Shown: piece after piece, positions 1 to 64,000 of the stretch | How positions within the stretch are numbered: position 1 is the first letter of the stretch | Layout of the letters: each line of letters opens with the position of its first letter | Virus record (IMG/VR): IMGVR_UViG_3300005512_005684 | Span: 231,003 to 295,002 of that record | Strand: one strand, 5' to 3' | Source: a virus | Lineage: Duplodnaviria; Heunggongvirae; Uroviricota; Caudoviricetes | DNA length: 64,000 nt | Program-made: the position numbers and the translations under genes | Notes under the pieces: generated by a model | Databases searched by the model: none | Seen by the model: only the letters and a program-made list of their open reading frames with translations | Told to the model about the DNA's origin: nothing

Positions 1-1
1 A

Positions 2-499
2 GTGGATAAACATCGGTACGATGTGGTCTTCCTCTACGACGTGATCGATCATCTTTTGGAGGGCGAGAGTCCGAGGTCCGTGTTGTCGGCGATTCGTGGA
101 GTGCTTGCGGATGGTGGCCGTGTGTTCGTGCGATGTCACCCGTGGTTCGCGAGACACGGCGGTCACCTTTACAGTCAGTTGAACAAAGCCTACATACACG
201 TATTTGTCCATGACCAGGATGACGTGCGAGAGTTGCTTGGTCTTCGCCCGGAGCCGGTGCGACGGTACAGTCCAGCGAGTGGAGGAAATCCGTTGACGGC
301 ATACGACGGTATGTTCCAGCAGGTGGGTTACAGGATCGTTGAAAAGCAGGTGGTGAAGTTCGACTTGGATCGGTATTTCTTGGATACATCTGAATGCCGG
401 GCGTGGTTGGCCGGTGGAAGTCTGGAATTGATCGGCTCCAGGGTGAATTTCCAGGAAACGTATTCGATTGAGTTCGTGGACTACGTTTTGGGGAGATAG
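2..499 (+). CDS. Class I SAM-dependent methyltransferase, 5'-truncated by window edge
   Basis: YDVVFLYDVIDHL...VLSAIRGVLADGGRVFV is the C-terminal half of a Rossmann MTase. Confidence 0.75.
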   Translation: MDKHRYDVVFLYDVIDHLLEGESPRSVLSAIRGVLADGGRVFVRCHPWFARHGGHLYSQLNKAYIHVFVHDQDDVRELLGLRPEPVRRYSPASGGNPLTAYDGMFQQVGYRIVEKQVVKFDLDRYFLDTSECRAWLAGGSLELIGSRVNFQETYSIEFVDYVLGR

Positions 500-1128
500 T
501 GGTGAGAGAGAAAAGACACTGGGAGAACTGGGATCAAGGTGATGTTGCTGAGAGGATTGACCGGTTCTGGGGTACTGATTCAGGAGAGTGGGCACTGCGT
601 CGTCAGTTGGCGGACGAAGTGGTGAAATTCGTTGGTGGTGATTTCCCGGTTCTGGAGGTCGGAAGTGGAAGTGGTCGGATGGCTCAAGAGTTTGTGCAGC
701 GAGGCTTCACAAAGGATACCTATGAAGGTGGGGACGTGAGCGACATGATGTTGGGTATGGCACGGTTGAGGTTGCCCGAGTTCACCTTTCGGAAGCTGGA
801 CATCTTTGCTTTGCCAGACGAGACTTTCAGTAGCGTGGTGTGCATTCACGTGCTTCAACACCTACCTGAATTTGAGACTCCGCTGCGGGAGTTACTCCGA
901 GTTGCACACAGGAAGTTGGTCGTCGTGACTTGGTTTGCTGAACAGACGGAAATCAATTTGTCTCATTGGGGTGGTGTTTCCTTTTACAACAATGCGTATC
1001 GGGAGTCCGAGCTAGTTGATTTCGTTAGAGATAATGCAGGCGATCAATCCGTCTCGGTGACGACACGAACGACGAGAACTCATGGTAAGGTTCATGGATC
1101 AATCGAGGTTGTGTTCACAGGGGTCTAG
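499..1128 (+). CDS. Class I SAM-dependent methyltransferase
   Basis: VLEVGSGSG motif I, GDVSDMML motif II, VVCIHVLQHL. Confidence 0.85.
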   Translation: MVREKRHWENWDQGDVAERIDRFWGTDSGEWALRRQLADEVVKFVGGDFPVLEVGSGSGRMAQEFVQRGFTKDTYEGGDVSDMMLGMARLRLPEFTFRKLDIFALPDETFSSVVCIHVLQHLPEFETPLRELLRVAHRKLVVVTWFAEQTEINLSHWGGVSFYNNAYRESELVDFVRDNAGDQSVSVTTRTTRTHGKVHGSIEVVFTGV

Positions 1129-1179
1129 GATGCCCGTGGTACAATTGTCAGAATCAGGGGTAATTTCGAGTCATGGAGG

Positions 1180-1376
1180 CTTTGAGAGGCCGTTAGGGGC
1201 GATTCTGGGGCGTCTGAGAGGCATTCTGCCGGGTATTTCGGCCTGGAGGGTAGGTTCTGAGGGTGAAATAGGGGTTTCTGAGGGGCTCCAGAGGTCGTTG
1301 GCGGTGTTTTGAGTCTCTGAGGCCGGGTGTGTAGCCCGGCGCTCTCCTGGGCGCTCTGAGAGCGTCTGAGAGGCCA
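1180..1376 (+). repeat. Non-coding tract with about 7-8 dispersed (T)CTGAG(A)GG-like motifs
   Basis: tttgagagg, tctgagagg, tctgaggg, tctgagggg, tctgaggc, tctgagag, tctgagagg within ~200 bp lacking a credible ORF. Confidence 0.5.
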
Positions 1377-1419
1377 GGAAATGGGTCGGTTGTGTTACTT
1401 TGTACGACAGGAGGAAGTC

Positions 1420-1911
1420 ATGGCTGAGTCAGGTTGGGATCGCACTGAGAGAAAGGTCTCGAAAGGACCGGTGAACGCCATTGTGTGCATTGCCGGGATT
1501 CTGTTCGTTGCCGTCCTCGTGTTCGGCGCGATGGGCGTGTTCTTCGGTTGGTTCGGTGAGGCCGCAAGTGTCGCTCGTGAGGAGTTCGGACCCCGTGCGG
1601 GTCTGGATAAATACGAGTGGTTCAAGCGGACCGCGGCGCAACTCTCGAAGAAAAAGGCCGACATCGCGATCTATGAGAACCGGATCAAGAGTATGGAAGA
1701 GGACTACGAGGGAACGGCTCGAAAGGATTGGGATCGTACCGATAAGCAACAGCGGAATCTCTGGCTTCAGGAGGTGGCCGGTGTCAAGGCTTCGTACAAC
1801 GCGCTGGCCGCGGAGTACAACGCTCAGAGTCAGATGTTCCACTGGGAAATGTTTGACATGACGGAAGGTGGTAAGTTGCCGAGGTCGTTTCAACAGTACG
1901 TTTCTGATTGA
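1420..1911 (+). CDS. Membrane-anchored coiled-coil hypothetical protein
   Basis: AGGAGG RBS before ATG 1420; N-terminal TM helix (IVCIAGILFVAVLVFGAMGVFFGWF) then helical region. Confidence 0.75.
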   Translation: MAESGWDRTERKVSKGPVNAIVCIAGILFVAVLVFGAMGVFFGWFGEAASVAREEFGPRAGLDKYEWFKRTAAQLSKKKADIAIYENRIKSMEEDYEGTARKDWDRTDKQQRNLWLQEVAGVKASYNALAAEYNAQSQMFHWEMFDMTEGGKLPRSFQQYVSD

Positions 1912-1968
1912 GCGGAGCACGTGACTCCGTTCACTTGTTTGTAGGTCTCTGTTTTGGAGGTTGGTTCA

Positions 1969-2517
1969 ATGCGTTTCAGTTCCAAGTTCGTTCTGTTTTC
2001 GACGGTCGTTTCGTTGGCGTTTCTGATCGGGTGCAATCCGAGTCCGCAGCCGCCCGTGTCCGCGTCCGGGGTCAAGAAATTGACCGTCAAGGTCCAAACC
2101 GGTTCCGATGGTCTGACAGCCGAACAGCGGAATATCAAGTACAAGTACGACGAGGACAACAAGCCGGGTGCGATCAAGCATCTGTACATTGTCTCCGCGT
2201 ACTCTGGGGATTGTATTCTCTACTCGACGGTGGACGGCAAGGTCACGTCAAGTGGGAAGCGTCTGAGTCCGACTACGGTCGCGGCTGGACGGTACTGCGG
2301 GATACCGGTGGTCATCGGTGGTCAAACGTACTACACGAGTGAAGTCTGCCAGGACGACGGTACATACGGCCATTCGATTCCGTACTTGATCTGGAAAGAT
2401 TCCCGCGGCTTCGGTCACCAGCATTACGTGTCGGGAGGGCAGATCATCCATATCACGACGCAACCAATGTCGTGGCCGAAGATCATCCTGAACCTCGAAA
2501 CCCAGATGGCCGAGTGA
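1969..2517 (+). CDS. Putative lipoprotein, paralog of 2550-3185
   Basis: GGAGG RBS; signal peptide ending in lipobox-like LIGC; body near-identical to next gene (TAEQRNIK, STVDGKVTSSGKRLSPTTV, CQDDGTYG). Confidence 0.8.
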   Translation: MRFSSKFVLFSTVVSLAFLIGCNPSPQPPVSASGVKKLTVKVQTGSDGLTAEQRNIKYKYDEDNKPGAIKHLYIVSAYSGDCILYSTVDGKVTSSGKRLSPTTVAAGRYCGIPVVIGGQTYYTSEVCQDDGTYGHSIPYLIWKDSRGFGHQHYVSGGQIIHITTQPMSWPKIILNLETQMAE

Positions 2518-2549
2518 CAATCGCCGCTACCTTGACTGGAGGACAAAAC

Positions 2550-3185
2550 ATGAAACGTCAAGTGAAGCGTCGAGCATTCACATGTGTCGAGTTGGTCATC
2601 GTGTTGTTCGTCTTGGGAGTTCTTGCGGCGTTGCTGCTACCAGCGTTGCGGAACCTGAAACACAAGGTGATCAAGCCGAAGCCGCCCGTGTCGGCGTTCG
2701 GTGTGAAGCAGTTGACCGTCAAGGTTCCGGTTGGAGCCGATGGTCTTACCGCGGAGCAACGGAATATCAAGTTCAAGTACGATATGGATAACAAGCCGGG
2801 GGCGATCAAGCACCTGTATGTCGTGTCGGCAGTTTCCGGTGATTGTGTCCTTTACTCGACGGTGGACGGCAAGGTCACGTCTTCGGGTAAGCGCCTGAGT
2901 CCGACCACGGTCGCGGCTGGACACGAGGAAGGGGATAAGGTCGATTACGACTGGGGTGTCTCGGTCACCATCGGTGGTGAGACGTACTACACGACCGAAG
3001 TATGCCAGGACGATGGTACGTACGGGAATTCCATCGACTACTTGCTCTGGAAGGATTCTCGTGGCATAGGCCACCAGCATTATCCGACAGATGACCAGAT
3101 CATCCACGTGTCCACGCAACCGATGTCGTGGCCGAAGATCGTGTTGAACCTGGAAACCGTTGGGGTCAGGCCGAGAGTCGAGTAG
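2550..3185 (+). CDS. Prepilin-type N-terminal cleavage/methylation signal protein, paralog of 1969-2517
   Basis: GGAGG RBS; KRRAF-TCVELVIVLFVLGVLAALLLPAL matches the type IV pilin N-terminal motif. Confidence 0.8.
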   Translation: MKRQVKRRAFTCVELVIVLFVLGVLAALLLPALRNLKHKVIKPKPPVSAFGVKQLTVKVPVGADGLTAEQRNIKFKYDMDNKPGAIKHLYVVSAVSGDCVLYSTVDGKVTSSGKRLSPTTVAAGHEEGDKVDYDWGVSVTIGGETYYTTEVCQDDGTYGNSIDYLLWKDSRGIGHQHYPTDDQIIHVSTQPMSWPKIVLNLETVGVRPRVE

Positions 3186-3237
3186 GAGCTACCAGGCTCG
3201 CCTGCGGCGTGTTGACAGAGAACCGTGCAGAATCTTG

Positions 3238-3265
3238 TTGACACGTCGCGGGTACTTGCTAAGAT
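3238..3265 (+). promoter_or_regulatory. sigma70-type promoter driving the RNA array
   Basis: TTGACA-16 bp-TAAGAT with TG extended -10, just upstream of the first RNA element. Confidence 0.7.
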
Positions 3266-3331
3266 TTCCTTCCCCACTACGGTGGAGACAGGTGAAGACA
3301 ACGAGGTCAACAACGAGGCTCATTGAAATTT

Positions 3332-3461
3332 CGGCGGAGGGACTATGGAAGTGGTTCTGAGAATAGCTCACTTCGGTAGAGCATTTGCTTTAGGGGCAAA
3401 AGGTAACCAGTTCAATTCTGGTTTCTCAACCAAACTGCCATTTTCGCTTTTCCCTGCGCCG
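3332..3461 (+). ncRNA. Clamp-RNA copy A enclosing a whole tRNA-like domain
   Basis: CGGCGGAGGGA/TCCCTGCGCCG stem, CTAT/GCTTT internal loop, GGAAGTGG/CCATTTTC stem, then TTCTGAG. Confidence 0.7.
3357..3432 (+). tRNA. Atypical tRNA: Pro-like short-variable-loop body with TAG anticodon, nested in clamp A
   Basis: D arm GCTC/GAGC, anticodon arm TTTGC-TTTAGGG-GCAAA, T arm ACCAG-TTCAATT-CTGGT, only 6-bp acceptor TGAGAA/TTCTCA, A-CCA end. Confidence 0.6.
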
Positions 3462-3472
3462 TCTTAACTTTC

Positions 3473-3552
3473 GGAAGGACTGGGGAGCAAGTCAGAGTTT
3501 AGCGATTCACAATCGTTGCCAAAACAACACCCTTGGTCTCGACTTTCCTTCC
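3473..3552 (+). ncRNA. Clamp-RNA copy B with CCA-ended hairpin cargo
   Basis: GGAAGGA/TCCTTCC stem, CTG/GACTT loop, GGGAGCAAG/CTTGGTCTC stem, TCAGAG, then TAGCGATT-CAC-AATCGTTG-CCA. Confidence 0.65.
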
Positions 3553-3766
3553 ACTTTTCGACATCTTGAATCAATCGCGACGGTGGAGTCGTTTCGCAGT
3601 TCGCCGTGTTACGCCGAGTACCGTAAGGGAAACGTGTGTTGTGTGTCTGCCCGGCGTCTCCCGTCGCTTTTGGACGCCCTGTTACGTACGGACAGGGTAA
3701 CTTCCTCTGGCTCATGTGCCCTGGTAAAGGTAACCCCTCGACGGGTATGTCGGAGGAAGTTTCTAA

Positions 3767-3844
3767 TGCGGAGTGGAGCAGCCTGGAGTGCTCGCTGGTT
3801 TCATAAGCCAGAGGCCGTGGGTTCAAATCCCACCTCCGCTACCA
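3767..3844 (+). tRNA. tRNA-Met(CAT), initiator-like
   Basis: Full cloverleaf, 1:72 mismatch, anticodon loop TTCATAA, encoded CCA. Confidence 0.9.
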
Positions 3845-3946
3845 CTGTGGTCTGTGAAGGTTCAATTCCTTCGTCCTATTCGCAGTTTGTACAGACGGTT
3901 TAGGCTTGGCGAATACATGAATCGCTAGGAAGGCATGGTGCCGCAG
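3845..3946 (+). ncRNA. YrlA-like permuted tRNA-like element (T arm, closed acceptor-like stem, D-like hairpin)
   Basis: GAAGG-TTCAATT-CCTTC T arm, TCCTA/TAGGA stem with inner hairpin, GGCA-TGG-TGCC, ends CTGT/GCAG can pair. Confidence 0.35.
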
Positions 3947-3960
3947 GTCCCTTGTTCTTT

Positions 3961-4090
3961 GAACTCTTGAGCTTCAGCGGACCCACGACGCTGTTCTCAG
4001 CTTGTCTGAGAGGGGAGAGTGGGTGTGAAAGTGAAAGTCTTATAAGAGCGTGGTGAACACGCGACCCTTAAACCGTAGCTTCAAGAGTTC
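3961..4090 (+). ncRNA. Unclassified structured RNA of about 130 nt
   Basis: Closing stem GAACTCTTGA/TCAAGAGTTC; internal ACCCAC/GTGGGT, TTCTCAG/CTGAGAG, GCGTG/CACGC. Confidence 0.5.
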
Positions 4091-4096
4091 TTTGTT

Positions 4097-4211
4097 CGAG
4101 AGAATAGACCAAGGCGGATTGGGCGCATCGACTAATATGGCCTAAGTCACCCGGTCTTCGGACAGGGAAATGCTGGTTCGATTCCAGCCGTCCCGCATGG
4201 CTGTTCTCTCG
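4097..4211 (+). ncRNA. Degenerate tRNA-like domain sealed in an outer stem
   Basis: CGAGAGAATAG/CTGTTCTCTCG outer stem; D arm GACT/AGTC; C(TTCG)G-capped anticodon-position arm; T arm GCTGG-TTCGATT-CCAGC. Confidence 0.5.
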
Positions 4212-4289
4212 GCGTTATACCGAATGGTGTAACACTGATTGGTGTAACGCGGATGTGCGTAATGCAGAACTGCGTAGAGGGTTTTTGGT

Positions 4290-4532
4290 ATGCTTCGCTC
4301 ATTCATAATCGGTGCAGTGATTCTTTGCTCGGCGATTCCCGTTCAGGTAACACTCAGGTTGCTTGGGCTTCCCCGAGACGTTGGTCTAGCCGCGGCGGTT
4401 GTCGTGGCTTTGATCGGTGCGGCGTTCCAGGTACGAGCCTTTTGGACGGCACACGTGGAACGTAGGAAGTTGGACGAGAGGATGTATGTGCAACGAAAGT
4501 TGCTGGAGTATTCGATCCGGTGTAACCCGTAA
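4290..4532 (+). CDS. Small two-TM membrane protein inside the RNA array
   Basis: Two hydrophobic segments then charged tail; 3' end overlaps tRNA-Asn. Confidence 0.55.
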   Translation: MLRSFIIGAVILCSAIPVQVTLRLLGLPRDVGLAAAVVVALIGAAFQVRAFWTAHVERRKLDERMYVQRKLLEYSIRCNP

Positions 4533-4599
4533 CTGGTAGCGGAGCGGATTGTTAATCCGTGGGTCAGTACCCCTGGAGGTTCGAGTCCTCCCGCTGGAG
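4516..4599 (+). tRNA. tRNA-Asn(GTT) with long variable arm
   Basis: TCCGGTG/CGCTGGA acceptor, GCGGA-TTGTTAA-TCCGT, variable hairpin GGGT-CAGT-ACCC, T arm GGAGG-TTCGAGT-CCTCC, G73. Confidence 0.8.
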
Positions 4600-4706
4600 T
4601 GAGACAGATGGCGCGTCCCTTAAAGAAACCTCTGGAGGATGGGACGCTTGCGAGGCCCTCGGGTGACGGGCTCCCTCCCACCGCCTTGACATCTGACAGG
4701 TATTAA

Positions 4707-4780
4707 GCGGACGTAATTCAGTGGTAGAATGAGAGGTTTCCAACCTCTTCGCCTGAGTTCGATTCTCAGTGTCCGCTCCA
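4707..4780 (+). tRNA. tRNA-Gly(TCC)
   Basis: GCGGACG/TGTCCGC, AGAGG-TTTCCAA-CCTCT, U73, CCA. Confidence 0.93.
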
Positions 4781-4889
4781 GGAGTTTCGCCGTTTTAGGG
4801 CGGTTAAGCTGATCGTCTGAGGTCGTGTAGTCCCGTGCGACTCCGCCCGAAGGGAACGAGGGTACCTAGGAGGGAGAACGGGAACTTAT

Positions 4890-4965
4890 GGGGAGGCATG
4901 TTCCAAGGGGGCGACTGACCCTTGCAAGGTCGGTGTGGTGGATTCGATTTCCACCCTCTCCACCA
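4890..4965 (+). tRNA. tRNA-Ala(TGC)
   Basis: G3:U70 pair in GGGGAGG/CCTCTCC, loop CTTGCAA, A73-CCA. Confidence 0.88.
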
Positions 4966-4986
4966 AGGATTAGTTGTTAGTCGTTA

Positions 4987-5001
4987 GCTCTTTGAAAATT
5001 T
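4987..5001 (+). promoter_or_regulatory. boxA-like antitermination element
   Basis: GCTCTTTGAAAATTT resembles rrn boxA (TGCTCTTTAACA / GTTCTTTGAAAA). Confidence 0.6.
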
Positions 5002-5326
5002 CGGTCGGTCTCTTGCCTGTGGCTCGAAATGCCACTACCGTTCGTGGTAAGGCAACGCGTGGTAGGGTGAGTGTTACGTGGGTACAGAGAGTAAGGAAGC
5101 GTAATGTTGCTGCGGTTCGATGCCGTAAAGAACACTCAGGTGTCGTTTCGCGGTGAAGGTGCGAATTACATTGAAAAATCAAGTTGAACGGCGCACCTTG
5201 GAGGTAGAGTCCTCCCACAACGTTGACGGCGGTCGGCCAACCGTCACGAGTTGTGTGACAGAACAACGCGACTATACTTGAAGTTGAGAGAGGGTGACTC
5301 CTTTCTCCGGGTAAGAACAGACCGAA
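5000..5326 (+). ncRNA. Large unclassified structured RNA of about 325 nt
   Basis: Ends pair (TTCGGTC/GACCGAA and TCTTGCCTG/CGGGTAAGA); three T-loop-like hairpins and several multibranch stems inside. Confidence 0.6.
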
Positions 5327-5327
5327 T

Positions 5328-5387
5328 GGATTCCTGCACCTCTAGCGTGGTCGCTCTTTTGGAGTTCGATTCTCCGGTAGGGGTCCA
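5328..5387 (+). ncRNA. tRNA-like minihelix lacking an anticodon arm
   Basis: TTCCTGC/GTAGGGG acceptor-like stem, AGCG-TGGT-CGCT hairpin, TGGAG-TTCGATT-CTCCG T arm, ends T-CCA. Confidence 0.45.
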
Positions 5388-5530
5388 GCGTTGGTAACAC
5401 AGCGACAACCGAAAGCATCGGACTCGTTGTGTCAGTAGATGGTCGAGGGAAGAAAGGAATGATGATTGTACGATACTACCGGAAGCCCCGGACCTCGTGC
5501 ATAGTTCCCGGAATGAATCGACCATACCAA

Positions 5531-5544
5531 TGCTCTTTGAAAAC
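5531..5544 (+). promoter_or_regulatory. boxA-like antitermination element
   Basis: TGCTCTTTGAAAAC. Confidence 0.65.
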
Positions 5545-5835
5545 ACGGGCGTAGGCGAATCGGTAAACGCCGTCTCATGACTGGGTGAGACGTAAAGGGT
5601 TGCTTCCGACTGGCCGCATTATTGGTCGGTCGTCACAAAGTGAAACCCACAATGTTCCAGGTCAAGGTTGGGCCTGGAAAGGGGAGTGTTAAGTAACACA
5701 TCCTCTTCGTTGCCTTATACCCAGGTGAGTGAGTGGGAAAGTCGTGGCCAAAGTGCACAATGACTGCGACACGAAGCTCGCTTTAGCGACGAGGCAATAA
5801 ACGTGTTACAGTTGGTTCGACTCCAACCGCCCGTG
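5545..5835 (+). ncRNA. tRNA-framed RNA with ~220-nt structured insertion at the variable-arm position
   Basis: ACGGGCG/CGCCCGT acceptor, GGCG-AATCGGTAAA-CGCC D arm, GTCTCA/TGAGAC arm with non-canonical loop, GTTGG-TTCGACT-CCAAC T arm 220 nt later. Confidence 0.7.
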
Positions 5836-5850
5836 TGAGCTTGAAAATAC

Positions 5851-5923
5851 GAAGGGACTTGGGTGTAAGTCATAGACCCAATGTTTAACTGGTAACACTA
5901 ACCTTGTGCCCGCTTTTCCCTTC
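5851..5923 (+). ncRNA. Clamp-RNA copy C with isolated D-arm cargo
   Basis: GAAGGGA/TCCCTTC, CTT/GCTTT loop, GGGTGTAAG/CTTGTGCCC, TCATAG, cargo TGTT-TAACTGGT-AACA. Confidence 0.7.
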
Positions 5924-5989
5924 AATTGAAATCAAACAGGAGTGGTGCAATGGGACTTTCCAGGTTTAGTAGCTCGGCAATTTTGTCGA

Positions 5990-6068
5990 GCAGGTGTAGC
6001 TCAGTTACGGTAAGAGCACCGGTTTGAAACGCCGGGTGTCGTCGGTTCAACTTCGACCACCTGCACCA
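5990..6068 (+). tRNA. tRNA-Phe(GAA)
   Basis: GCAGGTG/CACCTGC, CCGGT-TTGAAAC-GCCGG, A73-CCA. Confidence 0.92.
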
Positions 6069-6246
6069 TTTGACAGAGCACAGGTTCGAGTCCTGTAGGA
6101 CGTATAATGGTAAAGAAAAAGAAAGAACCAAGTGAGACGGAACTGCTCCGTGCCTTGTGTGAAGCGAGTAATATCAAGGTGACTTCAAAGATGACAAAAT
6201 TTGACATGAGAGTTGCTTTGAGTGTTTCACATTCGACTTTTTGTTA

Positions 6247-6388
6247 GTTCCGTTTTCTGGGGGCGCACCGTGGCTATGAACGGAAAGAGGTTCTCAGAAA
6301 CACGATAGCGGCGCGCGCAACCTATCGGACGCTATGAGGGCTTATCCGGGGGTCATGCTCCCTTGAGTGCCCCGCCAAAAGACGGAAC
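6247..6388 (+). ncRNA. Unclassified structured RNA of about 140 nt
   Basis: GTTCCGTTTT/AAGACGGAAC and GGGGCGC/GTGCCCC closing stems; contains CTATG...AGAGGTTCTCAGAA resembling the clamp 5' arm. Confidence 0.5.
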
Positions 6389-6390
6389 AC

Positions 6391-6404
6391 TGATCTTTGA
6401 CATT
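6391..6404 (+). promoter_or_regulatory. boxA-like element
   Basis: TGATCTTTGACATT. Confidence 0.5.
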
Positions 6405-6413
6405 CCCTAACGC

Positions 6414-6524
6414 TCCCACCTCGTTGGCCCCAGGTTTACACCGACCTGGGGTAATGGTACCGGCTCTTGGGACCCTACCAAAACAACAATCCCAAGAGTC
6501 GGTGCCTACAACTTTGGACGGGAG
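6414..6524 (+). ncRNA. Two-hairpin RNA with a CA-rich exposed loop
   Basis: GCCCCAGGTT/GACCTGGGGT hairpin; 17-bp stem 6456-6472/6490-6506 with loop CCCTACCAAAACAACAA. Confidence 0.5.
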
Positions 6525-6537
6525 ACAGACATCGAAT

Positions 6538-6673
6538 TTTGAGGGGACTATGGGAGAGGTTCTGAGAACATCAGCTTCACACGCTGAGAGTATGGGTTCG
6601 ATTCCCATTACGTCCACCAACATAGGACGCATAGTTCAATTGGTTTAATACCTGTCTCGCTTTTCCCCTCAAA
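6538..6673 (+). ncRNA. Clamp-RNA copy D enclosing a circularly permuted tRNA-Val(CAC)
   Basis: TTTGAGGGGA/TCCCCTCAAA, CTAT/GCTTT loop, GGGAGAGGT/ACCTGTCTC, TCTGAG; tRNA 3' part (6565-6619) precedes 5' part (6625-6646). Confidence 0.75.
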
Positions 6674-6781
6674 GCTCTTTCATGGGAGGCTCGGATGCTA
6701 GTTGGAAGGCCGACCCATAGCTCCGAGTCTCCCTTATTTTGAGCCTGGTGGTTGCGAGTTTGAGTCTCGCCAGGGTCATAC

Positions 6782-6854
6782 GGGCGACTAACTCAGCGGC
6801 TAGAGTGCTTGTCTTACACACAAGTGGCCGGAGGTTCAAATCCTCCGTCGCCCA
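6782..6854 (+). tRNA. tRNA-Val(TAC)
   Basis: GGGCGAC/GTCGCCC, CTTGT-CTTACAC-ACAAG, GGAGG-TTCAAAT-CCTCC, A73. Confidence 0.93.
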
Positions 6855-6886
6855 TGAGTCGATGACATTGGGAACAACAGGAGGTA

Positions 6887-7741
6887 ATGATGGAACAGCA
6901 AGAGGTACTCACAAGAGCCTTCGAGAAAATCGGAGCACAAGTGGACGTGACTCCGCGGTCACGGCTTACTGGTCGTGCGTCGGTACGTGCACGTCAGAAC
7001 GCACAAGCCGTCCGTCTGGACGTTGCGAACCGTGGCAAGCGGGGGGAAGTCTTTGACGTTGTTCTGAATGACGAAGACGGGCTTGGTGTCCAGGTGAGCG
7101 TACCGGACATCGACCGGAAGGATCGCCACCTCTTGCTCGTGGTTAAGTCTCAGGGGGCACGACAGGGTATGCCGCAGACGACCGAGAAATTCCTTTGCGG
7201 TCACGACGAGCGTCAATGGTTTGTGGCCGGTGTCAAGAATGCCGGTGTGCGTGACGTGCGTTCGGCCAAGGAATCTTTGAAGCCGGGCTATGCAGCGGAA
7301 TCCCAGAGCAGAGCCAAGGTAAGAAAGAAAGATCGAAACCGTCGGAAGAACAAAGGCTTCAAGAGACAGGGAGAGTTTTTCTTTGTGCCGGAGCCGAGTT
7401 TCAAGCCGGACGAAAAACTCTTGCTTCGGAATGAACCGATGCAACGGGGAAGTGCCGGGAGTAAGCCGCACATGGCCGAGTTGCTTGTGCGTATGGGTGG
7501 TGAGACGGTACACGTGTCACCTGCTTATCCGAACGGTCTTACTCAGGCTTCGTACGACAGGCTTGTCAAGGAAAATCCGAATGCGAGACGTTGGGCGTGG
7601 CGAACTATGAGACGCGATGCGACCGCGTATGTGAAAGGCAAGGTGCGACACTCGGATCACAAGACACTCGTGCTGAAGGAATGGCACCGGGTGCAAATCA
7701 GTGAGGAAGAGACAACTAGCAGTGTCGCGTTCCTCGACTAG
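6887..7741 (+). CDS. Conserved hypothetical protein inside the RNA array (RQG[DE] ... HxDH motif, basic)
   Basis: AGGAGG RBS; FLCGHDERQWFV, RQGEFFFVP, VRHSDHKTL motifs. Confidence 0.8.
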   Translation: MMEQQEVLTRAFEKIGAQVDVTPRSRLTGRASVRARQNAQAVRLDVANRGKRGEVFDVVLNDEDGLGVQVSVPDIDRKDRHLLLVVKSQGARQGMPQTTEKFLCGHDERQWFVAGVKNAGVRDVRSAKESLKPGYAAESQSRAKVRKKDRNRRKNKGFKRQGEFFFVPEPSFKPDEKLLLRNEPMQRGSAGSKPHMAELLVRMGGETVHVSPAYPNGLTQASYDRLVKENPNARRWAWRTMRRDATAYVKGKVRHSDHKTLVLKEWHRVQISEEETTSSVAFLD

Positions 7742-7755
7742 AATGAGCCGGTCAC

Positions 7756-7828
7756 GGGAGACTAGCTCAACTGGTAGAGCATCGAACCGATAATTCGAGG
7801 GTTGCTGGTTCGAGTCCAGCGTTTCCCA
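7756..7828 (+). tRNA. tRNA-Ile(GAT) with C33
   Basis: GGGAGAC/GTTTCCC, TCGAA-CCGATAA-TTCGA, GCTGG-TTCGAGT-CCAGC. Confidence 0.88.
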
Positions 7829-7832
7829 TACA

Positions 7833-7970
7833 GCGAGCGTGGCGTAATTGGTAACCGCGTATACCGTAATTCCTAGCACGCCTGGTTGGGTAGGTCGGAT
7901 CCGAAGACTCTATGGCGTGGAGTCAGGCGAAAGTCAATTAGGGTTGCTGGTTCGATTCCAGCCGCTCGCG
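7833..7970 (+). ncRNA. tRNA-framed RNA whose anticodon/variable region is replaced by a ~85-nt domain
   Basis: GCGAGCG/CGCTCGC acceptor, GCG-TAATTGGTAAC-CGC D arm, GCTGG-TTCGATT-CCAGC T arm, inner CACGCC/GGCGTG and CCTAG/TTAGG stems. Confidence 0.7.
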
Positions 7971-7975
7971 ACTTT

Positions 7976-8050
7976 AGGGTCGCAGCAAGTGGGTGTTGCG
8001 GTCGGTCTCCAAAACCGATGTCTTAGAGGGTTCGATTCTCTCCGGCCCTG
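7976..8050 (+). tRNA. tRNA-Trp(CCA)
   Basis: AGGGTCG/CGGCCCT, TCGGT-CTCCAAA-ACCGA, G73. Confidence 0.85.
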
Positions 8051-8097
8051 CTCGGATTGTGGTTGTTTTTGGTATTTCAAGACAGGAGGAAGCAGCC

Positions 8098-9561
8098 ATG
8101 CGAGGAATGGTAGATTATCTCACGGCTGCGTGCGCGGGCACCGGCCAGGCCACCATGTACAACACGAGGGAAGAACAGGACGCCGCATTGGCCGTGGTTC
8201 ACGGTGAAGCTCTCAAGGCCAGTCGCCGGTTCTATGCCTTGTCTGCGGTGTTGCCCATGAACGACCGGAGCAAGCAATTGACCATGATCAACTTGCTGCG
8301 GACGGGTCAGTCTCTCGTACACCTGGACGAAGACGAGTGCGAGACGGAGATCATGATCGAGGAAAACGTCTTCAAGTACTTGCTGGAGACGATGCCTTTT
8401 AACAGGGTCCTCGACCTCTTCGTCATGCTGCGAGAGGCCAAGGTGAACAATAGCCGTACGCGCCGGTTCGCTCGTATGGTCTGGGAGGAAGTGGACGCGT
8501 ACCGGGCAATCAAGTATCCGACGAAGCTGCGTGCGCTTTTGCGCCACGGCCACGTGCCGGAGAAAGGTGTCCCGGAGAGACGAGAACTCCATGCGTTCTT
8601 GTTCGGTCGGATCAAGAAAGCGTCGGATGTGAAGCATTGCGCGTTGCTAAAGGATCGTTTCCGAGCGCGTAAGACTTACGAAGCGTTGTTCGCGTTGCCG
8701 TATGACATTGCCGTTGATCTGGCGGTAGGTTTCCACGGGAAGACCGCAGAGGACTTCAAGCGAGAATACTCCAGTCACGGTAAGGCAACCCGGAAGGAAA
8801 AACTCCGGGCACGACAGACCGCGAAGGCTGCGGTGGACTTCAACAACTACTCGTTGCTGGAGTTGCTGCGGCACTTGTACCAGCATGAAGATGATCTGGA
8901 CGCGGCTCGTGACGTGCTTGACCGGAAAGCGTCCAAGGTTGCGGGAGGGATTATTCTCCCGGAGAAAACGGCCTTGGTCGTGGACAACAGTTACAGTGCA
9001 ATCGGAAGTGGAGAACGGAAGTTCCATTCGTTGTCAGTCATCGAAGCTCTGACTCGCATTTTCTTCGCCGCGGATGGTGAAGGGTGTGAGGTTAAGGCAT
9101 TCACCGTTGGCCCCGAGGTTGATGGTGGTTTGATGCGAGCCGCAGGTGCGACGGAGATTAGACGCCCGCTGGCGGAAGCGTTAGTGTGGCGACCGAACGT
9201 CGTACTGATCCTCTCGGACGGGTACGAGAACATGAGCGCTGGAAGTGCGGCGCAGGTTCTCAATACTCGTGCGGTGCGGGATAGTGGAATCAGTGTGATC
9301 CATCTGAACCCGGTTGTGTCCTTTGAGAAACGTGAGGGTACTGGCGTCGTTCGCCAGATTGCTGACAGAGCGCCGTCTCTGGTTCTGACGGCTCCAGAGC
9401 AACTGCCGATGGTTTACCTCCTCGGTCGCGCTCATAGTGACCCTCGTTTCCTGGAGGAGTTTTTCGTAGGTGTCGAGAGAGCCGTTGTGAGTGGAGGAAC
9501 CGACGATGTTAAGAGACTTACTCAGGGGCTTAGAGGCTTGCCCGCCCCAGTCAGTGGGTAA
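8098..9561 (+). CDS. Helical-repeat plus C-terminal vWA protein (TROVE/Ro60-like architecture)
   Basis: AGGAGG RBS; long basic helical N-terminus; MIDAS motif LVVDNSYS, GATEI, LILSDGYEN. Confidence 0.7.
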   Translation: MRGMVDYLTAACAGTGQATMYNTREEQDAALAVVHGEALKASRRFYALSAVLPMNDRSKQLTMINLLRTGQSLVHLDEDECETEIMIEENVFKYLLETMPFNRVLDLFVMLREAKVNNSRTRRFARMVWEEVDAYRAIKYPTKLRALLRHGHVPEKGVPERRELHAFLFGRIKKASDVKHCALLKDRFRARKTYEALFALPYDIAVDLAVGFHGKTAEDFKREYSSHGKATRKEKLRARQTAKAAVDFNNYSLLELLRHLYQHEDDLDAARDVLDRKASKVAGGIILPEKTALVVDNSYSAIGSGERKFHSLSVIEALTRIFFAADGEGCEVKAFTVGPEVDGGLMRAAGATEIRRPLAEALVWRPNVVLILSDGYENMSAGSAAQVLNTRAVRDSGISVIHLNPVVSFEKREGTGVVRQIADRAPSLVLTAPEQLPMVYLLGRAHSDPRFLEEFFVGVERAVVSGGTDDVKRLTQGLRGLPAPVSG

Positions 9562-10513
9562 CATGGTCGTGGTGCCGATCATCGGTGCCGAGACAGAGTT
9601 CCGAAACGTCGGTCATGTTGGCGACGTGCAACTGCGCGAAGATGTCAGCTATGAGTCGATGCGCTTCGGCACGGACTCTCGGCACGTAACGATTGTGCCC
9701 CAGGGACTCGTGTGTCTCACGAAGGAAAGCGCGCAGGACCGCGTGCTTCCGTCCGCACACCTCTTGCAGGGGAAGGAAGGGAAGCAACTTCACACGTTCT
9801 GCGTTCAGTCGAGCCAATGCGGTCTCATGCGTAAGGACAGGGAAGAGGAACGGCAGTTCCGATTGCTTCCTGCGAGTTTGCGACTCAAGGCGTACCGTAA
9901 CCGGGACACCGCAGGGTACTCCGCGTTGTGGGAAGACTTGAGAGCATTCAATACGTCCACGGGTGCGACCGAACGTGGTAGCCAAGGGGAAGACTTCCTC
10001 GTCAATTTCTTCAGGAAGTTCGACGAACAGATCGCCGAGTTCGTTGCGGAGTTCGAGCCGGTCGAAGGCCAGCGGGGAGCTATCGTCCTCGTGAATGGCT
10101 CCGTGGTCGGTGTGGAAGTCATGCCCAACCGGGAGACCTTCCTGGATATGTGGCAGTACCTTATTCGAGACTGCTACGGCTCGGAAGCTCTGGCAAGGAT
10201 CGACAAGGCTAAGCCGGAGCGAGCGTTTGTCCTTGAAGACGTTGGTGACCTCGATCAGTTGGTCGGTGCCGTTGACCGGTTGGCTGAGAAAGAGCAGGCT
10301 TGGGCAGAGGAAGTGGCCGAGTCTGTTCTGAGTGAGGGAGTCGAACTTCAGTCCGCGGAGGCAGAGGGTGCATTCTCTCTCCATAACGTGGACATGCCTG
10401 GCTATGATGGCCAGTTGGTCAAGAAAGAGGAAGATACTATTTTCCTGTCTCTCTTGGCAAAGGAGGCCGGACGCCGTGGATTTCGACGTGCAACGCGCAC
10501 CAGTCGGAACTAG
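9506..10513 (+). CDS. ARPP-family (DUF6569-like) protein
   Basis: GNMVVVPI...AQDRVL...FCVQ and FEPVEGQRGAIVLVNG..VGVE...W..LI..CYG match my recollection of ARPP-1/2 motifs; overlaps the vWA gene. Confidence 0.6.
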   Translation: MLRDLLRGLEACPPQSVGNMVVVPIIGAETEFRNVGHVGDVQLREDVSYESMRFGTDSRHVTIVPQGLVCLTKESAQDRVLPSAHLLQGKEGKQLHTFCVQSSQCGLMRKDREEERQFRLLPASLRLKAYRNRDTAGYSALWEDLRAFNTSTGATERGSQGEDFLVNFFRKFDEQIAEFVAEFEPVEGQRGAIVLVNGSVVGVEVMPNRETFLDMWQYLIRDCYGSEALARIDKAKPERAFVLEDVGDLDQLVGAVDRLAEKEQAWAEEVAESVLSEGVELQSAEAEGAFSLHNVDMPGYDGQLVKKEEDTIFLSLLAKEAGRRGFRRATRTSRN

Positions 10514-10534
10514 CATCCGACAGAGTTGAAAGTT

Positions 10535-10585
10535 AGGGGGAGCGTCTTGGTTCTAACGGACCTTGGCGCTCCCCCTTTTTTGTTT
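10535..10585 (+). terminator. Rho-independent terminator ending the RNA array-vWA-ARPP unit
   Basis: AGGGGGAGCGTC/GGCGCTCCCCCT stem followed by T tract. Confidence 0.85.
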
Positions 10586-10589
10586 CTAA

Positions 10590-10868
10590 ATGGTCAATGT
10601 TATGGGTTACCCGTTCGATCAAGAATCAGTTGAGTTGCGACCGGCCTTCGTGTGGATGTGCCCGGAGTGTGGAAAAGAATTCTTTGAGAAAGGGATCGTG
10701 ATCGAGTTCCCAGAGGGTTCGGACTACGACCCGGAGGATGAACCTGGCTGGCTTGAAGGACCTGAAGTGGTGCATTGTCCCGATTGTGACAGGGAGTTTG
10801 ATACGGTAGGATTCAACGAGTCTCAGGATGATGTTGAAGAGGGGCTAGAGCATAATGAAGACGATTGA
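10590..10868 (+). CDS. Small acidic zinc-ribbon protein
   Basis: CPEC...CPDC pairs. Confidence 0.7.
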   Translation: MVNVMGYPFDQESVELRPAFVWMCPECGKEFFEKGIVIEFPEGSDYDPEDEPGWLEGPEVVHCPDCDREFDTVGFNESQDDVEEGLEHNEDD

Positions 10869-11229
10869 AGTCCGCGTGTGGGTCCGGGAAGTACCGTCGG
10901 ATCGGGAATGGGTGGAAAAGCTGCCGATTAAGGTCGGTTCGTGCGAGCGTAGTGCGGTCAAGGCTGCGATCAAGACTACGCTTCGAGAGTTCAATGTCGA
11001 AGAGAAAGTCAGGTATGGCGAAGATGCTCCCCAAAGGAAGCTAGTTGCATTTCGGTGGAAGGAAGTGCAAGATACGGATCATGACTGGGAAAAGGCGTCA
11101 CTTGTGACTGAGGCTGGAGGATACGACCGTTACCGTTGTGTCCGTTGTGGAGCGAAGGGAAAGCGATATGGTGTGGAAGAAACGGTGAGGCCAGACAGAA
11201 AGAACCAGTTGGAGTGCATGGGGAAATAG
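10855..11229 (+). CDS. Hypothetical protein with C-terminal Zn-binding motif
   Basis: HDW...CVRC...C; overlaps upstream stop. Confidence 0.65.
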   Translation: MKTIEVRVWVREVPSDREWVEKLPIKVGSCERSAVKAAIKTTLREFNVEEKVRYGEDAPQRKLVAFRWKEVQDTDHDWEKASLVTEAGGYDRYRCVRCGAKGKRYGVEETVRPDRKNQLECMGK

Positions 11230-11292
11230 CTTCGGGTGTTGCAGTTGAATTATCTGGTCTTATTTAAGATTTTGTTCACACCTATTTCGTCT

Positions 11293-11751
11293 ATGAAAGA
11301 GAACAAGGTCAACGGACTCAGAATCGTTCGCAAGTTTCGAGAGATCGGTGCGCGCGTGGACATTGACAAGTTCCCGTCTCCGTTCGCTGAGAAATGGAGC
11401 GATAGGCCGGTGCCGAATCGTGTATCGGTTCTTAGAGACCGTGACGGGTTGATCTTCGATGTTTTGATCAATCCATCGGAAACGACGAGCATGGAGGCTA
11501 CAGTGAACCATGAGAGTCGTACCTTGTTGCTTTCGATAGGGAAGGTGAGTGGCGGTCAAGATCGCTACTTGTGTTGTGTTCGGTCAACGCGATATTATCT
11601 AAGACCATTGGTTGACGGTATGCACCCAGACCTGAGTAAGGGCGCAGCCTTGTTCGAGCCTCACATGGGCGTCGGCAATAGGTTGCCAAAGGGTGCGAAT
11701 CCACCGGGGCGTTCAGTGTTGAAAAGTCCCGAGAGTGTTCACTCTGTCTGA
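11293..11751 (+). CDS. Hypothetical protein, truncated paralog of the N-terminal domain of 6887-7741
   Basis: KFREIGARVDI / AFEKIGAQVDV, IFDVLIN / VFDVVLN, RTLLLSI / RHLLLVV, RYLC / KFLC. Confidence 0.6.
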   Translation: MKENKVNGLRIVRKFREIGARVDIDKFPSPFAEKWSDRPVPNRVSVLRDRDGLIFDVLINPSETTSMEATVNHESRTLLLSIGKVSGGQDRYLCCVRSTRYYLRPLVDGMHPDLSKGAALFEPHMGVGNRLPKGANPPGRSVLKSPESVHSV

Positions 11752-11767
11752 TTGTTCATAGGAGGGA

Positions 11768-12139
11768 ATGACGATGCTCGCCCAACTGATTCGAGCGGGA
11801 AAGATCAAAGTCGAGAAAGGCTTCCTGGGAATCGGAACTCAGGATGTTGCTGGAGATGTGAAGGTTGTACACGTCGAGCGTGATTATCCCGGCTTCCTCG
11901 GCGGTGTTCGTGTCGGTGACCGTGTTATGACGTTCGATGGTAAACCGCTTAAGACTTCGGCGGAGTTCAACGATGCCGTGGATGCGATTACGCCTGGTAC
12001 GAAGAAAGGTCTCGAAGTCGAGAGACCTATTCGCCGTCGTAAAGGAGAGAAAGGAGAGGTGACAGAGACCGGGGAAAAGATTGCTCTTGAAGTGATCATT
12101 GGCGGCTTCCAGACGACTTCGGAAGTGGTCATGTCGTAG
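11768..12139 (+). CDS. Stand-alone PDZ domain protein
   Basis: GFLGI carboxylate-binding loop, GVRVGDRVMTFDGKP. Confidence 0.8.
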   Translation: MTMLAQLIRAGKIKVEKGFLGIGTQDVAGDVKVVHVERDYPGFLGGVRVGDRVMTFDGKPLKTSAEFNDAVDAITPGTKKGLEVERPIRRRKGEKGEVTETGEKIALEVIIGGFQTTSEVVMS

Positions 12140-12223
12140 TAGAGGGGTGGGTATTCTCTCAGGTGATCGCGTACGAGCAGGTGCCACAAAATAGAATTGG
12201 GGAAAGAGTTGATGACAGGAGAT

Positions 12224-12257
12224 AAGCCCTGGAACCACGTGGTTCCAGGGCTTTTTC
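12224..12257 (+). terminator. Rho-independent terminator
   Basis: Perfect inverted repeat AAGCCCTGGAACCAC/GTGGTTCCAGGGCTT followed by Ts. Confidence 0.8.
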
Positions 12258-12539
12258 CGTCTTAGGATCGGTTTGCAAGTTTGCGTCAGGTCTGGGATCA
12301 TAATCTTTTTCTAGCCCGCCAACGGAGACTGGTGAGAGCAAAGACTCGGAACGAAAATGAGGGCAACGAGGTAGGACGTGAGGGACTCTTGAATCGAAAA
12401 CGATAGCGAGTGGTTACCATGAACTCGACGGAGTTCATGTGGGTGTCTTGCGCTCATTACCGGCAGATTAAGACTAAGATTAAGACACCGGAACACACCG
12501 AATGTTTCTTAGAAACTCAGCGTGTATTGGGAGAGGGAA

Positions 12540-15365
12540 ATGCCAGATAGACAAACAGACACTATCGCCAGTAGGGGACGGCCAGCAACATTAGTCGAAG
12601 AAGACAACGGTGGGAATAGGAATGGGAATGGGAATGGGAATGGGAATGGGAATGGGAACGGGAATAGACCTCGGACTAGACTTGAGGAAGCACCGTGGAA
12701 GATGACAAGGTTGTTCACACAGGACGGTGTAGATGTTTTTGACGGGGTAGAGTGGGAACTACGAACCGCGTCAATTACGAATGACAAGGGAGACGTGATC
12801 TTCGAGCAAGAGAACGTCGAAGTTCCGCGTTCCTGGAGTCAGAATGCAACGAATATCGTTGTGTCGAAGTACTTCCGCGGAGGTAAGGGCACGCCGGATC
12901 GAGAGACGAGCGTGAAGCAGTTAGTGTCTCGTGTGGCAGATACTATTACTCAGTGGGGTGAAGAGGATGGCTATTTTGGTGAAGGGGAAGCTCAGGTCTT
13001 CCGACAGGAGCTAAGACACCTCTTGGTTCAGCAGATGATGTGCTTTAATAGTCCGGTGTGGTTCAACGTTGGGGTGGAAGAGAGACCTCAGTGTTCGGCG
13101 TGCTTCATTAACTCCGTAGAGGACACAATGGAGTCGATCCTCGACTTGGCGAAGATCGAGGGCATGTTGTTCAAGTACGGCTCGGGAACGGGATCGAACC
13201 TGAGTCCGCTCCGCTCGTCAAGAGAACGATTGTCCAGTGGTGGACATGCCTCGGGGCCGGTCTCATTCATGAAAGGCTATGATGCGTTTGCAGGAGTGAT
13301 CAAGTCTGGTGGCAAGACTCGGCGAGCGGCCAAAATGCAGATATTGAATGACAGTCACCCTGACATCATGGAGTTCACGGAGTGTAAGGCGAGAGAGGAA
13401 CGGAAAGCGTGGGCGTTGATCGATGCCGGATATGATGGGAACGTGGCTGGAGAGGCGTATGGCTCCGTGTCGTACCAGAACGCGAATCTTGCGGTGAGAA
13501 TGTCGGACGAGTTCATGCGAGCCGTGGAAGAGGATGCGGATTGGTCAACGATAGCTGTTAAGACAGGGCAACCGGTGGATACCTTCAAGGCTCGTGAGTT
13601 GTTGCGGAAGGTTTCCGGGTGTTCGTGGCAATGTGGGGACCCAGGAGTCCAGTTTGACGACACGATCAATGGCTGGCATACGTGCTCGGGGACAGATCGT
13701 ATCCGTGCCTCTAATCCGTGCAGCGAGTTCATGTTCCTGGACAACACCGCGTGCAATCTGGCTTCGTTGAACCTAATGAAGTTTCGGGATCGTGACGGAG
13801 AGTTCGATTGTGCCGCGCTGAGTCATGCCGTGGACGTGACGATCATGGCAATGGAAATCTTGGTAGATCGGTCGAGTTATCCTACGGCGTTGATCGAGCA
13901 GAATAGCCATGACTTTCGTCCGCTTGGTCTCGGCTTCGCGAACCTTGGGGCGTTTTTGATGGCACGGGGTCTTCCGTATGACAGTGACGAGGCGAGGGCA
14001 TTTGCCGGTGTGGTGACGGCTTTGATGTCTGGGCGGGCTTATTCAATGTCGGCTCGTCTGGCGCGTCGTAAGGGTTTCTTTCCTTCATATCCTGGCAATG
14101 AGATTCCGTTCGCTGAAGTGGTCGGGAAGCACCGTGAGCGGTTATCCACGATCAATGCAGCATTCGTGCCTTCAGTTGTCCTGGAGACCGCTAGGTTGGC
14201 TTGGGAGTCTGCTGAGGCTCTTGGAGAGCGACACGGGTATCGGAACTCTCAGGTTACACTCTTGGCTCCTACGGGAACGACGGCGTTCATGATGGATTGT
14301 GACACGACAGGTATTGAACCTGACATTGCCTTGGTCAAGTACAAGAAACTTGTCGGGGACGGTGTGATGAAGATCGTCAACATGACGGTCTCCGAGGCTT
14401 TGAATCGTCTAGGATACGCGTCGGAACAAGTTGTTAATATCCTGGAGTACCTGGAGCGGAAAGAGACAATTGAGGGTGCACCTGGATTCCGTGACGATCA
14501 TTTGCCGGTGTTCGATTGTGCTTTTGCGCCGAAGAACGGGACACGTTCGATTCACTACAAGGGTCACATTCACATGATGGCGGCGTGTCAGCCGTTCTTG
14601 TCGGGTGCGATCTCGAAGACAGTGAACTTGCCGGAGGATGTCCAGGTTGAAGAGATTGAACGGGTCTTCATAGAGGCGTGGAAGCTCGGCCTGAAGGCGG
14701 TGACGGTGTACCGGGAAAACTGCAAGCGAGTGCAACCGTTGAACGTGTCCAAGGAAGCCGAACGGAAGAAAGTTGATCCGATTCGTGAGAGGTTGCCAAA
14801 AACCCGTCAGTCGTTGACTCACAAATTCTCAATCAGCGGACACGAGGGATATATCACTGCGGGTATGTACGAAGATGGACGCTTGGGTGAGATATTCATT
14901 ACGATGGCCAAACAGGGAAGCACGATTAGTGGTCTCGTGGACGCGTTTGCAACGTCAACGTCGATAGCGTTGCAATACGGAGTTCCGTTCAAAGACCTCG
15001 TTCGGAAGTTCACCTACATGCGTTTTGAGCCATCGGGTTACACCGGGAATGAAGAGGTGCCGAGAGCGAACTCGATCATCGACTACATATTCCGGTGGCT
15101 GGCTGTCAAGTTCCTTCCTCCTGAAGATTGTGACTTCCTTGTGAAGACCAATGGCAATGGTCACGACTTGGCGAAAAATGCTGGAGACAGCAACGGGGAT
15201 ACGGCGGAGTTGAAGGTCGTTGAGCAGGAAGTACAACCTACCTTGACGAGCACTGTGAAGGTTGCGACGGATGCGCCGTTGTGCAACCTATGTGGTACAA
15301 TCATGATTAGGAGTGGCACGTGTCATTCTTGTCCGAATTGTGCCAATACAGGCGGTTGCTCTTAA
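12540..15365 (+). CDS. nrdJ: Adenosylcobalamin-dependent (class II) ribonucleotide reductase
   Basis: FNSPVWFNVG, QCSACFI, SGGKTRRAAKM, SNPCSE, LAPTGT, SGAISKTVN, C-terminal TSCPD-like domain and CxxC-CxxC GGCS tail. Confidence 0.97.
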   Translation: MPDRQTDTIASRGRPATLVEEDNGGNRNGNGNGNGNGNGNGNRPRTRLEEAPWKMTRLFTQDGVDVFDGVEWELRTASITNDKGDVIFEQENVEVPRSWSQNATNIVVSKYFRGGKGTPDRETSVKQLVSRVADTITQWGEEDGYFGEGEAQVFRQELRHLLVQQMMCFNSPVWFNVGVEERPQCSACFINSVEDTMESILDLAKIEGMLFKYGSGTGSNLSPLRSSRERLSSGGHASGPVSFMKGYDAFAGVIKSGGKTRRAAKMQILNDSHPDIMEFTECKAREERKAWALIDAGYDGNVAGEAYGSVSYQNANLAVRMSDEFMRAVEEDADWSTIAVKTGQPVDTFKARELLRKVSGCSWQCGDPGVQFDDTINGWHTCSGTDRIRASNPCSEFMFLDNTACNLASLNLMKFRDRDGEFDCAALSHAVDVTIMAMEILVDRSSYPTALIEQNSHDFRPLGLGFANLGAFLMARGLPYDSDEARAFAGVVTALMSGRAYSMSARLARRKGFFPSYPGNEIPFAEVVGKHRERLSTINAAFVPSVVLETARLAWESAEALGERHGYRNSQVTLLAPTGTTAFMMDCDTTGIEPDIALVKYKKLVGDGVMKIVNMTVSEALNRLGYASEQVVNILEYLERKETIEGAPGFRDDHLPVFDCAFAPKNGTRSIHYKGHIHMMAACQPFLSGAISKTVNLPEDVQVEEIERVFIEAWKLGLKAVTVYRENCKRVQPLNVSKEAERKKVDPIRERLPKTRQSLTHKFSISGHEGYITAGMYEDGRLGEIFITMAKQGSTISGLVDAFATSTSIALQYGVPFKDLVRKFTYMRFEPSGYTGNEEVPRANSIIDYIFRWLAVKFLPPEDCDFLVKTNGNGHDLAKNAGDSNGDTAELKVVEQEVQPTLTSTVKVATDAPLCNLCGTIMIRSGTCHSCPNCANTGGCS
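12612..12665 (+). repeat. Hexanucleotide tandem repeat (GGGAAT)x9 encoding a (GN)n tract in NrdJ
   Basis: Read directly; two variant units (AGGAAT, GGGAAC). Confidence 0.9.
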
Positions 15366-15429
15366 TTACCGCGAAGTAATTAAAATCTTGTAGGTGGCTA
15401 TTAGTGCCTCCTGGAGAGGAGTCCGCTCA

Positions 15430-15771
15430 ATGTACATCAAGGAAGAGTACGGGTGGAAAGACGGTGGCATGATCGCCGATTGGGCGTGTCACGTTTGTCA
15501 CCGTGTGATCTATCCGAAAACCAATGCCAGTGATCTTCCCAGGTCGATTCACAATGATCCGTGCGACCGTTGTGGTGAAATCATGGAACTGGCTTATAGG
15601 TTGGCTGAGAAGTTGAAAATGGAACATGGTGTGCGCGGTAGCATGTACGATCTCAGAGACGAGTTGTCACGCTACTTCAACGGAAAATCTCCTGGATTCA
15701 TGTTGCGACGTGTCTTGAAGCAACACCGCGAGTTAATCGAGGGTGCTAAAGATTCAATCCGTAATGGTTGA
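15430..15771 (+). CDS. Hypothetical zinc-finger protein
   Basis: GAGGAG RBS; CHVC...CDRC. Confidence 0.6.
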   Translation: MYIKEEYGWKDGGMIADWACHVCHRVIYPKTNASDLPRSIHNDPCDRCGEIMELAYRLAEKLKMEHGVRGSMYDLRDELSRYFNGKSPGFMLRRVLKQHRELIEGAKDSIRNG

Positions 15772-15783
15772 CAGGGGGAGACA

Positions 15784-16200
15784 ATGGATATTCTAAAGAA
15801 ACTCACGCCGAAGTTGGCCGCGATTGTGTTGTGTTTCAGTGTGATCTTGCTGGCTGCGGTGTTGTGTCTTGCCGTGGTGCGTGGCTCGGCAATCAGTCTA
15901 TTCGGAATCGAGATTGCATCTTCGATTCCGAAGCAGATGCGAATGTACATTAGTTTCAGTGAGCCAGTCAATGCCATTGACCCTTCAATACGTGTCAATG
16001 GTTATATGCGTCTATCAGAGCATAGCTTGAAGCGGCTGGAGATAGTTCGAGGGAATGAAGTCGGTGGTATGTTCGTTGACCTGAACGTCGGGGAAGAAAC
16101 GAATCCGATCTTTTTCGAGATTGTGGACAACGGTAAGAAATGGGTTACAGAGGACTATTCGAGTTCGTTTGCACACCTCACTGCTTATCGGATACACTAG
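15784..16200 (+). CDS. Membrane-anchored hypothetical protein
   Basis: GGGGAG RBS, N-terminal TM helix. Confidence 0.65.
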   Translation: MDILKKLTPKLAAIVLCFSVILLAAVLCLAVVRGSAISLFGIEIASSIPKQMRMYISFSEPVNAIDPSIRVNGYMRLSEHSLKRLEIVRGNEVGGMFVDLNVGEETNPIFFEIVDNGKKWVTEDYSSSFAHLTAYRIH

Positions 16201-16202
16201 CC

Positions 16203-16619
16203 ATGAAGATCAAGATGCTGCTAGTTGGATTGTTATTCACATTCAGCGTGTCTTCGTTGGCTGAAGTGGTCAAGGTTGCTCCGAAGAACTGGGCAAAGGA
16301 AGTGAAGAAAGGGTGGTGGGAGTGGGGTATCTATCTGGACGGAGCGCCGGGAGAGTTAGACAAGGTTGATCGTGTTGTTTACAAGTTGCACAAGAGTTTC
16401 CGAAACCGGTATCAGGTACGAGAGAATCGAAGCGAACAATTTGAGCTTCGAGCGAACGGGTGGGGGACGTTCACGGTTGAGGTTATGATCTTCGTGAAGG
16501 GGTCGAAGGAAGGCAAGACATGGATCGAGAGCGTAACAGGGAAGTACATCGTGTTGAAACACTCGTTGAGGTTTCACGGTGTCCCGAAGGATCGGGTGAA
16601 GTGGGAAGGTTCTCCGTAG
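16203..16619 (+). CDS. Secreted prokaryotic YEATS (pYEATS) domain protein
   Basis: Signal peptide; WEWGIYL..VDRVVYKLHKSF...FELRANGWGTFTV matches the YEATS V.Y.LH.SF / GWG.F signature. Confidence 0.8.
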   Translation: MKIKMLLVGLLFTFSVSSLAEVVKVAPKNWAKEVKKGWWEWGIYLDGAPGELDKVDRVVYKLHKSFRNRYQVRENRSEQFELRANGWGTFTVEVMIFVKGSKEGKTWIESVTGKYIVLKHSLRFHGVPKDRVKWEGSP

Positions 16620-16662
16620 GTGCGTTAGACGGCGTTTTAGGCCGGTGTAGAGTGTTCTTCGT

Positions 16663-16989
16663 ATGAGGAAGATGATGGGTAACGAGATTCCCTTTGGTGA
16701 CAGCAATCCTTACAGGTTGCTAATTGACCTGGAGATTTGTTCGTGGGACGATCTGGAGTTCTCCCAGGCCGACCCGCTTGACTTTCTTCGTGCTCTGGAG
16801 ATACTTCCACGAGAACCGGCTCAAAAGATGGTCAAGGGGCCGCATGGAGCCTTTGCCACGGTACCAATGTTCTGCGATAGGTCTGACAGGGGAGAACAGG
16901 TGTGCATCCGATTGTGTGGCAACCTCGGGGCCGAGCGGCGTCCGTGTTGCTCCTTTTGGCTGCGACTGAAAGAGTCACTGGAGGACTAG
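16663..16989 (+). CDS. Cys-rich hypothetical protein
   Basis: ORF in gene run; C-terminal Cys cluster. Confidence 0.55.
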   Translation: MRKMMGNEIPFGDSNPYRLLIDLEICSWDDLEFSQADPLDFLRALEILPREPAQKMVKGPHGAFATVPMFCDRSDRGEQVCIRLCGNLGAERRPCCSFWLRLKESLED

Positions 16990-16992
16990 CAG

Positions 16993-17163
16993 ATGGCAAA
17001 GGTAGAAAGAGGGGAGCGTCTCAAGGGAGACGAGATCAAGAAAAAGGATAAGGTCGGTAAGTGCTTTGGTCGGTTCATTAGGAAACATCCAGATTGCATT
17101 CAGTGTTTTGCAAAAGACTTGTGCGATCAGGTGACGAAAGAACGGAGACGTGCGGGGGGATAG
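16993..17163 (+). CDS. Small basic Cys4 protein (56 aa, below ORF-track cutoff)
   Basis: GAGG RBS; MAKVERGERL...KCFG...DCIQCFAKDLC...; fills the gap between neighbours. Confidence 0.6.
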   Translation: MAKVERGERLKGDEIKKKDKVGKCFGRFIRKHPDCIQCFAKDLCDQVTKERRRAGG

Positions 17164-17166
17164 TCA

Positions 17167-17388
17167 ATGGAGTTGAAAGTATCCAAGTTGGTTTGCTCTC
17201 GTTGTGGTGCACGTTTCGAGAGAGACGAAGGGGTGTATGTTGAAGGATATGCAGTTGTTGCTAGGCGGTTCAAGGTGAGAGACAGAACCAAGATGCCGTC
17301 CGGTAAACTTGAAGCGAATAGCGTCAGACTGCTTTGTCAGACGTGTAAGGCGGAAGAGGAAGAGGAACAAGAACGGCTATTGAAGTAG
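17167..17388 (+). CDS. Small zinc-finger protein
   Basis: CSRC...CQTC. Confidence 0.6.
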   Translation: MELKVSKLVCSRCGARFERDEGVYVEGYAVVARRFKVRDRTKMPSGKLEANSVRLLCQTCKAEEEEEQERLLK

Positions 17389-17392
17389 CGCT

Positions 17393-17749
17393 ATGCCTGA
17401 GACAAAGAAACTACCTAAGCGTTACCCGGTATTGTCTTATCGGGAATTACTGAAGCTATTCTTGTCGTTCTTCATTGACGATACGGTTCTCATATCGTTT
17501 GGACCGCAGAATCAAAGGGTGTCTAATTGCATCCAGATTCGCAACATGAAGATGACGGTGAAAGACGTGTATCTGGCCGCGGGAGTTGTGGTGGTCGTCG
17601 GGCGCGTAGATAAGTTTCTCCAGGAAGTTCGGATTCCTACAGAAAGACTGGCGGTGTTTCCAACTCAGGGCAAGGTGTGTTACTGGACGGGTGAGTGGGG
17701 CTATGTGTCGTTTACCATCCGCTCGTTTGCGGATGACGGCACGGATTGA
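17393..17749 (+). CDS. Hypothetical protein
   Basis: ORF tightly packed in run. Confidence 0.55.
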   Translation: MPETKKLPKRYPVLSYRELLKLFLSFFIDDTVLISFGPQNQRVSNCIQIRNMKMTVKDVYLAAGVVVVVGRVDKFLQEVRIPTERLAVFPTQGKVCYWTGEWGYVSFTIRSFADDGTD

Positions 17750-17775
17750 TTGTCATGGTAATACAGGAGCGTGAT

Positions 17776-18351
17776 ATGAAGGATATGGTGGAAGTAACTC
17801 TGCCTTCAGAACGTGGCAAGAGGACGAAAGCAAGCGACCAACGGATCGCGGTGTTCATTGACGTACAAAACATGTTCTATTCGACGTACAAGCTCTACCG
17901 TGGAAGACTCCGGTATGGACAGTTGCTCGACTTCGTAGTCGCAGGCCGCAAGGTGTTCCAGGCCACGGCGTACGTGGTTGAACAAGAGGGGAAGTCACAA
18001 AGACCTTTCAAGGTTGCGTTGGCCGACTATGGGTACCGGATCAAATCCAAGATGTTGACAGAGCGTTCAGACGGTTCCAGGAAAGGTGATTGGGATATGG
18101 GTATTGCTCTGGACGTGGTGAAGTGTACGTTGCTTGCTCCGCGAGTAGACGTGATCGCGCTCGTTACTGGTGATGGTGACTTTACGGACTTGGCACACTT
18201 GCTGGTGGAGAACAACTTTGAGGTCGAGGTCTATAGTTATGAGGACTACACTGCTATGAGTCTGAAGCGTGTGGCCAAGTTCTTTGAGATACCAGAGCGG
18301 GTCGTGTTTCAACACGAGGACGAAGAGGACGATGAATACCGGGAAGACTGA
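17776..18351 (+). CDS. NYN domain (LabA/DUF88, PIN-like) protein
   Basis: VFIDVQN, KGDWDMGIALD, LVTGDGDF. Confidence 0.92.
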   Translation: MKDMVEVTLPSERGKRTKASDQRIAVFIDVQNMFYSTYKLYRGRLRYGQLLDFVVAGRKVFQATAYVVEQEGKSQRPFKVALADYGYRIKSKMLTERSDGSRKGDWDMGIALDVVKCTLLAPRVDVIALVTGDGDFTDLAHLLVENNFEVEVYSYEDYTAMSLKRVAKFFEIPERVVFQHEDEEDDEYRED

Positions 18352-18886
18352 GGATTCTAACGAAGCCATCTACGAGAACGCTGTAGAACTTTTCAAGAGA
18401 CTGACAATGCGTCCGATTGCCAGCGAGATCGCTGGTACTATCAAGCTCGCAGTCGAGACGGACGATATGGCTTTGCGAGTGTTTCGGATGACTGCTTCAG
18501 TGCCGTTGGAAGGCCCGGGTGGCTATCGTGGGGAGATTGTCGCACCGTGGGCGGGAATCCACCGGATGCAATTAGCGGCTATGGTTCGGAACTTACTCGA
18601 CCTGGAATTTGAGGTTCACCGTGCGAAGCAGGACAAGAGATACTTTGAGGCAGTGTTCGGTATCTGGGAGCAGTACGACACTGAGACCGTTTTGCTTTTC
18701 CTCACGGATGTTGTTCGTTTCACGGCCTTGAATGCAGCGATCTGGATGTCCCAGGCGTATCGGATCATAGAGACGAGTCTTGGTCATGGTGACGTGTTGC
18801 ACTCGTCGCAGGAGATCAACTTACTAGAGGAAGCTCGGGAGAAATGGAAACAGGAGGAACCGACAGATGAAGGAAGTCCTGGGTAA
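18332..18886 (+). CDS. Hypothetical protein
   Basis: GAGGA RBS; overlaps neighbours. Confidence 0.6.
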   Translation: MNTGKTEDSNEAIYENAVELFKRLTMRPIASEIAGTIKLAVETDDMALRVFRMTASVPLEGPGGYRGEIVAPWAGIHRMQLAAMVRNLLDLEFEVHRAKQDKRYFEAVFGIWEQYDTETVLLFLTDVVRFTALNAAIWMSQAYRIIETSLGHGDVLHSSQEINLLEEAREKWKQEEPTDEGSPG

Positions 18887-19304
18887 GAACATCGTTGTGG
18901 CCAAGGGTGCTTTACGCGACCCGGAGTTCGCCAGCAAGAATGTGAACGTGGTGTACGGTTTCAAGGTGACAGGTAAGGTGAGGCCGGACTTTCCTCCGTT
19001 GAATTTGCAACTCGTTCTCGTGTGTGCCGAGGGGGTTACGTTTGGAGAGAGTGACGCTACTCAGTACACACATGCAGCTACGCTTGCTAATGACGAGTCC
19101 GCTGGATTCTATGTGACCTTCCATCCTGGGGAGCTAGGAGTCGGTAAGGTTAAGTTGGCCGAGTTGGTCGTGAGTTATCTTGACCCGAATGGAAAAGAGA
19201 TCATGAATGAGACCTACGACGCCGACTTAACCATCGTTCGGAATCCGGCGCTCGTTGGGAACAAGGAATCGGAGTTATTCGAGGGGCTTGAGGAAGTGAC
19301 GTGA
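18867..19304 (+). CDS. Hypothetical beta-rich protein
   Basis: AGGAGG RBS. Confidence 0.65.
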   Translation: MKEVLGKNIVVAKGALRDPEFASKNVNVVYGFKVTGKVRPDFPPLNLQLVLVCAEGVTFGESDATQYTHAATLANDESAGFYVTFHPGELGVGKVKLAELVVSYLDPNGKEIMNETYDADLTIVRNPALVGNKESELFEGLEEVT

Positions 19305-19564
19305 AGCGAGTGCTTGTGGTACTTTACGCGTTTGACACCCCGGACGTAAATCGTCGTCGAACAGGAAGACGTGTCCTAGACCTTCGAGCGAAGGGCTTAC
19401 AGGGAAATTTGGCCCTGGTTGTGTCCAGGGTGAGGCAGTCGGTGATTGACTATGAACCGACGAAGGTTGTGTTACATGCGTCGGATGCCTTGTATGGGTT
19501 GTTACGTGCGATGGTGTCCGAAGAGTTTCCTGGTATCGAACTGGAGGCAGTAAGCAATGGCTAA
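19301..19564 (+). CDS. Hypothetical protein
   Basis: GTGA overlap with previous gene. Confidence 0.55.
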   Translation: MKRVLVVLYAFDTPDVNRRRTGRRVLDLRAKGLQGNLALVVSRVRQSVIDYEPTKVVLHASDALYGLLRAMVSEEFPGIELEAVSNG

Positions 19565-20087
19565 GACAGATGGAGGAATTGAACTCATTGGTGTGGAGGA
19601 GCCGAAAGCCTCAAAGGAAGAGGTGGACGCGGAAGGATGGTACCGTATTGAAACCCCGGCTGGAATGACGTTCGTGGCGAAGGTGTACTTGCCGACGATG
19701 ACGGAACTCCGAGAGCAGACGGAGCAATTGAAGCAAGAACTTGGTGCGGACGAAGTTGACGAGAGCGATGTGCCAGACCCGGAAGACTTCACTATTGAAG
19801 CATGTATGCAGACCGGGAGACCGATCCTCGTAGAGCAACTCATAGTCAGTGTTACAGAGCGACGTGCCAATCAGGTCGTGGTAGGCGCTCGGGACATTAC
19901 GACTATGCCGTTCGGTGATCTGCTGCTGTTCCCGATCAAGTTCAATCCTCGGAATATCGCGTTTTACTCTGAGGTCAACACAGAGTCCCAGGTCTGGCAA
20001 ACGATACGTGACCAGATACTTGGTGAGACGGTGATCGAGATACCTCAAATCGATCCAAGCAAGATTTCTGAACTCAAATCAAAGTAG
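19557..20087 (+). CDS. Hypothetical acidic protein
   Basis: GGAGG RBS. Confidence 0.65.
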   Translation: MAKTDGGIELIGVEEPKASKEEVDAEGWYRIETPAGMTFVAKVYLPTMTELREQTEQLKQELGADEVDESDVPDPEDFTIEACMQTGRPILVEQLIVSVTERRANQVVVGARDITTMPFGDLLLFPIKFNPRNIAFYSEVNTESQVWQTIRDQILGETVIEIPQIDPSKISELKSK

Positions 20088-20098
20088 GAGTGTAAGCC

Positions 20099-20626
20099 AT
20101 GAAGGAACGGACCGCGGTACGGGACTACAAGGAAATGCCGAAGATCGCTCGTGAGATTCGGCGGGCACGTCCTGGCATGAAGGCTCGGATCGTGACCAAG
20201 AAAATCCTGTTCTTGAAGACTACGGGGAACCTTACAGGAGGGACTCGGGCGAAGGTGACTCCGATTCGTTTTCCGTTCTACGTACTTCACCCGGAAGTTG
20301 AGGAACTTTGTTACATTCTCGAAGTGGACAAGCCGGTATGGGACGCGTCGCCCAAGCATGTCAAGAACATGCTTATGCTTCATGAGTTCCTGCACATTCC
20401 CGAGGGAGGTTGTGACCCGGACTCGAATCAGTATCGGAAGACCGTTCCTCACGACATCGAAGATCATTCCGTGATCTTGGCGTTGGCCGCGGATGTGGAT
20501 AAGGAAAGACTTCATTGGTGTCATCCTGACGCAAATTTCCCGGATATTCTGGAGATTGTCGAGCGGGGGCCTCAAAAGGGGACAGGGAGCAAGAAAAAGA
20601 CGCGCAAGAGGAAACCAAAGGAGTAG
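20099..20626 (+). CDS. Putative phage metallopeptidase
   Basis: LMLHEFLHI zincin motif plus downstream PHDIED. Confidence 0.8.
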   Translation: MKERTAVRDYKEMPKIAREIRRARPGMKARIVTKKILFLKTTGNLTGGTRAKVTPIRFPFYVLHPEVEELCYILEVDKPVWDASPKHVKNMLMLHEFLHIPEGGCDPDSNQYRKTVPHDIEDHSVILALAADVDKERLHWCHPDANFPDILEIVERGPQKGTGSKKKTRKRKPKE

Positions 20627-20632
20627 TTTCTC

Positions 20633-23600
20633 ATGGCGAGCGTCAGCTTGGTCATGATCGCAAAGAACGAAGCGGTCAATCTTCCGAAGTGTGTCAATAG
20701 TCTAGTTGGTATTTTTGACGAGTTCATTCTGGTAGATACCGGCTCGACTGACGACACGAAGAAAGTAGCGGAAGAACTGGGGGCCAAGGTCTTTGACTAT
20801 CCCGAACAGGATGGTGAGATTCACTTTGCCAAGTGGCGGAACTATGCCAAGGATCAAGCGACCGGCGAATGGCTCATTTCGATTGATGCAGACGAGTGGT
20901 GTGAGGAAACGTGTAAGGACGAATTACGGAAGGCGATTGAGACGGCACCTGAGGATGTTGATCTGCTTTTGTTACGGAGCTATGTCGGCTCTCGTAGTTT
21001 GGACGATACTCCCTCAATGATTCAGTACGTCCAAAAGGTCTTCCGCAACAAGCCGGGAGTAAAGTGGGTTTCCGGTCGTCACAACTTCCTCATGGTGCCA
21101 GGTAAAACTCGGGAGTGCCCGAATGTCGTCTGGTACCACTTACACGGGGTGCGGAGTAAGGAAGCCAAGACAGAGCGGAGTGTGGGTCGTCAGTCGAACA
21201 TTGAGTTCTTCGAGAAAGAGGTTGAGAAAAACCCGAAGAGTGCGCGTTCACTGTTCTACCTGGGGAATTCGTATCGGGAGAACGGTCGTGGTGAGGATGC
21301 TATTAACACGTACATGCGTTATCTGGACGTGGGGTCGTGGGACGAAGAACGGGCGCAGGTGGCGATCTATCTTGCCGGTTGCCTGAGTGTTGTGAGGCGA
21401 TATGACGAAGCGCGTTTCGTGTTGCTGCGTGGTATGGCCGACATGTACAACCGGGCGGAGTTGTACCTGCAAATGGGCGAAGTATGTAGTCGCCTGGGTA
21501 ACCTAGCGGAAGCGACTCACTGGTACCGTGTGGCGACGATGGTGCCATTTCCCCAGAACGCCAAGTTGTTCTTGTCGTCGAATGCGTACTCGTCTGAGCC
21601 GTACGTTCGATTGTCCGTGAATTTGTGGCATCGGAAGCTCTACAGGGAAGCCTCTGAGGCCAGTTACAAGGCGCTTGAATTCCTACCGAACAATCGCCGA
21701 ATCCGGCGTAATCTGTCCATATCGTATCTTGCTTCCGGCGAACATCCTTTTACGTGTACTCGTGAATGGGAGCCAGGGGACTTTGATGTGGTGAAGTCTA
21801 TCGAGGGGGCGACGAAGGCAGTGTTCTTCCAGGAGCAAAGCCTGGAAGTACTTGATGGGTTGCCGGGGTGGGATATTAGACAGTGTGTCTTGAATGGTGA
21901 CGACGGTGATCAGTGTCATAACACTTCCCCGTTGTGGGGGCCGAAGAAATGCGAAGGTTATGAGGTCTTCGTGTATGCTCCTGGTTTACTTGATCTGGAA
22001 GACGAGTTTTTGACGAGAGTATGTCTCGCCGATATGGTTTCTTTCAGACCGAAGAAAGCAGTCATCTTTACGTACCGTGACGACACGATGGTGAGCTTAC
22101 TTGAGTCAACAGGGTGTCGGGTTTTGTCGAATGATCCAGGGAAGGGAGAACAGGAAAGCGTGATCGTTGCGGAGCCTCAGGGTGAGGTTTTCAAGATGGT
22201 CGGTAAGCGTCCATATTTCCTTTTTGGGTCGGAGGACAAAGGCCCCTCTGGAGGTGAGGGAGAGGGCGTGTCTAAGGTGCGACAGGCAGACAAGCCAAAA
22301 ACGGAGCCTAAGAAAGAGATTAAAGACCTCGGACGGGTATTGTTCCTGGGGTACGACGAGGCGTTGTCGAAGAGATACCCAGAGGCAAAATGTGTCGATG
22401 TCAACGACACCGTACCTGATACAGTGTTTGTTATTTTTGATGACTCGTGGCTTCCGTTCGAGGATTCGGCGTTTGACGTGGTGGTGCAGGTGAGTGACAA
22501 AGTGAAGGTTTCTTCCTCTGAGCTTACGCGTGTGAGTGGTAGCTCCAAGACGATACCCGTTGAAGGGATTTCAGGAGTACCGGCTCCGAAGGAGACCAAA
22601 GGACTGACGGTAGTCAGAGCACCGCGGTCTCCAATGGTTCTTCCCCCTAAGAAAGCGTCAAAGACTAGGACGGCTACGATCTACTGCGGGGCATCTAGGT
22701 ATCCCTTCGATGGCAATACGATCCATGATGATTCGTATGTGAGAGGATCCAGTAAGTCGGCGATCTACTTTTGTCGGGAACTTGCTCGGGCGGGTTGGGA
22801 GGTTGAAGCGTACACAGAGTGCGAAGGGTGTGAAGTGGACGGTGTGAGGTGGAAGAACTATCGGGAGTTTAGGTCCTCTAACGCGGACGTGTTCGTGTCG
22901 TATCGCCGTCCCCAAAAGTTCGGTAGTGGTTTCAACGTGTTCTATTGCCATGATGCCGGGTTGTACGGCAAAACGAAGTTTGCTGATTTCCACTTGGCTT
23001 TGGCGGTTTCGGAGTGGATGTCAGACAGGTTTCAACGTCACTATCCGAAGTTCCGGGACAAGACACGTGTGTTGCACAACGGCGTGAACCTGGAGCGGAT
23101 TGACGAGCTTGCTGCGAAGGTTGCTGAGCGAGACGAGAATTTGTTCTTCCACCATTTCTCGGTAGACCGTTCGCTCTTGGCATTGCTCTACATTTTCCCG
23201 ATGCTGCACGCAGACAATTCGCGGTTGAAGTTGAAGGTAGCGGGAAATTTCGAGGACTGGTTATTCGAGTGTGACAAGCGTAAAGGACAGGATCGTGAGC
23301 GGGCGGAAAAGACTCGCAGTCTGATTGAGGACGGTATGGAGGGGGTCGAGTTCGTGGGGCCGCAAGGCGAAGAGTACGTGATCGAGAATCTACTACGGTC
23401 GAAGTTATGTCTCTTCCCGAACAATGTGCGAGAGTCTTTTTGCATGGCTGCAATGGAAGCCAAGGCTTGCGGTACCCCCGTGATCGCGAGTAGGATTCCA
23501 GCTTTGACAGAGATAGCCATACCTGGTTCGACGTTGCTGCTATGTGAGACGAAGGGGAATCTGGCGGACTACAGGGACGACACCGGCCCCTACTCGGAGG

Positions 23601-23758
23601 ATTATCAGAGGCGCTTTGTGGCGGAGTGTGGCCTGCTACTTGATGATGATGGTCTTTGGGAAAAACTCTCCGAAATGGGTCGTGCCCATGCCCGTGGTTT
23701 CTCGTGGGCAAAGATCGTCGAGAGGTTCATTGGTCTCGTCAACGAAACTATGGAGTAA
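20633..23758 (+). CDS. Multidomain glycosyltransferase: GT2, TPR repeats, degenerate MTase-like segments, GT4
   Basis: VSLVMIAKNEA, VDTGSTD, SIDADE; TPR (RSLFYLGNSY); C-terminal RESFCMAAMEAKACGTPVI. Confidence 0.9.
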   Translation: MASVSLVMIAKNEAVNLPKCVNSLVGIFDEFILVDTGSTDDTKKVAEELGAKVFDYPEQDGEIHFAKWRNYAKDQATGEWLISIDADEWCEETCKDELRKAIETAPEDVDLLLLRSYVGSRSLDDTPSMIQYVQKVFRNKPGVKWVSGRHNFLMVPGKTRECPNVVWYHLHGVRSKEAKTERSVGRQSNIEFFEKEVEKNPKSARSLFYLGNSYRENGRGEDAINTYMRYLDVGSWDEERAQVAIYLAGCLSVVRRYDEARFVLLRGMADMYNRAELYLQMGEVCSRLGNLAEATHWYRVATMVPFPQNAKLFLSSNAYSSEPYVRLSVNLWHRKLYREASEASYKALEFLPNNRRIRRNLSISYLASGEHPFTCTREWEPGDFDVVKSIEGATKAVFFQEQSLEVLDGLPGWDIRQCVLNGDDGDQCHNTSPLWGPKKCEGYEVFVYAPGLLDLEDEFLTRVCLADMVSFRPKKAVIFTYRDDTMVSLLESTGCRVLSNDPGKGEQESVIVAEPQGEVFKMVGKRPYFLFGSEDKGPSGGEGEGVSKVRQADKPKTEPKKEIKDLGRVLFLGYDEALSKRYPEAKCVDVNDTVPDTVFVIFDDSWLPFEDSAFDVVVQVSDKVKVSSSELTRVSGSSKTIPVEGISGVPAPKETKGLTVVRAPRSPMVLPPKKASKTRTATIYCGASRYPFDGNTIHDDSYVRGSSKSAIYFCRELARAGWEVEAYTECEGCEVDGVRWKNYREFRSSNADVFVSYRRPQKFGSGFNVFYCHDAGLYGKTKFADFHLALAVSEWMSDRFQRHYPKFRDKTRVLHNGVNLERIDELAAKVAERDENLFFHHFSVDRSLLALLYIFPMLHADNSRLKLKVAGNFEDWLFECDKRKGQDRERAEKTRSLIEDGMEGVEFVGPQGEEYVIENLLRSKLCLFPNNVRESFCMAAMEAKACGTPVIASRIPALTEIAIPGSTLLLCETKGNLADYRDDTGPYSEDYQRRFVAECGLLLDDDGLWEKLSEMGRAHARGFSWAKIVERFIGLVNETME

Positions 23759-23763
23759 CGACA

Positions 23764-23991
23764 ATGGAAGACAAGGAATATCAGATCGGAATAGACCCGG
23801 CCAAACCTGGGGCTGACAAGACGGTTGTTCAGAAAGTCAGGACAGGTCAACAGGACCCGAAGGTGGTGGACTCGACACCTACGGACGTGTCTCAGGGCGT
23901 GGCCGAAGGCCGTTGCTGGATCAAACTCGGAGCGGGGAAGTGTGAAGGTTGCACGAGGTATGATGCTTGTGAGCACGAAGACAAAGAGTGA
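23764..23991 (+). CDS. Small Cys4 hypothetical protein
   Basis: GGAG RBS; CW...CEGC...C. Confidence 0.55.
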   Translation: MEDKEYQIGIDPAKPGADKTVVQKVRTGQQDPKVVDSTPTDVSQGVAEGRCWIKLGAGKCEGCTRYDACEHEDKE

Positions 23992-24526
23992 GCTATACGC
24001 CGAGTTCGCTAGGCGAGAGGCGCTCAAAGAGCATATTCGGGAGAACCAGGTCTGGACGAGGGCTGAACTGGAAGAGACAGGAAAGACCGTCAAGGAATAT
24101 CGGGTGGTCTTCGGTAGCTGGATTAAGGCTCGGGAAGAGGCGTATCATGCGCCGAAGTTTACGGTTGAGTACTTACGCAGATTGGTCGCTCGTCAACAGT
24201 TGTATACTAAGGCCAAGTACCAGGCTTTCAGAAACACTCACCGTCCAATGTGTCCGAGCTTTGTCGAGTTGAAGAGGATTGTCGGAAAGAGTTGGACGAA
24301 GTTTGTCGAGGAAGCTCAAGTCAATGATCCGAAGGCGTTGTTGGCGATTCTCTTGAAGGCGACGGCGAACTCGGGGAAGATAACCCGATGGATGTTTGGT
24401 CGTGGTGGGGTGCCGCCGATTACGCACTACAGGCCGTTTTTCAAGTTCAGAGACCTGCAATATCTTTGTAAGATCAATCACGAAATTGTTTCTAGGGCGA
24501 AGGCACAAAGGAGTGCATTGGTATGA
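23960..24526 (+). CDS. Basic DNA-binding protein with homing-endonuclease-associated repeat-like motifs
   Basis: VFGSWIKAREEA and CPSF...VGKSWTKF resemble FGSW repeats. Confidence 0.5.
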   Translation: MMLVSTKTKSELYAEFARREALKEHIRENQVWTRAELEETGKTVKEYRVVFGSWIKAREEAYHAPKFTVEYLRRLVARQQLYTKAKYQAFRNTHRPMCPSFVELKRIVGKSWTKFVEEAQVNDPKALLAILLKATANSGKITRWMFGRGGVPPITHYRPFFKFRDLQYLCKINHEIVSRAKAQRSALV

Positions 24527-25026
24527 GCGATAATCTGATTCTGCCTGAAGTAGCGAAGAAACTGCGAGCCTTGTTGAATCGCAGACTGAGCCAGCGGCGC
24601 AAGCTGTTTTTGGAACGGAAACCTGAGAATTGTGGCCACGGAATGGTATCACATGGGAAGATTCGGTGTCCCGTTATCGACGGGAAAGTGTGTACGCAAC
24701 CGGTGTGTGTCGATTGTGGTCATTATGAGTGTGGTAATGACCGGGCGAGCGTGGACAGGAGTTTCTTCGATGTAGTTTCTGATCCAGCCGCTTGCAGCAA
24801 GGCGTACCCGAAGATCGCCATTCTCATGTGGGTACTTCATATTGGCAATCATGACGGTACGGCGGCGGCAGTGGCGGAGGAAGTCAAAGTCAACAAGCGA
24901 GTCAAGGGAGATAAGAATGGAGAAATCGGCCAGCCGTCTGGGGAGGGCAATGGTCAAAAACGCAAGCGCCACAAGGCTCGCCGCCGCAAGAAAAAGCGCA
25001 AGGTCGAGGTTGACCGCGGAAAGTAA
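24523..25026 (+). CDS. Cys-rich protein with basic C-terminal tail
   Basis: Multiple Cys; KRKRHKARRRKKKRK. Confidence 0.6.
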   Translation: MSDNLILPEVAKKLRALLNRRLSQRRKLFLERKPENCGHGMVSHGKIRCPVIDGKVCTQPVCVDCGHYECGNDRASVDRSFFDVVSDPAACSKAYPKIAILMWVLHIGNHDGTAAAVAEEVKVNKRVKGDKNGEIGQPSGEGNGQKRKRHKARRRKKKRKVEVDRGK

Positions 25027-25600
25027 CCGTTGGGTTGGCTTAAACCTTTCTTTTGACTTTCGTGCGGACGAGCATTATGGTGTGATTGTGAGGGAACTGA
25101 GAAAGATTTTCGGTGACCGCGTGTCGTTCTTTCTCCCTGGAGACCTCATGGAAGAGGAAGCCTTTGATACGTTTTGCGAAGGTTATATCTTCGTGTGGTG
25201 TGGAGACGTTGGTCGTTACGAAGGCAAAATACAGCGAAGTAATGTCTTTTACACCTACAAAGATGACATCGGTGAAATTCTTTACGCTGATCCTCATGAG
25301 CTAGTGAGGATGCAGGTGTATTTCGAGAATCATCATCGACGTGTGTTCAAGCCGGGAGACCTGGTGGTCGTTCAGAAAGGGGAGTTTTGTGGTCTCAGAG
25401 GGATTGTGACAGCGGACCTCGGGCGGCTTCATTACGAGGTGTTCTTCAAGCTGTTCTCTCGGCAAATGTCTGGTGTCTTTTCTTCCCAGAATCTAGTGTT
25501 CAAGAGCACTGGGTACTTGCCGGTTGTTCGTTGTCCGTTAGTGCGGATACCGCTGATCCGGGTGCCGCTCTTGCGTGTTCCTGTTCTTGCCGGAGAGTGA
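25010..25600 (+). CDS. NusG-family transcription antitermination factor (NGN plus KOW)
   Basis: EGYIFV NGN motif; FKPGDLVVVQKGEFCGLRGIV KOW; V.FKLFSR; start assumed at TTG 25010 within ORF 24842-25600. Confidence 0.8.
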   Translation: MTAESNRWVGLNLSFDFRADEHYGVIVRELRKIFGDRVSFFLPGDLMEEEAFDTFCEGYIFVWCGDVGRYEGKIQRSNVFYTYKDDIGEILYADPHELVRMQVYFENHHRRVFKPGDLVVVQKGEFCGLRGIVTADLGRLHYEVFFKLFSRQMSGVFSSQNLVFKSTGYLPVVRCPLVRIPLIRVPLLRVPVLAGE

Positions 25601-25601
25601 C

Positions 25602-26162
25602 GTGAAGATCGAATCGTTCTACGGTAAAGAACTGGAACGGCTCGATGTACAAAGGATCGAGCCAAAGGTAAGCGCGATATTCTCCAGCGTTGAAGACCTG
25701 AAGCTGCTTTTTGACAACATGTATTTACTTGACGCTGAGGACAGAGACCTCATGCTCTTGTTGTTCATTTGTCAGAAAAGGCAAGAGGACATTGGTGTTC
25801 TATTCGATGTGACGCAGGAAGCTGTGTCCTATCAGATGAAGAAACTGAGGTCTCGAATACGGTTCATTAAGCGTTTGCGTTCGGTGCAACCGCAGGTTGA
25901 CGAGTTCTTCGAGTTTGTTGTAGGTACCTCGGACATTCCGGTGCATTTCATTGAGTCGGCAGCGTTGATGTTCTTTACGACTTCGCAGACTATAAGTGCC
26001 CGTATCCTTGGTGTGAATCAGGCGACGGTGAGATACCGGTTCAGTTCATTTGTAGATGCTATGAAGAAAATCGCAGTCCCAAAGCGCTTCCGTAAGATTG
26101 CGAAGTATGTCAAGGGGTTACAGAAGTACCACAACCGCGTGAAGAGAATTAGACGCGGTTAA
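25602..26162 (+). CDS. Sigma70 region-4-like double-HTH transcription factor
   Basis: LDAEDRDLMLL...QEDIGVLFDVTQEAVS and SQTISARILGVNQATV. Confidence 0.7.
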   Translation: MKIESFYGKELERLDVQRIEPKVSAIFSSVEDLKLLFDNMYLLDAEDRDLMLLLFICQKRQEDIGVLFDVTQEAVSYQMKKLRSRIRFIKRLRSVQPQVDEFFEFVVGTSDIPVHFIESAALMFFTTSQTISARILGVNQATVRYRFSSFVDAMKKIAVPKRFRKIAKYVKGLQKYHNRVKRIRRG

Positions 26163-26190
26163 TTGTTTGGTTGGATATTGGTAAGTTCAT

Positions 26191-26230
26191 GAGACCCAAC
26201 CTCGCGTGTACGGGGAAGGGTCTTTTTTTC
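26191..26230 (+). terminator. Rho-independent terminator
   Basis: GAGACCC/GGGTCTT stem plus T7. Confidence 0.7.
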
Positions 26231-26254
26231 GTTTTGTATTTCACCTTCCTTGAC

Positions 26255-26277
26255 AGAGGGGTTTTGGAGCTTGTGTG
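26255..26277 (+). promoter_or_regulatory. Repeated upstream motif AGAGGGGTTTTGGARCTKGT + start codon (copy 1)
   Basis: Near-identical to 63044-63066 with the same spacing to the start codon. Confidence 0.6.
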
Positions 26278-26589
26278 AACAACGTCCCGAATCGTTGGCC
26301 AGAGGGAGTTTCCGAAATGAAAGACAGTATTAAGGATGCTGCGGTGATTACTGAGTGGCATTCTACACTGGGCATGGATGCCATGTTCCTGAAGGATCGC
26401 GAGATCAGGATTGCGGCAACCGACGAAACGCTCAGGGAATTTGTTCCCGTTGGCCAATTGTTGATCAGCCGGGCGACGAAGCAATTGTGGAAGCTCGCTG
26501 ACGACGGGAAGACCATCGTTAAGTTATTCGACGACGCGGATATTCCACTGTCGTTTGATACGGAATCTCTTGCACAGAGCGAGGACTGA
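26275..26589 (+). CDS. Hypothetical protein opening the morphogenesis block
   Basis: ORF after terminator and repeated motif. Confidence 0.65.
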   Translation: MNNVPNRWPEGVSEMKDSIKDAAVITEWHSTLGMDAMFLKDREIRIAATDETLREFVPVGQLLISRATKQLWKLADDGKTIVKLFDDADIPLSFDTESLAQSED

Positions 26590-26593
26590 TCCA

Positions 26594-27790
26594 ATGAAGC
26601 AGCAGGATCCTATCGGCAGCATTATTACTCAGGACGATTTCAGTGAAGAGGAAAGCATTGAGCTTGGCCAGGTATCACAGGGGCCTCGTGACATCCTTTC
26701 TTTTTCCTCGCCGAGAGACGTAAGGGAAACTGCTTCCACTGATCGAAGGAAAGTCGATTCGGTGGACGTGATCCGGGTGGCCAAGACATTCCTGTCTCAT
26801 GGAATTGTCGGCAAGCAATTGGTGGCGAATCTCAGAAAACAGTTCTCCAGGACGGTTCTGGCAAAGTGTCAGGAACAGTTGACTGAAGTGATTGATCAGC
26901 ATCATGGGTTGTTGGGTACCGTTTACTTGGACGCGAGCCTTCACTACCCTGATTGTCAAAAGAGCATGACCCGGTTGAAGAAAGCATCGGCCAACGGGCA
27001 GACTATTGATGCCGTGTTGAAGACTGGTGGTTGCACTCGGTGTCAACATAACAGTGGTCCGCTTTGCACGTCCACCGGGATGAAGTTGCTGAATTCACCG
27101 GATGATATTGGTTCGGATACTCTCAAGAAACTCAGTTCTCTTGGGTTGGTCGATCAAGAGGAAGTGAGAGCGGCGGTGGCGAGTGTGATCGAGGTCGAAG
27201 GCCGACGTGCTGTCAATGCTCCGCGGGTCCTCAAGGAAGTGTTTGCAAGCAGACTCGTGAGGCAAGCGGAGGAGAGGGAACCGAGCGAAGCAGAACACTT
27301 GGTCTTGCAGCCGAGTGGTGATCTTCCGATTGATCCTGAACCAGATGCTCCTGTCGAGTTCGATGTTGAATACGAACAGCCAGACAAGATGGCTGATCTC
27401 ATGCCGGAGGAAAGAGAGACGGTGGATGCCGTGTTTGACCATCTGATCCCGGATGGAAACCTCCCGATTGAAGACCCGGCAGAACTGCCCGAGTACGTCG
27501 AAGTAATGGCCGCGGTTCAGGACGGGATTACTGAGAATCTGGAAGGTGTGGATGATATTCCAGAGGAAACCGATCTGGACGTGAACATGCAACTCGGGGG
27601 TATGGACGATGTACCTGACGAGTGGGTGGGTGTTGAAGAGGAAGATGACGAAATGGATTTCGAGTTCTCTAGGGATTCAGACCTTCCGGTCGGTGACGTG
27701 TTGGAAGAGGAAGAACCTATTGAAGTTGAAATGGGCAAGAGTAAGAGAACCGTGTACAAGGGCAAACGTGGCTTTGGCCAGAAAGTCTAA
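26594..27790 (+). CDS. Hypothetical protein with Cys motif and very acidic C-terminal half
   Basis: GLLGTVYLD...C...CTRC...C; D/E-rich tail. Confidence 0.75.
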   Translation: MKQQDPIGSIITQDDFSEEESIELGQVSQGPRDILSFSSPRDVRETASTDRRKVDSVDVIRVAKTFLSHGIVGKQLVANLRKQFSRTVLAKCQEQLTEVIDQHHGLLGTVYLDASLHYPDCQKSMTRLKKASANGQTIDAVLKTGGCTRCQHNSGPLCTSTGMKLLNSPDDIGSDTLKKLSSLGLVDQEEVRAAVASVIEVEGRRAVNAPRVLKEVFASRLVRQAEEREPSEAEHLVLQPSGDLPIDPEPDAPVEFDVEYEQPDKMADLMPEERETVDAVFDHLIPDGNLPIEDPAELPEYVEVMAAVQDGITENLEGVDDIPEETDLDVNMQLGGMDDVPDEWVGVEEEDDEMDFEFSRDSDLPVGDVLEEEEPIEVEMGKSKRTVYKGKRGFGQKV

Positions 27791-27802
27791 CAGGAGGGAA
27801 GT

Positions 27803-28165
27803 ATGGCTGGCCCGAATCTCAGTCGATTAGTCGGCCTGGACTCTGACGCCGATGACGTGGATCATGACCCGGTTGTTGATGACGGTTTCCTGCGGTCTAT
27901 GAACCGTGGTACGGACTTGCGGGTAGAGCCAACGGAAGCGGAAGACAACGAGCTTGACGAGTTCTGTGTGGACTCTATGAGTTCGTTGAACGACCGGGGA
28001 GGTGATTCCATTGACGGAACAATGGGTCAGTTTTTCGACGTGGACGAAGACGAGGAAGTGACCGTTGAACTAGACAACTCAGAACAGCCTATAGATTTTG
28101 AAGAGGAAAAGGACGGAATCGAGATCGACATGGAAGGTGGAATGGACCTAACAGGGGTTGTCTAA
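27803..28165 (+). CDS. Highly acidic hypothetical protein
   Basis: AGGAGG RBS; D/E-rich. Confidence 0.7.
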   Translation: MAGPNLSRLVGLDSDADDVDHDPVVDDGFLRSMNRGTDLRVEPTEAEDNELDEFCVDSMSSLNDRGGDSIDGTMGQFFDVDEDEEVTVELDNSEQPIDFEEEKDGIEIDMEGGMDLTGVV

Positions 28166-28190
28166 TGTCTCCGCAGAATGAGTGTGCGTT

Positions 28191-28925
28191 ATGGAACAAG
28201 ATGCTAGGGAGTTCATTGGTGAAGATGGGTTTATTCGGTATCCGGTGCTTGATGGTGTAAAGCAGGAAGACTTGGTATCGGAGCTTGGCGGGGAGTCTTC
28301 AAACGAAATCGACACGGGTGACAACGGGGTACCGGTTTACGGTGGGAACATGCCGATGCCTATCGAGTTTGCTCCGGTTGCAACCTTAGCGGATAGGGAC
28401 GAAGCCGTTAAGGAATACTGGCAAGACCGTGAACACTATCTCCAAGCGCTTGAAGACGGCGACTGCTTGAAGCTGATTGATGGCATTGTTAAGGAAATGT
28501 CCACTGAGTCAGATCGTCTGCTCGCGAACGAAAGTGTTGCCAGCAAGAACAATGACATTCAGTCTTCAACGGTGATCATTGCGAAGCGTGTCGATACGCT
28601 GAAAGAGATTGTGCGAACGATCTCTCAAAAGCATTACTTGGCGCGGGACATGGACCTCGATCTTGATCATCCGCAGATGCAGACAGTCTTTGAGTGGATG
28701 TTCGATAAGATAACCCGTGTGATTCAGAGACTAGAGCTTCCTGCGGAGCAACATGAGTTGTTCTTTACAATGCTTGGAGAGGCGACGCAGAACTGGAAGC
28801 ACGACATCCGTATGCGAATGGGCGGGGTGCGTGAGCAGAATGTTCCTGCTGCGGAGCCTCGGAAACGTCCAGTGGAATTGAAGGTCATTGGCGTCGAAGA
28901 CGACGAGGACACGACAGATGAATAG
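28191..28925 (+). CDS. Helical protein upstream of terL, candidate small terminase
   Basis: Position overlapping the terL start; helical composition (positional inference only). Confidence 0.5.
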   Translation: MEQDAREFIGEDGFIRYPVLDGVKQEDLVSELGGESSNEIDTGDNGVPVYGGNMPMPIEFAPVATLADRDEAVKEYWQDREHYLQALEDGDCLKLIDGIVKEMSTESDRLLANESVASKNNDIQSSTVIIAKRVDTLKEIVRTISQKHYLARDMDLDLDHPQMQTVFEWMFDKITRVIQRLELPAEQHELFFTMLGEATQNWKHDIRMRMGGVREQNVPAAEPRKRPVELKVIGVEDDEDTTDE

Positions 28926-30780
28926 TCGAGCACGCCACGACATTCACCGGGGTACCTTTGACCTGTGGGAGCTATGTTCGTCGTACGCGACTAAGAGTAA
29001 GAAAAAGGGTGAGATTGCGGACGTGATTACGTTTTGCGAGTCACCGTGGGGCTACGGGACTCCGTTGTGGCCATGTCAGCGTTTCATTCTGAAGTGCTTT
29101 TACGGCATGGAGCTTGACGGGAAGAACAAGACGATTATCGTGCCTGACGTGTTCAACGAGAAACGTGACACGGTGGTGACAGAGAAAGAGTATCTGCAAC
29201 GGTTGTACGACGACGGGAGGGTCAATACGAAAGATGTAGAGGGTCAGCGTTTCTACGAGTTGATCCTTGTGATTGGCAGACGTGGCTCCAAGAGCACGAT
29301 GGCCACGATTATTGCCATGTATGAAGTCTACAAGCTCCTGAAGAAGGAGAATCCGCAAGCCGCGTACAAAGTTCAGGAAGGTTCGGAAGTCAGCATTACG
29401 AGTGTTTCGACTGCGGAGCACCAGGCGACGAAGTTGTTTGGGAAGATGCTGCACGGGGTCAACTTTTCGGACTTCCTGCGGAACAAGCGTGTCGGGAAGC
29501 CGTCATCGAACGCAATACGACTTGTGACAGAGTTCGAGCGCGGGTTGTTTGGGAATAAGGCGGAGGGGACGATCACACTGAGTTGCGGTGGTTGTAGTGC
29601 AAAGGCCCTCCGTGGTGCGAACAACATTGTAGTTATCCTCGACGAAATGGCGTTCTTCCTGGACAACAGTAGTCGGTTCTCTGGTAAGGCCGTGTACGAT
29701 GCTTTGACCCCTTCCATTGCTTCGTTCGGTGAGGATGGGAAGATCATTAACATTAGCTCTCCGGGAACAAAGACCGGCGTGTTCTATGAGTTGTACGAGA
29801 CGAGTTTTGACAGGCCGAAAGATGCGTTGATGTTCAAGATGCCGAGCACGTTTGTCAATCCTACTCTTGCCAGTCGTTTCCTCCGAGGCGAGTACAAAAA
29901 GAATCGGTACTCGTTCGTGTCTGAGTATGGCGGTGAGTTCATGGAGAAAACGACCGGATGGATCAGAGGCGAGCGTGTGGTGGATGCTTGTGTTGCCAAG
30001 CGTCGAGAGACCAAGGGCAAGGCGCGCCGGCGATACTTCATGGGTGTTGACCTTGGTCTGAAAGAAAATGGCACGGGAATCGCGATTGTTCACAAAGAGG
30101 AGGGGCAGATTATCCTTGACTATGTGCAAGCCTACTACGCTGGCTTGGGTCCCTTCAAGGAAGCCGAGGTCCTCGACCTGGACGAACTTGCGACACTCAT
30201 GCAACAGTTGGATATTGTCTATCCGATTGAGAGCGGAATTCTTGACCAGTTCAACGGGTATGGCTTGCTCAACAGCTTGGAGCGGAAACGCATGAAGCAA
30301 ATCCGCTTGGAACAAATCTCAGAGAGAATGAAGGGGGAAATGTTCGGATTGGTCATGAACCTGCTATTGAACCGGGCGATAGAGCTTTACAGAGAACCGA
30401 AGTCTCCGGGGCAGTTGCTCACGAATTACGAGAACCCAGACATCTTTTGGGACCCAGAGAGACCGGGATCGTCGCTTGTTCAGGAGTTCAAGAACCTGGA
30501 GCAGACGACGACGACGCGTGGAGTCTCTCGTGTGGGTAAACCTGGCGGAAAGGGTTTCCAGGATGATGCAAGCGACGCCGTAGTGCGTGCCGTGTGGGAG
30601 TGCTTCCACAAGACGGCTGGATACGACGAGAAAGCAAGCAAGATGGAACGCTTTGGTCGGACGCGTGGGGGAAATGGAAGCCGGGAAGGTAAGCTGGCTA
30701 GAATGGTTCGATATGGAATGACACAGAGAATACCGCCGAACACTAGGAGGAAGCTGAAGTTGCCCGTTGGTCGTGTATAA
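28918..30780 (+). CDS. terL: Phage terminase large subunit
   Basis: Q motif LWPCQ, Walker A GRRGSKS, Walker B VVILDE, coupling motif ISSP, nuclease MGVDLG and DDASDA. Confidence 0.93.
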   Translation: MNSRARHDIHRGTFDLWELCSSYATKSKKKGEIADVITFCESPWGYGTPLWPCQRFILKCFYGMELDGKNKTIIVPDVFNEKRDTVVTEKEYLQRLYDDGRVNTKDVEGQRFYELILVIGRRGSKSTMATIIAMYEVYKLLKKENPQAAYKVQEGSEVSITSVSTAEHQATKLFGKMLHGVNFSDFLRNKRVGKPSSNAIRLVTEFERGLFGNKAEGTITLSCGGCSAKALRGANNIVVILDEMAFFLDNSSRFSGKAVYDALTPSIASFGEDGKIINISSPGTKTGVFYELYETSFDRPKDALMFKMPSTFVNPTLASRFLRGEYKKNRYSFVSEYGGEFMEKTTGWIRGERVVDACVAKRRETKGKARRRYFMGVDLGLKENGTGIAIVHKEEGQIILDYVQAYYAGLGPFKEAEVLDLDELATLMQQLDIVYPIESGILDQFNGYGLLNSLERKRMKQIRLEQISERMKGEMFGLVMNLLLNRAIELYREPKSPGQLLTNYENPDIFWDPERPGSSLVQEFKNLEQTTTTRGVSRVGKPGGKGFQDDASDAVVRAVWECFHKTAGYDEKASKMERFGRTRGGNGSREGKLARMVRYGMTQRIPPNTRRKLKLPVGRV

Positions 30781-30786
30781 ATTGAA

Positions 30787-31746
30787 ATGGAGATTGAAAT
30801 GAAGAACTCGCTCGTGATCTGCGTAGATGATCTGCGTCGCGATGTGTGTGATCGTCAGTCCAAGTACTTTTGTATGCCGTACGTGGCGGAACTTGCGAAA
30901 CGTAGTCAATGCTTTCGCAAGGCGTTCACGACTTCCTCATGGTCGCCGCAGGTGGCCTATACAGTGTTTAAGGACTGCGACCCGATCTTTACTCCGTTTG
31001 CAGTCGAAGCGGAAGATACACAAAAGGTCTTTCGTCATGGACTCTTGAGTTCGGCTCGGTTTAGGCGACGTGAGTATCTAGTAGGCGTTTCTGCGAATAT
31101 CTGGGTAAGTGCCCAGTTTGGATTCGACAAGTTTTTTGACCGATGGATCGATGACCGGGCGAACGCGTTTGAGAGGTGTTGTAAGTTACTCAGTGACGGA
31201 CTCCCTGAACCGTGGGTCGTGTACCTTCAGATCATGCACGTACATGACAGGTTGTTGGGGAAGAGAGCAGAGCGGAACCGTGACTTTCAGGACTTTGCAT
31301 ACTATCGTCGATGTTGTCATGAGCTAGATACGTTACTTGGCAAGGAACTGTTGCCGGTGTTGGAAAGGAAAGGGTTGACTGATCGGACGGTTGTGTGTCT
31401 GTTCTCAGACCACGGTGAATCGTTTCCGAACGTTGACTCGGATGGCTTGAAGGCGTTTGGTCATGGTCAGGCTCTTTCTCCGATACTATTGAGAGTGCCG
31501 CTATTCATTTGTGACCCTGATAGGGAAGCGGCAAATATCGACGAGTATTTCTCGCTGAGACATCTATTTCAGACGGTCTTTGCGTGTGCGGACGGAAAGG
31601 AGTTTAATTTACCTGAGCCGGTTATCAGTGCTTTTCTCGCGCATAAGCAAGTCAAGCATGTGAAGTTTGACGGGAGAACGTGCAATGGAAGTTACCAGGA
31701 GTTTGACCTAGTTAGGGGTGACGTTCGTGAGTTCAAGATTGATTGA
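30787..31746 (+). CDS. Sulfatase-like (alkaline phosphatase superfamily) protein
   Basis: VICVDDLRRD, HVH, FSDHGE, GHG, RVPLFI. Confidence 0.8.
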   Translation: MEIEMKNSLVICVDDLRRDVCDRQSKYFCMPYVAELAKRSQCFRKAFTTSSWSPQVAYTVFKDCDPIFTPFAVEAEDTQKVFRHGLLSSARFRRREYLVGVSANIWVSAQFGFDKFFDRWIDDRANAFERCCKLLSDGLPEPWVVYLQIMHVHDRLLGKRAERNRDFQDFAYYRRCCHELDTLLGKELLPVLERKGLTDRTVVCLFSDHGESFPNVDSDGLKAFGHGQALSPILLRVPLFICDPDREAANIDEYFSLRHLFQTVFACADGKEFNLPEPVISAFLAHKQVKHVKFDGRTCNGSYQEFDLVRGDVREFKID

Positions 31747-32230
31747 AGCAGAGAGACTTGACGAGTTGTCGGAGGCGCATGTTGCGGCTGCGGAGGAAAA
31801 GCTGCGGCTGCAAACGAATGCGTTGTCAGCGAGTGTGAAGGAAGGACTTACGGACTTCCGTCGTCGTTACACTACGCTCCGAGAGGATTTAACACGCCTC
31901 GGGGTGTTGTCCAGGTTTCGAGACAGGAGGCTTTCGACAAGGTGTGCAAAGCTATTAGACGCTGCTAATCGACTGTTTGTGCTTGCTGGCGGATCATTGT
32001 CTTCAGTTATTACTGGAGAGTCGGATGACGATATGGATGTCGAAGTTGACGATGATCTGCTTCCGGTCGAGGCTGACGCGGAGTATTTCGACGATGACCT
32101 TGATATTGATCTTATGGCCGACAACATGAGACAAGAATTAGCCAAGTCGAAGCCAAAGCGTAAAACAAAGAAACGGATTCCGTCTGGGAGAAAATGGAAG
32201 ATAGGCAAGAGAGGAAATAGAAATGGCTAA
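31718..32230 (+). CDS. Hypothetical protein (coiled coil, acidic, basic tail)
   Basis: ORF overlapping both neighbours. Confidence 0.6.
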   Translation: MTFVSSRLIEAERLDELSEAHVAAAEEKLRLQTNALSASVKEGLTDFRRRYTTLREDLTRLGVLSRFRDRRLSTRCAKLLDAANRLFVLAGGSLSSVITGESDDDMDVEVDDDLLPVEADAEYFDDDLDIDLMADNMRQELAKSKPKRKTKKRIPSGRKWKIGKRGNRNG

Positions 32231-34145
32231 AAGACGAAGTGACGGTGTGGTTCGTGTACCCGTCCTCGCTCCTCAGAATGTGTCAAGAACGAGAGTGACA
32301 GTGGGTCCGGTTGACAAGGGCAAACTGTTCGCTGCACGGAGAGCGTCTGGCGGTGGCGGTGGCGGTGGTAGTGAGTTGGTTCGTGCTGCCGCGGGTCGAT
32401 CCGATATTCAGACGAGTTTCCAGGACTACGGTTCGTCGCTTTCTAACCCGGTCTTGATCCCAGAGCTTTTGACAGGGACGGAAGACTTCACGTCGTTGTC
32501 TTTGATGTTGCGTCCGCCTCATGAGCGGTATGACCTCTATGAATTCTTTTGGCGGTCGAATCCTTTCGTCGGTCGGGCGATAGACCTACTCACACAACTT
32601 CCGATTAGCAAGCTGAAGTTCTCGAAGCCTAAGAGCGTCCATCGAAAGTTGAACGACCAGATCATGTCGAGCTTCGTTCGGTGGTCGAAGCGAATCAACC
32701 TTTTTCGTGTTGTGCTTGAAGGGCAGCTTGACAAGAACATCTATGGCGACGCCTGGCTGTTCGCGGAGTGGGACGACGAAAAGAAAGAGTGGGTGAAGGT
32801 CACAATCATTCCCCCGGCCATGATCCATCCGATTCCTTGTCAGTTCTCGGACAAGACAGTGGTCGAGTTCAAACCGAACTCGAAGGATGTTGAGTTGATC
32901 AAGCAAGTCCAGGAGACCGGGAAGGAAAGCATTGAAGAGGAAGATCGTCGTCGGATTGAGAGTGTGCCGGAAGAGATCAGGAAGCTCATTGTCAACGACA
33001 AGAAAATCTACCTGGGAACGAATCCCTACGAGGGGAGCTTCGTTTACCAGATGTCCAAGAACAAGATGCACCACAAAGCGTTCGGGGTCTCGGTTATCGA
33101 GCGTGTGATCAATCCCTTGATCACACAGGAGAGATTCCGAACTACGCAGCTTGGTCTTGCGGGACGCAACATGACGCCGAAGCATATTGTCTCGGCGGAT
33201 GGAATTTCCCCAGATGAACTGGAGTTGCTCAGAGACGAGGTTGACCTGAGCTTCCTGAATCCTGAGTATCCGATTGTCGTGAACTTCCCGGTTGACTACC
33301 AGTTGGTCGGGGCGCAGGAACGGTTGCTCGATCTTACGTCGGAGAACGAGGGACTGGAGAACCAGTACATGGCCGGTCTGGGAGTGACTAGGGAACTGAT
33401 CATGGGCGAGGGCATGTTCTCTGGGAACAAGATCACGGTTGAAGTGATTAACACGATGTTCTTCACCGACAGGGATCAGTGGCAAGACTACATTGAAGAC
33501 CACCTCATGAAGCCGATGTCACACGCTCGTGGCTTTGTGGAATACAAGCGTGACGAGTTCGATCTCTCCGGCCTGGATCGTTCAGGGGTACGAGACGCTG
33601 GTGTGGACGTTCCGTCGAACAAGTTCGTTGAGGTGGTCGAGGACGTGATCATTCCGAGTGTCAAGTTCGACAGGATCACCATCCGGGATAATCAGGAGGT
33701 CTTCGACTCTCTATTCCAGATTTACCAGAAAGGTTCGTTGCCGATTGACTACATCCTTGAGCTTTTCAACATCGATCCCGAGGATGTCAACGAGAAACTC
33801 GTGCATGACTTGTTCTCTGTCCGGGACGCGACCTTCAACGATATGGTGCGAGACATGTACTCCAGCTTGTCAGAACACCTGGTGGCTCTTGCGGGGCCGT
33901 CGATTGCTAGGAGGTTGGCGGAGAACATGGGTGTGCATGTGGGGGCGAAGAAAGCAGAGGGAGAGGAAGAGGAAGGTGGTCTCGGTGGTGGTCGAGGCCG
34001 TTATGGTAGTGCTCAGAACGGGGGACGGAAGTCTTCAGGTCGCAAGCTATTCCGTGGTAATGGTAGTGAGCGATTGTTCCGACGGAGCCGTGCAACTGGT
34101 AGCCGCAAGGAACGTACACGGGGAACGTCAATGATGTCCTTTTAG
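32223..34145 (+). CDS. Phage portal protein
   Basis: NPFVGRAIDL, IYGDAWLF, FGVSVIE, MAGLGV...L pattern of portals; near terL. Confidence 0.8.
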   Translation: MAKRRSDGVVRVPVLAPQNVSRTRVTVGPVDKGKLFAARRASGGGGGGGSELVRAAAGRSDIQTSFQDYGSSLSNPVLIPELLTGTEDFTSLSLMLRPPHERYDLYEFFWRSNPFVGRAIDLLTQLPISKLKFSKPKSVHRKLNDQIMSSFVRWSKRINLFRVVLEGQLDKNIYGDAWLFAEWDDEKKEWVKVTIIPPAMIHPIPCQFSDKTVVEFKPNSKDVELIKQVQETGKESIEEEDRRRIESVPEEIRKLIVNDKKIYLGTNPYEGSFVYQMSKNKMHHKAFGVSVIERVINPLITQERFRTTQLGLAGRNMTPKHIVSADGISPDELELLRDEVDLSFLNPEYPIVVNFPVDYQLVGAQERLLDLTSENEGLENQYMAGLGVTRELIMGEGMFSGNKITVEVINTMFFTDRDQWQDYIEDHLMKPMSHARGFVEYKRDEFDLSGLDRSGVRDAGVDVPSNKFVEVVEDVIIPSVKFDRITIRDNQEVFDSLFQIYQKGSLPIDYILELFNIDPEDVNEKLVHDLFSVRDATFNDMVRDMYSSLSEHLVALAGPSIARRLAENMGVHVGAKKAEGEEEEGGLGGGRGRYGSAQNGGRKSSGRKLFRGNGSERLFRRSRATGSRKERTRGTSMMSF

Positions 34146-34179
34146 TCTGGTTGGTTGGTTAGGTTAGACGAAGATTGAA

Positions 34180-36381
34180 ATGAAAATGATGGATCATGGA
34201 CAGTCTGGGGACGGTGGGATTGTGTCCCTAAACGAGGACAGGAAGTTTGAGTTTCCGTACGCGCCGCAGGTTGGCGTGGGGATTCAACGGTTAAGCTCGC
34301 TTGCGGATCGTATCGAGTACTCTCCTGACATTGACACCGTTCTGTTCGTTGCGGAGAACATCTATCCGTTTTTCTCCGGCGGTGCCGAAGTCTCCATGCA
34401 CAATATCATGGCGGGCTTAGCGGCGGAAGGGTATGACGCCTACTCCGTTCGCCCGAGTTCGTCTGCGGAGGTGCAAAAGCAAGCGGATGGTGTGACGTGC
34501 GTAAGGACTCCGCGGAGTATTGCCGAGGTCATCGGCGACTACCGACCATTCCATGTTATTACACAACTCAGAATGTCCATACAGGTCATTCATTGGGCGT
34601 CGCATTTCAAGATCGATTCGACTCTCTTCATTCGTAGCACGGCGGAGCATTTTTGCGCGTTCCGGGAACGTCGAAAGCACGTGTGTTCTGAGGGAGGGTA
34701 TGTTGATCTCTTGAACTGCGGTAGAACGTGCCTTGACAAGAACGGTCTTCCTGCGGCCAGTCATTCAGCTTTTCAGGACGCAACGAACATTGTGTGCAAC
34801 TCGGACTATATGCGTCAAGCGGTGGCGCGGTTCTTCGGTCGGGAAGATGCAATTGTCCAGTATCCTTCGATAACTCAGGTGGACCTAAGTCGGAGTGAAG
34901 AGAATGATACCGTGGTAGTAGTTCGCCCGAGGGTTGGGAAAGGCAATGTGATTTTCGAGGAAATGGCTCGTCGTATGGTGAACCGGCGATTTGTGTGTAT
35001 CGGAGATCATGACATTAACCTCGACAGTGTGGGAGATAATGTGGAATTCTTCTCAGAGGTCGATGTTAAACAGATTGGTGACATCTATCGTCGGTGTAAG
35101 GTTCTGATCAAGCCGAATACGGATATGGAGTCTTTTGGTCGCATCGTACCTGAAGCTGGTGCTTTCGGCATTCCCGCGGTGTGTACGAGAATCGGTGGTT
35201 TATCGGAAGCAATGGGCGATGGGGGAGTGTTGATACCTATTGAGCAGGCGGAAGACGTGAACGTGTGGATCCAGGCCGTCCAGGAGATTGAGAGCGACTA
35301 TGAACGGTACTCTCGACTTGCGATAGAGAACTCTAGGCGTTTTCGACAGGTTGATACTATGTTGGAAGTGATTCATTTGTCCCAAACTCGGTGCAATCAA
35401 GCGCCGATTCACGTTGATACGTCCAGTGTCAAGAGGATGGTGATCACGTGTGGTGACTTCCCAGGAGTGAGGTCTGCGTTCAAGCATCTATCGACGGTGT
35501 TGTCAGACCTGGTAGAGTTTGTGTCTTTCCATCCGAATATCTCGTTCGGTGATGTACTTACAGTGTTTGGTGGATGGTCGAATGAGTATCGGGTGACGAT
35601 GGAAAGAGAGGTTGGGACTTTTGCCCATAGTTGGCATAGCAGTCTGACTCAGTTGGAACAGAGCAATGAGTACGATATTCTCAGTTTCATTTTTGAGTTG
35701 GTCAAGGAAGGGCGGTACCGATATATCTTCACCAGTTGTCCTGATTTTGCCAAGGTGATCGGTAGAGCAGTGGGCAACCGTGTGGCTAGATGGCTACCAG
35801 ATACGATTGACACGAGTAGGTTTGAGGGAGTTGAACCGAAAGACCTTGGGGAAGGGTTTCATATAGATGTATTCATGCCGGGTCACCATCGAAAGAACCT
35901 ACTACCGCAATTGATTGCATCGGCGAACGTGGGAGCCTTACTTCATGCGAACACTTTTATCTCTCGGTCGGAGTGGTATAAGTGGTTCATTGAAGCGCAT
36001 CGAGTTCAATGTCTGGAACATAGTTTCATGCCAGACGAGTTCTACTTTCGATTCATTGCGGGTATGGACGTAGGAGTCCAGGTTTCTTTTGCCGAGAGTT
36101 TCTGCTATTACGCGGTTGAAAGAATGTTGCTTGGTGTACCCGTTCTCACTTCGACAATTGTGCCTGCGACTCGTTTTGAGGACCCGATGCTTCGTGAGTA
36201 CTTGGTCGTGAAAGACCCCTCTAGTGTTGACGAAATGGAGGCGAAACTGAGAACGTTGAAAGATGACCCAGAGTTGCGGGCGGAGCTTGGCCGTCGTTGT
36301 CAGGAGCATTCATACAGGCTTGCGGAGTTCCATAACACTGAGGCTCGGCGAGTAGTGGAGGAAGTACTCAATGAGTTTTGA
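34180..36381 (+). CDS. Tandem GT4 (GT-B) glycosyltransferase
   Basis: GGAE, ESFGRIVPEAGAFGIPAV and second ESFCYYAVERMLLGVPVL. Confidence 0.9.
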   Translation: MKMMDHGQSGDGGIVSLNEDRKFEFPYAPQVGVGIQRLSSLADRIEYSPDIDTVLFVAENIYPFFSGGAEVSMHNIMAGLAAEGYDAYSVRPSSSAEVQKQADGVTCVRTPRSIAEVIGDYRPFHVITQLRMSIQVIHWASHFKIDSTLFIRSTAEHFCAFRERRKHVCSEGGYVDLLNCGRTCLDKNGLPAASHSAFQDATNIVCNSDYMRQAVARFFGREDAIVQYPSITQVDLSRSEENDTVVVVRPRVGKGNVIFEEMARRMVNRRFVCIGDHDINLDSVGDNVEFFSEVDVKQIGDIYRRCKVLIKPNTDMESFGRIVPEAGAFGIPAVCTRIGGLSEAMGDGGVLIPIEQAEDVNVWIQAVQEIESDYERYSRLAIENSRRFRQVDTMLEVIHLSQTRCNQAPIHVDTSSVKRMVITCGDFPGVRSAFKHLSTVLSDLVEFVSFHPNISFGDVLTVFGGWSNEYRVTMEREVGTFAHSWHSSLTQLEQSNEYDILSFIFELVKEGRYRYIFTSCPDFAKVIGRAVGNRVARWLPDTIDTSRFEGVEPKDLGEGFHIDVFMPGHHRKNLLPQLIASANVGALLHANTFISRSEWYKWFIEAHRVQCLEHSFMPDEFYFRFIAGMDVGVQVSFAESFCYYAVERMLLGVPVLTSTIVPATRFEDPMLREYLVVKDPSSVDEMEAKLRTLKDDPELRAELGRRCQEHSYRLAEFHNTEARRVVEEVLNEF

Positions 36382-37006
36382 TACTGCGGAATACTGGGAC
36401 ACTCGATACGGGAAGCTCGGGTTCGGTGGAGCAGGCTCGGTGAAGAAAGAGGCCGTAAAAGAACCTGGTCGAGCGATTGCTTCCCTGGAGTCACGTTACA
36501 GGGAAAGACTCAAAGAGTTTGTCCCGTCGAAGGTGGAACGGGTGTTGGACTTCGGAGCCGGTGTTGGTCGCTTTGTCCCGTTGTGTTTTGAGTTTGGTCG
36601 TCATGTGACGTGTGTCGATGTTAGCTCAGTTGGTTTAACGATACTTCGCAGCCGGTTTGACTTTCTCGGTGAGGATCATCTGACTTCAACCTTGATTCGA
36701 GAGGGGGATCGTTTACCGGGTGAGGATCAGTCGATTGACGTGGTGTTCTCGATCTACTCAATGATTCACGTGCGAGCCGAACTGGTTCCGTTCTATGTCA
36801 ATGAGCTTAGGCGGGTAGGTCGAATGGTGGTGTTTATTGAGCCTTTCCACACGAAGACGGAGGTGCAAAAGATACGTGAACGGGGAGATACGAGACCCCA
36901 CATTAACTATGTGAGTGCTCTTGAGTTTCAAGGGTTAGGTGAGTTCCAGTGTATTGACGAACTAGATCAAATCTACGTGATAGGAGACATGAGCAATGAG
37001 TCCTGA
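36371..37006 (+). CDS. Class I SAM methyltransferase
   Basis: YWDTRY, VLDFGAGVGR, CVDVS. Confidence 0.85.
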   Translation: MSFDTAEYWDTRYGKLGFGGAGSVKKEAVKEPGRAIASLESRYRERLKEFVPSKVERVLDFGAGVGRFVPLCFEFGRHVTCVDVSSVGLTILRSRFDFLGEDHLTSTLIREGDRLPGEDQSIDVVFSIYSMIHVRAELVPFYVNELRRVGRMVVFIEPFHTKTEVQKIRERGDTRPHINYVSALEFQGLGEFQCIDELDQIYVIGDMSNES

Positions 37007-37676
37007 CGAATTGGCCAGATTGTCGTTTGTACCTGGGTTTTCCGCGACTAACTTTTGGGATAAGCGCTACAAGAGCTTTGGTGCCGCCGGTGGTGGAAGC
37101 GTAAAGAGCGGTGATCTGGACGATCCTTCAGCCGAAGTGGCGAAGATCGCAAAGGCGTATCTTGGAACGATCAAGAACGTCTTGCCTCATAAGACAGCGT
37201 TTACGGTGTACATCGGTTGCGGCGGCGGGCGTTTACTTCCGATGGTCTTCGAGTTCTCCAGGAAGGTTCACGGACTTGATATTAGCGAGGTCGCACTGGA
37301 GGTTGTCCGTGACGATTTCTCATGGCTCTTGAACAACATCTTGGAGGTCATGCGTTGTTCGGAATTCGACGAGCAATACTCGACAATTCCGACTGACTCT
37401 GTAGATGTCGTCTTTACACACGCGTTGTTCAAGCACGTTCGGATGCCGTATGCCGGTTTCATTATCTCGGAGATTCGGCGAATCTTGAAGAAAGGTGGGT
37501 ACTACGTCGGTATCGAGCCAACGTGGTCGCCGGAAGTTCTGGAAGGTCTGGAGGAAGACGCGCTCCGCACCCACATGTCTTACAGGACAAAGGAGTGTTT
37601 TCTCAAGATGCTTGAGGATGGTTTCCAGATGGTTTCCACGAAGGAACACCTCTATGTCATGGAGGTGAAGAAATGA
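36996..37676 (+). CDS. Class I SAM methyltransferase, paralog of the previous gene
   Basis: FWDKRY..GGGSVK, IGCGGGR, GLDIS, RRILKKGG. Confidence 0.85.
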   Translation: MSPDELARLSFVPGFSATNFWDKRYKSFGAAGGGSVKSGDLDDPSAEVAKIAKAYLGTIKNVLPHKTAFTVYIGCGGGRLLPMVFEFSRKVHGLDISEVALEVVRDDFSWLLNNILEVMRCSEFDEQYSTIPTDSVDVVFTHALFKHVRMPYAGFIISEIRRILKKGGYYVGIEPTWSPEVLEGLEEDALRTHMSYRTKECFLKMLEDGFQMVSTKEHLYVMEVKK

Positions 37677-38719
37677 GAGCGGTAGCCGTGCCTAGTAAGG
37701 GTGGAGGGAAGCCTAGTAGGCTTACGGGGCCGATTACGAATGGCTTTCTCGACTTTGCGAGGCTGTGGGACGATCCGTGGATTTGTCCTGTAGGCAAGAA
37801 CATCCTGGACGAAGAGGATTTCCTTGCGTCGTCAGACATAGTGTTCGTGGAGTTGATCTGGAAACGTTCATGGCAAGTCCAGTTTTTGAAGTTCAAGCAA
37901 AGACACCCGGACAAACCTAAGTTTGTGTGCTTCACCGGGTCTGCGAACCGTTTCTATGCGAACTGCGAGCCGCAGGACTTTTCGGTTCACGTAGAGGCGT
38001 TAGAGGCGTTGGATGCGTTGGGTACTATGAACTGCGATATGATCAGTCACTACTCGAACTTCGGCAATCTTCGCAAGGTCTTCCACATGCCATGTGTGTT
38101 GAACTTGGATCACTATCGTCAGTATGCTGACGCGGAAAGAACGAAGGGGCGCACGACGTTGTGTATGCACACAGATTTGTTCTCGACTATGGGAGCGAAG
38201 CGGTGTGACGCGGCGAACTTGTTCCTTTGGAAGGGAATCTCTAAGAGGTATCCTGGACAGCTTCATGCGAATACGTGGGTGAGCGGCGGGGAACATCGGG
38301 ATTCGACGCGTGACAATCACGTGAGCCGTGAGGATATGGTCGAAAGTGTATCGAGGACTGTCAAGAACATGGGTATTGACAATGTAGATGTACGCCATGC
38401 CGGTCGCGATTTTATGGATGTGGCCAGTAGGAGTTGGCTGTTCTTACAGTTGAATTTCTTCCATTGTCAAGGGCGTCTTAGTCAGTTGGGGGCGGCTATT
38501 GGCGTCCCCGTGATTTCCCCTGACATGATTGAGACTCAACGATACTTGTTCCCTGATCTGGCCGTAGGTTGGCAAGATCACGAACTTGCTATGACTCGGT
38601 TCGACGAGTTGTGGGAGAACGAAGATTTCTACAGGAGGGTTGTGGAGAAAGCGAGAGAACGGGTGACGTATTACTCGCCGGAATTCTCCAGGAAGCGTAT
38701 TGAAAAGGCAGTGTTCTAG
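37673..38719 (+). CDS. Putative GT-B glycosyltransferase
   Basis: QGRLSQLGAAIGVPVIS; C-terminal helix typical of GT-B. Confidence 0.6.
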   Translation: MRAVAVPSKGGGKPSRLTGPITNGFLDFARLWDDPWICPVGKNILDEEDFLASSDIVFVELIWKRSWQVQFLKFKQRHPDKPKFVCFTGSANRFYANCEPQDFSVHVEALEALDALGTMNCDMISHYSNFGNLRKVFHMPCVLNLDHYRQYADAERTKGRTTLCMHTDLFSTMGAKRCDAANLFLWKGISKRYPGQLHANTWVSGGEHRDSTRDNHVSREDMVESVSRTVKNMGIDNVDVRHAGRDFMDVASRSWLFLQLNFFHCQGRLSQLGAAIGVPVISPDMIETQRYLFPDLAVGWQDHELAMTRFDELWENEDFYRRVVEKARERVTYYSPEFSRKRIEKAVF

Positions 38720-38730
38720 GAGATCGTACG

Positions 38731-39903
38731 ATGGATAAACCAAAGGTTCTTGCTCTCGCTGCAAAGCGTCATAGCTTGGGAGTGTTCTTTCAGCCGAAGG
38801 AAAGGATCGTTTTCTATGCGTTGCAGCCATTGATCGATGGGAAGAAAACCGTAGCGGAGGCGAGGAACGATATTGGACAGATTATCCGCGACGAGGGGAT
38901 CGAAATTGTGTCGGTCGAGTTCTTTCACAAGTTGAAGGAAGCCCTCTCTATGACGGCGGAAGAGTTTTGGAGCGAGCTTGTCGATCTGAATGATCAATCG
39001 TTTCGAGTGGTGCACATGGACTTGCGCGGCTACTCGGAGTTTTTGCTTCGTGACGAGTCACGCTGGAGAGGACGAGGCCCTGACAAGTACTACTATGTGG
39101 ATCGGTATGGGACAGGGGACATGGACATTGGTACCGTTTTTCGTCCTCAAGACGTGTGTCTCAAGAATCAGTTAGACCCCGCACTCCACGCGCAGTATCC
39201 TCAGTTGTTCCTTGTGCCGTATATTGCACCTTATACGAAATCGACGTTCCTAATGGAGACGGTGAAGATTCCAGAAAGACGCGAGGAAGTTGATTTGTGG
39301 TTCATTGGGGCAATGACTCGCCGCTCACGGTACGATCTGGTAGAAAGAGCAAAGTCAGTCGAGGGGGTGACTTTTTCGGGCGGTATCACGGCTATGGAAA
39401 AGCTGCTTCGGGACGGCAAGATGCCACCGAAATTCGAGGGTTGTAGTATGGAACATGGTGTTACGCGTTTGAGTTTTGACGACTACTTAGCGGCGTTTGG
39501 GAAGGCACGGTTGTCATTGAGCATCTATGGTGTGGGGAAGATTTGTATTCGCATGATGGAGTCGATGGCAATGCAGACTCCCTGCTTGTCTGACGCGTGT
39601 CCCTTGGAGAATATGTGGCTCGTGAAGCCGGAGCAAGACAAGCATTGCTTTTTCTACAAGAACGACTGGAGCGATTTTGAGGAACAGGTTCGGCGCTTGC
39701 TTCCAGACGACGAGCTACGGATGCGAGTGGCCATGAATGGTCACTGGTTCTGGAAGAGGTATCACCGAATCGAGTCGGTCGGGATACACGTGGACACCGT
39801 TTTAGAAATGGCTTACGAATACGATAAGGACACGATCTACGAAGAGAGTCGGAGACGGATTGATAAGCGGGCCGACGAACTTGGCATTCCAGTAGTAGCT
39901 TAG
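38731..39903 (+). CDS. Glycosyltransferase (Glyco_trans_1_2/CgeB-like)
   Basis: CIRMMESMAMQTPCLSD, LRMRVAMNG. Confidence 0.7.
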   Translation: MDKPKVLALAAKRHSLGVFFQPKERIVFYALQPLIDGKKTVAEARNDIGQIIRDEGIEIVSVEFFHKLKEALSMTAEEFWSELVDLNDQSFRVVHMDLRGYSEFLLRDESRWRGRGPDKYYYVDRYGTGDMDIGTVFRPQDVCLKNQLDPALHAQYPQLFLVPYIAPYTKSTFLMETVKIPERREEVDLWFIGAMTRRSRYDLVERAKSVEGVTFSGGITAMEKLLRDGKMPPKFEGCSMEHGVTRLSFDDYLAAFGKARLSLSIYGVGKICIRMMESMAMQTPCLSDACPLENMWLVKPEQDKHCFFYKNDWSDFEEQVRRLLPDDELRMRVAMNGHWFWKRYHRIESVGIHVDTVLEMAYEYDKDTIYEESRRRIDKRADELGIPVVA

Positions 39904-39911
39904 GAGTCAAT

Positions 39912-40820
39912 ATGGACGCGGTAATCGTTGACAGAAACTTTCATTTGTCGAGGAACTATGGAGTAGCCTCGAATGGAGAGTTTGTCCAGGCGCTTATTGA
40001 CCAGTTCGGTTTCGTGTTGGTAAGTGGACAGAAAGAGTATGACCGTCTGAAACGTCGTATTCGCAGGTTGTTCATTACTCTGGAGCCGTTGTCTCAAAGC
40101 GTTAAGATAGACTCTTCGCTTCACGAGCGCGTGGGCTTGTGGCTCAGCGATCCACATGATGCTCGTTGGCCGGAGAAGTTCCGCAGCCAACACCTGATCG
40201 ATGACAAGGGTGTAGGTTTGATTTTCTGTCCGTATCAGGACGCTACTCCGAGTTGGATTCCGGGGATTGAGGAACGGTTGGTTTTCTTTCCTTGGTTCGT
40301 CAAAAACGAGTGGGTGATCGATAAACCGATTTTCTACGGGCACGCTTACACTCACGTTATGGGCTCCTGGAGCAATATGCCGGAGTACGCGGTGCGTCGT
40401 TGGGTGGCAAATTTTCCGTTTGTTAGACGGATGTCTCACCAGTACACGGGACACGATTATCGGCGTCTTGTCGGAATGAAGTACTTTGATTGGCTTTCAC
40501 GTCACCACGATTCGATAGTCACCGGTACCGGTTGGAAACCGGCGTGGGGCTATGTGGTTGCCAAGTGTTTTGAGGTGCCGGCACGCGGTCTCTTGCTCAT
40601 TGCTCAGGATATGGCGGACATGAGAGCGTTAGGCTTCGAGGATGGTGTGAACTGCTTGTTGTTCAACAGGGAAAATTTCGAGGCGAAGACCAGCAAGTAT
40701 CTTGAATCCCCCAGGGAGTATGTGGACGTTCGTGAGCGAGGGATTGAGTTAGTTAGAGAACGCCATCTTATGAGCCACCGACTGGAACTCTTTCACGAGA
40801 GGATGATCGAGGATGCGTGA
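39912..40820 (+). CDS. Glycosyltransferase (Glyco_trans_1_2/CgeB-like)
   Basis: VAKCFEVPARGLLL, LGFEDGVNC, G.ELVRERH. Confidence 0.8.
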   Translation: MDAVIVDRNFHLSRNYGVASNGEFVQALIDQFGFVLVSGQKEYDRLKRRIRRLFITLEPLSQSVKIDSSLHERVGLWLSDPHDARWPEKFRSQHLIDDKGVGLIFCPYQDATPSWIPGIEERLVFFPWFVKNEWVIDKPIFYGHAYTHVMGSWSNMPEYAVRRWVANFPFVRRMSHQYTGHDYRRLVGMKYFDWLSRHHDSIVTGTGWKPAWGYVVAKCFEVPARGLLLIAQDMADMRALGFEDGVNCLLFNRENFEAKTSKYLESPREYVDVRERGIELVRERHLMSHRLELFHERMIEDA

Positions 40821-42000
40821 CATCTACGGATTCCTTCACGTCTATACGTCTGGTGATTGGCGCAAGGTCGTTACAGAGATCATGGCGACGTGTCGTTGTT
40901 CGGGCTTGTACGACGTGACGAAAAAGATTTACGTGGGGGTGGTCGGGGAGGAAAGCGAGACTTTTGAGTACTCGGACCCAAAGGTAGAGTTTATCGTTCG
41001 TAACAAGGATTCCAAGGGCGGTGAACGGTTGACGTTGATAGCCATGAGAGAGTTCATAGGGACGCTGGACGATGTTGGTCGCAGGTGTTGTATTTGGTAC
41101 GCACATACGAAGGGGGTGACGCGTGGTGGCAATCCGTGCGTATCTGAATGGAGACGTTACTTGTCCTACTTTGTGATCGAGAGGTATGCAGACTGTTTGT
41201 CGGCGCTCTCAAAACATAGTGCGGTCGGTGTGGACTGGCACGAAAAGAGGAAGATATTCAGCGGCAACTTTTGGTGGGCCAGAGGTGAGTATGTCAATGC
41301 CTTGGTCGCTCTGGAAAAGTCTGGGGACAGGATGGACGCGGAGAAATGGATCGGAACCCGAGTGGGTAGAACGATCACCGTGGATTGTCTCCATAAATCG
41401 TATGCTCACCTTTACAAGTGTTACTACCCGCGTGAGCGTTACGAGCGAAGTTCACGGGGAGTGCATTGTAGGGCGTTAGCTGACATTGTGGACAAGTACG
41501 GTGGGTCGAACAAGGCGGTGAAGGCGGTGAAGGAAAACGTGACGAAGGATTTGATTTCGTTCATGCGACGGTGTGCCATCTATGTTCCGAATGAGTGTTG
41601 TCTCCTGGAGTTGAATTGCCTCTCGGAAGTTCGGAGCTTGGTCTTACAGGAGCAGTTGTTCCGAGATTGTTTTTCCGTCGTTGTTGCTCCGTATAGCTCG
41701 GCGGAAGCGATTGCGAAACGGTGTCCGGCACGGTCGTCGGTATGTGTGCCGATGCTGGCGGATGACGGAATGGCCTATGCTGTTAGTCTCGGTTTGATTC
41801 CCGATCTCGTGTACTTACATTGCGATAACTTGGTGACCGAGTTCATTCCGAAGTGTCACGAGACGTTTCCGACGACGGTTCTTATGGGAGACCGATACAC
41901 GGATAAGGCAGTCAAGGAAGCCGTAGATGGATTGGCGAAAGATTCTGTTCTCCTGGAAACGTTTAAGGATCACTGGTGTCTTCACGTGGGAGGAAAATGA
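40813..42000 (+). CDS. Viral glycosyltransferase-like protein with degenerate MTase-like C-terminus
   Basis: YAHTKGV, WRRYLSYF, FSGNFWWA motifs seen in viral glycan loci; PDLVYLH, GDRY. Confidence 0.6.
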   Translation: MRDIYGFLHVYTSGDWRKVVTEIMATCRCSGLYDVTKKIYVGVVGEESETFEYSDPKVEFIVRNKDSKGGERLTLIAMREFIGTLDDVGRRCCIWYAHTKGVTRGGNPCVSEWRRYLSYFVIERYADCLSALSKHSAVGVDWHEKRKIFSGNFWWARGEYVNALVALEKSGDRMDAEKWIGTRVGRTITVDCLHKSYAHLYKCYYPRERYERSSRGVHCRALADIVDKYGGSNKAVKAVKENVTKDLISFMRRCAIYVPNECCLLELNCLSEVRSLVLQEQLFRDCFSVVVAPYSSAEAIAKRCPARSSVCVPMLADDGMAYAVSLGLIPDLVYLHCDNLVTEFIPKCHETFPTTVLMGDRYTDKAVKEAVDGLAKDSVLLETFKDHWCLHVGGK

Positions 42001-42683
42001 TGTCCAAGTTCAAAGCGTGTATCGTGGTAACGTGTAAGGGTCGGTTGAAGCACTTGAAGCAGACGCTCCCGAGCATGTTGAAACAGACAGGGTGCAATCA
42101 TCAGGTTATGGTCGTGGACTTCGATTGCCCGGACGGCACGGCAGAGTGGTGTCATTCTTTGGGGGAGGAAAGGTTGTTTGTGAGCAAAGCGTTTGATAGA
42201 CCGTTGTTCAATCTTTCGCACGCGAGGAACTGCGGGGGAGTAGATTCGGACGCGGATTGGCTGGCGTTTGTGGATGCAGATGTATTCTTGAGTGAGAACT
42301 TTCTCTCTGAAGCTGTAGCTGCTTTGGAGACTGACGAGAAAAATGTCTTGGCTCGGTTTCCGTACGACGAAACGACTAAGCGTCGTAAGTTGTCTGGGAC
42401 GTGTGTAGTCTCTCGCATACTTTTTCGACAGGTGCGAGGGTATGACGAAGCGATTCAGGGTTGGGGGTGCGAAGAGTCCGATTTCTACAATCGGTGTCTG
42501 CTTCACGGCGTTACTGAAGTTCAGCTAAAGCATGAGACGGTGAAAGACACGGTGCGTCATAGCAATGAGGACCGTGTTGCGTTCTATGAGGAAAAGGATC
42601 GTCATGCGTCGAACCGGGTGAACCGGGCGCAGGTGGCGGATTCCAAGAGGCCAGTTAATGTGAATGGATTCGGAGTCCACTGA
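41997..42683 (+). CDS. GT2/GT7-like glycosyltransferase
   Basis: ARNCG, FVDAD, GYDEAIQGWGCEESDF. Confidence 0.88.
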   Translation: MMSKFKACIVVTCKGRLKHLKQTLPSMLKQTGCNHQVMVVDFDCPDGTAEWCHSLGEERLFVSKAFDRPLFNLSHARNCGGVDSDADWLAFVDADVFLSENFLSEAVAALETDEKNVLARFPYDETTKRRKLSGTCVVSRILFRQVRGYDEAIQGWGCEESDFYNRCLLHGVTEVQLKHETVKDTVRHSNEDRVAFYEEKDRHASNRVNRAQVADSKRPVNVNGFGVH

Positions 42684-42684
42684 A

Positions 42685-43761
42685 ATGGGTAAGATTCTCG
42701 TCTTGGCGTGTAACACTACTAGGCTAGTCAAGTACCCGATGTTCTTCGGCACGGAGCAGTGTGTCTCGTACCCAGTGGATCCCGTAAAGGCATCTGATAA
42801 ATCGTACATGAAGATGGTGAAGGAAGAGATTGCCGTCTTGTGCGAATTACATGATGTGGAGTTCGTTGGATTCGAGCGTTTTCCTGTCTTGTGTACGAGT
42901 GTGGGTATGAAGCATTGTGGCAACAAACGTGTGCCGCCGTTCTATGAGATTGACGCAAAGGAACTCTTGGCGAAGTTCGGTTTGACGAAGAAACGAGTGT
43001 TACACCTAGATATGGCGGATCGTACGTTTTACGAGTTGAATGGCCACACTCTTCCGCGAGGTAGTTTGATGTTGAAGGGTCAGTGTCAAGCGGAGACGGT
43101 AGTCGAGACAGGGAACACTCCTACTAAGCGCACGGTGTGGTGTCCGTATTGGTCAGGGCGCGAGGATAGTGTTGGTATTATGTGCGGCTCTTGGACACGT
43201 CCTCGGAAGCTAAGTAATGAGGTGGCATATTACGGTAGTGTCGGTGGCTGGAAGTTTCGTAGGGAGGTTGCAGAGTTTCTTGAAAAGCGGAACGATTCAT
43301 GTGTCATAGTACATGACCAACAGGCTCAAAGTCTTGGTCTTGACCTTGACGCGTGTGTTGAAGCAGTACTTCGGTCAAAAGTTGCGGTGTGCGTTAGGGG
43401 AGTCGGTATCCTTAGTCAGACGTTTTTGGAGATACTCTCTCTTCGTGCATGTTGCTTGTGTGACAGCGAACCGATTGAGACGCTCTTTTGGCCGGTGCAT
43501 CCGGTCAACGGTGTCCTGGGTGAGTGTTGTGAGGTCTTTCGTAGTGAGGAGCTTGAGTCTTTTGAGTTCGTGTTGAACCGAATCCTCAGTGAAGAACGAC
43601 GCCGTTCGGATTTGGCGTACAACGGACGCCAGTTCTATGAGCGATTCTATTCCCCGTCTGCTTTACGTGCGTACGGTGATTCTGTGTTAAGGCACATCGA
43701 CGATGTTGAGAAAATCATTCCGTTTTTCGTTGAAAGGCGTTTGGAGGGACTTCAAAGATGA
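42685..43761 (+). CDS. GT-B (Glyco_trans_1_2/exostosin-like) protein, paralog of 47165-48265
   Basis: SKVAVCVRGVG..SQTFLEIL, GECCEVF, LAYNGRQFYE. Confidence 0.65.
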   Translation: MGKILVLACNTTRLVKYPMFFGTEQCVSYPVDPVKASDKSYMKMVKEEIAVLCELHDVEFVGFERFPVLCTSVGMKHCGNKRVPPFYEIDAKELLAKFGLTKKRVLHLDMADRTFYELNGHTLPRGSLMLKGQCQAETVVETGNTPTKRTVWCPYWSGREDSVGIMCGSWTRPRKLSNEVAYYGSVGGWKFRREVAEFLEKRNDSCVIVHDQQAQSLGLDLDACVEAVLRSKVAVCVRGVGILSQTFLEILSLRACCLCDSEPIETLFWPVHPVNGVLGECCEVFRSEELESFEFVLNRILSEERRRSDLAYNGRQFYERFYSPSALRAYGDSVLRHIDDVEKIIPFFVERRLEGLQR

Positions 43762-46700
43762 ACAGACAGCAAGTTGTGGAATTCTGGTCGAAGGAACTCG
43801 CAGATCATTCAGCATGGCTACGGGGCGAAGCGATAGAGGGTGTCTCAGTGCCGGAAGAGATTGCAGAAGGTGCTACGGAACAGGAGCGTGCAGTGAAGAC
43901 TTGGGTCTCTGCAATTGCGGGAGGGTTTCCTTGTCGTTTTGGGCTTCGGTCGGATTCGTTCAAGGGTAAGAGAGTGGCGAGTGTCGGGACAGGCCCTCTG
44001 CCGTTGGCGTTGGGCTTTGAGGATTGTGAGATCGTAGTCATTGATCCGTTTGTCAATGAGTACATCGAGGCCGGTTATCCCCTTGGGGCATGGCCGGAAC
44101 GTGTAACATATCGAGTGGGAGATTCAGGTAAGATGCCGTCTGGGCTTTCCTTCGACGTTGTGCTTTGGCAAGCGAATGAGGGTTTGTTGTCGGTTTTCTC
44201 TGAGGTCTTGGGCTTGCTTGGGGAAGATGGCAAGCTGTACGTTGACGTTGCCGGGGTGGAAGACGAGGGAACGTTGGTTCAATACTTCGATAGTTGTGGG
44301 GTAAAGATGGTGAAGCGTGGGGAGTTGCAGGAGAGTACAGTCTGGTCGAACGATGCCAGTGAAATGATCACGTATCTGGTCGCGAACCACAACAAGGAAG
44401 AGTACGTAGCTGCGTGTATTGAGTCGTTGCTGACCCAGACCTCTAACAGGTGGAAGTGTGTGGTCCTGGACGATTGTAGTAGCGACGGCTCCGTGGATTT
44501 GATCCGGGGAATGGTAGAGGGTGATAGTCGATTCCAGGTAGTCTTGAACGATAGGAACCTGGGCTATAATGGGACTTTGATGCGGTTGATCGACTTAGCT
44601 GACACGGACATCGTGGGGATTGTTGATCCTGACGATACGATTCACCCGGAATGTACTGCACACGTGCTCAGTAAGTACGATCAAGGTGTGTGGAAGGGAT
44701 TCGTTTACACAGAGGTGTTCGATTGCGACGAACAAATGAAATTCGTGAAGAAAGGGTTCTCACGACAATTGCCCGCAGGAAAGACAGTATTGAAAGACAA
44801 TGATGTTGTCCAGCATGTCAAAACGTTTCGGCGAGTGGTCTACTACAACACACCTGGGTACGTGATTGACGAGGCGGTCTATTGCGAGGACAAAGACTTG
44901 GCCTACAAGATGGAAGAGGTGGTGCGGTTACACCACGTTCCGAAAATGCTGTACTATTATCGCAGAGGGACCCCAGGCGCTCAAAACGCTGGAGAGAAAC
45001 GTGCTATTGGGAGGAAGAACCTGAAGCACACGCGTGACAAGGCGTGGTCGAGACGGGAAATGACAGAGTGGAAGCTGGAAAGTCGTCCGGCGTTTGAAGC
45101 ACACCTGGAAGCAGGCAAGGGACATTGCACGTTTGTGACCACGCCGTCTAGTCTGGAGGTGCTACGCAAGATTGTTGGTACCGTTCGACGCCAAACGTAT
45201 CCGTTTTGGCGGTGTGTCGTAGTGTGGCCGTTTGGGAAGGAAGACAAGAAAATCGAGGACATTGCGTACGAACTTCACGATGATCAGCGGTTTCAAGTTG
45301 TTGACAGTGTGGAGGCCGTGGGTGAGGTTCCCGAGCGGATTGACGTGGACGAGACTTTTGAGGACGTGCACCGAGTTGAAGCCTTTGCGAAAGGGGAAAG
45401 GACAAATAACGTGGTGATCAATAGTTTCTGGACTGGGGGTGAGTTGGGGAGACTGGAGAGACTTTCAATCAGAACGTTCCTTGATCACGGTCACGAGTAC
45501 CGACTGTACACGTATGGAGACGTGGGAGAGGTGCCGGAGGGGACGCGGATCATGGACGCGAACAAGATTCTCCCGCAGGATCAAGTGTTCCAACATGCGC
45601 GCAAGGGGGCGAAGGGGAGCTATTCGACATTCTCGAATCTCTTCCGATACAAGTTGCTGCTTGAACAGGGAGGGTGGTGGGTTGATACCGATTTCATTTG
45701 CCTTCGCAGTTTTGAGGAACTGGACAAACGTGACTATGTATTTGCCTCAGAGCGAGATCGGAAGTCCGGGGATCGTTGTACTACGTCCGGTGTGATTCGG
45801 GTGCCGTCGGGGAGCGAGTTTGCTAAGACGTGTTTCGAGCGTGCGACAGAGAAAGTGAAGGATGCAGAAAACCTGGATTGGGGTGAGATTGGGGTGTTCA
45901 TGGTTCGCCATGTTGTTGGAGAGCTAGGTCTCTCTGAGCATATCGTGGACCCAGAGGTTTTTTGTCCAGTGGACTGGTTTCATTGGGAGCGTCTGATCGA
46001 ACCCAATCAGTCTTTCGACTTTGGCGAGAGTTACGCCGTTCATTTCTGGAATGAAATGTGGCGACAAGATGGTAAGGACAAGGAATCGGACTATCCTGCA
46101 TCGAGTCTTTACATGAAACTCGTTAATCAGAGAGTGACGCCGAGGACAAAGGTCGAACCACCTTCCGCAGAAATAAAGTCAGTTCCCGTGGAGCCGGAAG
46201 AACCACAGTCAGTTCCTTCAGAACCGAAGTTGGAAGAACCGCAGGTAGTTCCTGGTAAGGTGATCCCTGGAGTCCTGTACATACACATGGACAAGCGCTA
46301 CCCGGATATGTGGTATCAGCGTTTCGAGCACAACGCCAAACGCTTCGGGATTGCACACGAGCTTGTGTGTGTCTTCCAGGGTAAGACAGTGGATTATCTT
46401 ATAGGGCGGGTTAAGGAAGGTGATTTCTTGCTTGGGCGGTTTGCCCATGCCGACTTTGATCTTCGCAAGGTGAAGCCGATCTTTCACCGTCTTGCCAGGG
46501 CTTTCAAGGGGAGAACCTTTCCAGATAGTCAGACCTATTATCTCTATGACGAGAAACACAAGCAGATCGAGTTCTTCAATCGGTATCGTGTGCCGACACC
46601 GAAGACGGAGTTGGTCGTTGACTCGACTCAGGTTCAAGAGTTCATGGACTACCACGAACTTCAATTCCCGATAGTGTTCAAGGGAGTTCACGGGGCGTCA

Positions 46701-47168
46701 TCTGAGAATGTCAGGATGGCGAAGAAACTGGACGAAATAACGTACCCCGCCATCTTGCAGGAATTCTGCCCGGACAACGAAGGAACGGTTAGGTTGACGA
46801 CTATCGGTGATCGAGTCATGGGTTACTTTCGACCGAATGGGAAGGGAGATTTCCGTTCGGCGTCCGCGCGTGTGGTTGCGCCGGTGTATCCGTCTGAATT
46901 TGATATGAAGGCGGTGACGTTGGTAAGTGAAATATCGAGGAAGGCGGGTTTTGTAACAATGGCCTACGATCTCGTGAAGCTCCGCGGGGAGTGGGTTGTT
47001 CTGGAAATGTCCTATAGTTACCCGGACACCGGGATACTGAAGGCCGAGGTCTGTTACACTCGGAACAAGAATGCTTTCTTCAGACGAAGCAAGAAAGACA
47101 TCTATCCCGAGGATTTGATCATGTGTGACCTCTTCGGAATAGAGGAACTGGACGTGAGGTCTGAATGA
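43758..47168 (+). CDS. Four-domain enzyme: MTase-like, GT2, GT32 (DxD), ATP-grasp
   Basis: SVGTGP; LDDCSSDGS, VDPDD; FSNLFRYKLL..GGWWVDTD; FPIVFKG..GASSENV, LQEF, AYDLV, VLEMS. Confidence 0.85.
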   Translation: MNRQQVVEFWSKELADHSAWLRGEAIEGVSVPEEIAEGATEQERAVKTWVSAIAGGFPCRFGLRSDSFKGKRVASVGTGPLPLALGFEDCEIVVIDPFVNEYIEAGYPLGAWPERVTYRVGDSGKMPSGLSFDVVLWQANEGLLSVFSEVLGLLGEDGKLYVDVAGVEDEGTLVQYFDSCGVKMVKRGELQESTVWSNDASEMITYLVANHNKEEYVAACIESLLTQTSNRWKCVVLDDCSSDGSVDLIRGMVEGDSRFQVVLNDRNLGYNGTLMRLIDLADTDIVGIVDPDDTIHPECTAHVLSKYDQGVWKGFVYTEVFDCDEQMKFVKKGFSRQLPAGKTVLKDNDVVQHVKTFRRVVYYNTPGYVIDEAVYCEDKDLAYKMEEVVRLHHVPKMLYYYRRGTPGAQNAGEKRAIGRKNLKHTRDKAWSRREMTEWKLESRPAFEAHLEAGKGHCTFVTTPSSLEVLRKIVGTVRRQTYPFWRCVVVWPFGKEDKKIEDIAYELHDDQRFQVVDSVEAVGEVPERIDVDETFEDVHRVEAFAKGERTNNVVINSFWTGGELGRLERLSIRTFLDHGHEYRLYTYGDVGEVPEGTRIMDANKILPQDQVFQHARKGAKGSYSTFSNLFRYKLLLEQGGWWVDTDFICLRSFEELDKRDYVFASERDRKSGDRCTTSGVIRVPSGSEFAKTCFERATEKVKDAENLDWGEIGVFMVRHVVGELGLSEHIVDPEVFCPVDWFHWERLIEPNQSFDFGESYAVHFWNEMWRQDGKDKESDYPASSLYMKLVNQRVTPRTKVEPPSAEIKSVPVEPEEPQSVPSEPKLEEPQVVPGKVIPGVLYIHMDKRYPDMWYQRFEHNAKRFGIAHELVCVFQGKTVDYLIGRVKEGDFLLGRFAHADFDLRKVKPIFHRLARAFKGRTFPDSQTYYLYDEKHKQIEFFNRYRVPTPKTELVVDSTQVQEFMDYHELQFPIVFKGVHGASSENVRMAKKLDEITYPAILQEFCPDNEGTVRLTTIGDRVMGYFRPNGKGDFRSASARVVAPVYPSEFDMKAVTLVSEISRKAGFVTMAYDLVKLRGEWVVLEMSYSYPDTGILKAEVCYTRNKNAFFRRSKKDIYPEDLIMCDLFGIEELDVRSE

Positions 47169-48265
47169 TGTCCGAAGGTAAAATTCTAGTCTTGACTGCG
47201 GACAGGCGTTTGCACCAGTACAACCGATTCTTCGGCCCCTATTGTGTGCCGAAGATACTGGAACATTGGCGGATGAAAGAGCCGGACTATGTGGCTCAAG
47301 TTCGTGACGAGATCATGCGGGAGTACCGTGAAGGTCGAATCTCGTACGTTGGTGTCGAGGACAAGCGGCTCTTTCATTCACTTGGGTTGGCTTCGGATAT
47401 GGGCTATTGGATCGACGCCGGTGAGTTTTGGTCGAACTTCATGGATTGGTCGGAAGATGGGTTGCCGTTCGTGTGTGTGGACATGAATGATCAGTGTGAT
47501 CCGATGTTTCGTCCGACGACGCTACGTGAGCGAGACGTGATTCTGAAAGGACAGGTGTCTAGGGAGGGAACAAAGGACGGTTTGCTTTTCGACGACAAGG
47601 TGGTGTGGGCACCTTACTGGACTGGCTATACGACGTTCACGGTGGTGGTCAACCGGGAGTGGGGGTCAGTGAAGCCGATTTTTGAGAGACGTTATGATAC
47701 TGGATTCGTGGGAACGATCTCGACATATCGTTGGCGGCACACGGCCGTACATGACGTGTTCGGTGGGGAGACGTGGCAGAATGCTGATTCTCCGCATTAC
47801 GTTCGTTTTTCGTCCTCGCGTTCTCGACTTAGCCCCGGTCACTTTGCGAACATGGTGAGAGACTCTAAGGTGGCGATCAACATTCGAGGTTCTGGTGTCT
47901 TGGCGCAGCGGTTCTTTGAGATACTTCACTTACAGACGTGTTGTCTGACTGACGACTACACGGTGAGGGCTTATTGGCTTATCCCTCCGGTCGGAGGTGA
48001 GGCTGGCGAGTGCTGTGAGGTGTTTGAAGGGGACAACTCTGATTCGCTGCGCGCGAAGATGGAAGGGTTGTTGGACAATCCAGGGTACATGGAATGTCTG
48101 GCTACCAACGGGAAGCGGTTCTGGGAGTGTTGTTGTAAGCAATCCCGGATTCGTGAGTACGGGGGATTCGTTTTGGAGGCAATGGAGAGTGGCCTCCCCT
48201 GGTCTGAGGTTCTTGGACGGTTTCGGAACAGTTGCCTGGAGGCGCTTAGGAGTTATGGACGGTAA
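47165..48265 (+). CDS. GT-B (Glyco_trans_1_2/exostosin-like) protein
   Basis: SKVAINIRGSG..QRFFEIL, GECCEVF, LATNGKRFWE. Confidence 0.65.
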   Translation: MMSEGKILVLTADRRLHQYNRFFGPYCVPKILEHWRMKEPDYVAQVRDEIMREYREGRISYVGVEDKRLFHSLGLASDMGYWIDAGEFWSNFMDWSEDGLPFVCVDMNDQCDPMFRPTTLRERDVILKGQVSREGTKDGLLFDDKVVWAPYWTGYTTFTVVVNREWGSVKPIFERRYDTGFVGTISTYRWRHTAVHDVFGGETWQNADSPHYVRFSSSRSRLSPGHFANMVRDSKVAINIRGSGVLAQRFFEILHLQTCCLTDDYTVRAYWLIPPVGGEAGECCEVFEGDNSDSLRAKMEGLLDNPGYMECLATNGKRFWECCCKQSRIREYGGFVLEAMESGLPWSEVLGRFRNSCLEALRSYGR

Positions 48266-48944
48266 CGTACGTATCATCATTCGTAGTACGAGCGATACAC
48301 TGTACGAACTCAGTGCGAGCTTTCTGTCCGATCTTGGGATACCGGTGGTGAAAGAGGTAGTCCAGGGGCCGAAGTTTAACGACTACTGGTACACCCACGT
48401 CTTTGATTTCGATGAAGACTGGCTTGTCTTCGTTGACGAGGACTGCTTCGTTTTCGATTCGTCCGTAATCCCGCGAATGATTCGTTACATGAGTCAGAAC
48501 GGATATGTGACGTGTGGTGTTCCTGACGGCGGCGTGTCTACCAGAATTGCCAGTCCGGTTATCCCGAACACGTTCTTTTGCATTGTTCACCTGGAAGCGG
48601 TGCGTCGTTATGACAGGGAGGGTATGAGGGAGTACCGTCACATTGAGGATTTTGAGACTCTTCGTCCTTTGTTCTCATACAAGGCCAAGCACGACTATGT
48701 GGAGCACGAGCCATACTACTCATTCTTTTTCTGGATCATGATGCGTGGCGGCGGCATCCTTTACCTTGATGCAGATACCTGGGTTGAAGACGAGTTGTCC
48801 ACGATACCCAAGGATCACCGTGGACAACCGTTCGCCATTCATTGTTGGTATGCACGACACGCGGATCGTCCGTCACATCGTGATCGCTACGCTCAGGCGA
48901 TTGAGTTTTGCGAGCAAATGAAGACGAGGATCGTCAGGGAATGA
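48255..48944 (+). CDS. GT-A fold glycosyltransferase
   Basis: WLVFVDEDCF DxD motif; HCWYAR. Confidence 0.65.
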   Translation: MDGNVRIIIRSTSDTLYELSASFLSDLGIPVVKEVVQGPKFNDYWYTHVFDFDEDWLVFVDEDCFVFDSSVIPRMIRYMSQNGYVTCGVPDGGVSTRIASPVIPNTFFCIVHLEAVRRYDREGMREYRHIEDFETLRPLFSYKAKHDYVEHEPYYSFFFWIMMRGGGILYLDADTWVEDELSTIPKDHRGQPFAIHCWYARHADRPSHRDRYAQAIEFCEQMKTRIVRE

Positions 48945-49858
48945 ACCGGGTGTATTTGAAGGTCCATCCGAAACTTGGGAGACCGATCTACTATCTTGAA
49001 CAGTTAATGGATGGTCTTCAGGAGAGGGGATACGAGACGGCGATTGTTGAGGATTCGTCGGACATTCGAGATAGTATTATCATTTTCGATTTTGTGATTG
49101 ACCTGAAGACTTGTGAGGAAGCGAAGAAAAATGGCAACAAGGTAGTGGTCTATGTCGGTGACGTTGTGACGAGCGCTTACTACTATGAACGTTGTTTTCG
49201 CCATCGTCACTTTTCGAGCGACAAGAACTGGCCGACGTTGCCTTACTTCCGACGTGTCAATGCGGAGGTGGGCATAGATGGAATGATCTTTCTCAGTCGC
49301 TACGTACACGACAAGTACTACCAGTACTTTCGCAGTGTCCCTCGTGTGTGTCTGAACATCTTCATAGACAGGAGAATTGCTCGGGACACAATGAAGACGG
49401 TGGATTGCAGCTTCCTCTACCTGGGTTTCGAGCAGAATACGATGTTTCTGAAAGACCTTCCGTCCGTTCGGAAATTCATTTTGGATCGACGAGTGCGTTC
49501 TGGAGATACTCGTTGGACTCAGTGGGTCTATCCTTTCCGATGTCACTATGCCGTCCGCGGTTACTCGTCTCTTGCGTACTTGACGAAGCCACCGGCCAAA
49601 CTTGTGGTAGCGGCGGGTTGTGATGCCAATATCATCCTTGGGAGGGAATACTCTTACGTCGAATTGTTGGGGAATGATTATCCATTTTATACAGAGCCAG
49701 TGTGGGAGGACGTTGAAGCCACGTTTCAGAAAGTGTCCGAGTGCTTCCTGTCCAAGCTCTGGTTTGATGCGTTGGAAATGATGCGCGACGTGAGGGACAA
49801 GACGAGCTTTGAACGTTGCCTGAGCGACCTTGTGCTTTTCCTTGGGGGGTTGAAGTGA
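48941..49858 (+). CDS. Putative GT-B glycosyltransferase
   Basis: KPPAKLVVAAGC, ELLGNDYPFY; cluster context. Confidence 0.55.
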   Translation: MNRVYLKVHPKLGRPIYYLEQLMDGLQERGYETAIVEDSSDIRDSIIIFDFVIDLKTCEEAKKNGNKVVVYVGDVVTSAYYYERCFRHRHFSSDKNWPTLPYFRRVNAEVGIDGMIFLSRYVHDKYYQYFRSVPRVCLNIFIDRRIARDTMKTVDCSFLYLGFEQNTMFLKDLPSVRKFILDRRVRSGDTRWTQWVYPFRCHYAVRGYSSLAYLTKPPAKLVVAAGCDANIILGREYSYVELLGNDYPFYTEPVWEDVEATFQKVSECFLSKLWFDALEMMRDVRDKTSFERCLSDLVLFLGGLK

Positions 49859-50307
49859 AGCTCCGTGAGATAACCTTGTCTGACGATGACGTGACTTTCT
49901 ACTATCGTCTCCGCAATGATGACAGAACATACCACTGGTTCTTTTCAGGTAGAAAGTTTTCGCTTGAGGAAGTGAAGGAGTGGCTTGGTGATCAAGTGGA
50001 CGATGTGATCTACGTTGCTGAGGAAGCAGGGAGACCGGTAGGTTCGTGTTCGGTACATAACGTCAACTTGAATTCTAGGACTGGTGAGTTGGGTAGGATC
50101 ATGATTGAGCCTGAAATGAGAAACCAAGGCTTAGCGAGTAAGATGGTTGCACTCTTAATCAACGAGTGTAGTAAAACGAGTCTTGTGTATGTGTATGCGA
50201 ACGTCAAGAGAGTCAACGGTGCTATGTGTCGCGTCTTTGAGAAATTGAGATTGAGACAAGTGGAAGGCGATCCAGTCTTTTTCTGGAAAGTGTTGAGAGA
50301 GGGATAA
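49855..50307 (+). CDS. GNAT acetyltransferase (PseH/RimJ-like)
   Basis: ELGRIMI..RNQGLA, N.AM..FEKL. Confidence 0.85.
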   Translation: MKLREITLSDDDVTFYYRLRNDDRTYHWFFSGRKFSLEEVKEWLGDQVDDVIYVAEEAGRPVGSCSVHNVNLNSRTGELGRIMIEPEMRNQGLASKMVALLINECSKTSLVYVYANVKRVNGAMCRVFEKLRLRQVEGDPVFFWKVLREG

Positions 50308-51422
50308 TGAACGACATACATCTTTTTCGACCATTTGTGAGTGAACAGGCTATTGCTGACGTAGCGGATGTGTTACGATCCGGTTGGACAGGACTGGGAC
50401 CTAAGACGGACGAGTTCGAGAAACGTTTTGCCGCGTACGTGGGTGCGAACCGGTGCGTAGCCTTGAACTCTTGTACGTCTGCATTGCATCTAGCGCTACA
50501 CGTCTTGGACTTGGAGCCTGGAGACGAAGTGATCACGACTCCGATTACGTTCGTTTCCACGAACCACGCGATCCTTTACGAGGGAGCGACACCGGTGTTC
50601 GCTGACGTAAAGCGCGGGACGGCGTGTATCGATCCGGCGTCAATCTGGCAAGCTCTGAAGCGGTGCAACAATCCTCGGGCGATTATTGCTATGCACTACG
50701 GAGGACAACCATGTGATCTGGAGACGATTCATTCGATGGCGGAACAGGCCGGTGTAGCGGTGATTGAAGATTGTGCTCATGCTGCTGGAGCGAGCTATGG
50801 TGGGGATAAGGTTGGTTCTCTGTCTATACTCAATTGCTTCAGTTTTCATTCGGTAAAGAATTTGTCTATCGGCGACGGTGGTGCGGTGACGACAAGTGAC
50901 GATGAGTTGGCCGACCGCATGAGGGCTTTACGTTGGCTTGGTATTGACAAGAGCACCTATGTGCGAACGAAGGCTGGAGACACGGAGTCTTGGCACTACA
51001 ACGTGTCGGAACTTGGTTACAAGTATCACATGAATGACATTATGGCCGCGATAGGCTTGGCTCAGTTGGCGCGTTTGGACGAAGACAATCGTTACCGCAG
51101 GAAGTTGGTCGATCAGTATCGTTTGGGTTTGTCTGAAGTTCCAGGGGTGACGTTGTTGAACCGTATGCCGGACAGGGAAAGCGCCGATCACCTTTGTGCG
51201 ATTCGTGTTGAGAATCGGAGGGCGCTTGTTCGGAAAATGAAGGAATCTGGTGTGCATCCTGGAGTCCATTACGTTCGCAATGACCTCTATGACATGTACG
51301 AAGAACATGATTTGCCGAATGCGGAAATGTTACAGGAGGAACTGCTCAGTCTTCCTCTCCACCTCATGCTCACCGAGGGTGATGTGGAGCGAGTGATTTC
51401 AGTCATTAGTTCAGGATGGTAA
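50307..51422 (+). CDS. DegT/DnrJ/EryC1/StrS nucleotide-sugar aminotransferase
   Basis: NSCTSALHLAL, IEDCAHA, FSFHSVKNL..GDGG, LSLPLH. Confidence 0.95.
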   Translation: MNDIHLFRPFVSEQAIADVADVLRSGWTGLGPKTDEFEKRFAAYVGANRCVALNSCTSALHLALHVLDLEPGDEVITTPITFVSTNHAILYEGATPVFADVKRGTACIDPASIWQALKRCNNPRAIIAMHYGGQPCDLETIHSMAEQAGVAVIEDCAHAAGASYGGDKVGSLSILNCFSFHSVKNLSIGDGGAVTTSDDELADRMRALRWLGIDKSTYVRTKAGDTESWHYNVSELGYKYHMNDIMAAIGLAQLARLDEDNRYRRKLVDQYRLGLSEVPGVTLLNRMPDRESADHLCAIRVENRRALVRKMKESGVHPGVHYVRNDLYDMYEEHDLPNAEMLQEELLSLPLHLMLTEGDVERVISVISSGW

Positions 51423-51423
51423 G

Positions 51424-52263
51424 ATGGATCCACTTGTCAGTTTCGTTATACCGGCGTATCGACCGGAGTTCTTGCTGGAGACTTTGGGAACAATTCTCCG
51501 ACAGACGTACGAGAACATTGAAGTGATCGTTACGGATGATTGTGAAGACGATGCGGTGTCTTGCGTTGTGGACCAGTTCGATGACAAGCGACTATGGTAC
51601 GTCAAGAATAATAAGCCGGATGACGAGAGGGTGGAGTGTGTGGCGCGCAGCAATTTCCTGAATGGATTCCAGATTGCCTGCGGAGACTTCGTGCGATTGG
51701 TGTGTGACGATGACGTGATAACAGAGGAATCGACTCGGAAGTACTTGGACGTTATGGAGGCTCACCCGGAGGTTTCGTTAGTCACATCTTATCGTAGTCT
51801 GATCAGACCGAGTGGTCGGGTGCGAGGACTGAAGCTGTTATCCTTCGGAGAGTCGGTGATTATCGAAGGCAAGCGCGCGTTCAACACCATGATGTGTTTT
51901 GCGAACAACTTCGTTGGTGAGACGTGTTCTTCCATGATGCGTCGGGACAAACTGGCGGATGACCCGTTTGTCTTTCAAGGGGTCGAGGTCAACGCGTTGC
52001 TCGATGTCGTGTTGTGGATCAACCTAATGCTTCGTGGTGACTGGGCATATATTCAGGGAACGATGTCTTCCGTCAGGGAGCACGACACACAGATGGTTAA
52101 GAACGAAAAAGTGCGGCGGCGGTGTGTTAAGATGTGGGAGACACTCCGCAAGGCAAGTGTCGCCGCTGAGTGCTTCCATGAGCCGATTAGCGGCACGGTG
52201 ATCAGTATTCACGGTGGGGAGATATGTCCTGATTATCTGAAGGCACATTCCAGGAGTTTGTAA
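51424..52263 (+). CDS. GT2 glycosyltransferase
   Basis: VSFVIPAY, QTYENIEVIVTDD, CDDD. Confidence 0.9.
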   Translation: MDPLVSFVIPAYRPEFLLETLGTILRQTYENIEVIVTDDCEDDAVSCVVDQFDDKRLWYVKNNKPDDERVECVARSNFLNGFQIACGDFVRLVCDDDVITEESTRKYLDVMEAHPEVSLVTSYRSLIRPSGRVRGLKLLSFGESVIIEGKRAFNTMMCFANNFVGETCSSMMRRDKLADDPFVFQGVEVNALLDVVLWINLMLRGDWAYIQGTMSSVREHDTQMVKNEKVRRRCVKMWETLRKASVAAECFHEPISGTVISIHGGEICPDYLKAHSRSL

Positions 52264-52264
52264 G

Positions 52265-53125
52265 GTGTTCTTCATTCTGGGAAATCAACGTTCGGGTACT
52301 ACGCTCTTGCGACTCATGTTGACTTGTCATGGTAGTGTCGTGGTGCCACCTGAGTGTCATTTCATGCTTTGGCTCTATAAGCGTTTCAGTTCGTGGCACT
52401 TTAATGAGGGTCTTGTTGGTTTTGTCGATGCTCTTTACGATTGCACGAAGTTCGAGACCTGGGGGCTTGACAGGGAGTATCTCCTTTCCTATTTGCAGGC
52501 TCACGGGAATGACATCTACGACTATGGGAGTCTGGTCAAGGCGGTGTATGAGTGTTACGCGCAGCGTCACTTTGAGAAAGGGAGCTTGTGTGGGGATAAG
52601 AACAGCTTGTGGATCGAAATGGTGTGGGCGATTGAAGAGATCGTGCGCTCACCGAAGTACATCTATCTCGTGCGTGACGGGCGAGACGTGGCGTGCTCGT
52701 ATCGAGAGCTTGCTGGTCGAACGTTCAATTCGCAGTACCAACCGAGGTTGCCGAGTGACATACCGTCGATTGCCAGGGCGTGGGATATGGCCAATCGAGT
52801 CCTGTTCTCGTTTTTGGTCGGTAAAGACGAGAACCGAGTTCTCCGGCTGCACTATGAGGACCTGGTAGAGTGTCCCGAGGAGGCTCTGAGGGCCTGTTGC
52901 GGTTTCTTGTCGATTGAGTACGAGCCACGGATGTTGAACTTTCACGAGGTCAACCGCAGTTTGGGGTTGGAACCGAAAGAGTTCTTACAGTGGAAGGAAA
53001 AGACGTTGACGGAAGTGAATGCAATGTCGGTGGGAAGGTATCGACGGGAGTTGACGAACCCGGAGATTAGGGAATTCAATGAGATTGCAGGAGAATCACT
53101 GAGGGATCATGGCTATGCGACGTAG
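52265..53125 (+). CDS. Sulfotransferase
   Basis: GNQRSGTTLL 5'-PSB, LVRDGRDVACS 3'-PB, YEDLV. Confidence 0.92.
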   Translation: MFFILGNQRSGTTLLRLMLTCHGSVVVPPECHFMLWLYKRFSSWHFNEGLVGFVDALYDCTKFETWGLDREYLLSYLQAHGNDIYDYGSLVKAVYECYAQRHFEKGSLCGDKNSLWIEMVWAIEEIVRSPKYIYLVRDGRDVACSYRELAGRTFNSQYQPRLPSDIPSIARAWDMANRVLFSFLVGKDENRVLRLHYEDLVECPEEALRACCGFLSIEYEPRMLNFHEVNRSLGLEPKEFLQWKEKTLTEVNAMSVGRYRRELTNPEIREFNEIAGESLRDHGYAT

Positions 53126-54245
53126 GACTGAACCGTTCCACGTGAATCGACCGAATCTACCGGACCCAGGCGGGACGGCCAAGTTCTTTGCCGGTCTCGG
53201 AGACATGTTAAACCGACGTTGGCTGACGAATGATGGCAAGTATGTCCGGGAGTTCGAGCGGAAGATGGAAGATATGGTGGGAGCGCGTTACGCGATTGCT
53301 ATGGCGAACGGGACTCTCGGTTTGATGTTGACTCTACAGGCGTGTAAGCGAGATGGGCTTACCAAGGTCTTGGTTCCGGCGTTTACCTTTCCTGCTACGG
53401 TCTTGTCGATCTTGTGGTGTGGCTGCGAGCCGGTATTCTGCGACGTTGACGAAGAGACTCATTGTCTTTCTCTCGCGGAAACGCGTGCGAAATGGGAGGA
53501 TGGTGTGGGTGTCGTTATGCCGGTGAATGTGTGGGGGAATTGCTGTGCGTTCCATCCATCTGACCTAGCGACGTTGCCAGAGACGCGAGTGATCTACGAT
53601 TCGGCACATGCTCTAGGGTGTAAGGTGCGCGGTATTCCTGTGGGGAATTTTGGGACGGCGGAGGTATTCAGCTTTCACGCTACGAAGACATGTCATGCTT
53701 TCGAGGGTGGTGTTGTGTGTACTGGGTCAACGGAGCTTGCAGAAAGACTGCGATCCATGAGGAACTTTGGGTATCCTGGACGTGGGCACTCCGATATTGA
53801 AACCCTTGGAATGAACGCAAAGATGTCTGAGGTTCACGCCCTTATGGGAACTTGTACCTTGGACAACTTCCTTGATTTCATGCGTGTCAACGAGAGGAAC
53901 TACCAGTGTTACAGGGATTGTCTGCATGATGTCGAGGGGGTGTCAATCCTGGAGTATGATCCAGCGGTTCAAGGGAACTACCAGTACATCGTGTGTCGGA
54001 TCGCTGGAGGACTGGAGAATCGTAACTTTGTGCATGAGTTCTTGACTGAGCGCGGTGTGATAGCCAAGCGCTACTACTTCCCAGGGTGCCACAAGCTCAC
54101 GATTTTCAATCGGTGGTACGTTGACCTTCCAGTGACAGATCGGTTGTGTGAGAGCGTTTTGGTCTTGCCGAATGGAACCGACCTTGACGAGGATGACGTT
54201 GAATGGATTTGTGGCCTTGTGTCTAAGGCCGTTGCCTCGCTATGA
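53115..54245 (+). CDS. DegT-family aminotransferase (VioA-like)
   Basis: ANGTLGL, IYDSAHA, FSFHATK..EGG, GMNAKMSE, RYYFP. Confidence 0.93.
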   Translation: MRRRTEPFHVNRPNLPDPGGTAKFFAGLGDMLNRRWLTNDGKYVREFERKMEDMVGARYAIAMANGTLGLMLTLQACKRDGLTKVLVPAFTFPATVLSILWCGCEPVFCDVDEETHCLSLAETRAKWEDGVGVVMPVNVWGNCCAFHPSDLATLPETRVIYDSAHALGCKVRGIPVGNFGTAEVFSFHATKTCHAFEGGVVCTGSTELAERLRSMRNFGYPGRGHSDIETLGMNAKMSEVHALMGTCTLDNFLDFMRVNERNYQCYRDCLHDVEGVSILEYDPAVQGNYQYIVCRIAGGLENRNFVHEFLTERGVIAKRYYFPGCHKLTIFNRWYVDLPVTDRLCESVLVLPNGTDLDEDDVEWICGLVSKAVASL

Positions 54246-54274
54246 AAGTTGAAGACCTTTAAGGGGGACTTGAC

Positions 54275-55021
54275 ATGAAAGGTGTTGTTCTTGCAGGTGG
54301 GCTAGGAACTAGGTTGCATCCGATGACTCTGGTAACGAACAAGCATTTGCTTCCGGTGTACGATCAGCCGATGATCTATTTTCCTATTCAGGCTGTAGCC
54401 GAAGCTGGAATGAAGGAAGTGTTGCTGGTCGTCGGGGGCAATAGCTGCGGTGATTTTCTTCCGTTGCTTGGAGACGGCAAAAAGTTCGGTTTGAAAGAAC
54501 TCCATTATGCGTTTCAGAGTGAGCCTGGAGGTATTGCTCAAGCGCTTGACCTGGCGGAAGACTTCGCTGACGGGGACCCGATTCTCGTGATTCTGGGCGA
54601 TAACATCTTCAGTGACCGTTTGGCACCCGCCGTGCGCCGTTATCTTCACGATCAGGATGGTGAGGGGGCGCGCATTTTTGTGACAGAGGTCGAACACCCG
54701 GAGCACTTCGGTGTCCCGGAAATGGATGGAGACAAGGTGACCTCTATTGTCGAGAAACCGAAAGAACCGAAAACGAACATGGCGGTGGTGGGAATCTACA
54801 TGTACGATGCCAGCGTCTTTGAGGTGATCAAGACGCTGGAGCCTTCCGGTCGCGGTGAACTTGAGATCACCGATGTCAACAACTCGTATATCGAGCGTGG
54901 ACAGATGATGTCAGAGATACTGAAGGGGTGGTGGATTGATTCAGGTAGTAGTGAAGAGAATCTTTACGATGCTTCGACGTTGGTTCGCAAGCTGCGTAAG
55001 GAACAGTCTGAGGGAGAGTAA
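54275..55021 (+). CDS. rmlA: Glucose-1-phosphate thymidylyltransferase (short RmlA/SpsI type)
   Basis: GVVLAGGLGTRL.P.T...KHLLPVYD.PMI, LGDN, EKP, PSGRGELEITD. Confidence 0.92.
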   Translation: MKGVVLAGGLGTRLHPMTLVTNKHLLPVYDQPMIYFPIQAVAEAGMKEVLLVVGGNSCGDFLPLLGDGKKFGLKELHYAFQSEPGGIAQALDLAEDFADGDPILVILGDNIFSDRLAPAVRRYLHDQDGEGARIFVTEVEHPEHFGVPEMDGDKVTSIVEKPKEPKTNMAVVGIYMYDASVFEVIKTLEPSGRGELEITDVNNSYIERGQMMSEILKGWWIDSGSSEENLYDASTLVRKLRKEQSEGE

Positions 55022-55022
55022 C

Positions 55023-56057
55023 ATGGAAAGAAACAAAGACCCTGAGCTACGCCGCGTTCGACGGCGTAAACTTGACTTTCTTGTCGGGGCGAACTGGAGA
55101 ATGTGCGAGTACGGTCAGAATTTTGGCCGTACTGCGTGGCGTTCTGACGATAGCAAGTTACAGGTTATTGAGGTCGAGCTTAGGGAAGTTCTAAGCGAGA
55201 TCGCGGATGCTGGAATGAATGTTCTACGAGTTGATCTTGTGGCCGATGGCCGCACGTTATACGACGATAAGTGTCGGCTTGTAGAATCGTCGATAGTTCC
55301 GTTCTATGAGGATGTTCGGTTCTTCCTGAACCTGGTAGCTGAGTTTGGGATCAGGGTCATTTTTGTGATCTTGGATCGTGTTGTTGCTGGTATTCACGAG
55401 GTGGTGGACGGGGTGACGATTCGTGGTCGTCAAAAGCTGCTCACCGATGGGACGACAGTGAGCGTGTTCGTTGACTCATTCCTGATCCCTTTCTTGAATG
55501 AGTTTGGGTATCATGAATCGGTACTTGCCTTTGATGTTCTCAATGATGCCGAGCGTATCGTTAGTCAATCGGCGGGAGGGTTGTGGGAAAGTGACGAGTC
55601 AAGAATGGATGTGCCGGAGGTCCCGTTGAAAACGGTTAAGTCTTTGCGCGCGTACTTCAAGTCGTGTCAAGGTGCTATTCACACTCACTCAAGCAAGTAC
55701 TGTACGATAGGTTGTTCAGCCAGGTGCTTTGGGTTGATGGAGAACTTCCGAGCAGACTTCATGTCACTGAACTACTATCCGTGGACAGGACGGATTCAGG
55801 ATATGGTGACTGCAAAAGGAGTGCTTGATGTGGCGAAGGGACGTACCAAGTTGGGGAAGGTTTTGATTAGTCAGTATCCGTTGAATCATACGGATTGGGG
55901 ACCCGAGAGGTATCTAAGCGAAGCAAAAGACAATGGATTGCTCGGAGCCATTGCGTGGAACCTTCGTCCTGGGGAAGACAAATGGTGTCCGGCAACGAGG
56001 GAAGAAAGAAAGGTTATGATTGGGAAAATCGGTGAATGGGTAGCCAAGAATATGTAG
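55023..56057 (+). CDS. GH5/clan-A-like TIM barrel, probably catalytically altered
   Basis: GANW, GMNVLR, LAFDVLNDAE (vs NEPE), NYYPW, ISQYP (vs GEFP), GAIAW. Confidence 0.65.
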   Translation: MERNKDPELRRVRRRKLDFLVGANWRMCEYGQNFGRTAWRSDDSKLQVIEVELREVLSEIADAGMNVLRVDLVADGRTLYDDKCRLVESSIVPFYEDVRFFLNLVAEFGIRVIFVILDRVVAGIHEVVDGVTIRGRQKLLTDGTTVSVFVDSFLIPFLNEFGYHESVLAFDVLNDAERIVSQSAGGLWESDESRMDVPEVPLKTVKSLRAYFKSCQGAIHTHSSKYCTIGCSARCFGLMENFRADFMSLNYYPWTGRIQDMVTAKGVLDVAKGRTKLGKVLISQYPLNHTDWGPERYLSEAKDNGLLGAIAWNLRPGEDKWCPATREERKVMIGKIGEWVAKNM

Positions 56058-56064
56058 GTGTAGT

Positions 56065-57261
56065 ATGTCGAGAGTTCTCGTACCTGGTGTTAGTAGCTCG
56101 GTGTGTGGGGTACAGAACTTCACGTCTCAGTGGACTCGGTACTTTGGTGGGATTGAGTTCCTTGATGACGGCGACGAGGTGGGTGACGAGGATGTACTGG
56201 TAGTAGATCATTTCGGTGGCAATCCGTGTAAGCGCTTTCGGATTGCTAATGGTGCGAAATTGGTCTATGTCGTTCACGAGGTTTGGGAGGACATGGCGGG
56301 GCCGCTGCGCGAAGCGTCATTTCTGATCTATATGAGTTCCTTACAGGAGTCCGTGGCGGCGAAGCTCCTGGGAATTAAGGCCCCGAACATCGTGTGTTTT
56401 GGACATCCGTATGAGGACTTTGGTATTGCCGGGAGGCGAGCTAAGGCAATCTATCTCGGTGGGTGGCTGAAGATCGATAAGGCCGATGGCTTGGTTGGTC
56501 GGATGCGAACACTTGCAAAGCAGTACCCGGAGTATGAGCTTCGATGCTATTTCATACTCAATGACCGGGTTTACCTGGAGACCTTACAGTACTTTCAGTG
56601 GCGCGTACGCTTCGATCCGGTTCTTGATGGGCGAGTGAAGTTCTTCAAGGCGGATGACTTCAGCTTTGAGGAAATGAAGCATAACATGGCGGCTTGTGAG
56701 TACGCGTTCCTTTGGAGAAATGAGCCGACGTTGCAGGAGGTCCAGGAGCTTATCGAGAAAGGTAGTGAACGAGTTCTCCAGGTGAAGATTGGTGACAGCG
56801 GTATGTTGGCTAATGCTATCGGGGCCGGGTGTAAGTTGATTGTTGAAGAGTGCTCTCGGTTCTACACTCACCTGGTTCCTGAAGGACGGAGACCTACGTT
56901 TCGAGATTTCGCTGGACGTGTCAAGGAAGCAGTTGAGCGTGTTCGCACTTTGCCGAATCCCGAACCGATTTTTGAGGTTGTGAGTATCGAGTTTGGTGAC
57001 TTGGAACAACCGTGGACGATGCGGTTTGTGACGGAGAAAGTTCGTAGCTTGGTTCGCAAGAATCCAAGAGCGGGACGGTGGAATCGCAACGGCATGTTGC
57101 TCTCGTGCAATCAGAACAAGTTCTTCGGGTTGTCCGAGGGAGTTAGTAAGTCAATGCGTGTGGTTTACCGATACAACGGTGTGGAAAGGATGGCGGTGTT
57201 TCCTGAGAACATGACGGTGAATGTGCCTTACAGTGGACATGAGGAAGTAAGGAGTCGATAG
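56065..57261 (+). CDS. Putative GT-B-like protein with small C-terminal domain
   Basis: CGVQNFT, DSGMLANAIGAG; cluster context. Confidence 0.5.
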   Translation: MSRVLVPGVSSSVCGVQNFTSQWTRYFGGIEFLDDGDEVGDEDVLVVDHFGGNPCKRFRIANGAKLVYVVHEVWEDMAGPLREASFLIYMSSLQESVAAKLLGIKAPNIVCFGHPYEDFGIAGRRAKAIYLGGWLKIDKADGLVGRMRTLAKQYPEYELRCYFILNDRVYLETLQYFQWRVRFDPVLDGRVKFFKADDFSFEEMKHNMAACEYAFLWRNEPTLQEVQELIEKGSERVLQVKIGDSGMLANAIGAGCKLIVEECSRFYTHLVPEGRRPTFRDFAGRVKEAVERVRTLPNPEPIFEVVSIEFGDLEQPWTMRFVTEKVRSLVRKNPRAGRWNRNGMLLSCNQNKFFGLSEGVSKSMRVVYRYNGVERMAVFPENMTVNVPYSGHEEVRSR

Positions 57262-57263
57262 TC

Positions 57264-57974
57264 ATGGAAGAACGTTTTCAGATGTTCTGGTACGAGGGAA
57301 GGCCGAACTGGATTGCTGAAGCGAGCATTCGTTCTTTCGTGAGTTTCTCGGATGTCGAGGTAGATGTCTATTCATACGACCCGGATGGTGATCCGGGGAT
57401 TGACGGCTGCGTGTGGAAGGATGCACGTGAGATACTGGACTTCGAGGTCGCAGAGTCTTACAGGAAGAACATGAAGTCTTACTCGTCTTCGTCGAACCTA
57501 TTCCGATACCGGTTGCTTTACCTGAAAGGTGGGTGGTACTTCGATACGGATTGCATCCTTCACCGGCGTCTCGACTCTTTGTTCGACCGGCCAATGGTCT
57601 TCGGAAAAGAGTCTCCTCAGTGGTGCGTGGTTGGTGTGTTACGTTTCCCCGCTGGTATGGATATGTTCCAACAGATGTACGACGAGTGTGTTGCGATTCC
57701 GCCTGAGAAATATCGTTGGGGAATGGCTGGACCGAAGATGTTCCACAAGCACGTCAAGGCGAATGGTCTGGAACACTTGGCGTTGCCGCCCGTGTACTTT
57801 TATCCGGTTCACTTTACTCAGATTGCGCGGTTCAAGAAACCTCTGGTACTAGATGAACGAACGTTCATTGTTCACTTGTGGAATGAGGCACTTCGTAGGA
57901 AAGGGTGGCAAGAGGGTGACCTCCATCCGACAGTGTTGTCGCCTACCGAGACTCAATCGGTGGAATGGTGTTAG
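57264..57974 (+). CDS. GT32 (DxD sugar-binding) glycosyltransferase
   Basis: SNLFRYRLLY..GGWYFDTD, GP, FYPV, VHLWNE. Confidence 0.88.
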   Translation: MEERFQMFWYEGRPNWIAEASIRSFVSFSDVEVDVYSYDPDGDPGIDGCVWKDAREILDFEVAESYRKNMKSYSSSSNLFRYRLLYLKGGWYFDTDCILHRRLDSLFDRPMVFGKESPQWCVVGVLRFPAGMDMFQQMYDECVAIPPEKYRWGMAGPKMFHKHVKANGLEHLALPPVYFYPVHFTQIARFKKPLVLDERTFIVHLWNEALRRKGWQEGDLHPTVLSPTETQSVEWC

Positions 57975-57975
57975 T

Positions 57976-58809
57976 ATGGTGGACTTGAAAGACTACACAC
58001 TTGCCGTTGTCGCTAACCATAACGTCTTCGGCTTCCTGAAGCAGTTGGTCGTGTGCTTACAATGGAAAGGGATACTCTTCCGCAGTTTGTGTGTGGGAGA
58101 CGCCGGGTTGCTTGACACGGAGGTTGAGTGGCTCGAAATGGTTTTGGGCAATCGGTTGACACGCTTTCCGTTAGCGAAGCAGTTCAAGCAGGAAGGGATT
58201 GTGACTCAGGATGGAACATACCGGGAGATCATATCTCAGAGAATCCCGTTCTTGCGTTACGTGTTCGGTGAATGTGCCGGCGCGCCGGTGTTGCAGTTGG
58301 ATGCGGATACGGCCATTATTGACAATGACTTTTCTCTCGTTGATCCGAACAGTGATTTGACGCTGACGGTGCGGGAGGTGACGAGCTTAGAACATGCTCT
58401 GGGTAAGAACGAAAAGGAGTATCCTAATCTCGGTGTAGTGTTTTGGAACCGACCGGAACGTTGCTATGACTTCCTGAGCGCGTGGGAGGTTGTACAACGA
58501 ACAACGAATCCGTGCGTTGGTCAATTCGAGCAGGGCTTCTTTTACAGAGCTATGTCGAGTTCGGATTTCTCTCGGTTGTCCGTTCAGCGAGTGCATTGTC
58601 GTTACTACAATTGCTATCGGGCAAAGTGGATTGAGTCTCAGACCTCGGTGCTTCACTACAAGGGAGACCGTCGTGTGCACCGGATGCGTTCGCCGTTTTA
58701 CGAGCGGTGTCGCCGGTTGAACTGCACTGCGTTTGGTGTTGAGGGGCCAATTGAAGAGGATATGTTGTACCACGGGAGATCAATGTGCGAGACGATCCGA
58801 TTATTCTAG
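57976..58809 (+). CDS. Nucleotide-diphospho-sugar transferase (GT-A, GT77/GT8-like)
   Basis: LQLDADT, NLGVVF, EQ, YN, LHYKG. Confidence 0.75.
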   Translation: MVDLKDYTLAVVANHNVFGFLKQLVVCLQWKGILFRSLCVGDAGLLDTEVEWLEMVLGNRLTRFPLAKQFKQEGIVTQDGTYREIISQRIPFLRYVFGECAGAPVLQLDADTAIIDNDFSLVDPNSDLTLTVREVTSLEHALGKNEKEYPNLGVVFWNRPERCYDFLSAWEVVQRTTNPCVGQFEQGFFYRAMSSSDFSRLSVQRVHCRYYNCYRAKWIESQTSVLHYKGDRRVHRMRSPFYERCRRLNCTAFGVEGPIEEDMLYHGRSMCETIRLF

Positions 58810-59528
58810 TAGGTGTGAATCACTCTGGTACAAGCTACGTGTCTAAGATGTTGGCGCGTATGGGTTGCTTTGCTGGTAACTTTTGGCTGAAACCCATGCG
58901 CTACGAGGAACACTTTCATAACAGGGTACATCGGATGTTGGTGGCCTCTGAATTCTATCGGATGCGCGGTCGCTTTCTGGGTGATCAGACTTGGAATGGA
59001 GCGGTATTCGATCCTGATTTTGTGACTCGGTGTGGTGACGGTCTTAACTATTTCGAGTTTGTGAAGGGATACCTGGAAGGGTTGTTTGGCGGTGAGTGTG
59101 AGGGGGCGCAGTCGTGGTACTGGAAGTGTCCTACGTCTGCGTTATTCATGAAGCTCTGGAAAAAGGTTTACCCCAACGCACGGTTCGTTCACTTGGTTCG
59201 TGACGGTCGAGACGTGGCTTGTAGTCTGGCTAAGCTGAGGATAGGGAGAAAGGAGATCGGTCGTAAGGTGGGTTTCAGGTTGTGGAACCTCTACATATCC
59301 AAGATTGATGTAGAGTTGCCAGAGGATTCAATGGTCGTGCGTTATGAGCGGCTGGCGACGGAGCTACCGAAGATCGCCGTACGGTTTGGTCTGGAATATA
59401 CTCCAGAAGTATCAGCGTCTTACAGACCACGCGTTGGGGCGTGGCGAAAGTTTCAGGATGATTTTACCGACGTTGACGAGAGCAATCTGGACAAACATGG
59501 ATATCCGGTACGATGGTCTTTGGTGTAG
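58785..59528 (+). CDS. Sulfotransferase
   Basis: GVNHSGTS, WKCP, LVRDGRDVACS, VRYE. Confidence 0.9.
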   Translation: MRDDPIILVGVNHSGTSYVSKMLARMGCFAGNFWLKPMRYEEHFHNRVHRMLVASEFYRMRGRFLGDQTWNGAVFDPDFVTRCGDGLNYFEFVKGYLEGLFGGECEGAQSWYWKCPTSALFMKLWKKVYPNARFVHLVRDGRDVACSLAKLRIGRKEIGRKVGFRLWNLYISKIDVELPEDSMVVRYERLATELPKIAVRFGLEYTPEVSASYRPRVGAWRKFQDDFTDVDESNLDKHGYPVRWSLV

Positions 59529-60559
59529 GTAACAAGGTCATTTATATCGTCATGCGAGAGCTTACGGGTGACTTGCACAGGACGCTCGCACGCCTGGAGT
59601 CTCTTTGCATTGCGGATCCTAAGTTGACGGTGTGGTACAACGATGGCTACGTTCCGATTATTCGTGTGGTGGATGATCTCCGAGCGCGCATAGCCAGTCT
59701 GGAAGACACGGGGCAGTCAGAGCGAGACCCGCAAGAGTTTGCCGATGCGGTGACGATCATCATGCCTTTCCGGGGAGACAGTAGGAATGGGAAGTCTTTG
59801 CTCCGGCGTCTGGAGTTTTGTCTTCGGGCCTTCAATCTTCAATCGGGTTTGGTCGTTGCTAAAGAGCTTGTCGTTGTGTCGAGTGCGTCTTCCGCGGAAG
59901 TGAACGCAGAGCTTGCCGAGATCGTGACCCGGTACCAAAAGGTGCGCGTGGTCTATGACGACGAGCAATTCCGCTGGAGTCAGGCGAAGATCATTAACCG
60001 TGGAATCTTGGAGAGTGAAAGTCCGTACGTCATGTCAATCGACTGCGACATTGTGCTCCCTCACAAGTACCTCTGGAGGTTGTGTCAATCGTTGGCTGAG
60101 GACGCGTGTCTATACGGGATTGTGATACGCTTGAAGAACCACGAGGCGGTTCGTGATACTCCCAACGTGCACGAGTTGACGTGGGAGGGTTTCAGGACTC
60201 TCTTCCCTAAGATGACGAGTCGCCAGCCGGTGTCTGATCATTGTGGCACTGGACCGATTACGGTGCCGCGGAAGGTGATTGAGAGCATCGGTGGGTGGGA
60301 CGATAGCTTCATTGACTACGGGTACGAGGACTACGATGTCTTACAGAGGATTCGGCGCTCCGGCTGCGAGGTCCTGGGTAAGATGGGTCTCTTTTGCTTT
60401 CACCTCGACCATTCTGCGAATCCGATAAGGGGGAAGCATACCGGGAAGAACCGGGAAATGTACTTGCATGGTAAGGCGGCTTTCAGGAAGACGGAACTTT
60501 ACCATCGGCTAGTGGAAGCCGGGAGAATAGAGGATGTATCTGGAAGCAGTGACAGTTAG
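59513..60559 (+). CDS. GT2/GT7-like glycosyltransferase
   Basis: IIMPFR, INRG, IDCDI, GGWDDSFIDYGYEDYD. Confidence 0.88.
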   Translation: MVFGVGNKVIYIVMRELTGDLHRTLARLESLCIADPKLTVWYNDGYVPIIRVVDDLRARIASLEDTGQSERDPQEFADAVTIIMPFRGDSRNGKSLLRRLEFCLRAFNLQSGLVVAKELVVVSSASSAEVNAELAEIVTRYQKVRVVYDDEQFRWSQAKIINRGILESESPYVMSIDCDIVLPHKYLWRLCQSLAEDACLYGIVIRLKNHEAVRDTPNVHELTWEGFRTLFPKMTSRQPVSDHCGTGPITVPRKVIESIGGWDDSFIDYGYEDYDVLQRIRRSGCEVLGKMGLFCFHLDHSANPIRGKHTGKNREMYLHGKAAFRKTELYHRLVEAGRIEDVSGSSDS

Positions 60560-61235
60560 CGTTGGGTACTCCGATTATCTGGAGTTCACGATGTCACGGA
60601 ACCGACCTCACTTTGATAGGTATGTCGTGGGAACAGTTCCAGAGGATGATGATACCATAGCGGTCTGCGCCAAGTATGACGTGGAGTGTGTGTTGACAGA
60701 GCAGTTCAAGAATGTGCAAGGGTTGAAGGGATTTCGAGGGTTAAATGACGACGTGGTGTGGTGTAAGAGCCGAGGGATCAATGAGTGTCTAGCGCGCTTG
60801 AGCTTTCGCGACTGGGTATTGCACATGGATGCCGACATTGTTCTCACGAAACGATTCCGAGAGCTACTTGAAGAGACCTATCTGGAAGAGTGTGGCATGT
60901 ATTCAATGGTGCGTTACAACACCCATCGTCGTGGTGTAGTTTTGAGTGTGTATAATGATTGTTTCAATTGGTATAGGAATCGTATGCGGTTTTCTTTGAA
61001 GCCTGCGGGCAAACGTGCCATCGGATACTTTCAGTTGTTCCATTCCCGTGCTGAGCCGTTTCTCAATGCCGGTGAGAAGTATTGTGTTTCCGTGAACGCG
61101 AGAGGTGATGGAATGTTCGGTGATTTGTGGGCGAGAGATGAACAGTGGCTTTTGTCAGGGGCTTGTGCCCATATCCATCATGGAGGTACGGGGGAGAATT
61201 GGAAAGGGCGAGTTACCCCTCCGTTGGACTGGTAA
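60534..61235 (+). CDS. GT-A fold glycosyltransferase
   Basis: YSDYL, KSRGIN, LHMDADI, GYFQLFH. Confidence 0.75.
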   Translation: MYLEAVTVSVGYSDYLEFTMSRNRPHFDRYVVGTVPEDDDTIAVCAKYDVECVLTEQFKNVQGLKGFRGLNDDVVWCKSRGINECLARLSFRDWVLHMDADIVLTKRFRELLEETYLEECGMYSMVRYNTHRRGVVLSVYNDCFNWYRNRMRFSLKPAGKRAIGYFQLFHSRAEPFLNAGEKYCVSVNARGDGMFGDLWARDEQWLLSGACAHIHHGGTGENWKGRVTPPLDW

Positions 61236-61330
61236 TCGAGAGTGGGTATTGGGCGGCGATTCTTAATCATTTTGTGAATGCCCATAGCAAGGGATTTACG
61301 CAATTCAGTCCGCAATTGCGAGGGGAGAAT

Positions 61331-61615
61331 ATGTCTCAGCAAAAGCTCGTAGTTCCGTTGGACGCGTTTGGCAGGACCGCCAGGCTCAAAGACAGGGATT
61401 TAATGCCCAAGGAAACGAGGCGTGAACCGGATGTGAGACCGCCGCGCACTGATTTGCGTAAGCCTGCCTTCAGGAAAAAGAAAGACCCGACGCGTAGGAA
61501 AGACAAGGATCGAAAGGACGAACTCGAAATCCTGGAGGATACAGACGTAACTCTCTCCAGTCGGGTGGTCTCGATAGCCGTGCGTGTGAAGGGGGAACCC
61601 AATGCCGCTCAATAG
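61331..61615 (+). CDS. Basic hypothetical protein
   Basis: GAGGGG RBS; REPDVRPPRTDLR. Confidence 0.65.
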   Translation: MSQQKLVVPLDAFGRTARLKDRDLMPKETRREPDVRPPRTDLRKPAFRKKKDPTRRKDKDRKDELEILEDTDVTLSSRVVSIAVRVKGEPNAAQ

Positions 61616-61988
61616 AAAATACCGAATCGGCGGACGGGGGAAACGTCGCAGGAAGCCTCCTACTGACCAGGTGACGATTGCTGGTACCACACCCGTTGAC
61701 GTTCCTGCGCCTGACGAAAAGACGATCCAGGAGGAAGTCTTCGAGGAAATGGAAGGGATTGAACATAGGCGTGACACCGGTGTTGCTGGACTGGACACCG
61801 CCGTGGATAAGGTTCTGTATATTCTTGCCAACGAAGTAGAGCCATGTCTTTCCGAGATCATCGAAGAGTCGGACTCTCTTGATCTGGAAGTGGCGCGTGA
61901 ACTCCGAGGTCTACTGGACGAAGCAATCTATCCGTACATGCGTGAGGTTGCAGAGCAAGTAGATCAGCTATTGGGAGAGGGGGAATAG
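61602..61988 (+). CDS. Hypothetical protein (basic N-terminus, acidic helical C-terminus)
   Basis: AGGGG RBS; packed ORF. Confidence 0.65.
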   Translation: MPLNRKYRIGGRGKRRRKPPTDQVTIAGTTPVDVPAPDEKTIQEEVFEEMEGIEHRRDTGVAGLDTAVDKVLYILANEVEPCLSEIIEESDSLDLEVARELRGLLDEAIYPYMREVAEQVDQLLGEGE

Positions 61989-61990
61989 CA

Positions 61991-62797
61991 GTGTTCAAGA
62001 GGATCATTGCTGATCTCAGAAAGAGACAGGCATTTGTCTCGAATCCCGTGCTCTATATGCGGGATTATCTTACGATGGGAGCAGTCGATGAAGGTAGAGA
62101 GTTGGCGCTTATGTATCCTCATGCCTTTGCTGAGTGGTTTGAAGCGAATGGTGAGCAGTATTACGAAGACGAGGATCAATTCGAGAACGCAGTGAATGAG
62201 TTGGCGGACGCTGAAGGGGACATGTACTCGGTCGAAATTCCAGACAGTGTTATGGAGGCGTTTCGTGAGTCGGGTATTGAGGCTGAGGTTATCCAGTATG
62301 CTGATTCACCCACCTTCCTTCACATGGACTTCGAGAAACTGGTCAAGAATCAGTGGCTCATTCACTTCACAAAGGATGCGAGGGCGTTGGCCTGCGGTGG
62401 CTTCAAGTATGGTATTGCCAATTTCGACCGGCTCGGTCTCACTACCCACTATACAGACAAGGCGAAGGAATCCGGTGGATACAACTTTGCATACTTGATC
62501 GATGACTTCGAGCGTTATGGTCGAAGTGATCGCGGTGGCTCGTGGAAGTATGGTGACGAGTGTGTGGTGTTCAAAGCAGCCGGCGCGCTCGTACATCATT
62601 GGGGAGACGAAGAAAGACAGGTCATTTTCTGGGGAAAGACGGCAAGAGACATTGTGGCGTTGTGGGAGGGAGACGGAGGTTGGCAGACTGACTACGATTC
62701 TCGTGATAAACCATGTTTCGCGTCGGAGAACCTGAGAGACGTAGTGGACTGGGTAGCGGCTAACTTCGACCAATACAAGAGATACCTGACTTGCTAG
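61991..62797 (+). CDS. Hypothetical protein
   Basis: Long ORF; WLIHFT...YG...E.QVIF is faintly ADP-ribosyltransferase-like but unconfirmed. Confidence 0.65.
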   Translation: MFKRIIADLRKRQAFVSNPVLYMRDYLTMGAVDEGRELALMYPHAFAEWFEANGEQYYEDEDQFENAVNELADAEGDMYSVEIPDSVMEAFRESGIEAEVIQYADSPTFLHMDFEKLVKNQWLIHFTKDARALACGGFKYGIANFDRLGLTTHYTDKAKESGGYNFAYLIDDFERYGRSDRGGSWKYGDECVVFKAAGALVHHWGDEERQVIFWGKTARDIVALWEGDGGWQTDYDSRDKPCFASENLRDVVDWVAANFDQYKRYLTC

Positions 62798-62810
62798 GGA
62801 ACGCGTACAC

Positions 62811-63011
62811 ATGAGGTTGACTCACGAGCAACGGGCGGAATTTCTGAGGCTATTTCACCTGGCCCGGGAGAAATACAGTAAGGAGTTTCTTTGCGACCGT
62901 CTGAACTTCACACCGAAGCAGTATGATCGTCTCGTGGAGCATGAAAAATTGCCACATATAGAGCAAGTAAGCCGTGCCCTGAGAGTGCTTCGAGAGCTTC
63001 GTAATTCTTGA
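62811..63011 (+). CDS. Small XRE-like HTH protein
   Basis: YSKEFLCDRLNFTPKQYDRLVEHEKLP. Confidence 0.55.
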   Translation: MRLTHEQRAEFLRLFHLAREKYSKEFLCDRLNFTPKQYDRLVEHEKLPHIEQVSRALRVLRELRNS

Positions 63012-63043
63012 CGCTATTTTTCTTTTTGTCTTCGTGTATTGCA

Positions 63044-63066
63044 AGAGGGGTTTTGGAACTGGTATG
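63044..63066 (+). promoter_or_regulatory. Repeated upstream motif AGAGGGGTTTTGGARCTKGT + start codon (copy 2)
   Basis: Matches 26255-26277. Confidence 0.6.
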
Positions 63067-63441
63067 GCTAAGCGGAGATTGTTGCCAGCTATTGTCGGGA
63101 ACCGTGTGAGGCCGAGGATCCGGTCGAGTACGGTCATTGGCCAAAAGTTCGGCAAGCGTCAGGCAATGATCATTGTGCGCTTTGCCGCGGAGCGTAGATT
63201 CCGAGTTCGGATTCGATACACGAGGATTCAGGATGGTGTAACGAAGATGTATGTGCTAGAGCCGTACAGTTTCCGTTACAGGAGAACTCGTGAGGGGTTG
63301 CGAAAGATGTTGTTCGCATACCATCCACTTCATGGTCGAATCCACAACTTTGCTGTTCGGTACATTAGCCAGGCCGAAGTAATGGAGAGACCTTTCAGAC
63401 CACGATGGCGTGTTGAATTGAAACAGAATCCTGCGCCGTAA
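63064..63441 (+). CDS. Stand-alone WYL domain protein
   Basis: VRIRY...LEPYSF...LFAY...IHNFAVRYI...F fits the WYL pattern. Confidence 0.75.
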   Translation: MAKRRLLPAIVGNRVRPRIRSSTVIGQKFGKRQAMIIVRFAAERRFRVRIRYTRIQDGVTKMYVLEPYSFRYRRTREGLRKMLFAYHPLHGRIHNFAVRYISQAEVMERPFRPRWRVELKQNPAP

Positions 63442-63453
63442 GGGGAGACTATT

Positions 63454-64000
63454 ATGTCGAAGCAAAGAGACGTTCATACTCGTACGGCTTCAATCGCGTG
63501 TCGTGTTGCCGCGGTGTCGGCCTCTGACTTTCAGCGTGGGGATATGGTCGGTCTTTCCGGTCACCTCGTCGGGAATCAAATCTTCGATAATGCCGGGACG
63601 GGTATGGTGAAGCAGGTTGACGACAAGGCCAACAGGGTCATGGTCGATGTACACCAGGACGAGCGAAGTCCGCACCATCCGACTCAGTTCAGGCCGGAAG
63701 AGTTGTTCATTATGTGGCGGACGGACGAGCCGGTCGATCTACCGTTCTTCGCCGTCCCTGAAATGGAACAATTGAAGCACCGTCTTCAAGGTGGAGAGGA
63801 AGCACGTGCAGCATCTATTCGCAAGGGGAGAAAGAAAATGGCTAGTCTGAAGGAACTGAAAGCGTTTGAGTCGCGACTTCGCAAGGCCGATAGGATCGAG
63901 ACAGTCGGTGACGGTGACACCGAAGACCTTGTTGATGCAATGGAGGAAGAACTCAGTAAGTATATAGGTGGTGCTTCCGAAGTGAACGATAACGAGATTC
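63454..64000 (+). CDS. Hypothetical protein, runs off the window end
   Basis: GGGGAG RBS; open frame MSKQRDVHTRTASIACRVAA... with no stop before 64000. Confidence 0.7.
   Translation, partial: MSKQRDVHTRTASIACRVAAVSASDFQRGDMVGLSGHLVGNQIFDNAGTGMVKQVDDKANRVMVDVHQDERSPHHPTQFRPEELFIMWRTDEPVDLPFFAVPEMEQLKHRLQGGEEARAASIRKGRKKMASLKELKAFESRLRKADRIETVGDGDTEDLVDAMEEELSKYIGGASEVNDNEI

Follow-up and report, generated by a model that had tools for sequence, protein, structure and literature searches.

Clamp RNAs, as we call the elements described here, form a family of small RNAs that very probably partners a protein of Ro fold. The family is found across phyla, in many phages and bacteria, before a Ro-like gene. 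Because the same handle recurs before a protein predicted to form a Ro60-type ring, the clamps are likely to be a new family of Y-RNA-like partners of such a ring, which would present parts of tRNAs as bait. Four of them are encoded by a giant phage, in the window of 64,000 nucleotides analysed here (Table 1), which belongs to a contig of 331,348 nt.

Table 1. Clamp RNAs and associated features in the phage window.
Feature	Coordinates	Strand	Remarks
Sigma-70-like promoter	3238..3265	+	Upstream of the RNA array; 10/12 consensus, TG extension; consensus match only
Clamp RNA 1	3332..3461	+	Linear tRNA mimic cargo at 3358-3432; rank 3 in family profile scan
Clamp RNA 2	3473..3552	+	Anticodon stem-loop CAC at 3501-3517; rank 2 in family profile scan
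Clamp RNA 3	5851..5923	+	Weakest copy; D-arm-like hairpin at 5882-5897
Clamp RNA 4	6538..6673	+	Circularly permuted tRNA-Val(CAC); rank 1 in family profile scan
Ro-like gene	8098..9561	+	487-aa protein, predicted Ro60 fold (helical ring + vWA with DxSxS); structure model
ARPP-family gene (PF20208/PF22549)	9506..10513	+	Invariant Cys99 and Gln104; constant downstream partner

All four elements share one architecture, as the first-pass annotation had described, and the stems, the loops and the word UC(U/A)(G/U)AG can be seen directly in each. A descriptor drawn up post hoc from the four elements matches exactly those four on both strands of the whole contig, while among 1000 dinucleotide shuffles of the 4.9-kb array it found one match in 4 and more than one in none. 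Folding z-scores for elements 1 to 4 are -4.0, -2.1, -1.5 and -3.5. The outer and inner stems of elements 1, 2 and 4 pair with a probability of 0.88-1.0, the inner stems of elements 2 and 4 carrying one mismatch each. Owing to competition from a local hairpin, the inner stem of element 3 pairs with a probability of no more than 0.16, falling to 0.01 when 60-nt flanks are included, and the halves of this element score 32 when paired with each other, against a mean of 21 and a maximum of 32 for swapped halves. Predicted structure and covariation together point to a Y RNA-like build, in which the ends of an RNA of 70-150 nt form a conserved stem interrupted by an internal loop; element 3 is a weak example. 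The window clamps lie about 1.4, 2.2, 4.5 and 4.6 kb (range 1.4-4.8 kb) upstream of the Ro-like gene on the same strand, unlike most homologues, whose clamps sit closer upstream. One ORF and four tRNA-like genes occupy the 1.4 kb between the nearest clamp and the gene. Sigma-70-like promoter matches number 3, with 2.1 expected in shuffles, and rRNA-operon-like boxA words are present in the RNA array.

Across the family, the handle consists of two covarying stems with the 5′ strand RRACU-N9/10-U(U/A/C)CAG. The spacing is 9-10 nt in 185/199 cases, and the window copies carry deviant versions of the word U(U/A/C)CAG at this family spacing. The first-pass annotation had proposed to look for co-occurrence with homologues of the Ro-like gene and for covariation. 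The motif is in fact enriched directly upstream of such homologues: at 143 Ro-like loci its density on the sense strand of the upstream 1.3 kb is 1.27 per kb, about 20 times the 0.065 per kb found elsewhere. The handle also covaries across homologues: 5′ halves pair with their own downstream sequence at a mean score of 29.1 versus 18.2 with swapped ones, own pairing beats within-locus swaps in 100 of 108 comparisons, and the alignment holds 112 double changes versus 46.7 in shuffles. Among 301 Pirellulaceae-family genomes the clamp pattern occurs in 11; in nine of these it adjoins a Ro-like gene, and the remaining two look fortuitous. Of 37 loci in the ARPP-2 sister clade, 33 have a clamp, a single copy placed some 120-250 nt ahead of the matched coding region. 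Copies per locus reach up to five, with tRNA cargo. Of the 114 loci whose upstream sequence runs to 600 nt or more, 44 gave no parsed clamp, in part through the removal of duplicate sequences, and in G076 the Ro-like gene has no clamp motif within 1.8 kb.

Searches led by the RNA are less sharp. A covariance model (R1) built from distant short-cargo members gives element 2 as its top match, weakly (12.1 bits, E 1.9), and does not recover elements 1, 3 and 4. A family profile scan puts elements 4, 2 and 1 on top, by just 1 point over background, with element 3 outside the top 25. A first scan of IMG/VR returned 10 matches and no convincing clamp. Further scans returned 28, among them one clear clamp (L174), which is followed by a Ro-like gene and an ARPP gene; the others, 14 of which are near-identical copies of one sequence, look like chance. 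The earlier statement that the elements belong to no recognised family holds against Rfam, whose models match only as the tRNA clan or by chance, and literature searches found no earlier mention of a clamp RNA family. Canonical Ro-binding motifs are likewise absent, as claimed, from the 145 5′ strands and four window elements checked. Readings of the handle as a ribozyme (hairpin, HDV-like theta), a kink-turn or a C/D box were dropped, as there was no Rfam match and the consensus did not fit.

The Ro-like protein is predicted, from its structure model (pLDDT 89.9), to be a divergent Ro60 ring, though a fold in common does not establish a common role. The top 10 structural matches are all Ro60 proteins (TM about 0.5, Z 13.8-18.1, about 400 residues), at 10-13% identity. 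The best is the Ro60 of phage phiLo (Z 18.1, rmsd 4.5 Å over 398 residues, 13% identity). The DxSxS of the vWA domain is invariant among homologues, and R103, N117, R120, R122, K139, K143 and H150 are conserved across 38 diverse sequences. The protein has no match in Pfam TROVE, NCBIfam, PHROG or PADLOC, and a profile search of the Ro-like family against solved Ro60 sequences found none. The family, which comprises 356 protein clusters at 50% identity (E up to 1e-30), is likely a remote sister clade of TROVE, since its neighbours in the ESM Atlas include TROVE clusters. Comparative sequence evidence and the model suggest that the protein is the likely binding partner of the clamp RNAs. The idea of a protein-binding handle with interchangeable tRNA-mimic payloads, put forward in the first-pass annotation, thus gains comparative support from covariation, co-occurrence and the Ro60-ring model of the putative partner.

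The ARPP gene lies directly 3′ of the Ro-like gene in 102 of the 105 loci with room for it, and its product is likely the catalytic partner of the ring. Fold searches with ARPP gave a best Z of 5.0 and no clear solved fold. A conserved third gene was not found in 35 loci, where neighbours cluster only as Ro-like genes, ARPP genes and antisense shadows, and among them is no RNase or ligase gene that accompanies the module. In the contig, RtcB, Rnl2, TROVE and the tRNA splicing endonuclease (PF01974) were not found by searches with working controls; the Pfam scans covered 129 + 14 ORFs, all outside the first half of the 291 listed. The phage does encode an enzyme of the CCA/poly(A) polymerase family.

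Some of the cargoes on the handle mimic a whole tRNA but have a short acceptor stem; others are permuted tRNAs, anticodon loops standing alone, or short loops. In the window, the cargo of element 1, first described as a whole tRNA, does have a tRNA-like body; its acceptor stem, however, is only 6 bp, followed by ACCA, and a Leu(UAG) anticodon sits on a body with a short variable arm. Element 2 had been taken for a CCA-ended hairpin and is instead a Val(CAC) anticodon stem-loop, with a 5-bp stem and a 7-nt U-U-CAC-A-A loop. The D-arm-like hairpin of element 3 is present as reported, and so is the permuted tRNA-Val of element 4, which is opened in the D-loop: a 3′ half (6565-6619) ending in an encoded ACCA, a 5-nt linker and a 5′ half (6625 to about 6651), with 6/7 acceptor pairs. 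ARAGORN annotates Leu and Val tRNAs at the window mimics, and a normal tRNA-Val(UAC) is present as well.

Among homologues, the bodies of orthologous Pirellulaceae RNAs are nearly identical, with conserved D and T loops, about 3 bp in the acceptor and no CCA, and they bear at least eight anticodons. Of cargoes without a T arm, 27/74 carry a 4-bp stem topped by a Y-U-NNN-R loop; among loops from the ARPP-2 sister clade, which show 8 triplets, U33 and U35 are kept in 34/34. Most clamps have no full tRNA, and many short cargoes (about 20 nt) have no tRNA feature. The short ribosomal-RNA motifs looked for are absent from the cargoes save for two anti-SD words, at chance level. Permuted cargoes keep the full anticodon arm and are opened at the D-loop or the D/anticodon junction; credible ones have 6-7 of 7 acceptor pairs, and several join a Ser or Tyr anticodon to a body whose variable arm is short. 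A34 (non-Arg) or stop anticodons occur in 0/14 permuted versus 13/37 linear cargoes (Fisher p 0.011, uncorrected for kinship). The combination of a 7-bp acceptor, CCA and an anticodon matched to the body is not found, element 4 coming closest. Triplets change between close relatives while the shape of the loop is kept; the cargoes are therefore not decoding tRNAs, as their short acceptors and the mismatch of anticodon and body also show. The variation could be drift in a merely unconstrained loop, the counts being uncorrected for relatedness.

Our overall reading, which we judge a little more probable than not, is that a conserved small-RNA family docks on a divergent Ro60 ring through its handle, displays tRNA parts as bait and is linked to ARPP. 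By analogy with known polycistronic Y RNA precursors, the clamps would be transcribed with the tRNA array and released as RNAs of 70-140 nt. The 5′ strand RRACU...UNCAG would then bind the conserved basic patch of the ring, as co-occurrence, fold and conservation suggest, and the cargo, as shown above, is no decoding tRNA. More speculatively, an exposed anticodon loop or elbow may lure to the ring an anticodon nuclease, or some other factor that binds tRNA, and ARPP might there act on the caught protein or on the cut RNA end. The bait role itself we consider about evenly balanced; such baits would likely be aimed at tRNA-attacking or tRNA-binding proteins of the host or of rivals. A more ambitious version, tentative and on the whole doubtful, is an unrecognised and widespread ribonucleoprotein trap, in which a Ro60-fold ring with programmable baits catches tRNA-cleaving toxins and hands the toxins or the cut RNA to ARPP, serving counter-defence in phages and protection or sensing in multicellular-type bacteria. 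Baits in such a trap would be the fast-changing anticodon loops, elbows and permuted tRNAs, and RNase P may mature the permuted tRNAs into Ro-tethered, chargeable tRNAs without splicing.

The clamps might instead, as in RYPER, tether or gate the ring to an enzyme of RNA decay or repair (PNPase, or else ARPP), their tRNA folds giving stability or a docking elbow while anticodons drift. This is the demonstrated role of Yrn1, YrlA and the phage Yrl1/2 (PMC4201824, PMC12135203), and the conserved Pirellulaceae D and T loops and the many featureless short loops agree with it; we nevertheless think it unlikely, as bare anticodon loops with no elbow occur repeatedly and keep U33 (in the sister clade also U35), and no RNase or ligase gene accompanies the module. 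A processing scaffold for working tRNAs, the weaker of the two options (decoys or scaffold) in the first-pass annotation, is less probable again. Here RNase P and CCA maturation would open the acceptor loop of permuted copies, and the two-piece chargeable tRNA would be held by the clamp or spliced, as in algal permuted tRNAs or M. smegmatis YrlA. The acceptor pairing of permuted cargoes, their anticodon bias (subject to the same kinship caveat), the CCA/poly(A) polymerase-family enzyme and the encoded CCA of element 4, with A73, A35 and C36, which we take to be Val-type, all lean this way. However, searches of the contig for a tRNA splicing endonuclease, RtcB and Rnl2 came back empty, the acceptors of linear cargoes are short and their anticodons shift, several permuted cargoes put Ser or Tyr anticodons on bodies with short variable arms, most clamps lack a complete tRNA, and there is already an ordinary tRNA-Val(UAC). 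That the clamp is an mRNA operator through which the Ro-like protein regulates its own operon would suit the single copy close before the coding region in the ARPP-2 sister clade, but is very improbable given up to five tRNA-bearing copies per locus and the 1.4 kb, one ORF and four tRNA-like genes that separate the nearest window copy from the gene. Decaying tRNA pseudogenes between ordinary processing stems that are trimmed away, as the defective cargoes and the boxA words might hint, are scarcely credible beside a handle of fixed spacing and sequence across phyla, its covariation, its tight linkage to one gene pair and the clamps without any tRNA.

The role of tRNA mimicry in bacterial Y RNAs is open and its effector not known (PMC4201824; bioRxiv 10.1101/312249). 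The clamps offer one handle with naturally swapped cargo, including the anticodon arm missing from YrlA, and one constant partner gene; culturable hosts (Stieleria, Streptomycetaceae, Nostoc) therefore allow the question to be tested. The family is large and was missed by Pfam, NCBIfam and Rfam, and ARPP gains its first RNA context. Annotators label the mimics as ordinary tRNAs, so that phage tRNA and recoding inventories are distorted.

Bacterial Y RNAs occur in tandem near Ro60, with only the 5′ strand conserved in YrlA and one tRNA-like member (PMC4201824). Like YrlA/YrlB with Rsr in Salmonella, M. smegmatis and phages (PMC4201824; bioRxiv 10.1101/312249), the clamps pair their ends into a stem with a conserved word on its 5′ strand, and several have a Ro-fold gene nearby in the same orientation; in both systems one RNA resembles a permuted tRNA whose acceptor stem is looped, and another is a plain hairpin. 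Unlike YrlA, GNCGAAN0-1G is found in 0/145 clamp 5′ strands and 0/4 window elements, and Rfam Y RNA models do not match. In YrlA (T-AS-D) the Ro stem replaces the anticodon arm, whereas the clamp handle is attached to the cargo at the D-loop, between the D and anticodon arms, or at the acceptor end, and the anticodon loop is therefore displayed. The clamp-linked protein, moreover, is undetected by Pfam TROVE, and its constant partner is ARPP rather than RtcB or PNPase. The terminal two-stem handle with an internal loop recalls Yrn1/Yrn2 of D. radiodurans and metazoan Y RNAs (PMC4201824), and linear clamps share the D-AC-T order of Yrn1 as modelled; yet GGUCCGA is found in 0/145, UUGACU in 2/145 3′ strands and the bulged-C helix not at all, and the clamps, unlike these RNAs, retain complete D, anticodon and T arms, whose loops are 7 nt long. 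Thermus phage phiLo likewise encodes a Ro60 ring with upstream RNAs, Yrl1/2 (PMC12135203; PDB 9kop, 9l5y), but the CGAA motif used to pick them occurs in 5/145 clamp 5′ strands, and the parts of that report consulted mention no ARPP. Permuted tRNA genes of algae and Thermofilum (PMC3978253) also place the 3′ half before the 5′ half between paired flanks, one class being opened at 20/21; those, however, rely on BHB motifs and a splicing endonuclease, not found in the present contig, and yield working tRNAs, whereas the same clamp flank also holds non-permuted and partial cargo. The ARPP protein shares its Pfam families and conserved Cys and Gln with published ARPP, whose contexts in the sections consulted (ARG, HIRAN, WYL and deacetylase, with vWA among the ARG neighbours) list no Ro ring or RNA partner (PMC9503650). 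Although its RNAs lack the YrlA motif, the best reading is that the clamp/ring system works like Ro60 and its Y RNAs.

The four clamp RNAs proposed in the first-pass annotation, each an outer stem, internal loop and inner stem holding a tRNA-derived cargo, were confirmed as described, directly in the sequence. They belong to an array, at approximately 3,300–8,050 of the window, that is made up of tRNA and tRNA-like genes. The window covers positions 231,003–295,002 of a virus record consisting of one contig of 331,348 nt. A descriptor made post hoc from the elements themselves matched only those four in the whole contig, and when the array was shuffled 1000 times, four of the shuffles gave one match each. 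Elements 1, 2 and 4 are predicted to form clamp folds with high probability, while the inner stem of element 3 is outcompeted in fold prediction (0.16 alone, 0.01 with flanks). The lone D-arm and permuted tRNA-Val read in elements 3 and 4 were seen again; the cargo of element 2, taken for a CCA-ended hairpin, is instead an anticodon stem-loop.

Features of the RNA array, the gene pair and related loci (window positions unless a contig or locus is named)
Feature	Position	Strand	Description
Element 1	3332–3461	+	tRNA-like cargo, 6-bp acceptor, Leu anticodon, body with short arm
Element 2	3473–3552	+	Val(CAC) anticodon stem-loop at 3501–3517
Element 3	5851–5923	+	D-arm-like cargo
Element 4	6538–6673	+	permuted tRNA-Val(CAC), open in D-loop
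BoxA-like words	3319, 3955, 4988, 5167, 5533	+	ahead of several array RNA genes
Structured RNA	4999–5325	+	~325 nt, closed by long terminal stem, z -3.85; no Rfam match
tRNA-shaped genes	5544–5836, 7833–7970	+	inserts of 207 and 46 nt (ARAGORN intron mode)
tRNA-shaped gene	contig 100,142–100,484		large insert
ORF	6890–7741	+	inside array; 283 aa, no known family
Paralogues	1969–2517, 2550–3185	+	small, tandem; one lipoprotein-like, the other with prepilin-type N-terminal motif
Ro-like gene	8098–9561		487 aa
ARPP gene	9506–10513	+	PF20208/PF22549
Gene cluster	20633–60559	+	large; glycosyltransferase, sulfotransferase, methyltransferase and sugar-nucleotide genes
Further phage genes	L192:9714–11117, L193:7662–10041, L190:12349–14361		own genome; PARP-family protein, NAPRTase, NAD synthase, CCA/poly(A) polymerase-family enzyme
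tRNA-ended RNA	L076:390–590, L077:685–895		~200 nt, structured, common to two close relatives, upstream of Ro-like gene; no clamp motif

The large-insert genes may be intron-bearing tRNAs or additional mimics. The boxA-like words suggest an antitermination or processing signal. The host is likely a planctomycete, since the closest source-named gene homologues come from Pirellulales/Pirellulaceae MAGs (44% and 42%) and the array ORF has Planctomycetota neighbours. A 41% homologue of this ORF is found in Stieleria, approximately 5 kb from a Ro-like gene.

Homologues of the Ro-like gene were fetched with their surroundings from 143 partly redundant loci (12 viral, 52 genomes, 79 metagenomes). Tandem upstream clamps were spotted by eye in the first 12, which are therefore not independent of the motif definition. 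The 5′-strand motif RRACU-N7–12-U(U/A/C)CAG has 189 matches in the 148,445 nt lying upstream on the sense strand versus 189 in 2,903,481 nt elsewhere, with a spacer of 9 or 10 in 185/199. At least 70 of the 114 loci having 600 nt upstream contain a parsed clamp, with one to five per locus. Among 301 Stieleria-family genomes, 12 harbor a close Ro-like homologue (one merely a fragment) and 11 match a 20-nt clamp pattern, for which a reversed control gave 10 matches. The match adjoins the Ro-like gene in nine of these 11; of the other two, one falls within a coding gene, and no Ro-like gene occurs within 8 kb of the second. The Pirellulaceae-family genome G076 has the gene and lacks the motif within 1.8 kb. 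In loci L081 and L085, clamp motifs follow the gene pair, downstream of ARPP, and in L081 a PNKP gene adjoins them.

Seventy loci supplied 139 distinct 5′ halves, not chosen for pairing, which reached a pairing score of 29.1 with their own downstream sequence versus 18.2 with others. The own sequence outscored all 20 swaps for 86 of the halves and was better in 100/108 within-locus swaps. Thirty-two short-cargo elements, picked from 155 parsed clamps and therefore biased toward pairing, were aligned on sequence alone; the alignment has 77.5% paired cells versus 58.6 shuffled and 38.5–49.5 when slid, and 112 double changes versus 46.7 shuffled; both pair-counting measures were no better than shuffles. 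At the level of comparative sequence analysis, covariation establishes the clamp structure, and linkage to the Ro-like/ARPP gene pair is likewise established; the first-pass annotation had read covariation among the four copies and proposed a test of co-occurrence.

The window copies carry RRACU at the family spacing with a deviant second word; the clamps of the closest named locus have in common with them both this word and the pyrimidine 3′ loop. A profile from 141 non-window clamps, parsed using a pattern widened toward window-like variants, ranked elements 4, 2 and 1 first to third of 159 contig candidates, by 1 point over the best background, and missed element 3. A covariance-model search placed element 2 as the top match, yet only at E 1.9. 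Family membership has good support for three of the elements (1, 2 and 4), and element 3 is a probable member. Rfam returned only tRNA-clan or chance matches for the elements, in keeping with the novelty supposed for them.

Cargo varies on the common handle, in support of the interchangeable payloads proposed: 145 parsed clamps hold 37 linear tRNA-like bodies, 16 permuted (14 after two misclassified on inspection were removed), 17 T arms without a detected anticodon arm, one with both anticodon and T arms, and 74 cargoes that are short or of other kinds. Short acceptors are common among linear cargoes, and A34 (non-Arg) or stop anticodons occur in 13/37 linear versus 0/14 permuted (p 0.011, kinship ignored). 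Twenty orthologous Pirellulaceae RNAs, whose clamp conservation is in part built in by the filter, present at least 8 triplets (UAG, CUU, UUU, AUU, AUG, AAG, UGG, UGA) on bodies that are nearly identical and lack CCA. Of the 74 cargoes in which no T arm was recognised, 27 (four being degenerate whole tRNAs) have a Y-U-NNN-R loop closed by a 4-bp stem, versus a mean of 1.0 and maximum of 5 in shuffles, where all hairpins are lost; 19/50 7-nt hairpin loops fit it. The cargo is therefore non-decoding and keeps the anticodon-loop shape.

A sister clade of the Ro-like protein (28–33% identity), partnered with Pfam ARPP-2, is found in Pirellulaceae, Nostoc plasmids and 45/151 Streptomycetaceae genomes. 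The same clamp geometry, with UUCCG, appears in 33/37 of its loci, and its small hairpin keeps U33 and U35 in 34/34 loops across 8 triplets. PrrC, RloC and colicin E5 target anticodons with U35 (Lys, Glu, Gln, Tyr, His, Asn, Asp).

The only Pfam match of the Ro-like protein is a weak one to vWA, and NCBIfam, PHROGs and PADLOC gave no match. Its structure model (pLDDT 89.9, 48-sequence alignment) predicts a Ro fold: the ten highest-listed Foldseek matches are all Ro60 proteins. Ro60 of a Thermus phage gives the best alignment (398 residues, Z 18.1, rmsd 4.5 Å, 13% identity), and the highest-listed non-Ro match (Z 11.8) covers the vWA alone. TROVE clusters are among its ESM Atlas neighbours. DxSxS and a basic patch (residues 103–150), a putative RNA-binding face, are conserved across 38 diverse sequences of a family of 356 clusters (E up to 1e-30). 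The next gene is ARPP, found in 124/143 loci and in 102/105 with room for it, and 35 loci examined have no conserved third gene. The phage's NAD/ADP-ribose gene theme may be relevant to ARPP.

Linkage, predicted fold and non-decoding cargo agree with the protein-binding handle and swappable tRNA-mimic payload first suggested, and the clamps are very probably partner RNAs of the Ro-fold protein. Expressed as discrete RNAs, they would dock on the Ro-like ring and display cargo as bait, with a catalytic role for ARPP; we give this complete mechanism an even chance. A RYPER-like tether is a possible but considerably less probable reading. That permuted copies mature into working tRNAs is unlikely: a gene of the CCA/poly(A) polymerase family is present in the phage, but searches of the contig for an endonuclease, RtcB and Rnl2 found none. 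A cis leader is somewhat more doubtful still, and decay highly improbable.

The Ro-fold/ARPP/RNA module is not described in the literature searched, mostly outside subscription papers, nor in the portions consulted of PMC4201824, PMC12135203, PMC9503650, PMC7824862, PMC3978253, bioRxiv 10.1101/312249, PMC11208441 and PMC7159879, and an earlier mention is possible. The clamp RNAs failed both the YrlA and Yrn1 motif tests, in agreement with the lack of the canonical Ro-binding bulged-C helix noted at first pass, and the family is consequently not assigned to YrlA. In its working mode, with a predicted Ro fold and RNAs known here from sequence, the module would be like bacterial Ro60/Y RNA, of which it is a real, widespread and apparently undescribed variant.
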